From a virus, in the IMG/VR virus record IMGVR_UViG_3300035698_016731, positions 1 through 64,000 of that record: a stretch of 64,000 bases of DNA. One strand, written 5' to 3'. Below, one piece after another: positions 1-64,000 of the stretch. The position numbers and the translations under genes are program-made. The first letter of the stretch is position 1, and the number at the start of each line of letters is the position of its first letter. The notes under the pieces were generated by a model. It was not told the origin of the DNA, searched no databases, and was given only the letters and a program-made list of their open reading frames with translations.

Positions 1-194
1 AAATTGATAAAGATATGCCATATATTCTTTGGGATGGATATTTTAAACCAATAGCCAACGCAGTTCACAAAAAATATCGTAGCGTTAAACGGGAGGCAAC
101 GCCATGAAATATCGTGAACAGATTGACATGAAAGGAATTATAGAAAAAGTCAATGTTGAACTAAAAGAAAGAATAGGAATTAAGGATAAGAAAT

Positions 195-228
195 AACACT
201 TTACTTTATTAAAATTACAGAATATAAT
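195..228 (+). promoter_or_regulatory. sigma70-type promoter, conserved phage motif AACAC-TTTACT-N17-TATAAT (copy 1, before helicase)
   Basis: TTTACT 200-205, 17-nt spacer, TATAAT 223-228; same motif at 10130 and 13037. Confidence 0.8.
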
Positions 229-279
229 TAATTTAGAACTAAAGAGAATAACTACAACGGCTGGAGGCACTGAAGACAT

Positions 280-1620
280 ATGGGATATGACACCTTTGAT
301 TTCACTAAAAAGTTCCAGAAAAAAATACTTAAACTCTTCCTCATAGACCAAGAATTTACCTCTCGCTTTCACTCCCTTGTGAAGTCGAGTTATTTTGAAG
401 ACACCAGTTTAGAATTCATCTATAGTGTCTTTGTAGACTACTTCTCTAAGTACAGCACCCTTCCTTCCAAATCAACCCTTTTCGAAGAACTTCGACATAT
501 AAAAAAAGTAAGAGGGGTTAGTGATGAAGAATTCTCTCTGTACAAAGAAACAACTTTAGCAATCTACCAGATTAAAGTCAAGGATATTAAATTCATAGAA
601 GACAAGATTGTACTGTTTGCAAAAAACCAAGCTATGAAACAATTTGTCCTAGAATCCACCGACCTAGTACTAAGAGGAACTGAGGAGCATTTTATACAAG
701 TGAGAAGTAAGCTAGATGTGGCTCTAGGTGTGGGCAATCACCTCCTAGACACAGGAGTAGACTTCTTTAATCCTAAACAAGTGGACAAGAGGATTGATGA
801 AAGAAAAGAAGGGTTGAGAAAGGATGCAATCCCGACTGGGATAGAAAAGTTGGACGAGTACCTTTTAGGAGGCTTGTGCCCTGAAGAGACTGGAGTAATA
901 GTTGGACCACCAGGCAGAGGAAAGTCTATTTTCCTAATCAATATGGCTAAGACAGCTATCCGATTAGGTCACCATGTTTTTTACTATACTCTTGAACTTT
1001 CAGAGAGGAAGGTATCCAACCGATTTGATTCAGCTCTCTGCCGAGTAACCTATCATAAACTTAATGAATATCCTAAACGTGTACGGAAAAGATTGAAAAC
1101 TCTTTTAGATAAAGCCCATTCCCATTTACAAATTAAATACCTACCATACGAAGAAAGTACCATATTAGATATTAAAGCTCACATGATGAATATGAGAGCA
1201 ACAAAAGGCATAAAACCAGGCATGTTAGTAATAGACTATGGAGACATTATGAGACCATGCCGTTATTCATATAAGGAGAAAAGGCACGAACAAGCTAATG
1301 TCTTCTCAGAAATCTGTGCACTGGGGATAGAAGAGAAGCTCCCTATTTGGACAGGAAGTCAAGCTAACAAAGAATCTATGAAGAAACATCACATAGTGGA
1401 TATGAGCAATATGGCTGAAGCTTTCGCTAAAGCTAATAGGTGTGATGTGGTACTAGGACTGTGCCAAGACCCAGAAGAGAAGGATGATGAGAAAGCTCGG
1501 CTCTTTACTTCAAAGATGCGGGATGTTGAAGATTCAAAACTTATCCCAATAAACTTTTTTAAAGCTAAAATGAATATAACTTATGACCGAGAAAGAGATG
1601 AGGAGGAAGTTGAGAAATGA
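280..1620 (+). CDS. dnaB: DnaB-like replicative helicase
   Basis: IPTG..LD..L.GGL, Walker A GPPGRGKS, TLELS, Walker B VIDYGD, TGSQAN, K.R near C-terminus. Confidence 0.93.
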   Translation: MGYDTFDFTKKFQKKILKLFLIDQEFTSRFHSLVKSSYFEDTSLEFIYSVFVDYFSKYSTLPSKSTLFEELRHIKKVRGVSDEEFSLYKETTLAIYQIKVKDIKFIEDKIVLFAKNQAMKQFVLESTDLVLRGTEEHFIQVRSKLDVALGVGNHLLDTGVDFFNPKQVDKRIDERKEGLRKDAIPTGIEKLDEYLLGGLCPEETGVIVGPPGRGKSIFLINMAKTAIRLGHHVFYYTLELSERKVSNRFDSALCRVTYHKLNEYPKRVRKRLKTLLDKAHSHLQIKYLPYEESTILDIKAHMMNMRATKGIKPGMLVIDYGDIMRPCRYSYKEKRHEQANVFSEICALGIEEKLPIWTGSQANKESMKKHHIVDMSNMAEAFAKANRCDVVLGLCQDPEEKDDEKARLFTSKMRDVEDSKLIPINFFKAKMNITYDRERDEEEVEK

Positions 1621-1874
1621 ACTATAAAGAAATGGACAAGAAACTAAGTGATATTATAGAAACCTCTTTAAAACAAACTGAAGAGATAATAGATATTTTA
1701 AAAAACAGTTCTACAGGAATTAGAGGAATAAAATTCATGCCTGAATCTAAAGTACATCATTGTATTCTATTGAACCAACTAGTAATATTTGCTTATCTCT
1801 CTAAACAAGAAAGAAATATAGCTCAAATGCGATTTGACATGAGTAAAGAAGAGGAGGAGAAAGATGAGTTGTAA
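1617..1874 (+). CDS. hypothetical protein
   Basis: ATGA overlap with helicase stop, RBS. Confidence 0.65.
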   Translation: MNYKEMDKKLSDIIETSLKQTEEIIDILKNSSTGIRGIKFMPESKVHHCILLNQLVIFAYLSKQERNIAQMRFDMSKEEEEKDEL

Positions 1875-2055
1875 AGAATGTAATGAATTTCAACAAACCC
1901 TGAACTCTTATTTCTATAGATGGAAAAATGCTAATGTAGAAATAAGAGGTTGTCAGGAGCATGTGAAAGAAGTAATGGATGTTCTAAATGGAATTCAAAA
2001 AGAACCTCTTTTTAAAAGTACAGAAATTCTTAAAAGGCTTTCAGATGAACATTAA
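1864..2055 (+). CDS. small hypothetical protein with CxxC
   Basis: GGAGGAG RBS, overlaps neighbours. Confidence 0.6.
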   Translation: MSCKECNEFQQTLNSYFYRWKNANVEIRGCQEHVKEVMDVLNGIQKEPLFKSTEILKRLSDEH

Positions 2056-3031
2056 AAGATTTCTTTTGAAGAGATACCCTGTTGAGAGAGTAGACTATCT
2101 TTGGGCAGGAAACTATGAAGAAATGAGACTACAATGTCCTTTCTGTGGAGATGACAGAGAATTTCATTTCTATATAAATCTAAGGTCTGGACGGTGGCAA
2201 TGCTTTAGATGTGCAGAGAGAGGAAATTCTGTCTACACTTTCATAAAGAAGATTGAACCAGACCGATACAAGAAGCTTCTTGAACAATATCGGAAAGCTC
2301 AACAAGATACTTCCCTCTCTACAATAGACAGTAGCTTAAAGAAGCATGTAGAGAGTATGTTTAGAGGAAAAGAAGAACTCCCCCCGCCAAAGCTCGACAA
2401 TGTACCCTTAGAGACTAAGGTGATTATGGAGGATTCACTGCCCTGTAAATATCTAAAAAAGAGAAGCATCACACTCCGAATGACAAAGAAATATAAACTA
2501 TGTTATACAATAAAAGGACAACTCGCTTTCCGAATTATAATTCCATTTTTTGAAGACAAACAACTTGTTTACTATTTAGGAAGAACTTATATAAATGGAA
2601 AGCCTAAAATCTTGAACCCATTCAAGAATAGTTCAATAAAAGGGAAAAATGAAGTATTATATAATTATGATTCTTTACAAAACAGAGGAGAAGCATGTAT
2701 AGTCGAAGGAGTGTTTGATTGTATAACTGTAGACCAAATTATGCCTACAGTAGCTTTATGTGGTAAAACTATAAGTAAGAAACAGGTATCTATGCTTTTA
2801 AAGAAGAGACTGGAGCATCTTTACTTGTTTCTCGATTCAGATACTGAAGGGGAAAGTGATGAACTATACAAGAGACTTAGAGGGTACTTTGATATAAGTA
2901 TGATTGTATTAAAAAAAGATGACCCCAATTCTATAGGAATATCTGAATGTGCTAGACTTATTAAAGAAAGCAAGAAGATTGACTACAAGAGTTATATTGA
3001 GCACAAGATGAGATTGAAACTCAAACAGTGA
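2045..3031 (+). CDS. dnaG: DNA primase (Zn finger + TOPRIM)
   Basis: CPFC...H...CFRC zinc finger, RIIIP, VEGVFD, LDSD, DPN; start moved to ATG 2045. Confidence 0.9.
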   Translation: MNIKRFLLKRYPVERVDYLWAGNYEEMRLQCPFCGDDREFHFYINLRSGRWQCFRCAERGNSVYTFIKKIEPDRYKKLLEQYRKAQQDTSLSTIDSSLKKHVESMFRGKEELPPPKLDNVPLETKVIMEDSLPCKYLKKRSITLRMTKKYKLCYTIKGQLAFRIIIPFFEDKQLVYYLGRTYINGKPKILNPFKNSSIKGKNEVLYNYDSLQNRGEACIVEGVFDCITVDQIMPTVALCGKTISKKQVSMLLKKRLEHLYLFLDSDTEGESDELYKRLRGYFDISMIVLKKDDPNSIGISECARLIKESKKIDYKSYIEHKMRLKLKQ

Positions 3032-3303
3032 AGGAGAAAGACACCATGGAATTAAGCACGCATGAGTATGATGAAATAGCTCTCCGTCTTCAAGGATTGA
3101 TGGATGAGTTATATGAAGAGATGGATAATGATGGAGTAGAAAATGCAAGTACTATTCTTTCTGAAAAGGAAGCTTTTGTACTGGAAGATACCCTAAAAGC
3201 AGAGCAAGAAAAATTAGAAAGTAGACTGAAAATCATAAAACGAATTCGAGAAGAGTTGAAAAATGCTCCAGACCTTTGTGGAGAAAAACCTCTTTCTCAT
3301 TGA
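3028..3303 (+). CDS. hypothetical acidic coiled-coil protein
   Basis: ORF in operon. Confidence 0.6.
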   Translation: MKEKDTMELSTHEYDEIALRLQGLMDELYEEMDNDGVENASTILSEKEAFVLEDTLKAEQEKLESRLKIIKRIREELKNAPDLCGEKPLSH

Positions 3304-3312
3304 GAGGGTGAT

Positions 3313-3966
3313 ATGCTGGAAAATTTAGATAGAAAGTTAGAAGAAGATTTATGCACCAACCATGGATTCATCAAACAGGAAGTAAAGGAACTTTTAACTT
3401 GTATTAATTATCATTGTGGAACTAAACAGTGGCCACAACATTATGCTCTTAACTATGAGGAGATGAAAAGCAAATGTCTCTTACTCTTGGTGAAAGAATA
3501 TCCTAGATACAAAGGACACAGAAAACGGAAACGAGTCAATGGAATGAAATGGTTAATTATACACTATATAAAATCCTTACGAATGCCTTTTAGGACTCTT
3601 AAAAGAACTCCACACCATACTATTTCTTCCCATGGGATGTGGATAAATAGACATAAAATGAATGGTAAGAGTATTTATGATGGAAAGAGAAGGATGTATG
3701 TGAGAGAATTTAGAGAATATGTTCTTTGCTATGCTTCTCCAAAAACAAGTAATTTATATATGAATATGATTAACTTTTTTGCAGGAGAGGATAGGAAGTA
3801 TGGTTTAAAGAGAGACTTAGAGAACCATATGGGTTGTAGAAGAAAAGGATTGGAAACTCAATTGAAAGAACTAAAATGCCTGTTTAAAAATTATTTTATG
3901 ATTTCGAAAGATTTTTCAGAAAATTCAGAAGAAAAACTTTATTATAATAGTAGAGAAAATAATTAA
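3313..3966 (+). CDS. hypothetical basic protein
   Basis: 217-aa ORF with RBS. Confidence 0.65.
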   Translation: MLENLDRKLEEDLCTNHGFIKQEVKELLTCINYHCGTKQWPQHYALNYEEMKSKCLLLLVKEYPRYKGHRKRKRVNGMKWLIIHYIKSLRMPFRTLKRTPHHTISSHGMWINRHKMNGKSIYDGKRRMYVREFREYVLCYASPKTSNLYMNMINFFAGEDRKYGLKRDLENHMGCRRKGLETQLKELKCLFKNYFMISKDFSENSEEKLYYNSRENN

Positions 3967-3989
3967 CCCCAAAAAGGAAGGAGGAAAAG

Positions 3990-4502
3990 ATGGGCAAAAG
4001 CAAGAAAGAGCTTGAGCAAGATGTGCTAGATGATGATAATGAAGATGACTGTTTCGGCAATTATCTAGCAAGTGATGAAGCATGCCAAGAGTGTGTTGAT
4101 GCGGAGAAGTGTAAGAAAGGAAAAGAAGAACCTAAGAAAAAGGAGTCCAAAGTGGCAAAGAAAGAAGAGAAGAAAGAAACAGAAGTTAAAGCTAAGTCTA
4201 CAAAGACAAAAGCTAAAGCAGAATCGAAAATAACATATCCAACTATCAATGGAGCTATTTCTCCATTTAAAGAAGGAACAACAGCTTTCATAGTCTTCAA
4301 GACTATTGTAGATAAAAAGAAAGCAACTCTGGACAGAATTATTGGAGCTATAGAGAAAAGTGGCTTGAAATGTTCTGACCCAGCTAATCGTGCAAAGAAA
4401 GTAGCTAATGTATTAGTTACTGCTTCTTATGCAGGGATTAAACCTAAGACATTTATCAAAAGTGAATCTAAAGGAAAGATTTCTTACGAATATGTTGGAT
4501 AA
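3990..4502 (+). CDS. Cys-motif, Lys-rich protein (possible nucleoid/DNA-binding protein)
   Basis: CFG-x8-CxxC-x4-C, K/E-rich linker, compact C-terminal domain; strong RBS. Confidence 0.6.
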   Translation: MGKSKKELEQDVLDDDNEDDCFGNYLASDEACQECVDAEKCKKGKEEPKKKESKVAKKEEKKETEVKAKSTKTKAKAESKITYPTINGAISPFKEGTTAFIVFKTIVDKKKATLDRIIGAIEKSGLKCSDPANRAKKVANVLVTASYAGIKPKTFIKSESKGKISYEYVG

Positions 4503-5331
4503 TCCTAAAATCATTATCTGTGGGTGTGGAGCAAGTGCTTCCATAGCTAAGCACTACTTTCCTGAATCTATGGTTATAGGGAAAGTGACCTCACCCACAT
4601 ATAATTTCGGTCTACATTATTTACATAGACCTTTAGAAGATATTTTTGAAATGCAAAAGATAAAAGTAGAAACAACAATAGATTTTGAACCAGTTACAAA
4701 AGAAGGAATTGAGCGATATAAAAAATCTGTATATGGAGATACTTGGGAAGAGCATACAAATAAAGAAGGACAATTTCCAGTTGGTGTAACTTATGGGTGG
4801 CTAATAAAAGGAGATAAGAAACCTTTGAAAGTAGATAGAGATGGAATGATACAGCATATTGATATATATAAAAAGACTATTGAAGTTGGTAGCTCTACAT
4901 ACTTCTATGATGTCCTAATAAATACTATACCTTTAAATATTTTTGCTGAGTTGATTGGAATAAAAATGGTAAATGATTTCCAACATTCTCCTATCTGTAT
5001 ACACCAAAGAGTCTGTCTTAGAACCGATAAGTGTGACCCTTACTTGTGGACTAATTATGATACTAAATATGAATATTATAGATATACAAAACTTTTTAAT
5101 GATAATAAAATATTTGAAACAAAAGAACATATCGGAGACTGCTTGGATGGAGTAGTAACTCTGAGACCAGGAAAAATCTTGAACTCAGGAGATTATAATA
5201 ATCTACTACAAAATCTTTTTAGAAAAGAAGTATATAGTGTTGGAAGATATGCTCAATGGGACAGCTCAGTACTATTGCACAATGTTGATGATAGAGTGAG
5301 GACTATAAAGGATATGCTCAATGAATTTTAA
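4492..5331 (+). CDS. FAD/NAD-dependent oxidoreductase (UDP-galactopyranose mutase/amine oxidase-like fold)
   Basis: N-terminal IIICGCGASA dinucleotide motif, LINTIPL, C-terminal GRYAQW; start moved to ATG 4492. Confidence 0.7.
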   Translation: MLDNPKIIICGCGASASIAKHYFPESMVIGKVTSPTYNFGLHYLHRPLEDIFEMQKIKVETTIDFEPVTKEGIERYKKSVYGDTWEEHTNKEGQFPVGVTYGWLIKGDKKPLKVDRDGMIQHIDIYKKTIEVGSSTYFYDVLINTIPLNIFAELIGIKMVNDFQHSPICIHQRVCLRTDKCDPYLWTNYDTKYEYYRYTKLFNDNKIFETKEHIGDCLDGVVTLRPGKILNSGDYNNLLQNLFRKEVYSVGRYAQWDSSVLLHNVDDRVRTIKDMLNEF

Positions 5332-6265
5332 AGATATGTGGAAAGAACAAAAGAAATTTAATAAAATCTTCATTCCCAATTTAGATAGTCTAACAGAAGA
5401 AGAAAGAAATCAATTCACTAAAGACTATGCTATGAGTATCATGGGAGAAGTCGGAGAGTTAATGAAACAAATTAACTGGAAACTTCACCGAAGAGAGATT
5501 AAGGAATACAATAAGGATAATATTGTAGAAGAAATAGTGGACTTGTTCAAATATACTATGTCTCTAGCAGTACTATGGTGTGATAATTCTGATGAGTTTT
5601 TAGAAGAAAATTATAAGAAGTCTGTTATCAATCAACAAAGGTATGTCCAAGAATTCATTTCTACTTATAAAGACTGCTGTGTAATAGATATTGATGGAGT
5701 TCTAGCTCAATATAGAAAAGGATTTATTGAGTTTATAAATAAAGAAACAGGAAACTCTTTCAAAGAAGAAGATACAGAGAGATATGATTTTTGGATAGAC
5801 TTAAAAATTAATGCTAAAGATTGGCGTGTACTTAAAGAGAAATTCCGAAAGACAGGAGTTAAGAGACAACTAGAAACTTATAGGGGAGCCAGCACATTAA
5901 CAAAATGCTTAAAAGCTTGGGGATATTCGATAGTTATAGTTACTGCTCGTCCAGTACGGAAATATAAAAGAGTTGCTAGAGATACATTGTTCTGGCTTAG
6001 AGATAAAAATATACAATTCGATTCCTTAGTTTTTACTGAGAATAAGCTAGAGGGATTGATTGATATGAAGATTCCTTTTGAAAATATAAAGTTTGCAATA
6101 GAAGATGATTTAGGAAATGCTAAGAGATTTGCTTCTTGTGGAGTACTTACTTACCTTATAGACCAGTCCTATAATCAATGTGAAAATTTAGATACAAATA
6201 TCTGCCGAATGAAAAATTTAAGTAAAATTACTGGAGAACTACAATATATCAATAACCTAATATAA
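5321..6265 (+). CDS. all-alpha NTP pyrophosphatase (dUTPase/MazG-like) fused to HAD 5'(3')-deoxyribonucleotidase
   Basis: GEVGEL..INWK.H, EEIVD motifs; HAD DIDGVL, VTAR, IEDD. Confidence 0.82.
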   Translation: MNFKDMWKEQKKFNKIFIPNLDSLTEEERNQFTKDYAMSIMGEVGELMKQINWKLHRREIKEYNKDNIVEEIVDLFKYTMSLAVLWCDNSDEFLEENYKKSVINQQRYVQEFISTYKDCCVIDIDGVLAQYRKGFIEFINKETGNSFKEEDTERYDFWIDLKINAKDWRVLKEKFRKTGVKRQLETYRGASTLTKCLKAWGYSIVIVTARPVRKYKRVARDTLFWLRDKNIQFDSLVFTENKLEGLIDMKIPFENIKFAIEDDLGNAKRFASCGVLTYLIDQSYNQCENLDTNICRMKNLSKITGELQYINNLI

Positions 6266-6274
6266 GGAGGAAGT

Positions 6275-7288
6275 ATGAACAAAAATCACAGACCAGTAGC
6301 AAATTTTAAAGGGGAAATACCAAGAACTGAAATAAAGTATGGAGTAGATGATATAAAAGTAACTTTGGATGCCTTTGGACCAGAGAATCCTTACTGGCAT
6401 CTTCTTAGAGAGATACAAAGCACTTGGGGAGATAAGCCTTTTCCTACTCCTGAATTTAGTGAAGACCTTAGAGATTTCACTAAAGAAGAAATGACTCTCA
6501 TAAAAGATTGCATAAGGGGAAAGAGTTTGGGGCAGTGTCTGGAAGCTATAACTACTATGTGGACTATTGAAGGAATAAGTAGAGCTTGTACCCATCAGTT
6601 AGTTCGGACTAGGATTGGAGCAGGCTTTATGCAACAAGGTGGTAGGAACAACGACTGGAGACATCAGAGCTGGCGTATGCCTGAAGCTCTAGTAAGAATA
6701 TGTGAGCCAGAACCAACTACAGTGTTTGGACTAAAGGATTGTGTAGTAGATGAAGAACCAATAAAGAACTTAGAAAAAATCTATGGAAAGGATATGAAAG
6801 GAATTATCCGAGAATATTTAGAAGTTGGAAAATATTTATATGCAAGCCTAGTAGATGCAGGACTTGCTTATCAAGATGCTCGTAGACTTTTGCCTATAGG
6901 AACTACTACTTGGATACATGCAAACTATTCCTTTGCTACTTTAAAGAATTTGTTAGCTAATAGGTTGGAGTTCTGTATGGATTGGGAAATAAATGCTGTA
7001 GCTCAATTGATGGTAAGAGAAGTAAAGATGAAGATGCCTGAACTTTTCGGTAATTCTCTAAAGAGCCATAGTGATAAGCTGAGAAGAGCTGCATTTGCAG
7101 ACCATGTAGATGACTTTCCTCCTGACCAGAAATATCCATTCCCTTGGAGACAAAGTGAGAGGACTCATAGACCTGAACAACACCCTTTCTTTGTACTTAA
7201 AGAATCATCTCTTGCTGGTGGACCAATAGAATGGATTAAGACTGATGGCATATATCCTGATAGACCAAGAGGAGAGATTACAAAATAA
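6275..7288 (+). CDS. thyX: ThyX-family flavin-dependent thymidylate synthase homologue, atypical active site
   Basis: IEGISRACTHQLVRTR, QDARRLLP, R...WEI motifs. Confidence 0.8.
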   Translation: MNKNHRPVANFKGEIPRTEIKYGVDDIKVTLDAFGPENPYWHLLREIQSTWGDKPFPTPEFSEDLRDFTKEEMTLIKDCIRGKSLGQCLEAITTMWTIEGISRACTHQLVRTRIGAGFMQQGGRNNDWRHQSWRMPEALVRICEPEPTTVFGLKDCVVDEEPIKNLEKIYGKDMKGIIREYLEVGKYLYASLVDAGLAYQDARRLLPIGTTTWIHANYSFATLKNLLANRLEFCMDWEINAVAQLMVREVKMKMPELFGNSLKSHSDKLRRAAFADHVDDFPPDQKYPFPWRQSERTHRPEQHPFFVLKESSLAGGPIEWIKTDGIYPDRPRGEITK

Positions 7289-7533
7289 TGGCTGAGATTA
7301 AACAAGGAAAATTCAAAGGCACTCAAGTAGAACTTTGTCAATGGTGTAATGATTGGATGAGTGTAAATATGCCTGATGGTGAAGCTAAGATTTATTCACC
7401 TGCTGCACTTTGGTATACAGAAGAAGAGTTTTGGAATATTCTTCATAGCAAAGACTTTCCTCATTTGAAAAAGTTTTATAATGAGGATGTGCGAAATGGT
7501 CGATTAACTTTTGTTAAGATAAAATGGACATAA
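7288..7533 (+). CDS. hypothetical protein
   Basis: TAATG coupling. Confidence 0.6.
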   Translation: MAEIKQGKFKGTQVELCQWCNDWMSVNMPDGEAKIYSPAALWYTEEEFWNILHSKDFPHLKKFYNEDVRNGRLTFVKIKWT

Positions 7534-7803
7534 GTAACCAGATAAAGGAGTTGGAGAAAGAATGGAAATAATGGTTAATAATATAGTGGTTGATATTGAA
7601 AAGCATGACCGAATAGTAACTCAACCTACTAGACGGAATGCTCACCCAAAAATGGACCAAGGCTGGATACCTGCTTTTGTAAAAGTATATAGAACTAAAG
7701 ATAGTGTTGAGAACTTGGTCCATGAACTTAAAGGAGAGTAAAGTGAAGATAGAACATGGTACATTAATGGAAAACAAGCACCCATAAAGTAAAGGAGAGG
7801 GAG

Positions 7804-8019
7804 ATGACTGAGGTAACATATAAATCTCAAAGTATGATGTTTCGTATTGTTTGGGCAGATAAGAACTCTAAAGAAGAAAAGCTTTGGCAAGTAAATAGAC
7901 AGCTAAAAGATATAGGCTGTACTGTCTTCAGAGTAGAAAGACTACATGAGCCAGAGGAGTGCTGTGAAAAAGAATTCTCTGATAAGAAAGTTAGCAAAGA
8001 AGATAATCTGGACAAATGA
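7804..8019 (+). CDS. hypothetical protein
   Basis: RBS GGAGAGG. Confidence 0.55.
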   Translation: MTEVTYKSQSMMFRIVWADKNSKEEKLWQVNRQLKDIGCTVFRVERLHEPEECCEKEFSDKKVSKEDNLDK

Positions 8020-8156
8020 GACTTTCGGATTCTGTCTTATAAAACTTGACCGCAAAGATGATATTATTCTTAATGGAAGAGTAGCTACTGATGAATATTG
8101 TAGAGCTAAGAAAGTTGCTGAAATGGTATATGATGAACTAATGAAGGTGATGAAAG

Positions 8157-8678
8157 ATGAGTGAAGATAATGGAATTGGATGTGGTACTATTATTACAGT
8201 TATTATAATTTTTAATTTGGTTAGTGGTGCTTTTAAATCTGATGTAAAGATTGATAAAAAAGTTATTGTTGGTTCAATAAAGGAAGTAGCTACTTTTGCA
8301 AAAACATTAGCTAGTCCTGATATAGATAAAATAGTTGAGAAAGTTCAAGAAGAGGAAGGTGCAAAAGTAGCTCAGATGATAGCAGATGAGAGAAAAGAAG
8401 TAGCTACTCTTGCAAAAACATTAGGAAAAGGTGCTGATGGTGGAGATGGGGTAGCTTTTGAAGTATATAGAAAAGCTAGTGAAGGTGATTCACATATAGC
8501 CATATATGAGGAAGAGGGAAAGAATGTGACAATTGAGTTGAATAATAGAGCAAGGGAATATTATGCAAGTGAAGATAAGATTAAGATAAAATTAAATAAG
8601 GAGGAAATCAGTGAAAATGAGAGCAGTATTGTTGATGATTTGGTTTGTAGGACAGATGGCGGGTTTGCTGTTGATTAA
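8157..8678 (+). CDS. hypothetical membrane-anchored protein
   Basis: N-terminal hydrophobic helix; internal KEVATxAKTL duplication. Confidence 0.6.
   Translation: MSEDNGIGCGTIITVIIIFNLVSGAFKSDVKIDKKVIVGSIKEVATFAKTLASPDIDKIVEKVQEEEGAKVAQMIADERKEVATLAKTLGKGADGGDGVAFEVYRKASEGDSHIAIYEEEGKNVTIELNNRAREYYASEDKIKIKLNKEEISENESSIVDDLVCRTDGGFAVD
8283..8424 (+). repeat. 28-bp direct repeat (27/28 identical) at 8283-8310 and 8397-8424
   Basis: GAAGTAGCTACTYTTGCAAAAACATTAG twice, 114 nt apart, in frame. Confidence 0.9.
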
Positions 8679-8952
8679 TGGTTGCAGCAATTCATTAAAT
8701 TATATAGAAAAAGATGGAATAAAGTATAGAAAAGTTTATCGCAGAGCACCAGAAGAAAGTTCTCGTGATTGGGAATACAAACTGGAGAGAATAAATGAAG
8801 AAGAGAAATGATATAATGTACTTTCTAATATTTTTAGCATTAGCAGTTGGCTTAATATTAGGAGTTTCTTTAATAGGTTGTGAGACTACTGAGAAAGATA
8901 TAAGACCACCATTAATGGATAACTCAAACTTTGTAACAATAAGAGGTGTAGA

Positions 8953-9231
8953 ATGAGAGCAAAAAAAGAAATTGATGAAAAGATTAAAGAGATTAAAGCA
9001 GAAAGAAAAACATTACCACATTATTCAGTATTTGGAGATAATAATTGGGATTCAATGGATTTGCAAGTTGAGATTTTAGAAGAAGGATATGATGGAATTG
9101 AAGATTTACAAGACCAATTAGATGATATTTTAGATAGGTATGATGGCGACCTTCCAGAAGAAGATGGTGAAGACAAATGGAGAGTAAGTGTTTTAGATTA
9201 TCTGTTAGAAAATACAGATGAACTTTGCTAA
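8953..9231 (+). CDS. hypothetical acidic protein
   Basis: RBS GAGGTG. Confidence 0.65.
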   Translation: MRAKKEIDEKIKEIKAERKTLPHYSVFGDNNWDSMDLQVEILEEGYDGIEDLQDQLDDILDRYDGDLPEEDGEDKWRVSVLDYLLENTDELC

Positions 9232-9247
9232 CAACAAGAGGGATTGA

Positions 9248-9457
9248 ATGAGTGAAAAACAGGCTTTAGTTAAAGGAAATTTGCGCCCATACGGAGTAGA
9301 GTGTTTTATTAATGAGAATACTTTAGATTATGATTTAGATTCCATTACACCTGTTCCTTGGCACTCATGGAATATCTCAGCTCAAAAGGATAGCATTGGA
9401 GGTTATAATTATTTAGTTGTGTTAAAAAAACGTCCACATGTGGAGGGTGTAGAATGA
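9248..9457 (+). CDS. hypothetical protein
   Basis: RBS, ATGA coupling to next gene. Confidence 0.55.
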   Translation: MSEKQALVKGNLRPYGVECFINENTLDYDLDSITPVPWHSWNISAQKDSIGGYNYLVVLKKRPHVEGVE

Positions 9458-10125
9458 ATATCTTCAATTTAATCAAAGGAATTAAAGTAACTCATTTCAA
9501 AGCAGGATTCTGTCACAAAGAGCAACTTCCTGTTGGAACAAAAATAGTAAAAACTAATACAGAGTTCCTTGCTCCAAGAAAGATTGACAACAGAGATATG
9601 TTATTAATGAGCAGTAATCAAGGCAACACTCCTCATTGTGCAGGGTATGCTACTGCAGGGTATATAGAATTTCAAAATTGGAAACACCTTCATTATTCTC
9701 GCCAAGTAGATGGAGATGAAATCTATAGACAAGCTAAAACAATAGACTGGATTAAGAGTGAAGGAACTACATTGAGCTCAGCTATCAAAGGAGCTATCCA
9801 GTTAGGTTTTATAAAAGGAGAATTGAAAGCCATTAAGAAAACAAGAATTGCTATTAAGTTCGCTATTCACCAATATGGAGTAGTAGTATCAGCTTTTGAT
9901 ATTACTGATGAATGGAACTATGTAAATGGTAAAACTGGTATGCTGAATATACTTGATGGAGAAGCAGAAGATTTAGGTGGACATGCAGTATTACTCTGTG
10001 GCTACGACAAAGACGGAGTTTACATACAGAACTCTTGGGGAGAGAATTGGGGAGTACATGGTTTCGCTATAGTACCATGGGAACTCTTTGATAAACAATT
10101 TTATAGTGGGAGGGTGATAGGATAA
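9454..10125 (+). CDS. papain-like C1-family cysteine peptidase
   Basis: NQGNTPHCAGYA (Gln, Cys), GGHAVLLCGY (His), QNSWG (Asn). Confidence 0.9.
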   Translation: MNIFNLIKGIKVTHFKAGFCHKEQLPVGTKIVKTNTEFLAPRKIDNRDMLLMSSNQGNTPHCAGYATAGYIEFQNWKHLHYSRQVDGDEIYRQAKTIDWIKSEGTTLSSAIKGAIQLGFIKGELKAIKKTRIAIKFAIHQYGVVVSAFDITDEWNYVNGKTGMLNILDGEAEDLGGHAVLLCGYDKDGVYIQNSWGENWGVHGFAIVPWELFDKQFYSGRVIG

Positions 10126-10129
10126 AAAA

Positions 10130-10163
10130 AACACTTTACTTTTCATAAATACCATAATATAAT
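10130..10163 (+). promoter_or_regulatory. promoter AACAC-TTTACT-N17-TATAAT (copy 2, before rtcB)
   Basis: TTTACT 10135-10140, TATAAT 10158-10163. Confidence 0.82.
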
Positions 10164-10188
10164 AGAGTTATAAAGGAAGGAAAAAGAG

Positions 10189-11370
10189 ATGAAAGTATAT
10201 GAAGGCAAAAGAGTACCAATAAAATGTTGGTGTAATAATCCAGAACAAGGAGCATTAAACCAGGCACAGAACTTAGCAAGTCTACCTTTTGTCTTTAAAC
10301 ATATCTGTCTTCTGCCTGACACTCATCAAGGTTATGGTATGCCTATTGGTGGGGTTATTGCATGTAAACAAATAGTTATCCCAAATGCTGTAGGAGTAGA
10401 CATTGGCTGTGGAATGTGTGCAGTACAAACCTCATTAACAGAAATAACTCAAGAACAAATTAAAAAGATTTTTGGAGGCAGCAAAGAAAATCATGGAGGT
10501 ATTAGAAGTGCAATCCCTGTAGGATTTAATCACCATAGTAAAAAACAAGAATGGGAAGGCTTTGAAGAACACCCTGATATTCCAATTATAAATCAGGAAA
10601 TTGAATCATCTAAAAAACAACTTGGGACTCTTGGTGGAGGAAATCACTTTATAGAAATACAAAAAGGAAGTGATGGATATATCTGGATTATGCTTCATTC
10701 TGGAAGTAGAAATTTCGGCTTAAAGATAGCAAAAACTTATAACCGAATAGCTACTAATTTATGTAACAGATGGTTTTCAAATATACCTCCAATAAAAGGA
10801 GAGGATGGTCTTGCTTTTCTTCCTATAGAGACAAAGGAAGCTAAAGACTATTTGTCTGCTATGAACTATGCTTTAAAATTTGCTCTTGAAAATAGAAAGA
10901 AGATGATGAGTGTAATAAAATATGAATTTAATGAAGTAACTGATTGTTTTTTTGACCAGGAAATAAATATCCATCATAACTATGCTAAGTATGAAAATCA
11001 TTTTGGAAAGAATGTTATTATTCACAGAAAAGGTGCTACTTCAGCAAGATTAGGAGAATATGGAATCATACCAGGAAGTCAGGGAACAGCATCATATATA
11101 GTAAAAGGTAAAGGCAATCCAGAAAGTTTCAATTCTTGTTCTCATGGTGCAGGTCGGACAATGAGCAGAAGTAGAGCCAAAAAAGAACTTAATTTAGAAG
11201 AAGAGCAGAAAAAATTAAATGATAAAGGTATTATACATTCTATCAGAAATGCTAAAGACTTAGATGAAGCAAGCTCTGCATATAAAGATATTGATTTAGT
11301 TATGCAAGAACAAGATGACCTTGTTGAAATAGTTGTTAAACTTGAACCTCTGGCTGTAATAAAAGCATAA
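10189..11370 (+). CDS. rtcB: RtcB RNA 2',3'-cyclic phosphate/5'-OH ligase
   Basis: PDTHQGYGMPIG, GVDIGCG, GTLGGGNHFIE, HSGSR, HHN, HRKGAT, PGSQG, SHGAGR, DEA..AYK. Confidence 0.97.
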   Translation: MKVYEGKRVPIKCWCNNPEQGALNQAQNLASLPFVFKHICLLPDTHQGYGMPIGGVIACKQIVIPNAVGVDIGCGMCAVQTSLTEITQEQIKKIFGGSKENHGGIRSAIPVGFNHHSKKQEWEGFEEHPDIPIINQEIESSKKQLGTLGGGNHFIEIQKGSDGYIWIMLHSGSRNFGLKIAKTYNRIATNLCNRWFSNIPPIKGEDGLAFLPIETKEAKDYLSAMNYALKFALENRKKMMSVIKYEFNEVTDCFFDQEINIHHNYAKYENHFGKNVIIHRKGATSARLGEYGIIPGSQGTASYIVKGKGNPESFNSCSHGAGRTMSRSRAKKELNLEEEQKKLNDKGIIHSIRNAKDLDEASSAYKDIDLVMQEQDDLVEIVVKLEPLAVIKA

Positions 11371-11384
11371 GGAGATAGAAGATA

Positions 11385-11585
11385 ATGTATAAAGTAAAAC
11401 CAGCCGAAAAAATAGCTTGTTTCCGATGTGGGAAGAATGGAATGGAAGCTAACTTACAATTTCAAGAAGTAATTAGACATGAAAAAGAAATAGGTCGACT
11501 GTATATCTGTAAACCTTGTGAGACTAAACACAAAGAATATAGTGATGTATTACTATTAGCGAGTGGGATTGATGAGAATAAATAG
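11385..11585 (+). CDS. small zinc-ribbon protein
   Basis: CxxC...CxxC, RBS. Confidence 0.6.
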   Translation: MYKVKPAEKIACFRCGKNGMEANLQFQEVIRHEKEIGRLYICKPCETKHKEYSDVLLLASGIDENK

Positions 11586-12003
11586 TAAATTCAAACATTT
11601 CTTTACTGGGGGAGGCAAGGAAGGCAAAGAGCACAAAATCACAGAACAAGATTTTGAAAAGATAGAGAAGCCTCATGTAAAGTCTAAACCAAAAAAGAAG
11701 AAGAAAAAGAAATACATCTTTGATGGGTATATTTGTCCTTTCTGTAAAAAAGAACTTGAATATGCTGCAGTAAGTGATAAGCCAAAATGGTTTGGTAATT
11801 GGATGAGGAAGAGAAAAAGCTATTGTAAGGAGTGTGGAGCTTTAGAAGTAAAAGAAGGTTGTCCTGCTTGTCATAGAGATATATGGTACCATAATGGAAT
11901 GTTTACCCATCAACATAGTGGTTGTGGTTATAAAGGGGTAGGTGTGTTTGAGGATAGGTTAAAAGTTCTGGAACAAATAAGAGAAAATAAAAGAAATGAG
12001 TAA
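11572..12003 (+). CDS. multi-CxxC zinc-ribbon protein
   Basis: CPFC, CKEC, CPAC, poly-Lys. Confidence 0.6.
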   Translation: MRINSKFKHFFTGGGKEGKEHKITEQDFEKIEKPHVKSKPKKKKKKKYIFDGYICPFCKKELEYAAVSDKPKWFGNWMRKRKSYCKECGALEVKEGCPACHRDIWYHNGMFTHQHSGCGYKGVGVFEDRLKVLEQIRENKRNE

Positions 12004-12337
12004 TTCATTAGAAAGTAAAATTATAGCGAAAGAGATTGTGAACTATTGCAAAGAAAATAACTGTTTTGAAAAGTTATTGGATTTGTATGCTACTGAAAAT
12101 CCTGATATGTTTATTGATTTTGTTCATCATATTGTTACAGCAAAATTTGAATTTGTAAGAGATGAAAATATTCGAGATGTTTACAATATTCTTGCTTGGC
12201 ACAGTACTTGTTTGGGTATAAAAGATGAATTAAAAAAATTAGGAAAAGACGATAAAATGTTTCCAAATGAGCTAACAGAGAAAGAAAGAACTATATTTAG
12301 TGAATGGCATAAGAATAAAAGAAAGGAGAGTGAATGA
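11996..12337 (+). CDS. hypothetical protein
   Basis: overlapping operon ORF. Confidence 0.6.
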   Translation: MSNSLESKIIAKEIVNYCKENNCFEKLLDLYATENPDMFIDFVHHIVTAKFEFVRDENIRDVYNILAWHSTCLGIKDELKKLGKDDKMFPNELTEKERTIFSEWHKNKRKESE

Positions 12338-12472
12338 TGATAGTTATATTAGCTTGGTGGGTAGTAGGATTTCTTTTTACATTAGGATTCATTAAAACTA
12401 GCAATAAGAATATACATTATATGGAAGATTTTTGGGGGTTCTTCTTGTGGCCAATGTTTTGGGGAAGCTTAG

Positions 12473-12742
12473 TTGCAACTCACTTATATGATAATGAGGA
12501 TAACAAATAAAATGAAATACTATATGATAATTAGTAAAAAAAGCAAAAAGCTTCCTACAGTCAAAGGAGATTGCTGTGCTGGGCTTTATGGGACTAAAGA
12601 TGCTGCACAAAGTTGGTTGGGAGATACTGTTGAAAGTAAAAATTGGATAGTTGTACCAGTTGGAGTAGAAATAATAGAAGAACTTGTTATAAGTAAAAGT
12701 ATGGCTAAGAGATTATCTATTCAAAGAGGTGAGAGATGTTAG
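12473..12742 (+). CDS. hypothetical protein (start uncertain)
   Basis: ORF in operon. Confidence 0.45.
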   Translation: MQLTYMIMRITNKMKYYMIISKKSKKLPTVKGDCCAGLYGTKDAAQSWLGDTVESKNWIVVPVGVEIIEELVISKSMAKRLSIQRGERC

Positions 12743-13011
12743 AAGAAACAAGAGGCACTATAAGAAGGGGAGAATATCACCCAGCTGCAGCTGCTGCTAT
12801 GGCTTATATGAAAACTTTATCCTTGATTACATTAACTATGTATTTGGAATCTTTTTCTAGTTGTGCTATTGAAGGAAATAGATTGGGAGAAATTTGTAGT
12901 GAAACACTTAATAGATTAATGAAAGGTGACCCAATTAGCGACAGATACCTTTTGGGTTTGGCTTGGACAATTAAAAGTATGGAAGAGAATAATGAAGAAA
13001 TTAATCTTTGA
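12736..13011 (+). CDS. hypothetical protein
   Basis: RBS GAGGTG. Confidence 0.6.
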   Translation: MLEETRGTIRRGEYHPAAAAAMAYMKTLSLITLTMYLESFSSCAIEGNRLGEICSETLNRLMKGDPISDRYLLGLAWTIKSMEENNEEINL

Positions 13012-13036
13012 ATGGCTAGAAAAAAAATAAAAAAAT

Positions 13037-13070
13037 AACACTTTACTTTTCGTAAATAACAGAATATAAT
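13037..13070 (+). promoter_or_regulatory. promoter AACAC-TTTACT-N17-TATAAT (copy 3, upstream of the 13096 gene, RNA array and TerD-like gene)
   Basis: TTTACT 13042-13047, TATAAT 13065-13070, A-tract upstream. Confidence 0.82.
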
Positions 13071-13095
13071 AGGTTTATAGAGTAGGAGAGATAGA

Positions 13096-13413
13096 ATGAT
13101 AGAAGTTGACAACAAAGTAATATTTGGTTGCTATGATACTTTTTTTGCAGAAGCTAAAGAAGTATTTATAAAAAAAGATATTGATTATGGAAAACATTGG
13201 TTGAATAGTAGATTTAAAAATGGTATGCATTTACTAGTTCATATGGAAGGAAAAGTATCTCGATTGATAAATCTTCTTGAAAATGATGGTGACCCTAATT
13301 TTGAGAGTGTACATGATTCATGTATAGACTTAGCTAATTTTAGTAATATGTTAGATATGTATTTGAAAATAAAGGAGAGTGAATTCGAAGATAAAGAGAT
13401 ACTACAAATATAA
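13096..13413 (+). CDS. DUF1599 / nucleotide-modification-associated all-alpha (MazG-like) protein
   Basis: KK..DYG, K..RL..L, ES..D..IDLAN pattern. Confidence 0.7.
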   Translation: MIEVDNKVIFGCYDTFFAEAKEVFIKKDIDYGKHWLNSRFKNGMHLLVHMEGKVSRLINLLENDGDPNFESVHDSCIDLANFSNMLDMYLKIKESEFEDKEILQI

Positions 13414-13414
13414 T

Positions 13415-13914
13415 AAGACAAAGAGAGTTCCTATTAACCTGACTTGAAATCAAAAATACTCTCCGTCTTTTAAATAGTGAAGACATAAGAAGTTCCTAAA
13501 CGACAATACTCTGATAATGTAAATACTTCTCGTCTTCATAAAAATTGAGGCATAAAAAGTTCCTAAACAACTTTCATTTGGAGAAAAAATACTTTTCGCC
13601 TCCCTAAAAAATTGAGACAAAAAAAGTTCCTATTAAAAAATAATCTGCCTAACCAGCAGACTCGAAAGATACTTTTCGTCTCATTAAAAAGGGAGATTTT
13701 TAAAGACAGAAAAAGTTCCTAATAACCGACAGAGCCTTCCTTTTAGGTTGGCTGTGCCACTGAAATACTTTTCGTCTTTTTAAAAAAATTTAAGACATAA
13801 GAAGTTCCTATATATATCGGAACTGGCTAACCACCAGTCTAAATACTTCTCGTCTTTTGAAAATAAAAACAAACTAAGGCAAAAAAAGTTCCTATCTGGT
13901 TACTTTTAGCCTTA
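13415..13914 (+). ncRNA. tandem array of 7 structured RNA units with constant bulged-stem scaffold and variable tRNA-anticodon-arm-like payloads
   Basis: units at 13415-13469, 13478-13538, 13547-13602, 13613-13683, 13702-13779, 13792-13856, 13875-13914; invariant AGTTCCTA...TACT; compensatory changes in both helices; A/T-rich linkers; no ORF. Confidence 0.85.
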
Positions 13915-13933
13915 CCACTAAAGGAGGGATGTG

Positions 13934-15838
13934 ATGAAGTCAACCATCAATCTATTCAAAGCTCTTCCTATCACAAAGAAAGGGAAGAAAAATGCCAACC
14001 GACTAATTCTTGAAGAGACTATAAAAAGAGGATTTGTATTCTCTCCTGAAGTAGTTAAGAATTACTCTGAAGCAGAGTTGCTCCAGTTAATCAAAGTTGT
14101 TGAGAAAGAAGTAGGCTTGACAGCAGGACAGATGAATGCTTCTTTCCATAAGTCTTGGAAGAAAGTTCAAGAAGCCAGTATCGAGCAATTAGTCATGGAA
14201 CAGTTGATTCACTATATGACTACCTATGGCTTTGAAAGAATGGGGATATATGATGAGAGTACAGTCTTTATTCCTGTTGAAGAGTTGGATATTCCTGAAA
14301 CAAAGTTAGACCAAATAAAACTAACTGTAATAAAAGGATATACTAAAGATGAATTGAAAGTAAAGTTGTTAGACTTTCTGGATACAGGAATTGCTTTAAA
14401 AGAGGAAACAAAGAAAGATGTTATAGATGTTTCTACTTTTGTAGATGTAGAGACTAATGACCTTGAAAAAGTGAAAAATAAAGAAGTTCGGATAGCTCTA
14501 TATGATTATTTAGATATATTTCCTAAGAGTCCTGTAGAGTTCCTACGTTATGCTATTTATAAGTCTACCAATAAGACTCTTCTCATTAAAGACAAAATGA
14601 CTATAGCTGAGATAAAGTCTAAAGATAACCTTCAGACTCTTGCTCTTTTCAACAAATATAAAAAGAAATATGGTTTAGAAAGATTGAGTGAAATATTCTA
14701 TCGCTTTAAACCTCTCTTCCTTGCTTTTAAAACCAATACCAGATTAGGAAGTATAATAAACCGAATCAGAAAGCTTGCTCCAAAGAACCATAAGCCTCTT
14801 CCAGAAGATTATCTGAACACAGTTACGGCTCGGATAAAGAAAGGAAAGAAGCTTAATACAGTAGAATTAGAAAGGTGTTTAGAAAAAGCAAATACCTTCA
14901 GAAAGATAAGGTTAGCTTATGCTTTGAAGTTCCGTACTATTGGTGCTGATTCTATTCTATATCGAATAAGGAATGGTAAAGGATTTGCAAAAGCATTTGA
15001 GCCATCTAATAGTATGGTTTCTAATATGATTTTAGCACAAGTCTTACACTCTATTGCTAAAAGTGTAAAGGAAAATGTAAAGGGGAAGAAAATCTATATC
15101 CCTGATTATATAGACTATGCTCTTCCTGCTACAGAGAAGATGTTTACAGGAGACTTTCCTTCAGGTACTTGTGTAACAGTTCCTAACAATATGATTCTAG
15201 GAGTACAGTGGTTCAATCTTAAAGGTCAGAGAATAGACCTTGACCTATCTTTGCAGAATCCTGAACTTGGGAAGATAGGATGGGATAGAAGTTATCGGAC
15301 TGATGATAGAAAAATCTTATTCTCTGGAGATGTAACAGATGCTCCTAAACCAAAGGGAGCTTCTGAACTCTTCTATATTAAGAAACAGTTTAACCAGGAT
15401 ATGATTCTGGTAGTAAACTATTTTAATCATGACAAAGCACAGAATGCTGAAGTTCCTTTTAAAATCCTAGTTGCTCAAGAGGAAGTAGCAAGATTTGGAA
15501 AGAACTATACTGTTGACCCAAATAATGTACTATCTGTATCTAAGACTTCCATAAATAAATCACAGAAGATATTAGGTCTACTTTCCATTACTGAAAAGGA
15601 ATGTAAGTTTTACTATGCTGAAGCTAATATAGGAAAGTCTATAACCTCTTATGGAGCTGACTATATGGAACACAGTAGAAAATACCTTTTCCAGTTCTAT
15701 AAAAATACTATAGGATTGAAAGGTATTCTCGAATATGCTGGTGCAACAGTAGTTGGGGATAAGGAAGAATGTGATATAGATATTGACCTTTCTCCTGAGA
15801 CATTAGAGAAAGATACTATAATCAATCTGTTGAAATAA
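13934..15838 (+). CDS. large helical protein with C-terminal TerD-like domain; candidate partner of the RNA array
   Basis: RIDLDLS, IGWD, FSGDVTDAP..GASE, VVNYF resemble TerD-family motifs; basic, helical-looking N-terminal ~380 aa; RBS AAGGAGGG at 13921-13928. Confidence 0.7.
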   Translation: MKSTINLFKALPITKKGKKNANRLILEETIKRGFVFSPEVVKNYSEAELLQLIKVVEKEVGLTAGQMNASFHKSWKKVQEASIEQLVMEQLIHYMTTYGFERMGIYDESTVFIPVEELDIPETKLDQIKLTVIKGYTKDELKVKLLDFLDTGIALKEETKKDVIDVSTFVDVETNDLEKVKNKEVRIALYDYLDIFPKSPVEFLRYAIYKSTNKTLLIKDKMTIAEIKSKDNLQTLALFNKYKKKYGLERLSEIFYRFKPLFLAFKTNTRLGSIINRIRKLAPKNHKPLPEDYLNTVTARIKKGKKLNTVELERCLEKANTFRKIRLAYALKFRTIGADSILYRIRNGKGFAKAFEPSNSMVSNMILAQVLHSIAKSVKENVKGKKIYIPDYIDYALPATEKMFTGDFPSGTCVTVPNNMILGVQWFNLKGQRIDLDLSLQNPELGKIGWDRSYRTDDRKILFSGDVTDAPKPKGASELFYIKKQFNQDMILVVNYFNHDKAQNAEVPFKILVAQEEVARFGKNYTVDPNNVLSVSKTSINKSQKILGLLSITEKECKFYYAEANIGKSITSYGADYMEHSRKYLFQFYKNTIGLKGILEYAGATVVGDKEECDIDIDLSPETLEKDTIINLLK

Positions 15839-15845
15839 GGAAAAC

Positions 15846-18800
15846 ATGAGTAGAGACTTTTGCCACCTACACTTGCATGACGAGTTCTCTATACTGGATG
15901 GTCTTGGACATCCCTCAGACTATGCAACGAGAGCTAAAGAACTTGGGCAGAAATACATCGCTCAGACTAATCATGCGAGTATGGGTGGTCTTTATAGATT
16001 CCATATTGCAGTTACTAAAGAGAAAATAAAACCAATTCTTGGACAAGAGTTATATTATGTAGATTCCCTAGAAGATAAAGGAGCAAGACGGCACCATCTC
16101 ATTCTTCTAGCTAAGAATCAGAAAGGCATAGAAAGTCTCAACTCTCTTATCACCATAGGTAATGAACCAGAAAACTATTATCGTAGACCTCGTGTAACTA
16201 TAGATATGATTTGTAAATACTCTAAGGGTTTAGTCTGTGCTACAGCTTGTGTTGCTGGTCCATTGGGAAAAGAAAATGGAGAAAAGGATTTTAGAAAACT
16301 ACTTGAGTGTTTTGCTGAAGATTTATATTTAGAGATTCAACCTCATGTTTGGAATGAACAATCTCTCTTAAATCAACAAGCCTATAGATACTGGAAAAAA
16401 TATGGAAGTAAAGTAATAGCCACTAATGATTGTCATTATGTATTAAAAAAGCATGCTACTTCTCATGAAGTCCTCTTAGCAATACAAAGAAAAGCTAAAT
16501 GGGGTGACCCAAAACGTTGGAAGTTTGACATCAGAGACCTCTATCTTAAAAGCCGAGAAGAAATGTTAGATGACTTCCAAAGAATGGAAAACAAATTTAA
16601 GACAGATTTACCTAATAAATTCTATATAGAATCCCTAGAAAACACCATGCTAGTGGCGTCATCGTGTCACTTTAAGCTTAAAGACCTGCCTCTTAACCTT
16701 CCTAGTGTAAACGACTCGGATTGGACTGATGATGAGCTTTTTAAGAAGAAATGTCTTCAAGGATATAAAAAGAGATTTGACTTTAAAAAGGACAGTCCTG
16801 AATATTTGAGATATAAGAAAAGATTACAATTTGAAATAAGAACCATTATTGAAGGTGGTTTTAGTAGATATTTTTTAATAGTTCTGGATTTAGTAGAGTG
16901 GGCAAGGCGAGAGGATATAATGGTTGGACCAGGCAGAGGTTCTGTGAGCTCATCCCTAGCCAGTTATTGCTTAGGAATTTCTGGTATTGACCCAATTCAC
17001 TACGGACTTATATTCTCTCGCTTCATATCTCCAGACCGAATAGACCTTCCAGATATTGATATTGATTTTGAAGATAGGAAAAGAGATAGAGTTGTGACCT
17101 ATCTTACTGAGAAGTATGGAGAGAAGTGTGTAAGTGGAGTAATTACTTTCGCTAACATGAAGGGCAAGATGGCTATTAAAGATGTAGCTAGGGTGTTTGA
17201 TGTTAGCATAAAGGAAACAAATGATGCAACAAAAATGATAGTTACTCGGAGTACAGGAGATGCAAGAGCAGATTTCTCCATAGATGATAGCTTTAAAGTA
17301 TTTGAAGAATGCATAAAATATAAAAAGAAACATCCAGAAGTAATTAAACACGCCACAGTTTTAGAAGGAAATATCCGACAAGTCGGTCAACATGCTGCAG
17401 GAGTTGTTGTCTCAGGAGATGAGATTGTGCCGAAACGTGCAGCCATTCTTCGAGGTTCTAAGGGTAAGATACTCTGTTATGATAAAGATGACTTAGATAG
17501 AATTGGATTGATGAAGTTAGATATTTTGGGATTAAGAACCTTGAGCATACTTAATGACGTACAACATTTGGTTAAAGATAGACTTGGAGAAGTTCTGGAC
17601 TTTGAGAAGATAGATGTAGGAGATGAAGAAGTGTTGAAGATGTTTGGAGAAGGAGACACTATTGGAGTCTTTCAATTTGAATCTAAGGGTATGGCTAAAC
17701 TTTGTAAAAGATTAGCTCCAATAGAAAATTTTGATATGTTAATTGACGCTAATGCTCTCCATAGACCTGGTTGTATTAAGTCTGGAACTATGAGCAGATA
17801 TGAAGATGTAAGACATGGACGCAAAAAACCTGACTATATTATTCCTTATATGAAAAAGATAACTGAACCAACTCGTGGTATAGTTCTTTATCAAGAGCAA
17901 ATTATGCAAACTATGGTTTTCCTTGCAGGATTTGGTTGGAAAACTACTGACATGATTAGAAAAGTGGTTAGTAAAAGTAAGGGAGATGAATTGTTTGGAA
18001 AGTTTGAAGAAGAATTTGTAGCGAAGTGTAAAGAAAAAAGAAACATTTCTCCAAAGCTATCCAGAAAACTTTTTAAAGAGATTCAGACTTTTGGAAGTTA
18101 TGGATTTAACAAATGTATATGTGGTGATACTAAAGTGTTAAGGGCATCTTGGTACAAAGGAAATAATGCATATTCTATTAAACATTTGTGGAAAATAGTT
18201 AATAATATAGAATATGCGAAAGAAGTCCATGGTCTTTCTTTAAGAAGCAAATTAAGAACTTATGGATATGGTTTTATATTAAGTCAGCATAAAAATGGAA
18301 GAATAAAACCTAATAAAATTATAGATATATATTATAATGGAGAGAAAGAAGTATATGAAATAGAAACTGTTGGAGGAGATTTTGTAGAAGCTACTTTAGA
18401 CCATAGATTTTTAACAAGTAAAGGTTGGAAAAAATTAGAAGATATTGAAATAGGAGATAAAGTAGCCTTTATAGGAGACTATGAAAAATCTAATATCAGA
18501 TATAACTTTACCAATGGAAATTTTAAGTTAAACTCTAAAAAAGGTAAAGAAGGATTTCAAGAAAAACCTAATGGGCAGTCTGTTAAATTTCAGAGGATAA
18601 GAAAAGATTATCTTAAAAAGTTTGGAAATAAATGTATGGAATGTGGGAAGGAACACAAAAGAATAGAAACTGCTCACTTAGATGGAAATAGATTAAACAA
18701 CAAGAAAAGTAATTTAAAAAATCTTTGTCCAAGGTGTCATAAAGTTCATGATTATTCTTTAGGAAGGAAAAAGAAATGGGACAAAGGCAGACCTACTATA

Positions 18801-20417
18801 TACAAAAAAGTCAAAAGCATTAACCTTTCTGGAATGAAAGATACTTATGATATAGAAATGGAATCTCCTAATAACAACTTTATAGCTAATGGATTTGTTA
18901 GCCACAACTCTCATGCTTGTACCTATTCTCTTATAGGATTCTGGTGTATGTATTGTAAAATACATTACCCCACTATCTTCTTTAAAGCTGTTATAGAGAA
19001 TACAAATGCTGATGATAGGTTATGGGAAGCTTTTGAAGGCATGAGACAAATGGACATTAAGACATATATGCCTGATGTAAACCATTCTCAAAGGAAAATA
19101 GACTTTTATGAAGATGGACTGATGTTGGGATTTGCTTTAATAAAAGGATGTGGAGATAAAGCAACTGAGAATATGTTAGGAGAAAGAGAGAAAAATGGAC
19201 CATTCAAAGATTTTCAAGATTTCCTAAAAAGAGTCAACAGAAGAGTAGTCAATAAGAGAGTAATAGAAGCTATGGCTTCAGTAGGAGCTTTTAAATGTTG
19301 GTATCCTAATCAACGGCAACTTATGGAAAACCTTGAACAAGTCTTAAAGGGAAAGTATGAGTGGAAGAAGGAGTATGACTTCTACTCTGAGAAACAAACT
19401 CTTATGATTATAAAGAAACTTATTCCATATATTTCTGGAGCTAATAAGATATATTTCTTTGACAGGCTCAGAAGTATGTTAGGAAGTTTGAAGATAGCTG
19501 AAATAAATTTCAAAAGAGCCAATAGGAATTATACAGTTATCGGAGAGCTTACTGAAGTGAAGTATAGTTATGCTGAAGCTCATAGTGGTAAGAAGATAGG
19601 TGGATTTGTAGACCAACAAAATCTCGGAAATGTATATGGGAATCTATATGATGGAGAAGAGTATATAGTTGGCTGGTTTGATGGAGACATAAAAGCTAAA
19701 CATAAAGATGAAATAGAAAGTATTAAATCTAATGTTATCTGCAGTAAGTTAGAAAATCTTGCTCATAAAACAAGAGTAGCTATCCGAGATTATGCTATCG
19801 TTGATGGCATTCAAGATATAGATATGATTCAACGATTAAAAAAGATAACTAAGTTTAGAATATTGAGAAGGAAAATAAAAAAGAGAGTAGATTGTACAAG
19901 TTGTAATAATTGTAAATTGAGAGAGACTTGCACCAACCCAGTTCCCTATTATTGTAGCAGGGATAAATTCTATGGATTTATAGTAGGAGAAGCACCAGGT
20001 AAGAATGAAGATGCAGGAGGAAAACCATTTATTGGAATGGCAGGAAGAGAGTTAAGAAATATGTTCGACAAGTGTGGAATGAGTGCGAGTGATTTCTTTA
20101 TAACTAATGCTGTAAAATGTCGTCCACCTAGCAATCGAAAACCTTATAAGAATGAAATAGGAAAGTGTGCAAGGTTATGGTTAGAAAAGGAAATAAAAAC
20201 CAACAAGCCAAAGGTAATACTAAGCTTGGGAAATACTCCTTTGTATTTCTTTACAGGAAAGGAGAGTGGTATACTTGAGATGAATGCAAAGTATGAATGG
20301 AACTATGACTATGAGTGTTTTGTAGTCTATTCAATTCATCCTGCAATGGTGTTGTATAACTCTGAGAACAGAGGGATGTTGAGAGAAAGTGTAACTTTAC
20401 TAAGTCAGTTTATATAA
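15846..20417 (+). CDS. dnaE: DNA polymerase III alpha (DnaE) with intein and C-terminal family-4 uracil-DNA glycosylase domain
   Basis: PHP HLHLHDEFSILDG and TNDCHY; GPGRGS, PDIDIDF, HAAGVV, KLDILGL, YQEQ, FNK/SH; UDG GEAPG..E..PFIG, NAVKCRPP.NR.P, HPA. Confidence 0.96.
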   Translation: MSRDFCHLHLHDEFSILDGLGHPSDYATRAKELGQKYIAQTNHASMGGLYRFHIAVTKEKIKPILGQELYYVDSLEDKGARRHHLILLAKNQKGIESLNSLITIGNEPENYYRRPRVTIDMICKYSKGLVCATACVAGPLGKENGEKDFRKLLECFAEDLYLEIQPHVWNEQSLLNQQAYRYWKKYGSKVIATNDCHYVLKKHATSHEVLLAIQRKAKWGDPKRWKFDIRDLYLKSREEMLDDFQRMENKFKTDLPNKFYIESLENTMLVASSCHFKLKDLPLNLPSVNDSDWTDDELFKKKCLQGYKKRFDFKKDSPEYLRYKKRLQFEIRTIIEGGFSRYFLIVLDLVEWARREDIMVGPGRGSVSSSLASYCLGISGIDPIHYGLIFSRFISPDRIDLPDIDIDFEDRKRDRVVTYLTEKYGEKCVSGVITFANMKGKMAIKDVARVFDVSIKETNDATKMIVTRSTGDARADFSIDDSFKVFEECIKYKKKHPEVIKHATVLEGNIRQVGQHAAGVVVSGDEIVPKRAAILRGSKGKILCYDKDDLDRIGLMKLDILGLRTLSILNDVQHLVKDRLGEVLDFEKIDVGDEEVLKMFGEGDTIGVFQFESKGMAKLCKRLAPIENFDMLIDANALHRPGCIKSGTMSRYEDVRHGRKKPDYIIPYMKKITEPTRGIVLYQEQIMQTMVFLAGFGWKTTDMIRKVVSKSKGDELFGKFEEEFVAKCKEKRNISPKLSRKLFKEIQTFGSYGFNKCICGDTKVLRASWYKGNNAYSIKHLWKIVNNIEYAKEVHGLSLRSKLRTYGYGFILSQHKNGRIKPNKIIDIYYNGEKEVYEIETVGGDFVEATLDHRFLTSKGWKKLEDIEIGDKVAFIGDYEKSNIRYNFTNGNFKLNSKKGKEGFQEKPNGQSVKFQRIRKDYLKKFGNKCMECGKEHKRIETAHLDGNRLNNKKSNLKNLCPRCHKVHDYSLGRKKKWDKGRPTIYKKVKSINLSGMKDTYDIEMESPNNNFIANGFVSHNSHACTYSLIGFWCMYCKIHYPTIFFKAVIENTNADDRLWEAFEGMRQMDIKTYMPDVNHSQRKIDFYEDGLMLGFALIKGCGDKATENMLGEREKNGPFKDFQDFLKRVNRRVVNKRVIEAMASVGAFKCWYPNQRQLMENLEQVLKGKYEWKKEYDFYSEKQTLMIIKKLIPYISGANKIYFFDRLRSMLGSLKIAEINFKRANRNYTVIGELTEVKYSYAEAHSGKKIGGFVDQQNLGNVYGNLYDGEEYIVGWFDGDIKAKHKDEIESIKSNVICSKLENLAHKTRVAIRDYAIVDGIQDIDMIQRLKKITKFRILRRKIKKRVDCTSCNNCKLRETCTNPVPYYCSRDKFYGFIVGEAPGKNEDAGGKPFIGMAGRELRNMFDKCGMSASDFFITNAVKCRPPSNRKPYKNEIGKCARLWLEKEIKTNKPKVILSLGNTPLYFFTGKESGILEMNAKYEWNYDYECFVVYSIHPAMVLYNSENRGMLRESVTLLSQFI
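18114..18908 (+). mobile_element. intein (265 aa) with HNH endonuclease, in DnaE
   Basis: GFNK|CICGDT ... TLDHRF ... YDIEM..NNFIANGFVSHN|SHA; internal CxxC..H.DGN..NN...NL..LC..CH. Confidence 0.93.
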
Positions 20418-20433
20418 AAAAGGGGGTGAATGA

Positions 20434-20631
20434 ATGAGAGTATTTGTAATCTTTGAATTTCTAATAGTTATTGGTCTACTGTGGTTATCAGCTAACATAG
20501 TTCAATATGCTTGGTTCAAAGAGTTGAGAAGTGGGAGATTCTTCTGCTTATCAAACAAGTGGATAAGGGAAGATGATGAACGACTAGAACAAAAAATCAA
20601 AGACAAAAAGAGGAGAAAAAAAGATGAATAA
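20434..20631 (+). CDS. small membrane protein
   Basis: N-terminal TM, precedes SPFH gene. Confidence 0.6.
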   Translation: MRVFVIFEFLIVIGLLWLSANIVQYAWFKELRSGRFFCLSNKWIREDDERLEQKIKDKKRRKKDE

Positions 20632-21619
20632 AGGATTTATATTTGCACTTGCTGGAGTTATTGTATTGTTCTTTTTACTTTTCACTTTCGGCTGGGTTAA
20701 TATTGACCCAACAGAAGTTGGTGTAGAAGTTAATAAGATAATGGGAAAGGTTGACCCTGAACCTCTCGGAGTTGGTTATCATTTCTTTAATAGATTCAAA
20801 ACTGATGTTGAAGTCTATAAGGTAGCCTCTCGTGCATTTCCTGGTGATGTAGACAAGAGTGAAGAGGAAGAAAAATATACTCTTGAACTTAAAACTAATG
20901 ATGGACAAAGAGTATCAGTAGACCTTACTATAATTTATGCCCTTAAATCTAAAGAAGTACCTGTACTTCATGCTAAAGTAGGAAGGAATTTTGAAGATGA
21001 AATACTTCTGCCTCAAGTTCGCAGTGAAGCAAGATTAGCCATAGGTTCTTACTCTGCAGAGGAAATCTATCAAGGTAAGGTTCGAGATGAAATACAGCAA
21101 GGTATTAAAGCTAAACTTATTGCAGCTTTAACATCTCACCCAGCTTTCATCGTTCAAAGTGCTTTAATGAGAGATTTCCAATTTAGTCCAGCTTTTGAGA
21201 AAGCTATTGAGTCTAAGAAACTTGCTGCTCAGCAGGTTGAGATAAACAAGAATAGAGCATTAGCTCAGGAAGAAGAAGCAAAAAGAGTAGAAGCTATAGC
21301 AAGAGGAAAGAAACTACAAGCTATTCAAAATGCAACAGGTGTTGCTGAGTCAGTCAAAATTAATGCTGATGCAGAAAGATATGCATTAGAACAAAAAGCT
21401 ATTGGTAGTTTAGCTATCTACAAAGCTGATGCAGAAGGAAAGAGACTTCAGGCTGAGGCTCTTGGTGGTGGACACAATGTAGTAGCTCTCAAGTTTGCTT
21501 CTACTTTACCTAGAAACTTGAAGATTATTGCTGTTCCAGTAGGGAAAGACTCTACAAGTATCATGGACTTAAATGGAGTATTCAAAGGCATGTTCACTAG
21601 TCCAAAAATAGGTGAATAA
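20624..21619 (+). CDS. SPFH/Band 7/prohibitin-family protein
   Basis: N-terminal TM, GVGYHF, T.DG..V.VD.TI.Y, FEKAIESK..A.Q, Ala/Glu coiled coil. Confidence 0.9.
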   Translation: MNKGFIFALAGVIVLFFLLFTFGWVNIDPTEVGVEVNKIMGKVDPEPLGVGYHFFNRFKTDVEVYKVASRAFPGDVDKSEEEEKYTLELKTNDGQRVSVDLTIIYALKSKEVPVLHAKVGRNFEDEILLPQVRSEARLAIGSYSAEEIYQGKVRDEIQQGIKAKLIAALTSHPAFIVQSALMRDFQFSPAFEKAIESKKLAAQQVEINKNRALAQEEEAKRVEAIARGKKLQAIQNATGVAESVKINADAERYALEQKAIGSLAIYKADAEGKRLQAEALGGGHNVVALKFASTLPRNLKIIAVPVGKDSTSIMDLNGVFKGMFTSPKIGE

Positions 21620-21620
21620 G

Positions 21621-21896
21621 ATGAAGAAAGGTTTTACTTTGATAGAAATCATAATTATAATTATGGTAATGGTAATACTTGTTGCAGTTGCTATTCCTAA
21701 ATTTGCAGAATTACGCAAGAGAGCTGAACAGACAGAGAAGAAGAGAAGAAAAGCTGAACGATGGGGCAACTCCTTATCTGATAAGGTGTCTGATATTACT
21801 ATGGAGTATGACAATTCAACTAATCAAATAAAATTCACTGTTCACAAAGTGGATGGAAGCAGAAGTAGAGGGTATCTATATGTTCATGATGAATAA
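21621..21896 (+). CDS. type IV prepilin-like protein
   Basis: MKKG|FTLIE + hydrophobic run ending AIP. Confidence 0.8.
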   Translation: MKKGFTLIEIIIIIMVMVILVAVAIPKFAELRKRAEQTEKKRRKAERWGNSLSDKVSDITMEYDNSTNQIKFTVHKVDGSRSRGYLYVHDE

Positions 21897-22197
21897 AAGG
21901 AAAACTGGTTTTACTTTAGTTGAAGTAATGATAGTTATAGCTATATTAGGTTTACTTGTTGCTATTGTAGCACCTGCTATTATGAAGGCTAAAGAAAAGA
22001 CTGAGAACCACATTAATTATGATAAGAGAATAGAAAGATTCTCAAAAAGGTATGGGTATGAGATGGGAGATGTGAGAATCTTTCTTGAAACTTACGATTT
22101 TACCAACAAGGACTTTATGGAATCAGGTGTATTAAGAGGACAGTTTGAGAGATGGTGTGATGGAGAAGAAACTCAATTTCTCAAAAGAAGAGATTAA
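21889..22197 (+). CDS. type IV prepilin-like protein
   Basis: MNKRKTG|FTLVEVMIVIAILGLLVAIVAP. Confidence 0.85.
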   Translation: MNKRKTGFTLVEVMIVIAILGLLVAIVAPAIMKAKEKTENHINYDKRIERFSKRYGYEMGDVRIFLETYDFTNKDFMESGVLRGQFERWCDGEETQFLKRRD

Positions 22198-22214
22198 CCA
22201 AAAAGGAGGGTACC

Positions 22215-22502
22215 ATGGAAGATGAAGTAAAAAAAGAAGAAGTCCAAAAAGAAGGAGCTTTTATTGTTTCTCTAAAAAGGAACAACAAGAAGATTCGGTA
22301 TATCCGATTCATTAGAAACCAAAATCTTGTAATAACTTGCTTAGACCACATTAAACATCTATGGGATTTTGTATACAAAGGACAGATTATTCATTGTTCC
22401 AATGAGAAAGTTTTTATCAAGGGAATAGCTAACATACTAAAGATAGATAAAGTGTATGTTAGTAGGTCAATAGTCCAAGATATTAAAGAAGAAAAAATTT
22501 AA
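22215..22502 (+). CDS. hypothetical protein
   Basis: RBS AAGGAGG. Confidence 0.6.
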   Translation: MEDEVKKEEVQKEGAFIVSLKRNNKKIRYIRFIRNQNLVITCLDHIKHLWDFVYKGQIIHCSNEKVFIKGIANILKIDKVYVSRSIVQDIKEEKI

Positions 22503-22515
22503 TATTTCTTAGGAC

Positions 22516-22544
22516 TTTTCAGGTGTTTTTCTTTAATATATAAT
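22516..22544 (+). promoter_or_regulatory. possible sigma70 promoter for recombination module
   Basis: TTTTCA-N17-TATAAT. Confidence 0.5.
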
Positions 22545-22558
22545 AAAGGAGATAAATA

Positions 22559-23068
22559 GTGAACATAACTAACATCGCAAGACGCATTAAGAAGCTAATT
22601 CTCAGCATGGACATCAGCAGAGAAGAGTATGATATTATTAAGGTTGCAAGTATTGACGAAAGAGCATTGAATGAAGCTTGTATACACCATCCTCGCTTGT
22701 ATGCTTTTTGGGCTACGATTTTCCGTATCTCTGAAAGTAATATGAACAAGGCTGAGTTTGAGCTTGATAAGTATAAAGCTGAACTCGACAGTAAAATTAG
22801 AAAGAAATGGGAAGGTGAGAAGTTTACAGAAACCAGTATTAAGAATGAAGTATTGAGAGATAAAGGCTACCAAGAATTGCAATTAGAATTACTGGACAAG
22901 CAAGAATCACGAGGGATTTTTAAAGCTTTTGTTTCCTCTTTGGAACAGAGAAAGGATATGCTCTTTACTCTGGCTGCAACAGAGAGAAAAGAAATGGAGA
23001 CAAAGATTGAGCTACAGTCTAAAGCTGTACAAGAGTATTACAAGAACAAAAAAACCAAAACCAAATAA
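22559..23068 (+). CDS. UvsY-like recombination mediator
   Basis: helical protein with K.TE..IK..V..D..Y and LEQRKDML; lies before SSB and RecA. Confidence 0.65.
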   Translation: MNITNIARRIKKLILSMDISREEYDIIKVASIDERALNEACIHHPRLYAFWATIFRISESNMNKAEFELDKYKAELDSKIRKKWEGEKFTETSIKNEVLRDKGYQELQLELLDKQESRGIFKAFVSSLEQRKDMLFTLAATERKEMETKIELQSKAVQEYYKNKKTKTK

Positions 23069-23080
23069 GGAGGGTGTTGT

Positions 23081-23968
23081 ATGGGCAAATTGAGCAGAGA
23101 TGCAATTAAAAAGCGTTCAAAAGAACGGCATGGTGGGGGAGAGTTCTGGAAACCAAAAGATGGGAAGAACTTTGTAAGGCTTCTTCCCCCTGCTGGTGAG
23201 TTAGAAGAACCATGGAAGGAAGTTTATATCCACTATGATGTAGGAGAAGAAAGTACATCTACTGTATGTCCTTTTAAGAACTACAAGAAACGTTGTCCTA
23301 TCTGTTCTGAAGTTAGGAAGCTGTGGAAGGGTGATGATGATGAAAGAGCACTAGCTTCTCGAAGAGGAGCTAAACGTCAATATTTCACTCCTATGATTGA
23401 CCTTACTAACGAAGATGCTGGAATACAAGTTTGGCGTCACGGAGTTAGTGTAGTTAATCAGTTACTTGATTTATTTGATGATGATGATGATGAGGATAGA
23501 GTAGTTGACTTTACTAGCATTAAGAATGGCAATAAAGTAATAGTAGTGCGCCATCAGAAAGCTAAGAACACTGAATTTATCGACTACAATATTCGCCTTG
23601 GCAAATCTCATGTAGTAGAAGATTGGAAGAAGCTAAAAGAAGAAATGCCTGAATTAGATAAGTATGGCATCAGTCTTAGCTTTGAAGAAATTGAGGCTTT
23701 GATTAATGGAGACAAAACTTCTTCTGCTCCTCCTCCTGCTGATGATGATGGAGAAGATGATGATGAGGTAAAAAGAAAACCTGTTGAGGAAGAGGATGAT
23801 GATGATGATGACCCACCTTCAAGTAAGAAAAGACGTGATGATGATGATGACAATGAAGGTCTTGATGAAGAAGGTAAGGATGAGGAGTTAGATAAGGAAG
23901 ATGATGATGGAGATGATGATGACCCACCAAGAAAGTCTTCATCTAAAGTAAAAAGGAGAAAAAGATAA
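23081..23968 (+). CDS. gp32-like single-stranded DNA-binding protein
   Basis: FWKPKDGKN.VRLLPP, H..C..CPIC zinc site, long acidic tail. Confidence 0.82.
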   Translation: MGKLSRDAIKKRSKERHGGGEFWKPKDGKNFVRLLPPAGELEEPWKEVYIHYDVGEESTSTVCPFKNYKKRCPICSEVRKLWKGDDDERALASRRGAKRQYFTPMIDLTNEDAGIQVWRHGVSVVNQLLDLFDDDDDEDRVVDFTSIKNGNKVIVVRHQKAKNTEFIDYNIRLGKSHVVEDWKKLKEEMPELDKYGISLSFEEIEALINGDKTSSAPPPADDDGEDDDEVKRKPVEEEDDDDDDPPSSKKRRDDDDDNEGLDEEGKDEELDKEDDDGDDDDPPRKSSSKVKRRKR

Positions 23969-23971
23969 ATA

Positions 23972-24940
23972 ATGGACAGAAAACCTGTAAAGAAAAGAAA
24001 TTCTGAGATTGACAAAAAGATTAAGGATTTAGCAAATGCTTTAAAGAAGGACAATGTCTTCACAGGAGACAACATAGAAGCAACCGAGTTCGTCAGCTCA
24101 GGGATTCTGTCCATAGATTATGTTCTAGGTGGTCGTGGAGTGCCGAAGGGTAGGATTATTGAACTTTTCGGCACACCATCCTCTGGAAAGACAACTCTTG
24201 TTCTCCAGCTTATACGAAACTTTCAAAAGGTTGGACTCACTTGTGCTTTCTTGGATGTTGAACATGCTCTAGCTCCAGAGTGGGCAGAGTTAATAGGTGT
24301 AGATTTAAGAAACCTTTTATTCTCTGAACCAGAAAATGGAGAAGATACTTTCGACCTCATAAAGAAATTAGTGAAAGGTGGTGTAGATTTAGTAGTTGTT
24401 GACTCCGTTGCAGCTCTAGTTCCAAGAGATGAACTTGAACAAGAAGCAGGGAAAAGAAATATTGCAACACAAGCTCGTCTCATGTCTCAAGAGTTAAAGA
24501 AGCTGAGCTCTTATATTGCTAAAACTGATACCACAGTAATCTTCTTGAACCAAACTCGCAGTAAGGTAGGTATTATGTTTGGGAATCCTGAAGACACTCC
24601 TGGTGGGTCTGCCCTTAAATTTTATTCCTCTATTCGTTTACGAATGAGTGTGAAGGGAAAATTAAAGAAAAGCAATGGAGAGATTGTTGGAGTAACTTCT
24701 AAAGCTAACTGTGTTAAAAGTAAAGTCTTTATTCCATTCAAGTGTGCTGTTATAGATATATATTATACCAGAGGTATAAGCAAAGAGAGTGGAATATGGG
24801 AATTGGCTTTAGAAGGAGATGTTATCGAGAAAACAAATAAAGCAGGAACTTATAGATTTGGAGAAATCGAGTTCAGGAAGAAAGACTTTATAGAACAAAT
24901 TCTAAAGAGCAAAGAATTCAAAAAGGAGCTATTCGGATGA
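23972..24940 (+). CDS. recA: RecA/UvsX recombinase
   Basis: GRIIELFGTPSSGKTT, DVEHAL, VVDSVAALVP, QARLMSQ, PGG.ALKFYSSIR. Confidence 0.97.
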   Translation: MDRKPVKKRNSEIDKKIKDLANALKKDNVFTGDNIEATEFVSSGILSIDYVLGGRGVPKGRIIELFGTPSSGKTTLVLQLIRNFQKVGLTCAFLDVEHALAPEWAELIGVDLRNLLFSEPENGEDTFDLIKKLVKGGVDLVVVDSVAALVPRDELEQEAGKRNIATQARLMSQELKKLSSYIAKTDTTVIFLNQTRSKVGIMFGNPEDTPGGSALKFYSSIRLRMSVKGKLKKSNGEIVGVTSKANCVKSKVFIPFKCAVIDIYYTRGISKESGIWELALEGDVIEKTNKAGTYRFGEIEFRKKDFIEQILKSKEFKKELFG

Positions 24941-25245
24941 TTGATTTCAATATAACAAAGTTAGTAGGAAAGACAATTGCAGTTAAATATAAAAATCGTT
25001 GTAAAAACTGCTACAATGGAAAATTAGAAGCTAAACAAGTCATAGATATTTCAGTAAACCAAAAAATGATTTTACTTGCTGGTGAGAGGGGTAGGTGTAC
25101 GGAATGGATAGAAGTTACAGTTTTTAATGATAATTATGAAATAGTAGATGTAACCAAAGGTCAAGTTCAGTCTATAGAAGATGTAATCACTGATGATGGC
25201 GATGATGATGATGACGCTGTTGTTGATGAGGTAGTATTAAAATGA
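24937..25245 (+). CDS. hypothetical protein
   Basis: ATGA coupling at both ends. Confidence 0.6.
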   Translation: MIDFNITKLVGKTIAVKYKNRCKNCYNGKLEAKQVIDISVNQKMILLAGERGRCTEWIEVTVFNDNYEIVDVTKGQVQSIEDVITDDGDDDDDAVVDEVVLK

Positions 25246-26267
25246 GATTCATTCATTGTGCAGATTTACATTTTTCTAATAGTTTTCCATACTCTCGTAT
25301 GAATCCTGAGAGTAGTCTCAACAAAAGATTTGAGTCTCAAATATTTCTTTTTGAAGAAATGTGTGACTATGCCTTACAACATAAAATTCAATATATCCTT
25401 ATCGCAGGAGATATATTCCATACCAACAATCCTTCTTCTAAAGTCCGAGCAGAAGTTGCTTTACGATTTGCTTGGTATTCAAAAGAAATTGAGTTTATAA
25501 TATGTGCTGGAAATCACGATACCTGTGGACAATGGTATAGCCTTCAAGATATTGCTTATATGAATAATAGAAATTTTTATTTCTATTGGAAAGCTGATAC
25601 TTATGGACTACAAGAAGGAACAATTCAAGTATTACCATGGGGATATAAACTAGAAGATATTACCTCTTTTAAGAAAAGCAAATTTTCAAGAATCCTCTTA
25701 GCTCACTGTGAAATAAGAGGAGCTAAAATGGACAATGGATATATCTGTGAAGACGGATTTGAAGTTGAAGATTTAAAGAAATTGGGATTCGATTATATAG
25801 CTCTTGGACACTTTCACACTTATCAGAAGATAAGCAAGAGCATAAGATACTCTGGCTCAATGTATCCTAGAGATTTTAAAGAGATGGGAAGTGAAAAGTA
25901 TTTTCTTGATGTAAATATTGAAGAAGAACAGAGTCCTTCAGTAACTAGAATAATATCTTGTGAAGATAAATTTAAAATCTTAAATATCGAAGATGATATA
26001 AAAGATGTGGAGAAACAAATTGTGAGACTTATTATAAATCATGATTATGAAGGCTCAGTTTCTGAGATAGTTCGCAAGCTTTATCAAGCTGGTGCTGACT
26101 ATGTAGACAAGTCTTTTATTCGCAAAAAGTTTGAAGGAAAAGTCAGCCGAGATGTTATCTTAAATACATCTTTAGAAAAAACAATTAAAAAGTTCCTTAA
26201 AATTAATAAAATAAAAGACAAGGCTATAGAACAAGAAGCCATAGACATCTTGAAGGAGATGGAATGA
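25242..26267 (+). CDS. sbcD: SbcD/Mre11/gp47-like nuclease
   Basis: ADLH, AGDIFH, GNHD, LAH, LGHFH, YSGS. Confidence 0.93.
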   Translation: MRFIHCADLHFSNSFPYSRMNPESSLNKRFESQIFLFEEMCDYALQHKIQYILIAGDIFHTNNPSSKVRAEVALRFAWYSKEIEFIICAGNHDTCGQWYSLQDIAYMNNRNFYFYWKADTYGLQEGTIQVLPWGYKLEDITSFKKSKFSRILLAHCEIRGAKMDNGYICEDGFEVEDLKKLGFDYIALGHFHTYQKISKSIRYSGSMYPRDFKEMGSEKYFLDVNIEEEQSPSVTRIISCEDKFKILNIEDDIKDVEKQIVRLIINHDYEGSVSEIVRKLYQAGADYVDKSFIRKKFEGKVSRDVILNTSLEKTIKKFLKINKIKDKAIEQEAIDILKEME

Positions 26268-28390
26268 AACTTTTAAAATTAAAAATTGAGAATTTGTTTT
26301 CTTTTGAAAGTGCTGAAGTAGATTTTAGTCAGTTCAAATCAGGCATAATTCTTATAGAAGGAATCAACAATGACAATCCTTCCTCTAGTAATGGAGCAGG
26401 AAAGAGTTCTATTTTTGAAGCTATAAATTGGCTATTATTTGATAATACCATAAAGGGAGACACTAAAGACACTGTTATCAAATTAGGACATAAATCGGGA
26501 AGTGGCTATCTGAAGTTCCAAGTAAATGAAGACATCATTGAAATAACTAAATTCAGAGGAGCTAAGAACAAACTTCAAATAGCTGTTAATGGCGAAGAGG
26601 TTTCTAAGAAAAATCAGACTGAAGCAATCTCATGGATAAACCAATTGTTGGACATTAATTTTGATATATTCCGAAACAGTATAGTTCTAGGACAAGGAGA
26701 CAAAAGCAAGTTCCTCTATGGAGCAGATAAAGCACGGAAAGACCTTGTAGGAGGTATACTTGGATTTGATGTTTTAGATAGAGCTTTGAAGTTTGTGCGA
26801 ACAAATAAAACTGCTGTAGCAAAAGAATCTTATGTTGCATTTAGTGAAAAGATAAAATTTGCTGAAGAGAAGATAGATGAAAGAGAAAATCTACAAAAGT
26901 TAGAAGATGAATTAAAAGTTACCAAATATAGAATTGGAAAGACTCAGAAAGGTCTTGACTCCATTGAAAAAGAAATAGAAGAGCAACTAGGCTTTCAAGA
27001 AGATGATACCAAATTAGAAAATTTCCAACTTGTAATTAAATATAACAAAAATGAATTAAAAGAGTTAACTATTGAATACAATGATGAAAGGTTTGAAACT
27101 AGAAGACAAGCTGACAAAATAGAGAATGAGATAAAAGAAAAAGCTTCATGGGTAACAAATCTGAAAACTCTTAAAAAACAATTTGAAGCATTTAGAGAAA
27201 AACAAGACACAGCAGAAGAACAACTTAATCACTATCGAGCTTTACATGAAGTCAATAAATCTAATCAAAAAAATCGTGATGTGGAGATTCAAGCTATTAA
27301 TAAAAAGATTCAAGACCTTTCTTCTGGAGAGTTAGTAAAGTGTCCTTATTGCAAGCAGGATATTGATGAAAGATGTTTAGACAATCTTAAACAAGATATT
27401 TCTACTGAACGAATAAAATTAAAAAAATTGAAAGAAAAAGAAGAAGACATAAAAATAAAATGTTTTAAATTCCTTCAACAAGTTAGTGACAACCACAACA
27501 AAGTTCAAGAGATAGAAGAGAAAAAAGAACTCTTTTATTGGAGAAGTAAAAAAGAGTTGATTCTTGATAGTCTTAAAGAAAAGTTAAAAAAAGGAACAGT
27601 TGGGTTCGACAAAGACCGAAAAGTTATTGGAGTTGAAATTGCAAGATTAAATAAAGAAATAGAAAAAATTGGAAAGATAGATTATAATTTCAAACACCAT
27701 CAAGGACTTCTTGAAAAACAAACTGTGCGAAAAGAGTCCATGGACAGCCTTAAAGAAGCTCAAAAGAATTTAGAAATCAATATTACGATAGTCAATGACT
27801 ATACAAGGAATTTAGAAACACTTTATAAAGAGTCTCAAGAAGCAAAAGAAGAATATAAGAAAGCTCAAATTCTGGAAGCTATCTTTGGACAACAAGGTAT
27901 CAGAGTCAATATGTTAATCAATATAATACCTTTCATAGAGCATAGAGTAAATAGTTACTTATCAAATCTTGATATGAGCAATTATGAAATAAAATTAGAG
28001 CTAAAAGATGACAAGTTTAATATAGACATCCTTGATGATGACTTCAGTAGACCTATCAGCACTTACTCTGGAGGAGAAAAGAAGTTGTTCAATGTATTGT
28101 TCAATCTAGCTCTAGGAGAGATAGTAGCAGATAGAAATATGGGATTTGATTTCTTAGTCTTAGATGAGATAACTGATACTCTTGATGAGTTACACAGTGA
28201 AAGAGTGATAGACTTACTTATGAATATAGCTGATAAGAATAAGAAGCAACTATTTTTAATAACTCATCGTACAGATACTAAAGACTTGTTAGAGAGCTAT
28301 GGAGTACAAAAGATTGTAGTCGAGAAAAAAGAAGGGAAAAGCCGTATAAAAAGGGTAATTGCAGGCTCTAGGAGTGTGTCTACGAGATGA
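26264..28390 (+). CDS. sbcC: SbcC/Rad50/gp46-like SMC ATPase
   Basis: NGAGKS, coiled coil with CPYC zinc hook, YSGGE, LVLDE, ITH. Confidence 0.93.
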   Translation: MKLLKLKIENLFSFESAEVDFSQFKSGIILIEGINNDNPSSSNGAGKSSIFEAINWLLFDNTIKGDTKDTVIKLGHKSGSGYLKFQVNEDIIEITKFRGAKNKLQIAVNGEEVSKKNQTEAISWINQLLDINFDIFRNSIVLGQGDKSKFLYGADKARKDLVGGILGFDVLDRALKFVRTNKTAVAKESYVAFSEKIKFAEEKIDERENLQKLEDELKVTKYRIGKTQKGLDSIEKEIEEQLGFQEDDTKLENFQLVIKYNKNELKELTIEYNDERFETRRQADKIENEIKEKASWVTNLKTLKKQFEAFREKQDTAEEQLNHYRALHEVNKSNQKNRDVEIQAINKKIQDLSSGELVKCPYCKQDIDERCLDNLKQDISTERIKLKKLKEKEEDIKIKCFKFLQQVSDNHNKVQEIEEKKELFYWRSKKELILDSLKEKLKKGTVGFDKDRKVIGVEIARLNKEIEKIGKIDYNFKHHQGLLEKQTVRKESMDSLKEAQKNLEINITIVNDYTRNLETLYKESQEAKEEYKKAQILEAIFGQQGIRVNMLINIIPFIEHRVNSYLSNLDMSNYEIKLELKDDKFNIDILDDDFSRPISTYSGGEKKLFNVLFNLALGEIVADRNMGFDFLVLDEITDTLDELHSERVIDLLMNIADKNKKQLFLITHRTDTKDLLESYGVQKIVVEKKEGKSRIKRVIAGSRSVSTR

Positions 28391-28917
28391 AAAGAGTTAA
28401 GAGAGTAGAAAGGAAAGGGAATAAAAAGAATGTTTTTATAGGGATTGATAATGGAGTATCTGGAAGCATGTTCATTATAACTCCTACTGAGTATATTTAT
28501 AGGATAACTCCTGTAAAGAAATGTCTCAACTATACAAAAAAGAAAGCTTGGATAAACAGAGTAGACCATGACCATCTACAATTATATTTTAATAATTTAG
28601 TAGAAACTTATGACCAACAAGATATGATTTGTGTTATAGAAAGACCTATGGTAAACCCAGGCAGATTCAAAGCTACTATTTCAGCAATACGTTGTTTAGA
28701 AAGCACACTGATTGTTTTAGAGTTCTGTTGTATTCCTTATGAGTATCTGGATAGTAGAGAATGGCAAAAGGAAATGTTACCTAGTGGTCTGAAAGGAGAT
28801 GAATTAAAAAAGGCAAGTCTCTCTGTAGCAAAGAGACTCTTTCCATCATTTAGTCCAAAGAAAGATGGAGACAGTATACTAATGGGTGAATATGCGAGAA
28901 GAAAATATGGAGGATAA
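28387..28917 (+). CDS. RuvC-like Holliday junction resolvase
   Basis: IGIDNG, VIE, WQK, D..L pattern. Confidence 0.8.
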   Translation: MKRVKRVERKGNKKNVFIGIDNGVSGSMFIITPTEYIYRITPVKKCLNYTKKKAWINRVDHDHLQLYFNNLVETYDQQDMICVIERPMVNPGRFKATISAIRCLESTLIVLEFCCIPYEYLDSREWQKEMLPSGLKGDELKKASLSVAKRLFPSFSPKKDGDSILMGEYARRKYGG

Positions 28918-29203
28918 AGTGAACAAAGAGTCAAACAGCAAAATATTAAAGACACTAAAACGTATTGAGAAAAGATTAGAATTTCTTTTCAAAGAAAACA
29001 AAATTGAAGAAAAGTATTGTATGGCTGTTGAAGCAGAAGAAAAAGAAATACACAAGAAAAGACTGGATATGGCAAAGAGAAATGCTAAAGATATAGCTCT
29101 CGTCAAAGCTGCAAAGGAATACTATAGAAACAATAAAGCTATTCCAAAAGATGGTCTTGTCCTATTCTTTATGAACAAAAAACCTTATTGGGTTATAATA
29201 TGA
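28907..29203 (+). CDS. hypothetical protein
   Basis: ORF, MEDK start. Confidence 0.5.
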   Translation: MEDKVNKESNSKILKTLKRIEKRLEFLFKENKIEEKYCMAVEAEEKEIHKKRLDMAKRNAKDIALVKAAKEYYRNNKAIPKDGLVLFFMNKKPYWVII

Positions 29204-29333
29204 ACACTTATTGGATAATATATTCAATCCTTTTCTTTCTGTTTTTTATTGTATGGGCTATGGCAACAGCTAATTGGTTAAGGAATATCTATTCAGCTAT
29301 TAGAGGAAAGAAAATTGAACCACTTTTTAGAAA

Positions 29334-29552
29334 TTGGAGAAACTAATGGAAAGACAAGACTTAACAGATGAAATGGTAAACCACAATCGAGCTGGTCAAG
29401 GTGAAGGTGGAGAAGTTGTAAAGGTTAAATGTAAAATGTGTAATAGAACTTTTGAGTGTGCAAAGCATAGCCAAAGTTGTGAAATAAGAATTTGTTCTAA
29501 GTGTTTTAGAAAGATGAAAAAAGAAAAAAATCCTGTAGAAGAGGTTAGGTAA
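29334..29552 (+). CDS. zinc-ribbon protein
   Basis: CKMC...CSKC. Confidence 0.55.
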   Translation: MEKLMERQDLTDEMVNHNRAGQGEGGEVVKVKCKMCNRTFECAKHSQSCEIRICSKCFRKMKKEKNPVEEVR

Positions 29553-29851
29553 TGCTTTATCAATATACAAGACAATGTGAAGTGTGTGGTGGAGAGATGA
29601 TATCCATGAGAGAGATATTTAGAAAGACTCTAAAATCCACTTGCTCTAAATGCCATCATATGGAAGAGTTTCACATTATATTCCTTTGTAATCATTGTAA
29701 GATAGGAAAGCTTGTCCACAAAGGAACTCTCCATGGAGTGTTTGGAGGAGTAGAAAAAACTGTTTACAATTACCACTGTGATACTTGTGAAGATGATAGA
29801 ACTTATGATGACAAATTAGATGAATATATGATGGGATATGATATAGATTAA
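29552..29851 (+). CDS. double zinc-ribbon protein
   Basis: four CxxC pairs. Confidence 0.6.
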   Translation: MLYQYTRQCEVCGGEMISMREIFRKTLKSTCSKCHHMEEFHIIFLCNHCKIGKLVHKGTLHGVFGGVEKTVYNYHCDTCEDDRTYDDKLDEYMMGYDID

Positions 29852-29856
29852 TCTTA

Positions 29857-30042
29857 ATGGAGGCAAAAGAAATGGATGAGAAAACTATAATTGGAGCAAT
29901 GACTGTTAATCCAGAAGATGGAGAGCCTGGTGGGGAAATAACAAAATGTATTAAGAGGTTTGTTGAAATGGCACAAGGAAGAATATTCTTTCCTGAAAAA
30001 GATGTAGACTACTATCAAATAAAAATAAAATATAAAAAATAA
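29857..30042 (+). CDS. hypothetical protein
   Basis: short ORF in operon. Confidence 0.5.
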   Translation: MEAKEMDEKTIIGAMTVNPEDGEPGGEITKCIKRFVEMAQGRIFFPEKDVDYYQIKIKYKK

Positions 30043-30066
30043 TCTTAACAAATGAAGGAGGTAGAA

Positions 30067-30198
30067 ATGGCTTTATATAAATGTCAATGTCTGAAATGTT
30101 CACATACTGTGACTTCAGAAAAACACTGTGTTGATATTAAATGTTCAGTGTGTGGTGGTGAGATGCGCAGAGCAGAAAGACCTGGTGCTGGACGATAA
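30067..30198 (+). CDS. 43-aa Cys-rich microprotein (not in ORF track)
   Basis: RBS AAGGAGG; MALYKCQCLKCSHTVTSEKHCVDIKCSVCGGEMRRAERPGAGR. Confidence 0.7.
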   Translation: MALYKCQCLKCSHTVTSEKHCVDIKCSVCGGEMRRAERPGAGR

Positions 30199-30230
30199 TA
30201 ACCCGATAACGAATGAAGGAGGTGAATAAG

Positions 30231-30605
30231 ATGGATTGGCTAAAAGAAATACTTGAGACTTTCTTAGCTCCAACTCTTGGTACAGTTATAGTTTATATTA
30301 TAGCTAAAGTTGGTGGGGCAGTAGTTGCTTTTATTAAAGCTCAAATAGGCAATATCAACAATGCTGCTATACAGAGCTTTGTTAGAGTTGCTGCTGGTGA
30401 AGTAGTTCTCTATATTCAACAGAAGTATGCAGAGCTTTCTAATACTGAAAAGTTCGATTTAGCTGTTGAGAAATTAGAAACTAAGATTGATAACTTTACT
30501 GAAAGCATTAAGCTTGGTAGAGAAATCGTTAGCAAGGAAGATGTAGAAGTAGCAATTGAAGCAGCAATTAAGTCCTTAAAAGACAACTGGTCAAAAAACC
30601 TTTAA
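30231..30605 (+). CDS. putative holin (LL-H-like)
   Basis: N-terminal TM, V.YIQQ, EK...AV, IEAAI pattern; RBS AAGGAGGTG. Confidence 0.65.
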   Translation: MDWLKEILETFLAPTLGTVIVYIIAKVGGAVVAFIKAQIGNINNAAIQSFVRVAAGEVVLYIQQKYAELSNTEKFDLAVEKLETKIDNFTESIKLGREIVSKEDVEVAIEAAIKSLKDNWSKNL

Positions 30606-30606
30606 T

Positions 30607-30852
30607 CTGGCGTATAGGGAAGAAGTTAGTTTGGTTTTTTAACAAGGTGGAGTTTGGATATGGAAATATGCCGTTTTATACGCCAGCCGATAGGGAATTC
30701 TATAAATGGCACGCTTGGAGTGACCAGCTCAAAGAAGATAGAAAAATATTCTGGTTCAAATTCAAACACAGATTTTAACGGCATATGGGACATTAAATGC
30801 ATTCAATAGCCTTACTGGATGAGGTAGTCTGGTAGTCCTATATGTCGTTAAA
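30607..30852 (+). ncRNA. two related long-stem structured elements upstream of the small terminase gene
   Basis: CTGGCGTATA(30607-16)/TATACGCCAG(30677-86); 18-bp stem 30774-30791/30835-30852 with 2 G-U pairs. Confidence 0.5.
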
Positions 30853-30890
30853 TTTTAAACTTATGAAAGGATATAATAAAATATAACAAT

Positions 30891-31541
30891 ATGAGAAAAG
30901 ACTTTCCAAAAATCATATATAAAGAAGATTTAGAGTACACTGAATCTACAGGCTTCTATAAATTTAGAGGTCACAAGATTTGTGGCTATTTGAAAAATAA
31001 AGTAACTAAAGAAATTTGCAAAGGTGTACCCATGGCTAATGGGAGATGTAGATTTCATGGAGGAAGTAAGATAAAAGGATTCAGTAAAAGCCAACTTAAA
31101 ACAGAAAACAATCTTACTCCAGAAGATATAGAAGGTGATAAAGTACATCTTGGTGAGTCTTTCAGAAGGAGATATGAAATATATTTAAAGAATCCTGATA
31201 TATATGACATGAATCAAGAGATTGCTAAAGTCATAGTTCTTAGTGACATGTTGATAGAAAAATTAGATGATAACAACCTCGAACATCTTTCAGGTAAAAT
31301 CGGAGAGCTTATAAAGATTACAGCAGGAGTTAAAGAAAAGTATCATAAAATAAAACAAGGTTATATCGATATTGTTGCTGTAAAAATTATCATCATGCAA
31401 CTTCATCAAATAATAACTGAGTATATGAATACTACTCGCCTTCTTATAACTGACCCAACAAATATTAGAAAACTTGAGAGTCTAAAAGAAATCACTATCA
31501 AGAAAATATCAGACATCAAACTACCTGTTATAAAAGAATGA
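30891..31541 (+). CDS. putative terminase small subunit (HGGxSTG-like N-terminus)
   Basis: CG..C...M.NGRCRFHGG motif; coupled to terL. Confidence 0.65.
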   Translation: MRKDFPKIIYKEDLEYTESTGFYKFRGHKICGYLKNKVTKEICKGVPMANGRCRFHGGSKIKGFSKSQLKTENNLTPEDIEGDKVHLGESFRRRYEIYLKNPDIYDMNQEIAKVIVLSDMLIEKLDDNNLEHLSGKIGELIKITAGVKEKYHKIKQGYIDIVAVKIIIMQLHQIITEYMNTTRLLITDPTNIRKLESLKEITIKKISDIKLPVIKE

Positions 31542-33193
31542 GCCGAAAAGAAATATTTACTATTGGAGACATACTTGGAGATAAAGTATTTGCTGATGAA
31601 AATCTTTCTTCTCTTGAAAAAGGCACTCAGTTTATAGGTCAGGAAATAGCTCAAAAACTTAAAGAGACTACTGACAGCAGGAAGAGAGATAAAATCCATG
31701 ATGGTATTATAAGAGGTTGGAAAAGACCTCGCCAGCTTCAATTCTTCCTTCGCCAACTTGACCTCACTATTCCATATAAAGTAAACTGCAACAAAGGACA
31801 TTGCTCTCCTTTCCGATTTCTAAGTGATGTTGTAATCTATAGAGTTCCTAAAGCTATTGCTTGGGCTAACAGAACTGGAGGAAAGAGTTACATTGCTGGA
31901 CTTATAAACTGGCTCAATGGAAACCACTATCCTCTATTTGATGGAAAGATATTGGGAGGCTCTGCTGACCAAGCTTTAAAATCATACGAAGCTATGGCAG
32001 ATTTTTGGGGAAGGTCTATTGGACTATCTGAAAAGATGTTAGTAGGTGGAGAATATAGAGCTAAGTTTACTAAATGGCTTCATGGTGCTATAGTGTCTAT
32101 TCTTACAGCTTCTAAAAAATCAGTCCGTGGTCCACATCCTAATATCCTTACTTTGGATGAAGCTGATGAAATTCTTTGGGAGCTAGTTCAGATTGCTCTA
32201 TCCCAACCTATGACTAAAAACCATATCCCTGCTCAACTTATTGTACTTTCTACTTACCATGCAGTGGGAGGTACAATGGCTAGACTGTTAGGAGATATTG
32301 ATGAAGAATATGATGATGAAGAAACTATGGAGGTCATGGAGAACCTAAAAAAAGACCATAGGTTTATAACTTATGCTTGGTGCTTTTGGGAAGTAATGGA
32401 AAGTTGTAGGGATTATAATTGTAGCACTTGTCCTCTTACTCCATGGTGCCCTGGTACTCATATGAAGGAAGCTGTTGGATATTATAAGATTTCTGACTTA
32501 ACTATGAAACTTTCCACTATCAGCATAGACAATCTAAGAGTTGAATGGTTTTGTGATAAGCCCAGTAGAAAAGGACTTGTATATGATGTTTGGGATAGCA
32601 CAATAAATACTATTATGTGCCCTTACAATCCTGAACTAAAAGTTGAGTTAAGTATAGACTTTGGATATAGTGATGGATATTATAGTGTTGGTGTATGGCA
32701 AAATGTTATGGATTATGATTATCAAGGAAGGAAAATAAATGGATATGTAAGAGTTGATGAAATATATCTTATGGAACTCAGCACTCCTGAAATAATTAGC
32801 CGAGTTAAAAACCGACCTTGGGCAAATAGTGATAATAAAATAAAAGCTACAAGAGGGGTTGCTGATAGTAGTAGACCTGACTCCATAAAAGAATGGAAAA
32901 AAGCTGGATTCCAAATCAAAGCTGTAAAGAAGAAATTGATGACTATTAATGAAGGTATAGAATTAGTCAAAGGAAAAATTAGACCAGTAAAAGGTCAACC
33001 CACTTGCTATTGCCACAAAGGCTGTCGAGGATTCTTGAAAGAGATTAACTCTGGTTATCGCTGGCCAAAAGAAAGTATCATGCGAGATGATAGAGAACCC
33101 TTAGATAAAGACAACCATGCTATGGATGAGACAAGATACTTCTTTATGTGGAAAGGAAAGAAGACGATAATGTCAGGGGGAGCTATAGTCTAG
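31538..33193 (+). CDS. terL: terminase large subunit
   Basis: Walker A RTGGKS, VRG, Walker B LTLDEAD, LST, nuclease SIDFG, DSSRP, DNHAMDETRY. Confidence 0.9.
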   Translation: MSRKEIFTIGDILGDKVFADENLSSLEKGTQFIGQEIAQKLKETTDSRKRDKIHDGIIRGWKRPRQLQFFLRQLDLTIPYKVNCNKGHCSPFRFLSDVVIYRVPKAIAWANRTGGKSYIAGLINWLNGNHYPLFDGKILGGSADQALKSYEAMADFWGRSIGLSEKMLVGGEYRAKFTKWLHGAIVSILTASKKSVRGPHPNILTLDEADEILWELVQIALSQPMTKNHIPAQLIVLSTYHAVGGTMARLLGDIDEEYDDEETMEVMENLKKDHRFITYAWCFWEVMESCRDYNCSTCPLTPWCPGTHMKEAVGYYKISDLTMKLSTISIDNLRVEWFCDKPSRKGLVYDVWDSTINTIMCPYNPELKVELSIDFGYSDGYYSVGVWQNVMDYDYQGRKINGYVRVDEIYLMELSTPEIISRVKNRPWANSDNKIKATRGVADSSRPDSIKEWKKAGFQIKAVKKKLMTINEGIELVKGKIRPVKGQPTCYCHKGCRGFLKEINSGYRWPKESIMRDDREPLDKDNHAMDETRYFFMWKGKKTIMSGGAIV

Positions 33194-33275
33194 TCCTAGT
33201 ACTAAAAAGGTAAGAAAGTTCGTGCTCCATGTGAGGAGGTGGCTTCATTTATCTATTATTACCCTATATTAACCT

Positions 33276-33674
33276 TTAAGTCCACTGTGGGACATCTGTT
33301 ATCTTATCGATAGTAATTAATTCCAAAGTTCCCTTGTATCCATTATCAACCCAATGCCATTCAGATAAACTCATACCACTCATAATTCTTACAGAGAATA
33401 CTGAATTAGGATAGGTTTCTGGATAGGGATAAAAGTTAAATGCATCATGAGTGTTTACTATAGCTCTTAATATTTCATACTGAGCAATTGTACAGATACT
33501 ATTCTCCCAAATCAAATTAGCTACCATTCTAAAACCTTTGTGATAGATTCTTAATCCTCCATTAGCTAATTCATGTTCTCTTTTTAACTCTTCAAATATG
33601 ACTCTCACTGCTGGAGGATAATTATTAAAACTATAATCAAAAGTATCTTCTTTTTGAAATCTTGGACTTTCCAT
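33276..33674 (-). CDS. tail-associated protein (possibly distal-tail-like)
   Basis: last gene of tail operon; small, aromatic/beta-rich. Confidence 0.45.
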   Translation of the reverse strand: MESPRFQKEDTFDYSFNNYPPAVRVIFEELKREHELANGGLRIYHKGFRMVANLIWENSICTIAQYEILRAIVNTHDAFNFYPYPETYPNSVFSVRIMSGMSLSEWHWVDNGYKGTLELITIDKITDVPQWT

Positions 33675-33685
33675 TTTATCTCACC

Positions 33686-34324
33686 TCACATTAATTTATG
33701 TATAGACCAGCTAGAATATCTACCATTAGCATGGCCATATATAGTATCACTATTTTGATTGTTTATATATTTCATATAAAGAATATCTCCAGCTTTTAAA
33801 TCTTGAACAGAAATATTCTTGTTACCTTGAATATTTCCACTATCGAAATCATGTCTGCTATATTGTTTAATTGTTCCATTAACATATAAATCTAAATAAA
33901 CATAATCTCCAGCAGTGAGAGCCAAATGAGCATTACATATAGATAAATACTTTCCATCTTTTTTTGGAACAAAAGAATGTGTTACTAGTGAATATTCATT
34001 TTGTGTATCCCAATCTACTGTATCCCATTCTATTATTGTACTTATAGCAGATGAGACCGCAAAACTACTAGTTAAATAAACTTTTACACTGCTCTGCTTT
34101 GGCATACTTATTATACCATTAGCATCAACCTTGAAAGATTCTCCACTCTTACTACTAAAACTAGCAAAGCTCCATACTCCCTGAGAAGAGCAAACATACA
34201 GTCTTTGAGTATCATAAGCAAAGTAAGCATCTCCACGACTTGGAGTAGCAGGAAGCTTACTATCTACACCATATATGAATGGTTGATGTAAATCCATTCC
34301 ATTAAAATTTCTATGTTCAGTCAT
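33686..34324 (-). CDS. tail fibre protein with C1q-like C-terminal domain
   Basis: P..GD.YF..DT..LY.C...W motif, then F.P..G.Y ... L.AGD C1q/TNF-like pattern. Confidence 0.7.
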   Translation of the reverse strand: MTEHRNFNGMDLHQPFIYGVDSKLPATPSRGDAYFAYDTQRLYVCSSQGVWSFASFSSKSGESFKVDANGIISMPKQSSVKVYLTSSFAVSSAISTIIEWDTVDWDTQNEYSLVTHSFVPKKDGKYLSICNAHLALTAGDYVYLDLYVNGTIKQYSRHDFDSGNIQGNKNISVQDLKAGDILYMKYINNQNSDTIYGHANGRYSSWSIHKLM

Positions 34325-34766
34325 TTAACTTCACCCTTAATACAGTTATTAAATTTCTCAATACTTTTAAAGTCTTAACAAATAAATCCTGTGCACCAGC
34401 TATATTGGTTACATGGTTTTCAACATAAGCTGTTATTTCACCATTATCCATTTCAAGCAAAGCCTTTAAAAGTTTTAAATCAGTAAGAGCATTTTCTATA
34501 TCAGTTGGTACAGGTATGAAAGTGAGTGCTGCTGTCCATACAGCTTCTTCATCAGCAATCTCTTCTTCTCCACTAAATCTCAACCTCATCATTCCTATTA
34601 CAGTATCTTCTCCTTCCACTGGTGATTGAAAAGCTACTGCTATGATTCTTGGCTCTACTAATCTTATAGCATCAATCATTTGATTAAGTTTTAATGCTTG
34701 TGCTTTTGTAGTAATCACCACTTTGAATAAAATACGATTGTCTCCTTCTATTTTTGTAGGCATCAT
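34317..34766 (-). CDS. hypothetical protein (possible fibre chaperone)
   Basis: coupled ORF in tail operon. Confidence 0.55.
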   Translation of the reverse strand: MMPTKIEGDNRILFKVVITTKAQALKLNQMIDAIRLVEPRIIAVAFQSPVEGEDTVIGMMRLRFSGEEEIADEEAVWTAALTFIPVPTDIENALTDLKLLKALLEMDNGEITAYVENHVTNIAGAQDLFVKTLKVLRNLITVLRVKLND

Positions 34767-35200
34767 TTCCTCCTTCTATTCTCTATCGCATGGCAACATC
34801 TACATAGAGAAATAAGATTATCTAGATTTAAATTATGTTTGTTAAAATCTTTATGGTGAATATCTAATTTTCTCTCTTCTTGAAGACACCCACAATGTTG
34901 ACATTTATATTCATCTCTTTTACGAATTAATTCTCTTAATTCATTATTAAACTGAAAAGGGTAACCAGAACGATTTACTCCACCGTGCCAATTAGGGTGC
35001 TTATCTCCTTTCTTCAAAGAAGTTGCAGTTGCTATTCGACCATTTGTCTTATGACCAACTATATTCTGATACTTTTCCTTTTGTCTTTTCAACCAACTTT
35101 CTCGATTATCATTATAGTATTCTGTGAAATATTCCTTGCGTCTTTTTGCACATTCCTTTGCCTTTATACCCCAAGAACCACATGCATAAGGACTCATCAT
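34763..35200 (-). CDS. free-standing HNH homing endonuclease
   Basis: G.KHPNW.GG, RD.YKCQHC, IHHKDFNK.N...NLISLC..CH. Confidence 0.88.
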   Translation of the reverse strand: MMSPYACGSWGIKAKECAKRRKEYFTEYYNDNRESWLKRQKEKYQNIVGHKTNGRIATATSLKKGDKHPNWHGGVNRSGYPFQFNNELRELIRKRDEYKCQHCGCLQEERKLDIHHKDFNKHNLNLDNLISLCRCCHAIENRRRK

Positions 35201-36936
35201 TTAACCTCCTTAATTAATATACACCCTTCTGCTAATGTACAGTTACTACTTCCTGTATCCCATTCTGCTTTTATAGGAATAGTTCCCTTTCCTCCAAACA
35301 CTAGAGCATGTAAACGGATAGGCTGATAACCACTATCCATAAACAAACCTTCTAATTCATTGTATTCTTGATTATTTATTTCCAAATGAATATCAGTAGC
35401 TGCAACAGGAAGTATAGATGAATTTAATTGTACATATATAGGATAGCTTCCCTGTGTAAAGTATGTTAAAGTTCCATCAATAGTTGTATCTGCTGCAGTT
35501 GAAGCAGTAACAGCAGGAAGATGTAGGACTACACTTCTTGGAGCCATCCAATCTAATTCTTCTATATCAAATGTACTCAATCCAGCCAAGTTGGCTATGC
35601 TTGCTCCTGTTCCACTATTATAAATAGCACTCGCTTCTCCAGAACTTATCTGCCTATTCCAAATTGTAAAATCATCTATCTGCCCTCCCATAGCAAAAGC
35701 ATAAGAAGTAACAATAGCACCAGAATAGTATTTAAAATAATCAATCTCAGAAGTACAAAACCAAGTTGTACTTTCATTTCCAAAACTCACAAGGTCAGCA
35801 CCTGGGTCTTGACTATTTACTGTACCACTTAAAACTTTCTTTCCATTAATATAAAAATCCCAAGCTGTTCCACTTACTTCTATCTTATATACTCTCATTA
35901 CATCATAAGTATCTATCCAATAAGTTTTTGTACTGGCTCCATGAAATAGTTGAATACAATGACGATAAAACTTTATACGGACTACCCTATCATTAGTATC
36001 ATCATCAATACGAACAGTAAAGATTCCATTACTATCATATACTCCTGCTTCTTCAGTAAGTCTCATACGCCATTCAGCAGTAAAACCTGTAGCAAAATTC
36101 ACTGTAGGAACTATTTCATAATAAGCACTATATTGAGAAGCAGTTTCTGATGAAGTATTGATTACTAATAGTCCATCTTTTATTGTACTAAATTCACTTT
36201 CTACTCCATTAGTTTTACCTGTAGTAAAAGACCAACTATTCTCAGTAGGTAATTCTGTACCATCTTCTGATTTAGTCCAATTAAATTCATTCTTTCCACA
36301 ACCTACCATAGAGTAAGCATCTATATGATTAGGAGGAGTCTTGATGGTTTGCTTTATTAATTTAGTTCCTTCTTGGCTTCCATCAAAAAGCAATTCCAAT
36401 CTATCACTTCCATCTCCCTTACATCTCCATTTAGCAACAACATGGTGCCAGTCTGTATCAGCACTTCGGTCTGTGCTCCCTGTTACCTTAAATTCTGTAC
36501 CTTCAGTATCTATCATATAAATTTCTAAATAACCCAATGAAGTAAGATGTGCTTTTAATCCCCAAATAGTTTCAAATATTACTCCACTTTTACTTGCCTT
36601 CCTAAACCAGAAACTTATACTTCCTTCCTCATGACAATTTCTATTCTTCATTGATAAAAGAAGAAAAGTATCATCATCAGAAAAATCTCCAGAATAACTA
36701 TCAAACATTTTATTAGTACTATTCAAATCAGAAACAACAAAAGAATCATTACCTGATAGACTGTAGTTTGTTTCAAAACCATGGTCTATCATTCTACTAT
36801 AATCTTCAAAATTTTCATACAGCAGCATACCTCTTCTTAAAAAGGACTGTAGGTCATTGTCAGCCATATTTTGATATAGCTGATGAGTCATTAATTTTCC
36901 ATTTGACCAAGTATCTGTAAGGTCTGTATAGCTCAT
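35197..36936 (-). CDS. LamG/concanavalin-A domain tail protein (paralogue A)
   Basis: GSISFWF, WHHV, GQIDDFTIWNR..IYNSG. Confidence 0.8.
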   Translation of the reverse strand: MSYTDLTDTWSNGKLMTHQLYQNMADNDLQSFLRRGMLLYENFEDYSRMIDHGFETNYSLSGNDSFVVSDLNSTNKMFDSYSGDFSDDDTFLLLSMKNRNCHEEGSISFWFRKASKSGVIFETIWGLKAHLTSLGYLEIYMIDTEGTEFKVTGSTDRSADTDWHHVVAKWRCKGDGSDRLELLFDGSQEGTKLIKQTIKTPPNHIDAYSMVGCGKNEFNWTKSEDGTELPTENSWSFTTGKTNGVESEFSTIKDGLLVINTSSETASQYSAYYEIVPTVNFATGFTAEWRMRLTEEAGVYDSNGIFTVRIDDDTNDRVVRIKFYRHCIQLFHGASTKTYWIDTYDVMRVYKIEVSGTAWDFYINGKKVLSGTVNSQDPGADLVSFGNESTTWFCTSEIDYFKYYSGAIVTSYAFAMGGQIDDFTIWNRQISSGEASAIYNSGTGASIANLAGLSTFDIEELDWMAPRSVVLHLPAVTASTAADTTIDGTLTYFTQGSYPIYVQLNSSILPVAATDIHLEINNQEYNELEGLFMDSGYQPIRLHALVFGGKGTIPIKAEWDTGSSNCTLAEGCILIKEVK

Positions 36937-38711
36937 TCTAATTCCTCTCCAATTATATGAAAATAATTAACTGCATTATAAGTTTTAGCAGCATTTTTAA
37001 CTTGCATTTGTATAGCTATTGTACTAGCAACAGAAGAGCTAACAGCCATAGGTAACTGTGTATTTGCATAATTAGTATCTTCATGCCAAGAGATAGAAGG
37101 GAATTGACCTACACCATCTTCCATTCCTACATCTAACATTCCATAAAAAGTATCTTGTCCATCAATTGACTCACAAGATTGTGAACTGTAGTATATCATA
37201 GGATTTCTTGGTTGAATATTGTAAACTAGATTTGCAGTTATATTTTGATAAGTAGCTGATAGACTAAATGTACCTCTTTCATCTCTAATTTTCCCGAATA
37301 TCTTCATACCTTTATGATTAAGTTTTTGAACCTCTAATGAACTAAGGTCACAGTAATCAGAAATAGCATATCCCAAACCATTATTATATATTGAATCGAA
37401 CTCATTGTCATCTAACTGTCTATCCCAAAGAGCAAGGTCATCCATTTGACCTCCAAAACCTGAAGTACCATTTATATCAGGAACATTTAATAAATCATCT
37501 TGATAACCAACTTTTACATAATCCCATTCAGAGAAAGATTCCCTATTTGCTGCAACATCATCATCTCCAAAACCAAATATAGTTCCACCATCAATGTTTC
37601 CAGCTGTTATATCAATACTTCCAGACATTATTCCATCTATGTATAGAACAACATTTGTTTCACCATAAACTACTATCCTATAAGTGTGCCATTGGTAAGT
37701 ATCAATAGAAGTAGACTTATAAGTGTCAGCTCCTATGGTTACTCCTTGAGGATAAATCCAAAGTCTAACATAATAAGGAGTATCACTATCTTCCATCCAC
37801 ATTACACATTGAGTATTTGCACCTCCAGTCATATCATAATCTATCAATCTCATCCTCGCTTCCATCCAAACAGTTGCTGCACTAAAATCTATATTAGCAT
37901 CACTTTCATAATAATAAGCAATAGCAGCAGAAGCCATAGTTTTTATTTTCAACACACCATCCTCAACCCCACTACGAAGATTCTCATCTCCTCCTGTAAA
38001 AGTCCCACTATCTGCTGAAGGAAGGGCTGTCATCTCCCAAGTTTCTATATCATTATCAGCTGTATCATTTCTATCACAACCAATCAACATGGTACTTCTA
38101 TCAGAGCCTGTTACAAAAATAGTTTTGCTAGTAAGAGCAGTTCCTACTTCCTCCCCATCAATAAACAAATGCATCTCATCACTTCCATCTCCCTTACATC
38201 TCCACTTAGCTCCAATATGTTTCCATTCAGATTTTGAGTCCACAATGTTATCGCTTATAATAGTATTAGTAACACCACTAGTGTCTGTAATATTAAATCT
38301 TAAATAACCACCATTATCTATTTTAATTTGAGCACCCCAGTATGGTCTCCAAAGGCTCTTTCCTTTCAACCCAGCTCTAAACCAAAAACTAATACTTCCC
38401 TCTTCAGCATTATCCTTTAAATCCATTTTATATAAAAGGGTATCAGCACTACCCATATTCAAAGCATTAGTTCCAAACTTTACATTATCACTTTGAACTG
38501 CTGGTGCTAACAATTCTAAAACTCCATCATTATTCCAATCCAACTCTGCTCCATTATCACACATGTTAACAAAGTTCTCAAAGTTCTCATAGAATATCAA
38601 TCCTTTATCTAAATGAAGAAGTGAGTCATTTACAGCATGAGCATGCATATATTGCCATCTTACTATGCTCTTATATTCCCACACTTCAGTTAAGTCCATA
38701 TAGTTAGACAT
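36933..38711 (-). CDS. LamG domain tail protein (paralogue B)
   Basis: GSISFWF, WKHI, GQMDDLALWDR..IYNNG. Confidence 0.8.
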   Translation of the reverse strand: MSNYMDLTEVWEYKSIVRWQYMHAHAVNDSLLHLDKGLIFYENFENFVNMCDNGAELDWNNDGVLELLAPAVQSDNVKFGTNALNMGSADTLLYKMDLKDNAEEGSISFWFRAGLKGKSLWRPYWGAQIKIDNGGYLRFNITDTSGVTNTIISDNIVDSKSEWKHIGAKWRCKGDGSDEMHLFIDGEEVGTALTSKTIFVTGSDRSTMLIGCDRNDTADNDIETWEMTALPSADSGTFTGGDENLRSGVEDGVLKIKTMASAAIAYYYESDANIDFSAATVWMEARMRLIDYDMTGGANTQCVMWMEDSDTPYYVRLWIYPQGVTIGADTYKSTSIDTYQWHTYRIVVYGETNVVLYIDGIMSGSIDITAGNIDGGTIFGFGDDDVAANRESFSEWDYVKVGYQDDLLNVPDINGTSGFGGQMDDLALWDRQLDDNEFDSIYNNGLGYAISDYCDLSSLEVQKLNHKGMKIFGKIRDERGTFSLSATYQNITANLVYNIQPRNPMIYYSSQSCESIDGQDTFYGMLDVGMEDGVGQFPSISWHEDTNYANTQLPMAVSSSVASTIAIQMQVKNAAKTYNAVNYFHIIGEELE

Positions 38712-41551
38712 TATTTCTTCTCCATTATTACCATAGTTCTACCTATTGTATCTCCAGTAATTGTATTACTAGCAACTTTCCATCTTTCCAAAGCCAACAT
38801 AGCTCCGTAGTCTCCCATATTTATTCCCATATTAGAAATTGGTACATAATTTCCTGTAGCAAGAACTACATCATGCACCCAACTTTCTGAAAATGTAGAA
38901 CCTGTATCCAGCACTCTCATATTTAATTTACCTAATCCAAAAACTCCAGAACCTGCTGCATTCATATCCCAAGCATCACTATAGAAACCAATCCATGGAG
39001 CACTTCCTTTCATATAATACAAACTCATTTCAGGAACATTAACATAACTAGTATCAGTTTCTGTAGGGCTTATAGTACTACCAGTAGCCATATGACATTG
39101 TGCTGGGTGGTGATTGAGTTCTTTTAATTCCTTTCTTCCTATGTATGAAAGTTCTTTGATGCTTTTTCCTGTCCCACTGTTGTAAATCAATTCTATTTCA
39201 TTTACACTTATCTGCCTACCCCAAATTGCTAAATCATCTATCAAGCCTAAACAAGTATCACCAATAGGAACATCAGTTGAATCTAATATATATTTAAAAT
39301 ACTCCCACTTAGTTTCAGAATCCTTCCCTGATGTACTATCTGAATCTCCAAATTGAACTAAATCTGCTCCTGCATCACCACCATTTACTGTACCAGTCAT
39401 TCTCATTACACCATCTACATAAAATAAATATGTTGTTGCAGTTACTGTAACTCGGTAAGTGTGATAGTCTAATCTTGGATTCATATAGATATGTTTATGA
39501 ATGTCACCACTTATCCTAATCCTATGATTGTAGAATTTTATATCTAAACTTTCACTTTGTGTACCATCTCTAAAGTATACCTGACAAACATCATAGTTAC
39601 CTCCACTACTTTCTGCATTAACAACTTTCAATTTCCATTCAGCAGTAAAACCTGCATCAAAATCAACATCAGGAGCTATGTCATAATAGGCATCTCCTAC
39701 AGCAGCATTGTCTCCAGCATAGAGTTCATCAATATATATAGTATTCGCCGCATCAGCATTAGTTATCTCTATCTGTATCTTTTCTATATCATCAAGGTCA
39801 GAGGCACTCTCCCCACTAATGTCCCAAGTTTCAGTTTGCCAAGTATCAGCTACTAATATATTGGGAGTGTCTTCTATCCAATTTCCTCCAACATCATAAA
39901 GACGAACATTAAAGTGACTTCCTATCCTTGAACCTCTAACTTGATATTTTATCTGTGTTTGTTTAGAAATATCTATTGTTGAATCAAGAGTCCTTGTTAG
40001 AGTATCATCTAAGGAGTCAGTAATAGCAGCAACTACTTTCATACAATATGTACCTTCTTGAGCTTCCCCAGCATTTGAAAAAGCAAGTAGATTAGTTTGA
40101 GGCAAATCTAACTCACTTCCATTTCCACTATTATATATAGCAACTACATCGTCAGAAGTCAAAACACTATCATACAATCTCAAGTCATCCAACTTTCCAT
40201 CAAAATAAGTACTTCCACTTCTTCCTATATAAATAGTAAAACATTGCTGAATGGGAGCAGTATCTGTCCAAGTATCTACACTCGCACCGTCTTCATATAT
40301 TTCATAATCTCCATCTACATTTCTTGTTATAGCATAATGAGTCCAAGTTGTACTTATATCTCCACAAGCATAATCATTATTAAATTGACCAGGTACAGAA
40401 ACTCTTAATAGGTTTGCATGAAATGTAATCTCAAATAGGTCATCATAGTAAAATATTACAGGTCTATTAGCTACATTGTCATCTCTATATACCCAAAAAC
40501 TCCAAGTAAAAACAGTACTTGGTATAGTTATTGGAACAAAAGCTGATGCATATTCTCTTCCTGAATACACTGGTCCATCAGTATATCCATCAACATAAAA
40601 TATCTTTACTGTACCACCATTAGTAGTCCTATTTGCTCCACCACGTACATCAAGAACACCACTACTGATATTTATTCCATCTGCTGTGTAGCATTTTAAA
40701 AGGATACCACCACCTGCACCTTCTCCTGATGCTCCACTACTACCACCTTTATTAGCTGTCTTTGTACAGTATTCTCCTCCACCTCCAGTAAGACATGGAC
40801 CAGGATTACAGCCATAACCTCCTACTGCTCCTGCTCCTGATTGAACACTAGCATGACTTGCTCCTCCTATTCCAGCACCTTGACCATAACGGCAAATTGC
40901 TCCATTACCAGCATTGCCATTTCCTCCATATCTTCCTCTACAATAAATTCCACCAGTAATAGTAATAGAAGTAGAAGCATAAAGCTTTACCCAAGCAGCA
41001 CCATCTCCACCTCCTGCTCCACCAGCACCTCCACCTGCAGAGTAGTTGTTATTAGGACAACATCCACCATAGGAAGGTGAACGAATTTCTCCACCAGCAC
41101 CTCCACCACCACCTCCACCTCCTGAACCCATTACTAAAGATTCATCAGTAGAAGAGTCTCCATTAGCACCAGAACTTTTATATCCACCATTGGCTCCACC
41201 TGAAGCACTACCTCCCAAACAACAACTAGCTGCTCCTCCACCACCTCCACCACCAGGATAAGAACCAGAACCTGTTGCTCCACCTGTACCATTACTTGGA
41301 GTGTCTCCACCAGCTGAACCAGCACCACCATTACCACCATTATATCCTCTACCATCTCCAATAATAGTTCCAATGATATTAATAACATCAGCTTCTATCT
41401 GAAGCCAACCAGTAACAGAAGAAACATACTCAGCAACATAAAGTATCTTACCACTATTAATAGTAAGAGTACCTATATTGTAATGTCTGTCACTCCAAGT
41501 GGTATTTGCACTTATAGTAACATTTGCACCTGCATGGTCAGTTGCTGCCAT
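38711..41551 (-). CDS. Gly/Cys-rich adhesin-like domain fused to the C-terminal half of a LamG tail protein
   Basis: ~330-aa Gly-rich N-terminus; then FTWSFW/WTHY/DDLRLY, GFTAEW, DDLAIWGR. Confidence 0.8.
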   Translation of the reverse strand: MAATDHAGANVTISANTTWSDRHYNIGTLTINSGKILYVAEYVSSVTGWLQIEADVINIIGTIIGDGRGYNGGNGGAGSAGGDTPSNGTGGATGSGSYPGGGGGGGAASCCLGGSASGGANGGYKSSGANGDSSTDESLVMGSGGGGGGGGAGGEIRSPSYGGCCPNNNYSAGGGAGGAGGGDGAAWVKLYASTSITITGGIYCRGRYGGNGNAGNGAICRYGQGAGIGGASHASVQSGAGAVGGYGCNPGPCLTGGGGEYCTKTANKGGSSGASGEGAGGGILLKCYTADGINISSGVLDVRGGANRTTNGGTVKIFYVDGYTDGPVYSGREYASAFVPITIPSTVFTWSFWVYRDDNVANRPVIFYYDDLFEITFHANLLRVSVPGQFNNDYACGDISTTWTHYAITRNVDGDYEIYEDGASVDTWTDTAPIQQCFTIYIGRSGSTYFDGKLDDLRLYDSVLTSDDVVAIYNSGNGSELDLPQTNLLAFSNAGEAQEGTYCMKVVAAITDSLDDTLTRTLDSTIDISKQTQIKYQVRGSRIGSHFNVRLYDVGGNWIEDTPNILVADTWQTETWDISGESASDLDDIEKIQIEITNADAANTIYIDELYAGDNAAVGDAYYDIAPDVDFDAGFTAEWKLKVVNAESSGGNYDVCQVYFRDGTQSESLDIKFYNHRIRISGDIHKHIYMNPRLDYHTYRVTVTATTYLFYVDGVMRMTGTVNGGDAGADLVQFGDSDSTSGKDSETKWEYFKYILDSTDVPIGDTCLGLIDDLAIWGRQISVNEIELIYNSGTGKSIKELSYIGRKELKELNHHPAQCHMATGSTISPTETDTSYVNVPEMSLYYMKGSAPWIGFYSDAWDMNAAGSGVFGLGKLNMRVLDTGSTFSESWVHDVVLATGNYVPISNMGINMGDYGAMLALERWKVASNTITGDTIGRTMVIMEKK

Positions 41552-41801
41552 CTTTTATCACCCTATTGTAAGAAATTATTTTCCCTTCTAAGTCTTTAAC
41601 AAAAGGAGGATAATATACTGGAGCAGAGGCTTTGCTTTTAGCCATATCCAGAATCATATCTATTACCCTATCTTTTGTTGCTACCTTTCCTAAATTAATA
41701 TATTCATTACTTAAAAGCTTATCATTTGCAAATATATCAAAATTAGCTACTATTCCATTTTCATCTGCACTAAATTTATTAATTTTAACAGATACAGTCA
41801 T
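41538..41801 (-). CDS. hypothetical protein
   Basis: coupled ORF with RBS. Confidence 0.6.
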   Translation of the reverse strand: MTVSVKINKFSADENGIVANFDIFANDKLLSNEYINLGKVATKDRVIDMILDMAKSKASAPVYYPPFVKDLEGKIISYNRVIKDGSN

Positions 41802-42025
41802 ACTATCACCTCGATATTTTTAATCCAATTAAGTTCCATTTGTATAATCTTCCTTATATAATTAATCATCTGAGTTACATTCACAGGACAACAATGACTT
41901 ATCCTATTTAATACCAAAACAATATTATCTTCAACTATCTCTTTCAATTGAATGAGAAAACCTTCTCCCATTAATTCACTTTCTAAATAAGCTAAAACTT
42001 TTCTCACTTCTTTTTCTTTATCCAT
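41798..42025 (-). CDS. NifU C-terminal-domain-like small protein
   Basis: V.KVL..L...L..EG..I.L..I...IV.V....HCCP.....I.K.I..EL..IK.IEV resembles NifU_C. Confidence 0.55.
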   Translation of the reverse strand: MDKEKEVRKVLAYLESELMGEGFLIQLKEIVEDNIVLVLNRISHCCPVNVTQMINYIRKIIQMELNWIKNIEVIV

Positions 42026-43758
42026 TATACAGTTCCGCCAATCAGATAATCATTGCTACCTGAATTAAACTCTATACAATAATCTCCAGTATGTCCTGTT
42101 TCTTGGTCTCTGTTGTTGTCAAAAGTTAAATCTATATTTCCTTTTAAATCGGATTCTGTAGTAGCATTATCTCCTTCAAAAGTCCAATGAGCATAAGGTG
42201 AAGTAGTCATAGCATCACTACCTATATAGGTAACTTGAGCAGAAGCATCAGAAGCATACTCGAAATTATCCAAAGTAACATAAGCAGTTGTTGTGTCTAT
42301 AGTTAATATACCATTAGCTATTGAAACAAATTGAGTTTCCTGACTTCCTTGATAAGTCCAATTTCCAGCAGAAGGAAGAGCACTCATATCTTCATCTTCA
42401 CCCCATACTGGGTCATTCCTTCCACTTCCTACTATAGCATAGCTATCAAAACAACCTCCTGCAATTTGAACAGTACCACCACTCATTGCTGTTCCACTAG
42501 CACTACCATCAATGTATAATTTTAAACTATCTGAAGCATCACCTAAATTTCTCCAAAGGACAATAATATGATGCCATGCCTCATCACAAATATCAACTGT
42601 GCTGTCTGTTATTGCACCGACACCACCAAATCCACCAGAAGGTAGAGACTCTGTAAGACCTACATCAATATAGCCTGTAGCATCAACTTCTATCTTTAAT
42701 CCCCAATAAGCTTCATAGAGGGTTGTAGACTTTTTAGGATTTTTAATCCAGAAACTAATACTTCCTTCTTTGTGATGTTCACGAAGGCGAGTTGATAAAA
42801 GCATATCTCCATCATCATGGAAGCTAATTGCCTTTTGACCAAACTTTGCTGCCTTATCAAAATGTAATAGTAAATTAGTATCACTGTCAGTAGTGTGAAC
42901 TGCTGTTGGAGTAGTAATAGTATCATCTCCACTTCCACCTGTGGCATTTGGTGCTGCTGTGAATATATTACTCATTATGATTCTAACTTCTTCCATATTT
43001 CCATTGAAAAATATATCATCATCACCACGTTGTCCTAACCAGAGCCTCCCAACAAATATATCTTCAGTAGCATCACTTACATAAGCCACCTGTGCTCCAT
43101 CAAGATATAATCCCCACTCCACAGTTGGACCACCTGAAGTAACTTTACAAAGAGCAACATGATGCCAATCTGTATCAGCTATCTCAGTACCCCAACCTGA
43201 ATCAATAGTTCCTGCCCCACCATTATATGAAGCTAAGAATCTTAAACCACTTCCGTGTTGGTGATAAAGTTGCCAATAATTAGTTACATCTTCATATTGT
43301 TCAATAAGTACTTCTGTTCCTACATGGTCACCCATCTTTACCCAAAGGTCAATTGTCCAATCAACTGTATCATCATTCAATAAAGCCCAAAGAGGGGAAT
43401 CAGCAAAGTAAATAGCATCAGCTTGGCCATTAAATTCTGCACTTCCATTTCCCCACTTATAATTTACAGCATCAACTTTTACATGATAAGAAACAATTGC
43501 TTCTTCATGGTTACTACTATAGTCCGTAACATCAAGGTTCATTATCTGGTCATATTCTACATCAGGAGTCTCACTATCATTACTAGGATTAGGGTGATAG
43601 CCATAATCTATCATCTTTCTATAACTTTCAAAATTACAATAGGATTCTAATTGATTAAGAATATATTGACTCGCATCATTGTCTGCCATATTTTGCAACA
43701 ATGTAGTTGTAATGAGAGTTCTATGTTCCCAACTATCTGTCAAATCTGTATAAGCCAT
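42025..43758 (-). CDS. LamG tail protein, N-terminal half (paralogue C)
   Basis: MAYTDLTDSW...MADND N-terminus shared with A and B; one complete LamG plus domains that are never closed. Confidence 0.8.
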   Translation of the reverse strand: MAYTDLTDSWEHRTLITTTLLQNMADNDASQYILNQLESYCNFESYRKMIDYGYHPNPSNDSETPDVEYDQIMNLDVTDYSSNHEEAIVSYHVKVDAVNYKWGNGSAEFNGQADAIYFADSPLWALLNDDTVDWTIDLWVKMGDHVGTEVLIEQYEDVTNYWQLYHQHGSGLRFLASYNGGAGTIDSGWGTEIADTDWHHVALCKVTSGGPTVEWGLYLDGAQVAYVSDATEDIFVGRLWLGQRGDDDIFFNGNMEEVRIIMSNIFTAAPNATGGSGDDTITTPTAVHTTDSDTNLLLHFDKAAKFGQKAISFHDDGDMLLSTRLREHHKEGSISFWIKNPKKSTTLYEAYWGLKIEVDATGYIDVGLTESLPSGGFGGVGAITDSTVDICDEAWHHIIVLWRNLGDASDSLKLYIDGSASGTAMSGGTVQIAGGCFDSYAIVGSGRNDPVWGEDEDMSALPSAGNWTYQGSQETQFVSIANGILTIDTTTAYVTLDNFEYASDASAQVTYIGSDAMTTSPYAHWTFEGDNATTESDLKGNIDLTFDNNRDQETGHTGDYCIEFNSGSNDYLIGGTV

Positions 43759-43783
43759 TTATTTAATTCCTACTTTGGTGATG

Positions 43784-44119
43784 TTACTCAATAACCACAT
43801 CTCCCAATTTCTTTAAATTAGGAAATTCTATAACAAAATGTATACAACTCTTACAAACCTTATTATTAAAAAATGTCTCAAAACCATTTGGACATTTATC
43901 TCCACTTTGTTTTAGGTAGCAAGTCTCTGCTTTTGTTAGCTGAGCTCGACTTACTCCTGTACCATCAAAAAATTTACTATCATAGTTACGGCATGATTTA
44001 CAGCTCGTATCAACTTTAGTTTTTTTCATAGGACATTGACTCAATCCTACTTTACAATTCTCTATAAGTATTCCTTTTACTTCAGTTACTTTTCTTCCAA
44101 ACATAAACGGCATATCCAA
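43784..44119 (-). CDS. Cys-rich protein with internal duplication
   Basis: C..CP..CKSC twice. Confidence 0.65.
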   Translation of the reverse strand: MDMPFMFGRKVTEVKGILIENCKVGLSQCPMKKTKVDTSCKSCRNYDSKFFDGTGVSRAQLTKAETCYLKQSGDKCPNGFETFFNNKVCKSCIHFVIEFPNLKKLGDVVIE

Positions 44120-44135
44120 TCTCCTTTTTTAATCA

Positions 44136-45449
44136 TTAATATGCATAGTACATAGGTGCTACTGAGGCTGCTGGTGCAGCACAGTATGCAAATTCTTTAT
44201 TTGCTGTACTGGCAGCTGCAAAAGTATCACTCTGTGGACTCAAGTCATCTCCCTCATCTACACTACTTCCCAAGAAAGCCCAAGTATAGCCTCCTATGTC
44301 AGTTGTCTTTTCCAATTCTAGTTGAGTTTCATGCTGGGACATATCCATGACTACCCGATTTATTCTACAATATTCAGAACTCAAACCAGCAATGCTAGAA
44401 ATTACAATTACAACTTGTCCTATATCTATATCAGGCAACCAATGAGCATCTACATGTATATTTGGTATGTCATCTCTTGTTCCAAACTTGGTTATAATTT
44501 TATCCCCTATGTCTTTTGCTTGAGCATACTTCTGGACATAAGGATTGTTTATTATTATGTAGCGACCTGCTTCTTGAGTATCTGTATTGTCTATTGGATA
44601 GAAACTATCTCCACTATAATGAACTCTTACTTTATTAACTAACATAGTAAAGTCAGTAATGTAAGTAACATCTTTCGTATATGATTCTAAGTTAAGTTCA
44701 TCTCCTTCCCCAGCGAAGACAGGAATAAACTCTTCTAAATTTATAACTCCAAACCTATCTTCCCAAATTCTTGTATTTGAGCTTTCAGCTAAATATGCAA
44801 TAGCTGAACTTATTGTCATATCACTAAATACAATATCTCTATAAAAGATAGAAAGGTCTTGTATACTGTATTCTGCAGCAGTCAACCCTGCAACCTCTTT
44901 CAATAGATATTCTACAATATCATTGAACTTCCAATCTCCCATAAAAGTAAGTGGGTCTGCAACTCCATCATCATCAGGCTCTCCCACTCTTTTCTCTAAT
45001 GCCTTCTTACTCTTTCCCCTGCCATATAGCTGAGCCATTCCACTGTCATCCTTCAACTCGACCTTCTCTAATAGGACTACAGCCTGTGGAGTTACTTCTA
45101 TGTTGTCATCATCTATATAGAACCCTGCATAGATGGAAATTTCTGCATCATAGTAGTCTTTTCCATAAAACAGACTTGTAGGCTCTTCAGGAGAAAAATA
45201 TCCAGTATTATTACTAACCATTACTGTCGAGTCACCACTTCTAATTTGAGATACCTGTCCAGGTTGATTTGGACTACCTCTATCTATACTAGAGATGTTG
45301 GTTACATAGTCTGTTATATCTATAGCATCTTCATCACCAATAGCTATAGTAACATATTTATATGGACGACTGTTGGAAGATGCTCTTTCTGCTATAAAAT
45401 CAGAGCTTACAGTATTATTTATAGTAATATCAGCCACGGCTACTTGCAC
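44136..45449 (-). CDS. baseplate hub / tail tip protein
   Basis: follows tape measure; N..G.FSP, LAE...IWEDRFG.I, N.V.V, P.I.IG..V hub-like patterns. Confidence 0.7.
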   Translation of the reverse strand: MQVAVADITINNTVSSDFIAERASSNSRPYKYVTIAIGDEDAIDITDYVTNISSIDRGSPNQPGQVSQIRSGDSTVMVSNNTGYFSPEEPTSLFYGKDYYDAEISIYAGFYIDDDNIEVTPQAVVLLEKVELKDDSGMAQLYGRGKSKKALEKRVGEPDDDGVADPLTFMGDWKFNDIVEYLLKEVAGLTAAEYSIQDLSIFYRDIVFSDMTISSAIAYLAESSNTRIWEDRFGVINLEEFIPVFAGEGDELNLESYTKDVTYITDFTMLVNKVRVHYSGDSFYPIDNTDTQEAGRYIIINNPYVQKYAQAKDIGDKIITKFGTRDDIPNIHVDAHWLPDIDIGQVVIVISSIAGLSSEYCRINRVVMDMSQHETQLELEKTTDIGGYTWAFLGSSVDEGDDLSPQSDTFAAASTANKEFAYCAAPAASVAPMYYAY

Positions 45450-48400
45450 TCCTCATCAATCTGGTTTGTCTTTCGATTGCTGTTTTAATTGGACCACGTA
45501 CCAACTTATCCATATCATCAACACCATATATCGGAGCATGGTTATGAATATTTATTACTATACCTCCAGATATTGGGTCACCTCCACCTCCACCAACACT
45601 AGGGGTAGGCATAATTCCTGGTCCACCACCAACAGTCCTTGATGGACTAATTCTTATAGGAGGAATTGGGTCATGAGAACCTTTTCCATGAGTAAGAACC
45701 TCTCTAAATATATCAGGAACTTTTCTTAATGGTAATATAGCTTCATTTCCATGAAGAATAGTAGGCATACCACCAGGCATAGGCTTTATAAATCCACCTC
45801 TACTCATTCCATAACCTACTGGATATCCACCAACTACCTCATTTCCAGCCCAATCTGGAGCTTCTGATGATGATGGCGAAGAATATGTTCCAGGAGCAAC
45901 TTGACCAGAAAGCTCAGCCATTGCCATTTCAGGACTTATTTGCTTTGTTCTAATCATAGAACCATAAGCATCACCAGTTCCTCTATCTATTCCAAAGTTT
46001 TCCATTAACCAAAGTGCCCAATCTTCTCCACTACCCCAACCATCAGCATCTTCCCCTACATATTTTTCTATTTGGTCTTTCCAAAGAAATTTATCTGGGT
46101 CTTTATTCTGAAATGCTCCACCAACAAGGCTTCCAAGCAAATTACCAATAGCTGCACCAATTGGACCAAAAGTGCTTCCTATATAAGTTCCAATTAGTCC
46201 ACCAATACCTTTTTCGGGTGAACCAGTTACTATATCCATAATACTTAATAAATAAGGTAAAGCTGTTACTGCTTTACCCATTAAACCTTTTGCTCCAGTT
46301 GCAGCTCCTGCTCCTTTTGCTCCTGCTGCAACTCCAGTTCCTGGTGTTCCTGCATAGTGTAGACCCATATATTCTGATAACTGTGCTCCAGTTACTCCTG
46401 TTGTTCCCATCATATCAGTCATTCCAGGGAAAAATCCTGATATTGCTGGAGCTGAAAGTGAGACTCCATAAGAAGTAGTTGGACCAGTACCCATTCCAAA
46501 GAAATTTTTCATACCTGCAACAAATCCTGTATCTTTAACATTCAAAGCATCTCCACCTGCAGCAGCACCAGCCAGAGTATATCCTGCATTAGCCGATGTA
46601 GCAACACCTTCAGCCTGAAACCATTTCATAGGATTCAGAGCACTAAGGCTAAAACCTGTACCTCCTAATAGACTGCTTAAAAATTCAGTAAAGAACCAAT
46701 TGGTTACCATTTCAGCAACCATGTCTAAGAAAGAAGCCAGTATTGAATCCCAAAGAGAATCTAAGAAACTTCCAAAAGTCATACTATCTTGCATCATAGC
46801 TAAGATACCTGATTTGAAAGTGCCTTTCATGCTTGTAGCCATTTCTTCCCACATGTCTTTATAACTAAGAGTAGATTCATACAACTTATCCCAAAAATGG
46901 TATGCTGTGCCTTTTAAATCATAAAACATTAAAATCCAAGCATTTTTCATTCGAGTAAGAATTGGTCCAGTTTTTGTATTATACTTCTCAATCATTTGCA
47001 ACATCTCTTCATAATGTGCTTTTGCCTTTTCTTGAGCTATTTTTAACTCTTTCATCTTTTTTTCTAATTCTTTTTTTCTAAGAATATCAGATTCAGATAA
47101 TTGCTTCTTTTCAGCAGTTTGTTTCTTTTCAAGATGCTTTACAAATTTATCATATTCTTTTTCAAGTAAATCTACTTTATCTTGAAAATGTTTATAGTCC
47201 CATGCTGCTTGTACAATTAGAGCTTTCTTTTTCACAAGTAGCTCTTCACTATTCATGCTTTTTAAATCTTTAAGATACTGAGCTAATTTCTTTTTTTTGT
47301 CTTCAAAAAACTCATCTTGTGTTTTGGAAATATTATTATATGCATCAGCAGCTTCCTTTTGCCAATCTTTAGTTTCCTCAGTTAAATGTTCATATCCTTC
47401 ACTTGCATTCCAAAGAGCCAGAGTTAGCTTATCATAACCAGGAATAATCAGCCTGAGTCCTACCTCATGCTCCACCATAAATTCAAAAGCCTTAAAGAAT
47501 AAATCAGAAAGCCATTGGAAAAAATCATTAAACTTAGCTTTCCAACCTGCTATTGAAGTATATATATAAGCTCCTAATACATCCAGACTAGATATTCCTA
47601 CATCTTTAAAATAGACAAAAGTCAAACCAGCATCAACTAAATCTTGTTTCAATACTTCTAAACTAAAGGAAAGAACTGCAAAAGTGAGTTTACCTTGTAA
47701 AAACAAACTCATCGTAACCCAAGTCATTTTCAATATCACATCAATACCTGTTTTCATAATATCTATCATGAATTGTGCAAATTCTGCTACTTCATGTCTA
47801 TTACTTTTTATATATTCAATAGCTGCTTTTAGACCAGTTTGCATATCTAAGAAAAACTTTTGAAGTTCTGGCTTGAAAGATTCAAATATTTCTATTTTAA
47901 GCTCTGTGAAAAGATTCTTGACTACTTTTGCATACCCATCAGTAGTGTTCATGATTTCACGGAACATCCTATCTGCTTCACCAACAGAGTCTGTTAATAT
48001 TTCTACATATTCTTGTATAGAGTCTATGCCTAATCGCTGTCTTTCAATAACAGATGCCATTCCAGCACCACCTCTAACTCCAAATAATCCTATGGCATCT
48101 GTTGCATCCATAGTTGAAATAGCAAGTCTGGCAACGATTTCTGAAAAGGTTTTAGTTTGAGGATTTATTTCATTAAAATTTACTTTAAGGTCTTTGAGGA
48201 TTTTAACCTGTCTACCACCAGCACCATTCATCTTTTCCCATTCACTTATACTGGCTTTTTGTATTTCAGTAAGTCCAGACATGCTTCCTTTTACTTGAGC
48301 ACCAACTCTTAACAATGCACTCATACTCATTCTAAGCTGAGTACCTACTCTACTTCCAGTAAGTCCTAAGTCAGCAAATCGGGCAACTGCTGCAGTAGCT

Positions 48401-49059
48401 TCTTCCAAACTCCATCCAAGTGAGGAAGCAATTGGACCAGCATAACGCATAGCATCAGCTAAGTTCTCCATACTTAAAAGAGATGTAGTAATAGCCAAAG
48501 AAAAAATATCAGCAACACGGCTAGTATCTTTAGTAGTCCTTCCAAACTGCTTCATAGTTGCAGCAACCATTTCAGTAGTCCTACTCATATCAGCCATAGT
48601 AATACCAGCTAACCTCACACTGGCTGCTGTTGCATCCATAATGTCTTTAGCCTGATAACCAGCACGAGCAAAAGACAACATAGCATTACCAATTTTGTCA
48701 GCAGAGTACTTACTTGTTCTAGCTAATTCAAGAGCTTTCTTTGAAAGCTGGTCTTGAACCATCATCATTTCATGACCAACTTTTCCTGTGATAACAGCAG
48801 TTTGTTTCATGGTACTTTCAAACTGCATTCCAACTTGTGCTGAACTAACTAGCAATTTTCCCATAGCTAATGTGGTAGCACCAATGGCTGCAGTTGCATA
48901 CAGACCAAATTGATTTAAGGCTGAACGTATTTTACCAGTCTCTTTTTCAACTCCAGCAAATGATTTTTCAAGAGTCTTGGTAGCCATTACAGCATGAGAC
49001 ACATCACCCTTGATTAAAATATAGGCTGTCGCCATAGGATTGTTGCCACCGAAAGCCAA
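45430..49059 (-). CDS. tail tape measure protein (TP901-like core)
   Basis: FE..M......G, S.YSA..I..A...ARAG, L..AM.Y.GP.A..LG.SLEE; 1209 aa; follows chaperones. Confidence 0.92.
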   Translation of the reverse strand: MAFGGNNPMATAYILIKGDVSHAVMATKTLEKSFAGVEKETGKIRSALNQFGLYATAAIGATTLAMGKLLVSSAQVGMQFESTMKQTAVITGKVGHEMMMVQDQLSKKALELARTSKYSADKIGNAMLSFARAGYQAKDIMDATAASVRLAGITMADMSRTTEMVAATMKQFGRTTKDTSRVADIFSLAITTSLLSMENLADAMRYAGPIASSLGWSLEEATAAVARFADLGLTGSRVGTQLRMSMSALLRVGAQVKGSMSGLTEIQKASISEWEKMNGAGGRQVKILKDLKVNFNEINPQTKTFSEIVARLAISTMDATDAIGLFGVRGGAGMASVIERQRLGIDSIQEYVEILTDSVGEADRMFREIMNTTDGYAKVVKNLFTELKIEIFESFKPELQKFFLDMQTGLKAAIEYIKSNRHEVAEFAQFMIDIMKTGIDVILKMTWVTMSLFLQGKLTFAVLSFSLEVLKQDLVDAGLTFVYFKDVGISSLDVLGAYIYTSIAGWKAKFNDFFQWLSDLFFKAFEFMVEHEVGLRLIIPGYDKLTLALWNASEGYEHLTEETKDWQKEAADAYNNISKTQDEFFEDKKKKLAQYLKDLKSMNSEELLVKKKALIVQAAWDYKHFQDKVDLLEKEYDKFVKHLEKKQTAEKKQLSESDILRKKELEKKMKELKIAQEKAKAHYEEMLQMIEKYNTKTGPILTRMKNAWILMFYDLKGTAYHFWDKLYESTLSYKDMWEEMATSMKGTFKSGILAMMQDSMTFGSFLDSLWDSILASFLDMVAEMVTNWFFTEFLSSLLGGTGFSLSALNPMKWFQAEGVATSANAGYTLAGAAAGGDALNVKDTGFVAGMKNFFGMGTGPTTSYGVSLSAPAISGFFPGMTDMMGTTGVTGAQLSEYMGLHYAGTPGTGVAAGAKGAGAATGAKGLMGKAVTALPYLLSIMDIVTGSPEKGIGGLIGTYIGSTFGPIGAAIGNLLGSLVGGAFQNKDPDKFLWKDQIEKYVGEDADGWGSGEDWALWLMENFGIDRGTGDAYGSMIRTKQISPEMAMAELSGQVAPGTYSSPSSSEAPDWAGNEVVGGYPVGYGMSRGGFIKPMPGGMPTILHGNEAILPLRKVPDIFREVLTHGKGSHDPIPPIRISPSRTVGGGPGIMPTPSVGGGGGDPISGGIVINIHNHAPIYGVDDMDKLVRGPIKTAIERQTRLMRSASSRG

Positions 49060-49075
49060 TTTAATTTCTCCTTAT

Positions 49076-49435
49076 TTATATGGACATCTTTTTCTTTTTG
49101 TTCTTAAAATAATCTTTAAAAAACTCAGGACTGCGATTTGAAGCTACGATACCTTTTTTGTCTTCTTTCCAATCAAAGTCTTTAGATTCACCAATGTCAA
49201 CTTCTATGTGTGGTTGAGCTAAAGCACTTTTAACTCCTGCTTCAAGTTTGTTATAGAAATTGCTAAAAGCTCTTTTATCACCAATAGCTGAGACTCTAAT
49301 TAAATTAGACATCATCTTCATCTCTTCAAACCTCTTTCTTGTAAGTGAAGCTGAGAACTCGATAATCTGCGTAAGAGTTAATCTTCTAATCTCTTCCAAT
49401 CCCAATCCCATCTCACAAGAGAGATGTACTACCAT
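49076..49435 (-). CDS. tail assembly chaperone, -1 frameshift extension (GT-like)
   Basis: frame is open back to the T7 slip site at 49516-49523. Confidence 0.7.
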   Translation of the reverse strand: MVVHLSCEMGLGLEEIRRLTLTQIIEFSASLTRKRFEEMKMMSNLIRVSAIGDKRAFSNFYNKLEAGVKSALAQPHIEVDIGESKDFDWKEDKKGIVASNRSPEFFKDYFKNKKKKMSI

Positions 49436-49455
49436 ATCAGCTATAGTCTGTAATC

Positions 49456-49914
49456 CTAGTTTTCTTGCTTGGGCAGGGTTGACTTGCCTAGCTTTTCCAG
49501 TCTCCCCCTGATTTCCAAAAAAAGTTTTGCTGCTTCAATAAGCTCAACTTCATTTATTTCAAGCCATTTGTCCACTATCTTCAGAAAATCAACTAAGGGC
49601 ATTCCTTTCATTTCTTCTTCTCCAAGACTTGAACAAACTGCGATAATCTGTCTCATAACAGCTATGTCTTCTCTTCTTATCATATTAAATACAGGAGCAC
49701 CAGGCTGGAAAACTAATATAAATTTTATAATTGTAGCAGTAGCAATCTCCAGAGACTCAACACTTATTCTCCAAATCTGAACTACTCTTTTCCCTACAAC
49801 AAGAGATGTCTTGGTGTTAAGGATTTCTGCAGTAGGTGAAGGCTTACTGTCCTCAGGGATAGCTTCAACTATGTCTTCAGTTTTTTTCTTTTCTTCCACT
49901 TTATCTTCCTCCAA
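49456..49914 (-). CDS. tail assembly chaperone (G-like)
   Basis: position between tube and tape measure; slippery site near 3' end. Confidence 0.72.
   Translation of the reverse strand: MEEDKVEEKKKTEDIVEAIPEDSKPSPTAEILNTKTSLVVGKRVVQIWRISVESLEIATATIIKFILVFQPGAPVFNMIRREDIAVMRQIIAVCSSLGEEEMKGMPLVDFLKIVDKWLEINEVELIEAAKLFLEIRGRLEKLGKSTLPKQEN
49516..49523 (-). promoter_or_regulatory. -1 programmed ribosomal frameshift site (CTT TTT TTG)
   Basis: T TTT TTG heptamer; -1 frame reads ...GNQGETGKARQVNPAQARKLGLQTIADMVVH into the 49435 ORF. Confidence 0.72.
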
Positions 49915-49950
49915 TAAATTGTTAATTATATTTAAAATTCAATCTTTATA

Positions 49951-50289
49951 TTACGATATTCTGCTGTTAATCAAATCCTTGAGGTCATTCATTTTTTGAG
50001 TGAACTCTTTGGGTGAGACGAGTGCTCTGTCATTGTAGTAAGCCATAATCAAAGGTCTGAAGGGCAACATGCCTCTATTAACTAGATAAAACAAACACTG
50101 ACCGATTTTATTTCTATCCTTTGATTGTGAAATACGTCTTACTGACTCCATAGTAATTTTTGGATTTACAATTTCTATAGTTCCATCATTCTTTACCAGA
50201 GCAATCTCGTCACACCATAAAAAAGCAGTTATACGGATGTCCGTATGCTGTATCTTTTCTTCTCTTTTAGTTTCAATCTCGTTTCCCAT
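49951..50289 (-). CDS. hypothetical protein (DUF5659-like)
   Basis: I.AFL...F.....YY....V.P..F...LK..I pattern. Confidence 0.5.
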   Translation of the reverse strand: MGNEIETKREEKIQHTDIRITAFLWCDEIALVKNDGTIEIVNPKITMESVRRISQSKDRNKIGQCLFYLVNRGMLPFRPLIMAYYNDRALVSPKEFTQKMNDLKDLINSRIS

Positions 50290-50315
50290 TCTTAATCTCC
50301 TTTTCTTAGGTTATA

Positions 50316-50819
50316 TTAACCTTTTGTATTAGTTAGTTCCCTATAACCAAAACGGTTTCCATTACTGTCATCTTTTAAACATTTAAAAGAAGCAGGCACG
50401 GATGTCACTTCACCTCTACCAAGAGTAATCTGACCAGCTTCCATCGAACACGCTCTGAAGATATACCAAACCTGATAGGTAAGGCTGTCACCAGTAGGAG
50501 CTGCTGCATTTATTGTGAGTGTGTGCTCATTAGCTCCATCTTCTGTTCCAAGAGCAAGGAAAGTTCCACCAATAAGTAGTGAACCCTCCTGGTCCCAGAC
50601 AGTTTTTAAGTTGTTCATAGTCAATTCTGAGAAAGCTGTTTCTATTGTCATAGTCTCATTGGTAAGGAAAGTCTTAATTGTTCCTTTGACTTGTTCCACA
50701 ACTGCATCATTGTAGTCTCTCTCAATGCGAATCGTAGTGGGTTCAGTCGTGTAGCCAATATCTACACCATCGATTTTGAATTCAGCATTTGCTGACAATA
50801 TAAAATTTCTGTCACCCAT
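50316..50819 (-). CDS. major tail tube protein
   Basis: IGYT..., E...IE..F.ELT..NL, P..F..L.D; position. Confidence 0.75.
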   Translation of the reverse strand: MGDRNFILSANAEFKIDGVDIGYTTEPTTIRIERDYNDAVVEQVKGTIKTFLTNETMTIETAFSELTMNNLKTVWDQEGSLLIGGTFLALGTEDGANEHTLTINAAAPTGDSLTYQVWYIFRACSMEAGQITLGRGEVTSVPASFKCLKDDSNGNRFGYRELTNTKG

Positions 50820-50836
50820 TAGGAGTCCTCCTTATT

Positions 50837-51331
50837 TCAAGACTTAAAATACCAATCCATTACTACTACCACGTCAGTTCTCCATACATCAATCTCATCC
50901 TCTAATCTTGTATTTAATCTACTTAGCACTATTGCATTATTAATTTGTACCTGACTATCACTTAGGTCTGGTCCAACAAGAGTGCCTGGTTGAAAGATAC
51001 GTTGAATGCGACCTGCAATCACATCACAATATATCCTATCTCTTATTTCCTCTGTTTTAAAAGTAATAAAATCTCCTCTTCCTACAATTATAGCAAAATT
51101 AATTATAGTTTGTCGATATTCATCAATTCTATCCACTACACTCACTGTATTCTCATCCCAGAAACAAACACAAGGGTACTTAGCCATCATATCTGGTGTT
51201 CCTGAAAATATTCGATAATTACTTGATGAATGGTCCATCAAAGCAACCAAATCACTATCAGCAATTAAAAAATTATAAATTGCAAGCATTAAGTATCGCA
51301 AATCTTTTGTGCTTTCAGCTGCTGTGCTCAT
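50837..51331 (-). CDS. tail terminator-like protein
   Basis: AIY..L.AD..L..L...I....P....YP pattern; position. Confidence 0.7.
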   Translation of the reverse strand: MSTAAESTKDLRYLMLAIYNFLIADSDLVALMDHSSSNYRIFSGTPDMMAKYPCVCFWDENTVSVVDRIDEYRQTIINFAIIVGRGDFITFKTEEIRDRIYCDVIAGRIQRIFQPGTLVGPDLSDSQVQINNAIVLSRLNTRLEDEIDVWRTDVVVVMDWYFKS

Positions 51332-51942
51332 AATTTTTTGTACCTCTTCATTATAGGCTTAAATGTCGAATTGTAATAACGACTTTTCAAAACATCCATA
51401 ACTTGGTCAAGTAGATGTTTCAACACATTTCCCCATTCCTGTTGTGCAGTTGGAAGGAGATATGGTCTTGGAGGCATGCCTGCAACTTGTTTTGCAAAAT
51501 ACCATAAGCCACCACTTTTCCAAGCAAGTATTCTTTTTTTTACAGGTTTTATGTAACGCATTTTTGGACCATAGATACCTGTTCCTTTTTCAAAATAAAT
51601 ACCATAACTTACCTTATTACCAAAATATATTTCCACATTAGTAAACTGAGCTTTTTTAACAACAGATTCAATACCTTTTACAAGATTCCCTGTTCTCTTA
51701 GATTTTATTGTCCTTTTATATCCTGTTATTAATTTCCTCAACCTTATTTTAGCATTCTTCACTAAAATCTCATCACAGGCTCTTTTCATCATCTTTACCC
51801 AATCTAATTTTACTCGGTTCTGGATAAATTTCAAATCATCAGCAATCTGGTCAAAGTTTGTATAGACTACAAAAGTATCTCCACCTGGTCCAAGTTCAGT
51901 CTTCTGTTTTGCTAAATCACCAGTTATTGTAATATCACTCAT
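51328..51942 (-). CDS. HK97 gp10-like tail completion protein
   Basis: RTGNL..I, Y..Y.E.GT, GM.PRPYL.P. Confidence 0.8.
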   Translation of the reverse strand: MSDITITGDLAKQKTELGPGGDTFVVYTNFDQIADDLKFIQNRVKLDWVKMMKRACDEILVKNAKIRLRKLITGYKRTIKSKRTGNLVKGIESVVKKAQFTNVEIYFGNKVSYGIYFEKGTGIYGPKMRYIKPVKKRILAWKSGGLWYFAKQVAGMPPRPYLLPTAQQEWGNVLKHLLDQVMDVLKSRYYNSTFKPIMKRYKKL

Positions 51943-52298
51943 TATATTTTCTCAGCTATCATTAGAAGATGACTATATCTTCCAACATTGTCTTTCTTTG
52001 CTTCTACTTTTACAATTTCATAATTCTCTAGTTCATTGCTAGGAGTTCGAAATTGAAGAGTCATCCCTTCTTTTATATCAGCATCATACTCTCCAGTAAC
52101 AAACCAAGAGTTTGTTCTATCCAATCCTGCTGAAGTAACTTCTAAGAAACGATATATCTCAGTAGTTCCCATAGTTTTACGACATCTATAATTTCTCTTG
52201 ATAATGTTTTCAAGTTTTTTCAAGCCACCATAGCCATCAGGAACATTCTCCTGAATCATAAGCACTTTAGCTATGTCAGATAATCCACTAGTAAGCAT
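51942..52298 (-). CDS. head-tail adaptor / head closure protein
   Basis: DG.GG motif, DI..G, position. Confidence 0.65.
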   Translation of the reverse strand: MLTSGLSDIAKVLMIQENVPDGYGGLKKLENIIKRNYRCRKTMGTTEIYRFLEVTSAGLDRTNSWFVTGEYDADIKEGMTLQFRTPSNELENYEIVKVEAKKDNVGRYSHLLMIAEKI

Positions 52299-52972
52299 TA
52301 AACAGCTCCCATGTCTATAACTTTTACACAGTAAGGTTTTAACAGCAAATCTATTTCAGGATAACCAGTAAGAATAGGAATGCTCTTTCCATAATTTTTG
52401 CTAATCCCTTTTCCAGTTTCATACTCATAATCTGTCCAACGTTCATGTTGCACCATTCGACTTTTCAAATATCCTGGTTTCAGAATATCTCTTACCAGCA
52501 AAACACAGGCTTTCTTTATCGAAACAGGAACTGAGCTATGTCCAAAAGATGCTGTAATTCTGAAATTTTGCTGTCCTAGTGTCCACACACCTCTACTCAA
52601 TACAGCTCTTCTCACCGAACTCCAATATTCAGCTATCTCTATTCGATGTGGGTCACTATCTGGTATAAAATAATCTGTACTAGTAAGAGTAGTTCCATCA
52701 CCCCAATCATCTTCCAAATCATCTCTCTCAACTATTGAAGTAATTGATTGAATTGGTAAACTTACATAAGGATACAACCACATCATACTACTACCAGTTC
52801 CAGAAACATCAAGAACCTTTGCTACACTGTCATTAAAATTATTTTTTGTTTTATCCTCTATAATATCTTCCACATCTGCAATTATAGCTGTAATATCTGA
52901 TGTTTGAAAGTTATCTGGAATTTGAAAAGTCCTTCCAATCCCTTCTATATCATCTCGGTCACAGTAAGCCAT
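52298..52972 (-). CDS. head-tail connector protein
   Basis: MAYC...D, PIQSITSI, G...VP..IK.A...L, LL.PY. Confidence 0.75.
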   Translation of the reverse strand: MAYCDRDDIEGIGRTFQIPDNFQTSDITAIIADVEDIIEDKTKNNFNDSVAKVLDVSGTGSSMMWLYPYVSLPIQSITSIVERDDLEDDWGDGTTLTSTDYFIPDSDPHRIEIAEYWSSVRRAVLSRGVWTLGQQNFRITASFGHSSVPVSIKKACVLLVRDILKPGYLKSRMVQHERWTDYEYETGKGISKNYGKSIPILTGYPEIDLLLKPYCVKVIDMGAV

Positions 52973-53033
52973 GTACTACTCCTCTTTTATCATTCAATCT
53001 TATATTTTATTTTTCATGACTGTCGTTTTAGTT

Positions 53034-53351
53034 TTATATATCTATAAAAGCAACGATTTCTCTAATATTCTTATTATAGTCCTTATAATTATTCATATGG
53101 CCAACATGAAAGTGGCAGTCACCACATAAAGCTACTAAGTTATACATATCTAAGGTTAGAGTAGGGTTTATGTGACGAGGGATTATATGGTGTACTTCTA
53201 TATCCTTCTTATATCCACAAATCCTGCACCACTTTCCAAATCTCTTTAGAAATATTCCACGAGTCTTTTGCCAACGATAATTTAATGTAGCATTATCTGG
53301 AGCAAGAATATTAAGAACATGTCGTTCAATAGTTTTAGTAATAGGAATCAT
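53034..53351 (-). CDS. HNH endonuclease (possibly packaging-associated)
   Basis: W...R, C.ICG, EVHHIIP, NLVALC..CH. Confidence 0.85.
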   Translation of the reverse strand: MIPITKTIERHVLNILAPDNATLNYRWQKTRGIFLKRFGKWCRICGYKKDIEVHHIIPRHINPTLTLDMYNLVALCGDCHFHVGHMNNYKDYNKNIREIVAFIDI

Positions 53352-54385
53352 ATCCAGTCTCCTCTTATTCCCAATTTGTCATTAAAGTCAGGATACCAAG
53401 TCTTAGGAGTCTTGTTATTATAAAGCTCTAATCTCTCTTTAGTCCATTCTTGTGCTCCTTGTTTCTTTGCCCATTCAGCCATAATCTCTATGCCCTTATC
53501 AAGTCCAATACTTTCCTTATAGCCTAAAAACTTTTCAGATTTCTTATAAGAACAATAAGCATACTTCACCTCACAAGGTCTATCAGGCAGATACTCTATC
53601 TTCCATCCCTTTACTCCCATAGCCTTGATAACTTTTTCAGCTAAAACATTTACAGTTATATCAACTTTTCCTCCAATATTGATAGTCTCTCCATTAACCT
53701 TATCAGACAAACATTTAACATAACAGCCCAAGCTATCTTCAACATAACTGAAAGCTCTCTTCTGATTTCCATCTCCATAGATATAAATAGGTTCATTTCT
53801 CATAATCCTATTCATAAATATTGCAATTACATTTCTAAACTTATCTCTCAAACATTGATTCTTTCCAAAAACATTGTGAGGTCTAATAATTGTATAATTA
53901 AAATCATGAACTTCAGAAAGTATCTCAGTATTCTGTTCCATGGCTGCTTTAGATACAGCATACACATCATCAGGCTCTCTTCTCATATCCTCTGAGAATG
54001 GAGGAACTTGACTGCCATATACAGCCATACTGCTAAACAAAACCACCTTCTTCAGCTTCTTAGTCTTGATAGCAGATATCAATACATTCATATAAGCATT
54101 AAGATTATCTTCAGTCATTTGTAGAGGAGAAAACTGTGAAGCTCCTTCTCTGGCTGTAGCAGCAAGATGGAATATAACTTCAGGTTCAACATAACGAATA
54201 TAACTTCCAACTTCTTTCTGTCTTTTAAGTTCAACTCTATTAAATTTTTGTTTATATAAATCAATATTCTCCTCATTTCCACCACTCATATTATCAGCAC
54301 CAAACACTTCGTGTCCATCATCACATAACTTGTGAGCCACATGACTTCCCATGAAGCCTGCTGAACCTGTAACAAGAATCTTCAT
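53348..54385 (-). CDS. NAD-dependent epimerase/dehydratase
   Basis: ILVTGSAGFMGS, HLAA, SS.AVYG, YAVSK, GDG.Q.R.F.YV.D. Confidence 0.93.
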   Translation of the reverse strand: MKILVTGSAGFMGSHVAHKLCDDGHEVFGADNMSGGNEENIDLYKQKFNRVELKRQKEVGSYIRYVEPEVIFHLAATAREGASQFSPLQMTEDNLNAYMNVLISAIKTKKLKKVVLFSSMAVYGSQVPPFSEDMRREPDDVYAVSKAAMEQNTEILSEVHDFNYTIIRPHNVFGKNQCLRDKFRNVIAIFMNRIMRNEPIYIYGDGNQKRAFSYVEDSLGCYVKCLSDKVNGETINIGGKVDITVNVLAEKVIKAMGVKGWKIEYLPDRPCEVKYAYCSYKKSEKFLGYKESIGLDKGIEIMAEWAKKQGAQEWTKERLELYNNKTPKTWYPDFNDKLGIRGDWI

Positions 54386-54393
54386 ATCGCCTC

Positions 54394-54555
54394 CTATTGG
54401 ATATCTTCTTGGCGAGGCAATGAGCTTTCACCCTTGTCCTCAATAACTTTTTCGCACTCATCACAGAGTTCTTTGTCTTCATCTCCAAAAGAAGCATAGA
54501 AAATCTCACCACAAGATTTACAATTCTTTTCATATCTAACTACCATTGAACACAT
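54394..54555 (-). CDS. 53-aa zinc-ribbon microprotein (not in ORF track)
   Basis: RBS AAGGAGG; MCSMVVRYEKNCKSCGEIF...LCDECEK. Confidence 0.65.
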   Translation of the reverse strand: MCSMVVRYEKNCKSCGEIFYASFGDEDKELCDECEKVIEDKGESSLPRQEDIQ

Positions 54556-54566
54556 TAAATACCTCC

Positions 54567-55610
54567 TTATTTTCCCTTCTTAATGATGTTAATCATTTTC
54601 TCTAATCTATGTTTTATAGTATGATTGCTGACAGTATAATCATATACCATCTTTGCTTTAAATTTCGTTTCTTCTTCATGATGTAAAGAGTGATACACTA
54701 AAGCCTTTATTTGCTCATAATCAAGGTCGAAGAGATGTGGCAACTTATGAGTATAGTAATGATTATAGTAATATACAGAATGTAATGGAAATAATTCTTC
54801 AAGAGTAGGAACATAGTTTGTAATAAGCAATCTATTACAAGCAGCAAGTTCAAAATTGTGGAAGCTTGTATCATAATGTCCTGTACGATTAAAGGTTATT
54901 CTCCCCTTTTGTATAATTTTTGCATAATCCTTACCAAAGTGATTGCCCTTATAAATACGAACATCAAAATCTTTCGACAATCTATAAAGTAATTCACCTC
55001 TTTCTTGGTATTCATATTCAGACATAAACTTATCAGATTTACTGTTCAAGTCATCTGGAAACTTAGACATAAATCTAAATCCATCTTTATCAACTCTATC
55101 GTGATAAATATACTTCTTATTAATTCCTGGCTCTCCAACAAAAGCAATATCACATTCAGGTTTAACATCCATGTCATAAATTCTATCATTTTCATAACCA
55201 CAAGGAAGCCAAATTGGAGACATACCTCGAATCTGAAAGTGGCAGTTATAATACTTAAAAGAAAGAAATACAAAATCAAAATGTCCATCAAATATTAAAT
55301 CCCTAAAAGGTCTTCCACCCCTGTGAATATCAAATACCCAACAAGCACTTTTAATACCATTAGGACAATTACCTTTAAACCAGAATCCAGGTTCTAGTTG
55401 AAGTATTAAATCAAAATCTCTTCCTGCTTTACCAAGAATTTCATCATAGGTATATGTTTCTGGAAATGATTTTCGAGGTAGAAGTGGTATATCTGCAGTA
55501 TCATATGGTCCACATGTGGTAACAGTATGCCCCATTTTTCTAAATTCTGCAATAGCAACTTGAGAAGCACACCAGTTTACTTTCTCTCCAGTGCATGCTA
55601 AAATTTTCAT
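54567..55610 (-). CDS. glycosyltransferase (CgeB-like, GT-B)
   Basis: W..D.H, WLP.G, DIAFVG, I.FN...FE.AAC..LLIT, HT..HR. Confidence 0.8.
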   Translation of the reverse strand: MKILACTGEKVNWCASQVAIAEFRKMGHTVTTCGPYDTADIPLLPRKSFPETYTYDEILGKAGRDFDLILQLEPGFWFKGNCPNGIKSACWVFDIHRGGRPFRDLIFDGHFDFVFLSFKYYNCHFQIRGMSPIWLPCGYENDRIYDMDVKPECDIAFVGEPGINKKYIYHDRVDKDGFRFMSKFPDDLNSKSDKFMSEYEYQERGELLYRLSKDFDVRIYKGNHFGKDYAKIIQKGRITFNRTGHYDTSFHNFELAACNRLLITNYVPTLEELFPLHSVYYYNHYYTHKLPHLFDLDYEQIKALVYHSLHHEEETKFKAKMVYDYTVSNHTIKHRLEKMINIIKKGK

Positions 55611-55612
55611 TT

Positions 55613-56863
55613 TTATCCTCCCCATCCTATACATTCTCTAAGCAGAACTCTACATCTTTCTTCATACGTTTGCTTCGTGTCTCGTATCCAGTTGTAAGCA
55701 GCGTTCTGTATCCTCTCCATATCCTTTGGCTGAGATATAAGTTTCATTATTTTATTTACAATAATGTCATAATCCAAATCAAAGTTAATATTGAAAGGAT
55801 GATAGAACTTGTTATATTCTACATGAGTAACACCAGGTTCACCAAGTATTTCTCTTTGACCTACGAAAATGTGGTCAGTAAATAAAAGTCTTCCACAAGA
55901 CATAGCTTCTGTTGTTCTCATATTTACATCAAAATTTATAGAACTGTTTATTACAATCTTTCCCTTACAAAGCATTTCAGAATATTGAGGAGGATTGATA
56001 TTTCCTTGAAGCACTTTGAATTTCTTACCTAACAATTTAGAAAACTTCAATCGACAGAACATTTCAGCTCTATGATGATACTCTCCAAATCTGTGGTCTT
56101 GAGGACACCCTACTTGGAACAATGGATATTCAGGCTCTTCTCTTACTACTTGTCCATATTTGGTTTTGTGAATTACTTTAGACCATTTATAATCCATTTC
56201 AAAATCATCATGCTGTGGACACCCTTTAAGAATCTCTATCCCTGCTGCTCCCATAAAAACAATATCATACTTCTCATAATCTTGAGTTTCAGGGTATCGT
56301 TTATGGATGTCTGGGTCTGCTGCTGTAGGACTCCAAATTACTTTCTTTGGAGGATTGTAGATGACTTTCTTATCCCACATATTTATTACATGAGTTGTTT
56401 CAAATACTTCTTTATGATACAAATTGGCTATAGAAAGAAAATCCATTTTCCCCATTGCCATTGTCCACATGGTATTTCTTGGGCAACGATGAGTATCAAT
56501 TGTATGATAACAAACAGGAATATCTGGTTTCCAACCATCATCTCCAACAATAGGATATAAATTCGGTTCACTAAATACCAACAAATCAAAATTCGTATCA
56601 TAGCCTTTGCTCCGAATAATATCAAACAGCTCTGTATAAGTATAAAGTTCTGGGTGCTTTTTATAAGGAAGCTCTACATCATGAGTAAATCTTGTTCCAT
56701 GCTTCCTTTGTAAATCCCAACTCAATCCATCAGTACCTTCTGGACCAATACTTACAACATTTTCCCTACCCAAAACTTTACGGAAATTTCTCAGATAGTG
56801 CATACCAGTAGTTGGGGGACTATGTAGTACACCAAATAAGATATAAGGTTTTCCATTTTTCAT
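55613..56863 (-). CDS. glycosyltransferase (CgeB-like, GT-B)
   Basis: DTH, P.AADP..H, DIVF.G, KIVIN...DVNMR..EAM.CG, TY..R. Confidence 0.82.
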   Translation of the reverse strand: MKNGKPYILFGVLHSPPTTGMHYLRNFRKVLGRENVVSIGPEGTDGLSWDLQRKHGTRFTHDVELPYKKHPELYTYTELFDIIRSKGYDTNFDLLVFSEPNLYPIVGDDGWKPDIPVCYHTIDTHRCPRNTMWTMAMGKMDFLSIANLYHKEVFETTHVINMWDKKVIYNPPKKVIWSPTAADPDIHKRYPETQDYEKYDIVFMGAAGIEILKGCPQHDDFEMDYKWSKVIHKTKYGQVVREEPEYPLFQVGCPQDHRFGEYHHRAEMFCRLKFSKLLGKKFKVLQGNINPPQYSEMLCKGKIVINSSINFDVNMRTTEAMSCGRLLFTDHIFVGQREILGEPGVTHVEYNKFYHPFNINFDLDYDIIVNKIMKLISQPKDMERIQNAAYNWIRDTKQTYEERCRVLLRECIGWGG

Positions 56864-57876
56864 ATGTCATACTCTCCTTTTAAGATTTCTGTCCAATTTA
56901 TTGAATTATCAGTTTCGTAAGGTACATTGCCTCCTTTATAAATTATATCATAAAGTCTACTACAAAAAACAGATACATCCTCTCCATTCTTGTGCATAGT
57001 TTGAATATCTATCAGTCTACGATACATACTTGCCCCTCTCCATGTTTCTATAACTTTGCTCCTACCTGGAAAAACTAAATTTGGGAAAGTAAAAGGTTTT
57101 GGTTCTCTTTTTTCAAAGACTTTAAACTTCGCTTTATCAACTGAAAAAAGTCCAATAGATTCCAAATTTCTAAGATAATAATACAATCCTTGCCAAATAT
57201 TATTTTTCTTCAAATGAAGTGGGTCATGTCCATCCATATCATCAAAGAATGTATCCAAAAAAATACGACTGCCTTCTTTTAAATGTTCAGCAAAATGTTT
57301 TGCTACTTCTATTGGCTCCCAACAATGTTCCAATACTTGACTACAGATAATGTAATCATAAGTTTCTGTTAAATCTTTTTCGGTTACTATATCAACAAAC
57401 TTGACTCCTATTTCATATTTCTTGCAGATATACTGAAAATACTTAAAAGTAGGAGTAGGAAGGTCAGCAAAAGTAACATCATCATATCCTGCAAAGTATA
57501 AAGCCATAGCATTTGCACTATGCCCAAATCCATAGTCAATTATCTTAGCTTTTTTATTATTCTTCAATAAATGAAGTCCAAGAAATACAGATAGATTCTG
57601 TTTCTGTTCTAATAAAGATTTAGCATGGTTAAAAAAACCTTTATTATATAATCTGTTCTGTAACATCCATCCCATATCAGCATACATGGATTTGACTTGT
57701 TCTTGAGTAGAGGGAGCTATTTTATCATATACTTTCCTATGAACATCCGTACTTACACTTTTCATATCATCATTATATTTTTCGGTTAAATCTTTTAAAG
57801 ACTCCCCAAAAAACTCCTCAAAGTCTTTACTAAGGTCACTTGGTATTCTTTTCAATATTTCATCTGCTCTGTTCAT
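56860..57876 (-). CDS. class I SAM-dependent methyltransferase
   Basis: IIDYGFG, YDYIIC.QVLEH, LK.G. Confidence 0.8.
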   Translation of the reverse strand: MNRADEILKRIPSDLSKDFEEFFGESLKDLTEKYNDDMKSVSTDVHRKVYDKIAPSTQEQVKSMYADMGWMLQNRLYNKGFFNHAKSLLEQKQNLSVFLGLHLLKNNKKAKIIDYGFGHSANAMALYFAGYDDVTFADLPTPTFKYFQYICKKYEIGVKFVDIVTEKDLTETYDYIICSQVLEHCWEPIEVAKHFAEHLKEGSRIFLDTFFDDMDGHDPLHLKKNNIWQGLYYYLRNLESIGLFSVDKAKFKVFEKREPKPFTFPNLVFPGRSKVIETWRGASMYRRLIDIQTMHKNGEDVSVFCSRLYDIIYKGGNVPYETDNSINWTEILKGEYDI

Positions 57877-57903
57877 AATAATAGCTCCCTCCATTAAATT
57901 AAA

Positions 57904-58314
57904 TTATTTCATTCCCCACTTAATCTTTCTCCAAATAAACTCATTCCAAATATAGATAACATGCTTAATACCTATATAAGTGAGAGTAATAGCTGTCATT
58001 TGTTTTCCACTTCCTGTAATCAAATAAGTTATTAGTCCAAGAATTATATTTCCACAAAGAGTTTCATAAGTAAACATTTTACAAATAGACAATCTTAATG
58101 GACTTATTATTCTCTTATCTGAAAGATACCATAACCATATTCTTTCATGAAAGTAAAACACTACTAAGAATACACCATGATGAATAAAAGTTATCAATCC
58201 AGTTTGTACCCAATGGTGTGTATAAGCAAAAGTTACAGCTCCTAATATAATAACACCAACAATTCGCCATATAAAACTCTTCAATGCACTTCTAGTTTTT
58301 ATTTCAGTTTCCAT
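57904..58314 (-). CDS. DUF2061-like membrane protein (duplicated domain)
   Basis: RS.LKS..WR...YFHERIW, repeated as K.F.YE...WNE.IW. Confidence 0.7.
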   Translation of the reverse strand: METEIKTRSALKSFIWRIVGVIILGAVTFAYTHHWVQTGLITFIHHGVFLVVFYFHERIWLWYLSDKRIISPLRLSICKMFTYETLCGNIILGLITYLITGSGKQMTAITLTYIGIKHVIYIWNEFIWRKIKWGMK

Positions 58315-58410
58315 TTTAATCCTCCAGTTACTTCTACAATTTCCCATCCATTATGTGGGTCACTATCTGCTGATAGACTAAACTCACTCGGTTTTGTAGT
58401 TACACAACCA

Positions 58411-58872
58411 TTAAGTGCTATGAGAACTACCATCATCATAAACAACCTTTTCATCTTTCCCTTCCTTTATCTTGTTCTTTATATCAGTTGAACTTTGATA
58501 AGGATAATATGGAAGTACAATCACTTTTCCTCCCCATGTTGAAACAACTTTTCTCATATTATCAATATCTTTTTCCTTATGGCTTTCAGATTCCATAAGA
58601 ATATCAGGTTTGATATTGATAATATTTTCATATGGAGAGTATTCATTTTGAGGAATTGCTACGTCAACATATCTAATAGCCTCTGCTATTTGTAGCCGTT
58701 CTTCAAAAGAAATAATTGGTTTTGGTTTCTTTTCCATACAAGCCTCATCCGTCAATACACCAACAACTAACTGCCCTCCTTCACCAGCTAATGCTTTAGA
58801 ATTTTTCATCATTAATAAATGTCCTTTATGAACAACATCCAATACATAATAACTATAGACTATTTTACTCAT
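58411..58872 (-). CDS. cytidylyl/adenylyltransferase (HxGH family)
   Basis: DVVHKGH, LVVGVLTDE, ER..I...I.YVD, SST.IK. Confidence 0.88.
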   Translation of the reverse strand: MSKIVYSYYVLDVVHKGHLLMMKNSKALAGEGGQLVVGVLTDEACMEKKPKPIISFEERLQIAEAIRYVDVAIPQNEYSPYENIINIKPDILMESESHKEKDIDNMRKVVSTWGGKVIVLPYYPYQSSTDIKNKIKEGKDEKVVYDDGSSHST

Positions 58873-59138
58873 GTTTTCACCTCATCCTCACCATAAAATC
58901 TTAATTCACTTCTCCTATTATCTTTAGGTACACCTGCTAAACTTCTATCAATTTTTATAGTTACAATAACTTTATCAAGTTTAGGACAATCATTTTCTAT
59001 ATAATGGCGAAGTAAATCCATTATTTTATTGTTTAATTTTGCAGTATGTTTTATAATAATGGCTTCATTATCTATACCACATCTTCTAAAATGACCATGT
59101 GCATAACACTTATCACAACTTTCACATATATTATTCAT
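58869..59138 (-). CDS. hypothetical Cys-containing protein
   Basis: coupled ORF. Confidence 0.5.
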   Translation of the reverse strand: MNNICESCDKCYAHGHFRRCGIDNEAIIIKHTAKLNNKIMDLLRHYIENDCPKLDKVIVTIKIDRSLAGVPKDNRRSELRFYGEDEVKT

Positions 59139-59139
59139 T

Positions 59140-59922
59140 TTACACCTTCCCAATTAAATAAATCATTCTCTTTTTATCATAGGTACAAGCACTTTCTTCA
59201 TAATCTCCATAACAATCTATAGTTTTTAATCCTGCTTTATCAATCATAAGTTCCATTTCACTCTTACTTACATATCTTACTTCATTCTTTCTTATGGTTA
59301 CTGTTTCTATATTATCTGTCTGTTTATCTTTTATAATATAAACGTAAGTAAGGTAATTAATCTGTGTATCAAAATTTGTTACAATCTTTTTATATCTATC
59401 TACTTTATATCCATTAATAATCTTATCTTTATAGTCTTCCACTAATACATCTTTATACTTTACAAGGTCTTCATATTTCTGACGAAAGCAATCTATTATC
59501 ATTATACCATCATCAGCTAACCAGTTTCTTGCTCTTCGTAAAAATAACTGCTGTTCGTACAAAGAAGTAAAATGATAGAACACATCAAAAGCTAAAATAA
59601 TAAGTTTAAAAGGTTCTATACCAATTACTGGAGAAAAGTTTGTTCCATTACAAACATGAGCATGACACACACCTCCAACATCAGGTTGGTATTCAGATAT
59701 TTTTCTTTTTAATTTCTTTATCATTTCTCCTGAAACATCTACAGCCACAACTTCATGTCCTTCATTTAGTAAAGGCAGAGTAACCCTTCCAGTACCACAG
59801 CCCATATCTAATATAGGACTTCGAGCATGTTTCAGATAAAGAGCAATATCACCTTTCTTACTATCACTCTCTCCCATATCCTTATCATAAACATTTGCAA
59901 AGTCATCGTAGTATGCTTTCAT
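59140..59922 (-). CDS. class I SAM-dependent methyltransferase
   Basis: FA.VYD, ILDMGCGTGR, VDVS.EM, L..DG. Confidence 0.9.
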   Translation of the reverse strand: MKAYYDDFANVYDKDMGESDSKKGDIALYLKHARSPILDMGCGTGRVTLPLLNEGHEVVAVDVSGEMIKKLKRKISEYQPDVGGVCHAHVCNGTNFSPVIGIEPFKLIILAFDVFYHFTSLYEQQLFLRRARNWLADDGIMIIDCFRQKYEDLVKYKDVLVEDYKDKIINGYKVDRYKKIVTNFDTQINYLTYVYIIKDKQTDNIETVTIRKNEVRYVSKSEMELMIDKAGLKTIDCYGDYEESACTYDKKRMIYLIGKV

Positions 59923-60863
59923 TCTTTTATCTCCTCTCTTAACCAGAAATCCCAAGGTCTAAATTTTCCAATATCTTTTATTCCTGCTTCCTTACATTTA
60001 TCACAAAGCCAATATCCTCTTTTCCAAACTTCGGTACATTTTGCATATTCTTCTTTATCAGGAGTAGTACTGAAACCCTTTTCACCCTTTCCACATCCAA
60101 GACATAACTTCCAACCTTCATTCAATGCCCACCTAGTACCTTTTAAATTATTTACAGGAGAACACATTTGGTCTTGATTTCCTGTTGCCCCAAAATGATA
60201 GACAGCAGACTGGAAACCTTGCTTACATTCAAATCCTTCTAATGGAGGTAAATTCCCGCCAAACTTCTCTGTCCCATAAGTCTGTCTAGCCTCAAGTTGC
60301 CTTTCATGTCCCCACCCATGAGTACAATGAAAAGTATAACCATAGTATTTAAAAAAGTTTTCTCTGTGATGTACTAATGGATATCCTATTTGCCAATGGT
60401 CAGGTTGATGTTTATGTTCTTCTATTAGTTTCAAAACTTCTTCTTCTTTAAAAGTTTCAAGTTTTCCAAATTCATAGACATATTCATGACCTGTATTACA
60501 TTCATATCGAAACAGATTTCCAAAACAAGCTGGGTGCATAAAGTCCATTATTGCTTTATCCCAATTTGGACCAAACCATACGTCATCATTACAGATACTT
60601 ACATATTCTCCATGTGCTTTCCATGCTCCATAATCACAACACAAATCATATTGTCCAAATGCTGTTGGATAATAACTAAAAATATCTCCTTTTACTAATC
60701 TATCATCTAAAACTTTTATAGTCTGCCAACTAGGAAAATCACTTACAATTATCAACTCGTTGTCGTAATACGAATTCTTTTCCAAACTAGCTAAACAAAG
60801 TTCTAACCATTCACTTGCCCATCTAGTTACAATTATAACACTAAGATTTGATTTTGGTTTCAT
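59919..60863 (-). CDS. glycosyltransferase family 2
   Basis: LSVII, L..CL.SL, ELIIV.D, A.GEYV...NDD. Confidence 0.85.
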   Translation of the reverse strand: MKPKSNLSVIIVTRWASEWLELCLASLEKNSYYDNELIIVSDFPSWQTIKVLDDRLVKGDIFSYYPTAFGQYDLCCDYGAWKAHGEYVSICNDDVWFGPNWDKAIMDFMHPACFGNLFRYECNTGHEYVYEFGKLETFKEEEVLKLIEEHKHQPDHWQIGYPLVHHRENFFKYYGYTFHCTHGWGHERQLEARQTYGTEKFGGNLPPLEGFECKQGFQSAVYHFGATGNQDQMCSPVNNLKGTRWALNEGWKLCLGCGKGEKGFSTTPDKEEYAKCTEVWKRGYWLCDKCKEAGIKDIGKFRPWDFWLREEIKE

Positions 60864-61713
60864 ATCTCTCCTTCATCCAATTGATAGTCAATACTAATCC
60901 TTGTTTAAGATTAACTGTCTGTTCCAAACCTAATCTACTTTTCGCTGTATCATTATCAAGTTTCTTTATTCCAACTGTCAAAGGCTCTGTTTCCTTCATC
61001 TCTACAAGAGCATTAGCTTGAGGCAAACATCCTGCTATATTTGTAAACACTTCCCAATTCTCACTTTCCTCATCTCCTGTAACATTGTAAGTATCTATAC
61101 AAACTTCCTCATTTGCTGCATTAGCAAAAGCCTTAATTGCATCATCTATATACAACCATGTCCTTTTGTGATTCTTGTATAGAGTGAACTCTTCTTCCTT
61201 TAAGCATTTATAAATCAATGTAGGAATCAGTCCTCTATACTGACTATACTCTTCTTTTCCATACAAGCCACTCGGTCTTATAATTATAGTCTCAGTTCCT
61301 TTTCTTTCCATGGAGTTTCTTACCATGTGTTCTCCAACATATTTACTCATAGCATAATCATTATAGAGTCTTCCACCTTCTCCTAATGCCTCAGAAGATG
61401 AAAAGTAAATCATTTTGAACTTTATCTTCTCTTGCAACATTATCATATTCTTAGTGCCAATAGCATTCACTTCCCAAAGATTCTTATATCTGTCTTCACC
61501 TCTGTGTCTACCATAAATAGCAGCAAGATGGTATACAACATCGAACCAATTATTATGAAACACTTTCTGTAGTTGAAAGAAGTCTGATATATCACACTCT
61601 ATGTCTGCTGTATCTTTTACATCAAGACTGTATACATCATGTCCTCTGTCTTTTAATTCTTTTACTAATTCTTTTCCTACATTCCCTTCTCCGCCAGTAA
61701 CTAATATTTTCAT
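60841..61713 (-). CDS. NAD-dependent epimerase/dehydratase
   Basis: ILVTGGEGNVG, HLAA, SSS, YAMSK. Confidence 0.9.
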   Translation of the reverse strand: MKILVTGGEGNVGKELVKELKDRGHDVYSLDVKDTADIECDISDFFQLQKVFHNNWFDVVYHLAAIYGRHRGEDRYKNLWEVNAIGTKNMIMLQEKIKFKMIYFSSSEALGEGGRLYNDYAMSKYVGEHMVRNSMERKGTETIIIRPSGLYGKEEYSQYRGLIPTLIYKCLKEEEFTLYKNHKRTWLYIDDAIKAFANAANEEVCIDTYNVTGDEESENWEVFTNIAGCLPQANALVEMKETEPLTVGIKKLDNDTAKSRLGLEQTVNLKQGLVLTINWMKERYETKIKS

Positions 61714-62246
61714 TTGAATCTCCTTTTTTCTCTTAAAGGATATATAGTCATACTTTTACTAATATCAAAAGAAAGTGTTTCTTCTGGCAAACTACTATTC
61801 ATTTTAAGTTTAGTATAAAAGTAATTATCTTTAGTACAAGCCTTTACTGCCTTATTTTCAGAATCAAAAATCCCTTGAACTTCCCAAATAGTATCTGGGA
61901 ATACTCCTTTTTCATATTTACCAACTAGATATACATAATCTTTTTCATATTCAGGACTTGGTTCTTCGTTTTCCCAATAGCCTTGTTCTTCTAAAAACTT
62001 ATCTAATTCAGTTTTAGAAAAAATCTTTCCATTAAATTGAAAATGCTGTTCCTCATCTCTTAACTTTTTCATATATTTTTCCTTTCTTTTAGGTATAATC
62101 TGGTCATTAGTTACACGAAGTGTTTTCATTGTTTCTGGACTAACAATGCCTCCTTGGTGTAATATAGGTTCTTTTGCCCCTAATTCATTTAAAAAGACTT
62201 CTGGATTCTTATCCATTCCATGACAAATATATTTTTTCTGTTTCAT
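61710..62246 (-). CDS. hypothetical protein
   Basis: coupled ORF. Confidence 0.55.
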   Translation of the reverse strand: MKQKKYICHGMDKNPEVFLNELGAKEPILHQGGIVSPETMKTLRVTNDQIIPKRKEKYMKKLRDEEQHFQFNGKIFSKTELDKFLEEQGYWENEEPSPEYEKDYVYLVGKYEKGVFPDTIWEVQGIFDSENKAVKACTKDNYFYTKLKMNSSLPEETLSFDISKSMTIYPLREKRRFK

Positions 62247-62806
62247 AATTTATCTATTGCCTCCATCCATATTTCAGCCATGGCTTTATATCCCATATTA
62301 TCAAAGTGAACTTTATCTATTCTATATTTATTCAATGGAGTCATATCTACAAAAGCTACCTCATAATTATAAAGAAACTTTTTTATTATTTCATTATACT
62401 GGTCAACATACCATTGAGAACCAATAGGATAGTCAAATAAACCTGTTCCCTTTATACTAGGCAATGTAGCCAGAATAACTCTTTTCTTAAACAATATACA
62501 CAACTGAATAAGCTCTTTAAGATTCTTTCTGAATATAGGAACTGGCACCCTTTCCTTTGCATCATTAGTACCTATCATCAGAAGAACCAAGGCACTCTCA
62601 GGATAGCTCTTCAATGTTTTATATGCTCGATTAAGAAGGTCTGAACTGGTTTGTCGAACTATCCCTTCATTTACTACAACAAAAAACTTTTTCTTATGCT
62701 TCTCATTTAACATTTGTTGTAGTTCAAGAGGATAACCTCTTCTATACTCATCTCTTGCTCCTGATGTTAATGAATCTCCTAATCCAATAATTAAATCCCA
62801 AATCAT
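62243..62806 (-). CDS. SGNH/GDSL hydrolase
   Basis: GDSLT, N.G, IGTND, D.VH. Confidence 0.9.
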   Translation of the reverse strand: MIWDLIIGLGDSLTSGARDEYRRGYPLELQQMLNEKHKKKFFVVVNEGIVRQTSSDLLNRAYKTLKSYPESALVLLMIGTNDAKERVPVPIFRKNLKELIQLCILFKKRVILATLPSIKGTGLFDYPIGSQWYVDQYNEIIKKFLYNYEVAFVDMTPLNKYRIDKVHFDNMGYKAMAEIWMEAIDKL

Positions 62807-64000
62807 ATTTTTACTCCTTTAACTACCACAAATTTCATATCAAACCAAACATCTCCATACGGATGACCACTTCTAACATCTGCTTCTTCACAAAAGTTTA
62901 CAACTCTCTTATATTCAAGAGATGAATTGTGATAACATCTTTTAAAAGCTCTTTCTTCATATATATCAAACAATTTTAAACTCTGTAAAGATACATGAGG
63001 AACTACAATTTCCTTAATCTCAGGAGTTGCAAATCCTATTGCTTGTAAAAGTTGGAGTATTTTTCCTTTAGAATAAACATGCTGTTTTAAAGTATAATCA
63101 GCACCTGAAACACTTTCCCAATCTTCAAACAAGCTATCTGAAAAAGGTATCTCATTACAGAAGATAAAACTTCCTCCTTCTTTCAATACTCTATGTACTT
63201 CTTTTAAAGAGTCTAATACAGTTTCTTTAAATTCTAAATAATCAATTACTTCTCTCATGATTACAGCATCAAATTCTTCATTAGGAAATTTTATCCTAGT
63301 TACATCCCCAGTTCTAATGTCAATCTCTTTATCTTTAACTTGAAGTAACATAGATGGAGATACATCAATACCATAAAACTTCTTATCTGTTAATTGTCCT
63401 TTTAAATATTTACTTACTATTCCAGTCCCACAACCTGCATCTAATATTCTTTTTCCTTTTTTTGCAAAATCAGAAATAGTTTGTAATACATTTTTATCTG
63501 AAACAGGGCTCATCTTGTCATAAACTTCAGCTCTCTTTGCCCAATCATCTATCCCTACTTCATCAAAAACACCTTTAACATATTCTAAATTTTTATAATT
63601 CAAATATCTAAACTGAAGCTCTTTTTTACTTATAATTCCATCAACAGGAAACTTCTTTAACTCTTTATATATCTCTTTAACTATGTCATCTCTCTCTTTC
63701 GACAAGTTAATTTTCTCTTCTGGGTCATGGAATATATTATAAAGCATAGTAGTTGTACCTCTGTCAACTTCTGACAGAAGTATTAACTTCCATCCATCTT
63801 GTCTAATAAGAGTAAAGATTCTTGTTGTCCCTGCCCTATCAATATAAACATCACGGAAAATAGAAGCATCATATTCTTTTATTGATTCATCCAAATAATT
63901 TCGCCAGCTCTTTCCATCAATAGGAGTCTCCAATGGTTTGTCCAAAAAATCTAACAATGTAGGCATAATATCTATGTATGGTGTAACCATTTCAATTCGT
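62803..64000 (-). CDS. sulfatase-like C-terminal region fused to SAM methyltransferase (5' end outside window)
   Basis: IDI.PTLLD, IDGKS, WKLI, LY....DP.E..NL; then LDAGCGTG, RVLK.GG; frame open to window edge. Confidence 0.8.
   Translation of the reverse strand, partial: RIEMVTPYIDIMPTLLDFLDKPLETPIDGKSWRNYLDESIKEYDASIFRDVYIDRAGTTRIFTLIRQDGWKLILLSEVDRGTTTMLYNIFHDPEEKINLSKERDDIVKEIYKELKKFPVDGIISKKELQFRYLNYKNLEYVKGVFDEVGIDDWAKRAEVYDKMSPVSDKNVLQTISDFAKKGKRILDAGCGTGIVSKYLKGQLTDKKFYGIDVSPSMLLQVKDKEIDIRTGDVTRIKFPNEEFDAVIMREVIDYLEFKETVLDSLKEVHRVLKEGGSFIFCNEIPFSDSLFEDWESVSGADYTLKQHVYSKGKILQLLQAIGFATPEIKEIVVPHVSLQSLKLFDIYEERAFKRCYHNSSLEYKRVVNFCEEADVRSGHPYGDVWFDMKFVVVKGVKI

What the first reader, a model, noticed from the sequence alone, without database searches (positions are those of the whole stretch)
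13434..13843. Array payloads look like tRNA anticodon stem-loops
Seen: most payloads contain a 7-nt loop with U at the position equivalent to U33, closed by a short stem. Unit 1 is TGA-CT[TGA]AA-TCA (Ser-UGA loop). Unit 2 is TACT-CT[GAT]AA-TGTA (Ile-GAU loop, one T-T mismatch). Unit 3 is TTTC-AT[TTG]GA-GAAA (Gln, or a shifted TT-TGG Pro register; ambiguous). Unit 4 is TCTGC-CT[AAC]CA-GCAGA. Unit 5 is CCTTC-CT[TTT]AG-GTTGG (Lys-like, two T-T mismatches; a Gly-like AGC-CTTCC overlaps). Unit 6 is ACTGG-CT[AAC]CA-CCAGT. From memory, to be verified: TCTGC-CTTACAA-GCAGA is the anticodon arm of Bacillus-type tRNA-Val(UAC), and CTACA-CTGATAA-TGTAG is that of Bacteroidota tRNA-Ile. No D arms or complete T arms are present. 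Established: several anti-phage effectors (PrrC, RloC, PARIS AriB, some retron and toxin nucleases) cut anticodon loops. Inference: the array is a modular library of anticodon decoys or inhibitors displayed on a common scaffold.
Basis: partly seen in the sequence, partly recalled or inferred. Interest (0 to 1): 0.92.

Follow-up and report, generated by a model that had tools for sequence, protein, structure and literature searches.

The report
Handle RNAs displaying tRNA anticodon arms
A salt-lake phage carries seven small folded RNAs with one conserved "handle"; three of them display near-copies of real tRNA anticodon arms, and the same handle sits upstream of one uncharacterised protein gene in every related phage locus and most cellular loci searched, often near RNA-repair genes, so this looks like an undescribed counterpart of the Ro60/Y-RNA particle.

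Summary
The array is real: seven units at 13414-13914 (+) share a covarying bulged stem enclosing UCCUA...AAU and a variable insert. The anticodon-arm reading holds for part of the array. W1 differs at 2 of 17 positions from the anticodon arm of a tRNA-Ser(UGA) gene in a related phage. W4 differs at 2 of 17 from a tRNA-Val(UAC) arm (positions 34 and 37). W6 has the same loop on the stem of another tRNA-Val(UAC). W2 has only the tRNA-Ile(GAU) loop, on a weak stem. W3 looks like a D arm, W5 is another hairpin and W7 is empty.

Across 208 phage inserts, about 15% pass an anticodon-loop profile (31 against 11.8 in shuffles). Other inserts are D-arm-like, T-arm plus acceptor, whole permuted tRNA bodies (sub-threshold YrlA hits), tetraloop hairpins or unclassified.

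All 76 phage loci with upstream sequence, and 52 of 61 cellular loci searched, have units upstream of a 635-aa helical + TerD-fold protein. tRNA genes or RtcB are often nearby.

Best reading: Y-RNA-like RNAs that present tRNA parts on a protein-bound handle. A decoy function is untested. This scan has reported the same module before on other DNA.

The parts
13414..13470 (+). Unit W1: handle plus an insert with the hairpin CCTGA-CTTGAAA-TCAAA (13438-13454), a Ser(UGA)-type anticodon arm
   Evidence: CM R1 62.5 bits. 2 of 17 mismatches to the tRNA-Ser(UGA) arm at L097:1047-1138. The loop CUUGAAA recurs in 6 phages on different stems.
13479..13537 (+). Unit W2: insert TACT-CTGATAA-TGTA (13507-13521). 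The loop equals the tRNA-Ile(GAU) loop; the stem is weak (one U-U).
   Evidence: R1 61.6 bits. The loop is identical to that of the tRNA-Ile(GAU) arm CCATC-CTGATAA-GGTGG of L020. The nearest real arm is 5 mismatches away. RNAfold predicts no stable hairpin.
13546..13603 (+). Unit W3: insert TTTC-ATTTGGA-GAAA (13572-13586), D-arm-like rather than an anticodon arm
   Evidence: R1 67.1 bits. A nearly identical insert occurs at L017:2850-2908. The D-like class is 47 of 208 against 16.1 +/- 3.5 in shuffles.
13613..13683 (+). Unit W4: insert TCTGC-CTAACCA-GCAGA (13644-13660), a tRNA-Val(UAC)-type anticodon arm with changes at positions 34 and 37
   Evidence: R1 63.6 bits. 2 of 17 mismatches to TCTGC-CTTACAA-GCAGA of the tRNA-Val(UAC) gene at L097:399-475. 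RNAfold predicts the 5-bp stem and 7-nt loop.
13702..13779 (+). Unit W5: a long imperfect hairpin (13730-13756) with CCUUUUAGG at the tip. Only loosely Lys(UUU)-like.
   Evidence: R1 51.5 bits. In the fold the tip is a 3-nt loop. The anticodon-arm register needs two U-U pairs. The nearest real arm is 5 mismatches away.
13791..13857 (+). Unit W6: insert ACTGG-CTAACCA-CCAGT (13822-13838). Same loop as W4, on the stem of another tRNA-Val(UAC).
   Evidence: R1 60 bits. The stem is identical to the arm ACTGG-TCTACAC-CCAGT of the tRNA-Val(UAC) gene at L020:32-107, and to that of tRNA-Cys at L059:1120-1196. Fold.
13875..13914 (+). Unit W7: a complete handle with only a 12-nt core (UCCUAUCUGGUU). It ends 6 nt before the ribosome-binding site of the protein gene.
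   Evidence: R1 43.3 bits; sequence.
13934..15838 (+). Gene for the 634/635-aa partner protein: helical N-terminal region (1-400) plus a TerD-fold domain (about 415-590). The likely start is ATG 13934.
   Evidence: AF2 pLDDT 92.7. TerD fold: 2qz7_B Z 10.2, 2kxt Z 9.5, Foldseek probability 1.0. No Pfam match. 1680 clusters at 50% identity. Units lie upstream in 76 of 76 phage loci and 52 of 61 cellular loci.
10189..11370 (+). RtcB RNA ligase gene, 2 kb upstream on the same strand
   Evidence: Pfam RtcB, E = 4.7e-112. RtcB also lies next to the module in Chryseobacterium and other cellular loci.

Best explanation
The seven units are small non-coding RNAs, or RNA modules of one transcript, built on the plan of Y RNAs. 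Each has a conserved handle: a 5-bp outer stem, a 3-nt/1-nt bulge, a 6-bp inner stem and the internal-loop motifs UCCUA and AAU. Each also has a variable insert. The handle is the probable binding site for the helical + TerD-fold protein encoded immediately downstream. The insert presents a piece of tRNA. In this phage, W1 presents a tRNA-Ser(UGA) anticodon arm. W4 and W6 present tRNA-Val anticodon arms whose loops carry A34 and C37. W2 may present an Ile(GAU)-type loop. W3 presents a D-arm-like hairpin.

Shown here: the structure and its covariation, the strict genomic linkage to the protein, the identity of the inserts to tRNA arms, and the neighbourhood of tRNA genes and RtcB.

Inferred: that the protein binds the handle, and that the particle acts on tRNA damage or repair by mimicking tRNA parts. 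It could compete for enzymes that bind or cut anticodon loops, or bring such enzymes or RtcB to the particle.
For: Handle: 98.9% of cells paired, 10 of 11 pairs with compensatory changes, and 0 of 500 shuffles reach this. There are 32 G-U pairs against 2 U-G, so the fold belongs to the gene strand.

Linkage: 211 units in 76 of 76 phage loci with upstream sequence, all on the gene strand. Units are found in 52 of 61 cellular loci searched. In this 79.8-kb phage record the only units are these seven.

Inserts: W1 and W4 are 2 of 17 positions from real arms, and the W6 stem equals a tRNA-Val stem. This exceeds both the dinucleotide null and the hairpin-preserving null. Family-wide, 31 of 208 inserts pass the anticodon-arm profile against 11.8 +/- 3.1 in shuffles. 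The strict CU-NNN-AA loop occurs 18 times against 1.8. T arms occur 9 times against 0.1. D-like hairpins occur 47 times against 16.1.

Full permuted tRNA bodies hit Rfam YrlA below threshold: 45.4 and 39 bits against a gathering score of 69.

Context: RtcB is in the window. tRNA genes flank the module in 25 phage loci. Chryseobacterium has WYL regulator | RtcB | 3 units | protein. RtcB lies within 5 kb in 30 of 80 cellular loci.

Protein: confident model, TerD fold at the C-terminus, helical N-terminus. Ro60 structures give the longest alignments, but at a weak Z.
Against: There is no expression or binding data. No RNA sequencing run holds this stretch.

Most inserts family-wide fit none of the tRNA-part classes I defined (103 of 208), and many short inserts have no stable fold.

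W4 and W6 have C at position 37, which none of the 86 real arms has. They are therefore altered copies, and what the loop does is open.

Units always lie just upstream of the gene, and W7 abuts its ribosome-binding site. A purely cis-regulatory role would explain that equally well.

The protein is not detectably a TROVE protein by sequence. The structural likeness to Ro60 is within the noise range for helical proteins.

The phage loci are related to one another, so counts of insert classes are not independent events.
Confidence: 0.6

Rival explanations
1. Anticodon-nuclease decoy kit. Each anticodon-arm unit is a competitive inhibitor of a host tRNA-cutting defence enzyme. The loop changes in W4 and W6 (U34 to A, A37 to C) make them bind without being cut. 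The protein stabilises or delivers them.
For: W1, W4 and W6 are near-copies of real arms. The same altered loop CUAACCA is kept on two different tRNA-Val-type stems, which points to selection on the loop. RtcB is in the phage. This phage record has no tRNA genes of its own, whereas relatives carry many.
Against: No nuclease, host or target is known. Only about 15% of inserts family-wide are anticodon-arm-like. The module is also chromosomal in free-living bacteria next to RtcB, where an anti-defence decoy makes less sense. The CUAACCA loop is rare: in the loci held here it occurs otherwise only in L036, and a pattern scan of IMG/VR added no further real unit.
Confidence: 0.2
2. Cis-regulatory leader. 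The units are repeated operators in the 5' untranslated region through which the 635-aa protein, or another factor, controls its own translation. The inserts would be largely neutral decoration.
For: Units are on the gene strand and nearly always within 400 nt upstream. The last unit ends 6-25 nt before the start codon. W7 has no insert, and its 3' strand overlaps a CCUU that could pair with AAGG of the ribosome-binding site. There are no + strand terminators inside the array.
Against: Inserts are conserved between phages whose proteins are only 60% identical (W3 and L017b). They are enriched for tRNA parts, including complete permuted tRNA bodies. Some units lie downstream of the gene or more than 1 kb away (L086, L047, L048, L080, L035, L087). 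One operator would be enough for autoregulation.
Confidence: 0.12
3. tRNA capture. The 7-nt loops do not mimic anticodons but pair with them. The AAC in W4 and W6 is the Asn codon, so the particle would bind or sense particular tRNAs by loop-loop pairing.
For: The loop UUAACAG at L017:2917-2983 is the exact reverse complement of the common insert loop CUGUUAA, which is the tRNA-Asn loop. Loops containing UAAC recur in W4, W6, L036, L022, L017 and L090. C37 is unlike any tRNA.
Against: The W4 and W6 stems are those of tRNA-Val genes, which points to descent from anticodon arms. W1 and the other CU-NNN-AA loops are exact tRNA loops. No test of pairing was possible.
Confidence: 0.06
4. Antisense guides. 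The inserts direct the protein to nucleic-acid targets, as in CRISPR or TIGR arrays.
For: The layout is that of an array of constant scaffold and variable insert next to a large protein gene.
Against: Inserts fold on themselves and range from 12 to about 97 nt. Sense and antisense matches to the phage's own genome are no longer than those of shuffled inserts. No nuclease-like domain was recognised in the protein.
Confidence: 0.02

Closest known systems
Ro60 (Rsr; TROVE + vWA) with bacterial and phage Y RNAs, especially YrlA (Rfam RF02553; Chen et al. 2014, PMC4201824), as in the Salmonella rsr-yrlBA-rtcBA operon
   Same: Both are modular small RNAs with a bulged stem that serves as a protein handle and a second module that mimics tRNA. 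Full-type units of this family have the YrlA order: T arm, acceptor stem closed by a loop, then D arm. Both are encoded next to a large partly helical protein with a metal-binding-type C-terminal domain. Both are linked to RtcB and both occur in phages and bacteria.
   Different: The handle sequence and geometry differ, and no window unit hits YrlA. The protein has no TROVE or vWA signal and ends in a TerD fold. Inserts are often single tRNA arms, including anticodon arms, which YrlA lacks because its handle replaces the anticodon loop. Units come in tandem arrays of up to seven.
Phage-encoded tRNAs that replace or resist cleaved host tRNAs, for example the T5 tRNA-Lys that neutralises PARIS AriB (PMC11464382; PMC12409363), and the T4 RNA repair answer to PrrC (my own knowledge)
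   Same: These are phage answers to attacks on anticodon loops. The anticodon arm is the contested element, and RNA ligases take part.
   Different: Those are complete, functional tRNAs. Here there are no D or T arms, no acceptor end and no tRNA call by ARAGORN or Rfam. Only the arm is shown, on a foreign scaffold.
Type III toxin-antitoxin RNA arrays (ToxI/ToxN; my own knowledge)
   Same: Both are tandem structured RNA repeats directly upstream of, and co-transcribed with, a protein gene whose product binds them.
   Different: ToxI repeats are identical 36-nt units without variable inserts, and the partner is a small endoribonuclease. Here the partner is a 635-aa helical + TerD protein with no recognised nuclease fold.

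Membership tests
YrlA / Y RNA-like (Rfam RF02553) | Match to the Rfam covariance model at its gathering score (69 bits) | tested here: not met
   There is no YrlA hit in window 12000-15500 even at E <= 10. Relatives with full inserts score 45.4 bits (L096, tRNA-like part only) and 39 bits (L032), both below 69.
YrlA / Y RNA-like (Rfam RF02553) | tRNA-like domain with a T arm, an acceptor stem closed by a loop, and a D arm | tested here: not met
   This domain is absent from all seven window units. It is present in some relatives (L020:1363-1479, L032:1365-1484, L096:1209-1333, L097, L090, L111, L150).
YrlA / Y RNA-like (Rfam RF02553) | Encoded beside, and bound by, a Ro60/TROVE protein | tested here: not met
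   Pfam TROVE finds nothing in the whole phage record or in the neighbouring protein and 60 relatives. Binding cannot be tested with these tools.
Ro60 / TROVE protein family | TROVE helical ring fold | tested here: inconclusive
   With the N-terminal model, VIA-align gives phage phiLo Ro60 (9l5y_B) Z 5.4 over 191 residues at rmsd 5.9, and Xenopus Ro (1yvp_A) Z 5.2 over 244 residues at rmsd 7.1. These are the longest alignments in the list, but the Z values are within the noise range for helical proteins. Foldseek finds no match.
TerD domain family | TerD beta-sandwich fold | tested here: met
   Residues about 415-590 match 2qz7_B (Z 10.2, rmsd 3.1, 146 aligned) and 2kxt (Z 9.5). Foldseek gives probability 1.0 for 2kxt, 3ibz and 2qng. 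The Pfam TerD model does not match by sequence.
tRNA genes | Cloverleaf with acceptor, D, anticodon and T arms | tested here: not met
   ARAGORN finds no tRNA in the window or in the rest of the record. Rfam tRNA does not hit the array.
tRNA anticodon arm (as a structural element) | 5-bp stem, 7-nt loop, Y32, U33, R37 | tested here: inconclusive
   W1 has the loop CUUGAAA, which scores at the 75th percentile of real arms, but only 3 clean stem pairs. W4 and W6 have a 5-bp stem and a 7-nt loop with C32, U33 and A38, but C37, which is 0% in 86 real arms. W2 and W5 need U-U pairs. W3 and W7 do not qualify.

The most novel reading that the evidence does not exclude
The phage carries a programmable set of anticodon-arm look-alikes. 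Each arm is copied from a tRNA that a host defence nuclease attacks, and some are altered at positions 34 and 37 so that they bind but cannot be cut. They are held on a common handle by a Ro60-like but unrelated protein that works with RtcB. This would be an RNA-based anti-defence system whose specificity is changed by swapping the insert.
Probability: 0.2. Interest if true: 0.9.

Novelty: new variant of a known kind. Interest (0 to 1): 0.75.

Why it matters
If the handle RNAs do bind the helical + TerD protein, this is a second, widespread counterpart of the Ro60/Y-RNA particle. The protein family has 1680 clusters at 50% identity and occurs in phages, cultured bacteria such as Chryseobacterium and Ktedonobacter, and genomes assembled from metagenomes that are labelled archaeal. 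The role of the tRNA-like part of Y RNAs is still unknown.

This family shows the display principle more plainly than YrlA does, because the insert can be any single tRNA arm. That includes near-exact anticodon arms of named tRNAs, which gives concrete, testable ligands. It also opens a possible RNA-based route by which phages and cells deal with enzymes that cut or modify anticodon loops. The Chryseobacterium operon offers a culturable system in which to test it.

Tried and rejected
- **Rfam, window array:** only chance snoRNA-like rows.
- **Phage GenBank DNA search:** no match.
- **First loose pattern scan:** mostly chance hits, but it did yield the related loci L006 and L007.
- **My own regex scanner for units:** far too permissive, so I dropped it in favour of the covariance model.
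- **PDB sequence search with the protein profile:** no hit.
- **Pfam, NCBIfam and PHROGs on the protein:** nothing, apart from a short weak NCBIfam row (RING_SCO0854, 24 bits against a cut-off of 600) that I did not follow.
- **Foldseek on the N-terminal domain:** nothing at E <= 0.001.
- **Sequencing runs:** no RNA holder is listed; there are only salt-lake DNA runs.
- **Laying four DNA runs on the stretch:** only short, low-depth contigs identical to the window, plus relatives' contigs on conserved parts of the protein gene. No variant array was found, so nothing can be said about insert swapping between strains.
- **Pattern scans of IMG/VR for further CUAACCA units:** 120+ and 17 hits. None is a real unit by the model or by eye.
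- **Antisense-guide idea:** no match to the phage's own genome above chance.
- **Literature searches for RtcB with TerD, and for TROVE, RtcB, Archease and Y RNA:** no description of this module in the held library.
- **Complex prediction:** not used, because it cannot model a protein with RNA.

Full report
**What is there.** Between the stop of a 105-aa ORF (13413) and the start of a 635-aa ORF (ATG 13934) lie seven tandem units on the + strand: 13414-13470, 13479-13537, 13546-13603, 13613-13683, 13702-13779, 13791-13857 and 13875-13914. Each unit has:
- a 5-bp outer stem (RRGRC/GYCYY);
- a bulge of 3 nt on the 5' side and 1 nt on the 3' side;
- a 6-bp inner stem ending in G-C and an invariant U-A;
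- the constant internal-loop motifs UCCUA (5') and AAU (3');
- a variable insert between them, giving a variable core of 12-50 nt from UCCUA to AAU in this window.

The stems already covary between the window's own copies (GAGAGU/ACUCUC, AGGC/GCCU). Rfam has no family for this RNA, and ARAGORN finds no tRNA in the window or in the rest of the 79,774-bp virus record.

**The family.** I built a covariance model from 15 units (A2, R1). It finds 211 units in 76 non-redundant phage loci that were fetched through the downstream protein.
- Every locus that has upstream sequence has at least one unit. The range is 1-7 per locus and the mode is 3; this window has the most.
- All units are on the gene strand, and nearly all lie within 400 nt of the start codon.
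- On the best 150 units, 98.9% of cells are paired and 10 of 11 pairs show compensatory changes. No shuffle or slid register comes close.
- G-U pairs outnumber U-G pairs 32 to 2, so the fold belongs to the sense strand.
- In cellular genomes, the same RNA precedes the same gene in 52 of 61 loci searched.

**The partner protein.** The protein family is large: more than 3000 hits in one search and 1680 clusters at 50% identity. It has no Pfam, PHROG or PDB sequence match.
- AlphaFold gives a confident model with pLDDT 92.7.
- Residues about 415-590 have the TerD fold: 2qz7_B Z 10.2, 2kxt Z 9.5, Foldseek probability 1.0.
- The helical N-terminal 400 residues have no Foldseek match.
- With VIA-align the longest alignments are to Ro60: phage phiLo Ro60 at Z 5.4 over 191 residues, and Xenopus Ro at Z 5.2 over 244 residues. 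These Z values are in the noise range for helical proteins, so kinship to TROVE is open. Pfam TROVE finds nothing.

**The inserts, family-wide.** Some relatives carry a complete, circularly permuted tRNA body: T arm, acceptor stem closed by a loop, then D arm. This body hits Rfam YrlA below threshold, at 45.4 and 39 bits against a gathering score of 69. Among 208 unique phage inserts I counted the following classes:

| Class | Seen | Expected in dinucleotide shuffles |
|---|---|---|
| T arms | 9 | 0.1 |
| D-arm-like hairpins (loop A..UGG) | 47 | 16.1 +/- 3.5 |
| GNRA or UUCG tetraloop hairpins | 28 | 4.3 |
| 7-nt loops reading CU-NNN-AA | 18 | 1.8 +/- 1.3 |
| Pass an anticodon-loop profile (positions 32, 33, 37, 38) from 86 real arms of tRNA genes in the same loci | 31 | 11.8 +/- 3.1 (0 of 300 shuffles reach 31) |
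| None of the classes in the first four rows | 103 | - |

For cellular inserts, 10 of 91 pass the profile against 3.5 expected. The recurrent loops are exact tRNA loops:
- CUGUUAA (Asn), 8 times;
- CUUGAAA (Ser-UGA), 6 times, on covarying stems;
- CUGUAAA (Tyr);
- CUGCAAA (Cys);
- CUUUUAA (Lys, in Chryseobacterium).

Anticodon-arm display is therefore a real class, but a minority one. The phage loci are related to each other, so these counts are not independent events.

**The window's inserts.** I compared them with the 86 real arms.
- **W1:** CCTGA-CTTGAAA-TCAAA, against CTTGA-CTTGAAA-TCAAG of the tRNA-Ser(UGA) gene at L097:1047-1138. That is 2 mismatches in 17.
- **W4:** TCTGC-CTAACCA-GCAGA, against TCTGC-CTTACAA-GCAGA of the tRNA-Val(UAC) gene at L097:399-475. 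That is 2 mismatches, both in the loop (U34 to A, A37 to C).
- **W6:** the same loop as W4, on the stem ACTGG/CCAGT. This is the stem of the tRNA-Val(UAC) gene at L020:32-107.
- **Significance:** W1, W4 and one unit of L030 are the three closest of the 261 inserts compared. Dinucleotide shuffles never came within 2 mismatches in 20 replicates. A null that keeps every hairpin expects 0.055 such matches and finds 2, a result that 2 of 400 replicates reach. W1 was not counted in that test, because only 3 of its 5 stem positions pair.
- **W2:** it shares only the tRNA-Ile(GAU) loop, and its stem needs a U-U pair.
- **W3:** a D-arm-like hairpin, conserved almost letter for letter at L017:2850-2908.
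- **W5:** a longer imperfect hairpin.
- **W7:** no insert.

**Context.**
- RtcB lies 2 kb upstream in the window.
- In 25 related phage loci, tRNA genes flank the module on the same strand.
- In Chryseobacterium the order is WYL regulator, RtcB, three units, then the protein.
- RtcB is within 5 kb in 30 of 80 cellular loci, from about six lineages.

This parallels the rsr-yrlBA-rtcBA arrangement described for Ro60 and Y RNAs (PMC4201824).

**Reading.** The best-supported explanation is a Y-RNA-like particle: the handle binds the helical + TerD protein and the insert shows a tRNA part. The structure, the linkage and the identity of the inserts are shown. Binding and function are inferred.

The decoy idea fits, and the shared altered loop of W4 and W6 is suggestive. 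However, nothing tested here separates a decoy from an adaptor, a repair platform, tRNA capture or autoregulation. For tRNA capture, note that AAC is the Asn codon and that the loop UUAACAG in L017 is the reverse complement of CUGUUAA. For autoregulation, note that W7 abuts the ribosome-binding site. The antisense-guide reading is unsupported for the phage's own genome.

**Earlier notes of this scan.** The same RNA-protein module has been reported several times on other DNA, with the same reading. I re-derived the structure, the linkage, the TerD fold, the RtcB context and the anticodon-arm class independently here. I found no description of the module in the held literature.

Noticed in passing
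window 13909-13928: The 3' strand of W7's outer stem (GCCUU) overlaps a CCUU that could instead pair with AAGG of the ribosome-binding site AAGGAGGG (13921-13928). Forming or binding the handle could therefore free or hide the ribosome-binding site.
   Followed up: no
window 15846-20417: A DnaE-type DNA polymerase III alpha gene carries an intein (with HNH-like matches) and a C-terminal uracil-DNA glycosylase domain, all in one 1523-aa ORF directly after the TerD-protein gene.
   Followed up: no
L163:1309-6683 (Chryseobacterium sp. PMSZPI chromosome): The arrangement here is a divergent WYL/WCX regulator, RtcB, three handle RNAs (4745-4910) and then the helical + TerD protein. The RtcB neighbourhood recurs in all 27 listed Chryseobacterium loci. 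This is a culturable system for testing the module.
   Followed up: partly
L017:2917-2983 compared with L019, L024, L027, L033 and L077: The insert loop UUAACAG is the exact reverse complement of the common insert loop CUGUUAA, which is the tRNA-Asn loop. UAAC-containing loops also occur in W4, W6, L036, L022 and L090, which hints at paired 'codon-like' and 'anticodon-like' inserts.
   Followed up: partly
L020:32-1133 and other loci (L041, L043, L064, L097): In related phages the module sits inside, or at the end of, long same-strand tRNA gene arrays (11 tRNAs just upstream in L020). This window's phage record has no tRNA gene at all.
   Followed up: partly
window 13096-13413: A 105-aa ORF directly upstream of the array matches phrog_1485 and, weakly, DUF1599 (nucleotide-modification-associated domain). 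It follows a promoter-like site at 13042-13070. It is not conserved upstream of the array in other loci.
   Followed up: no
scaffold internal loop, all units: Many inserts contain UGG or GGA(A), which could pair with the invariant UCC of UCCUA. In the D-arm-like class this would make a pseudoknot or a D-loop/T-loop-like contact. UCC never varies, so covariation cannot test this.
   Followed up: no
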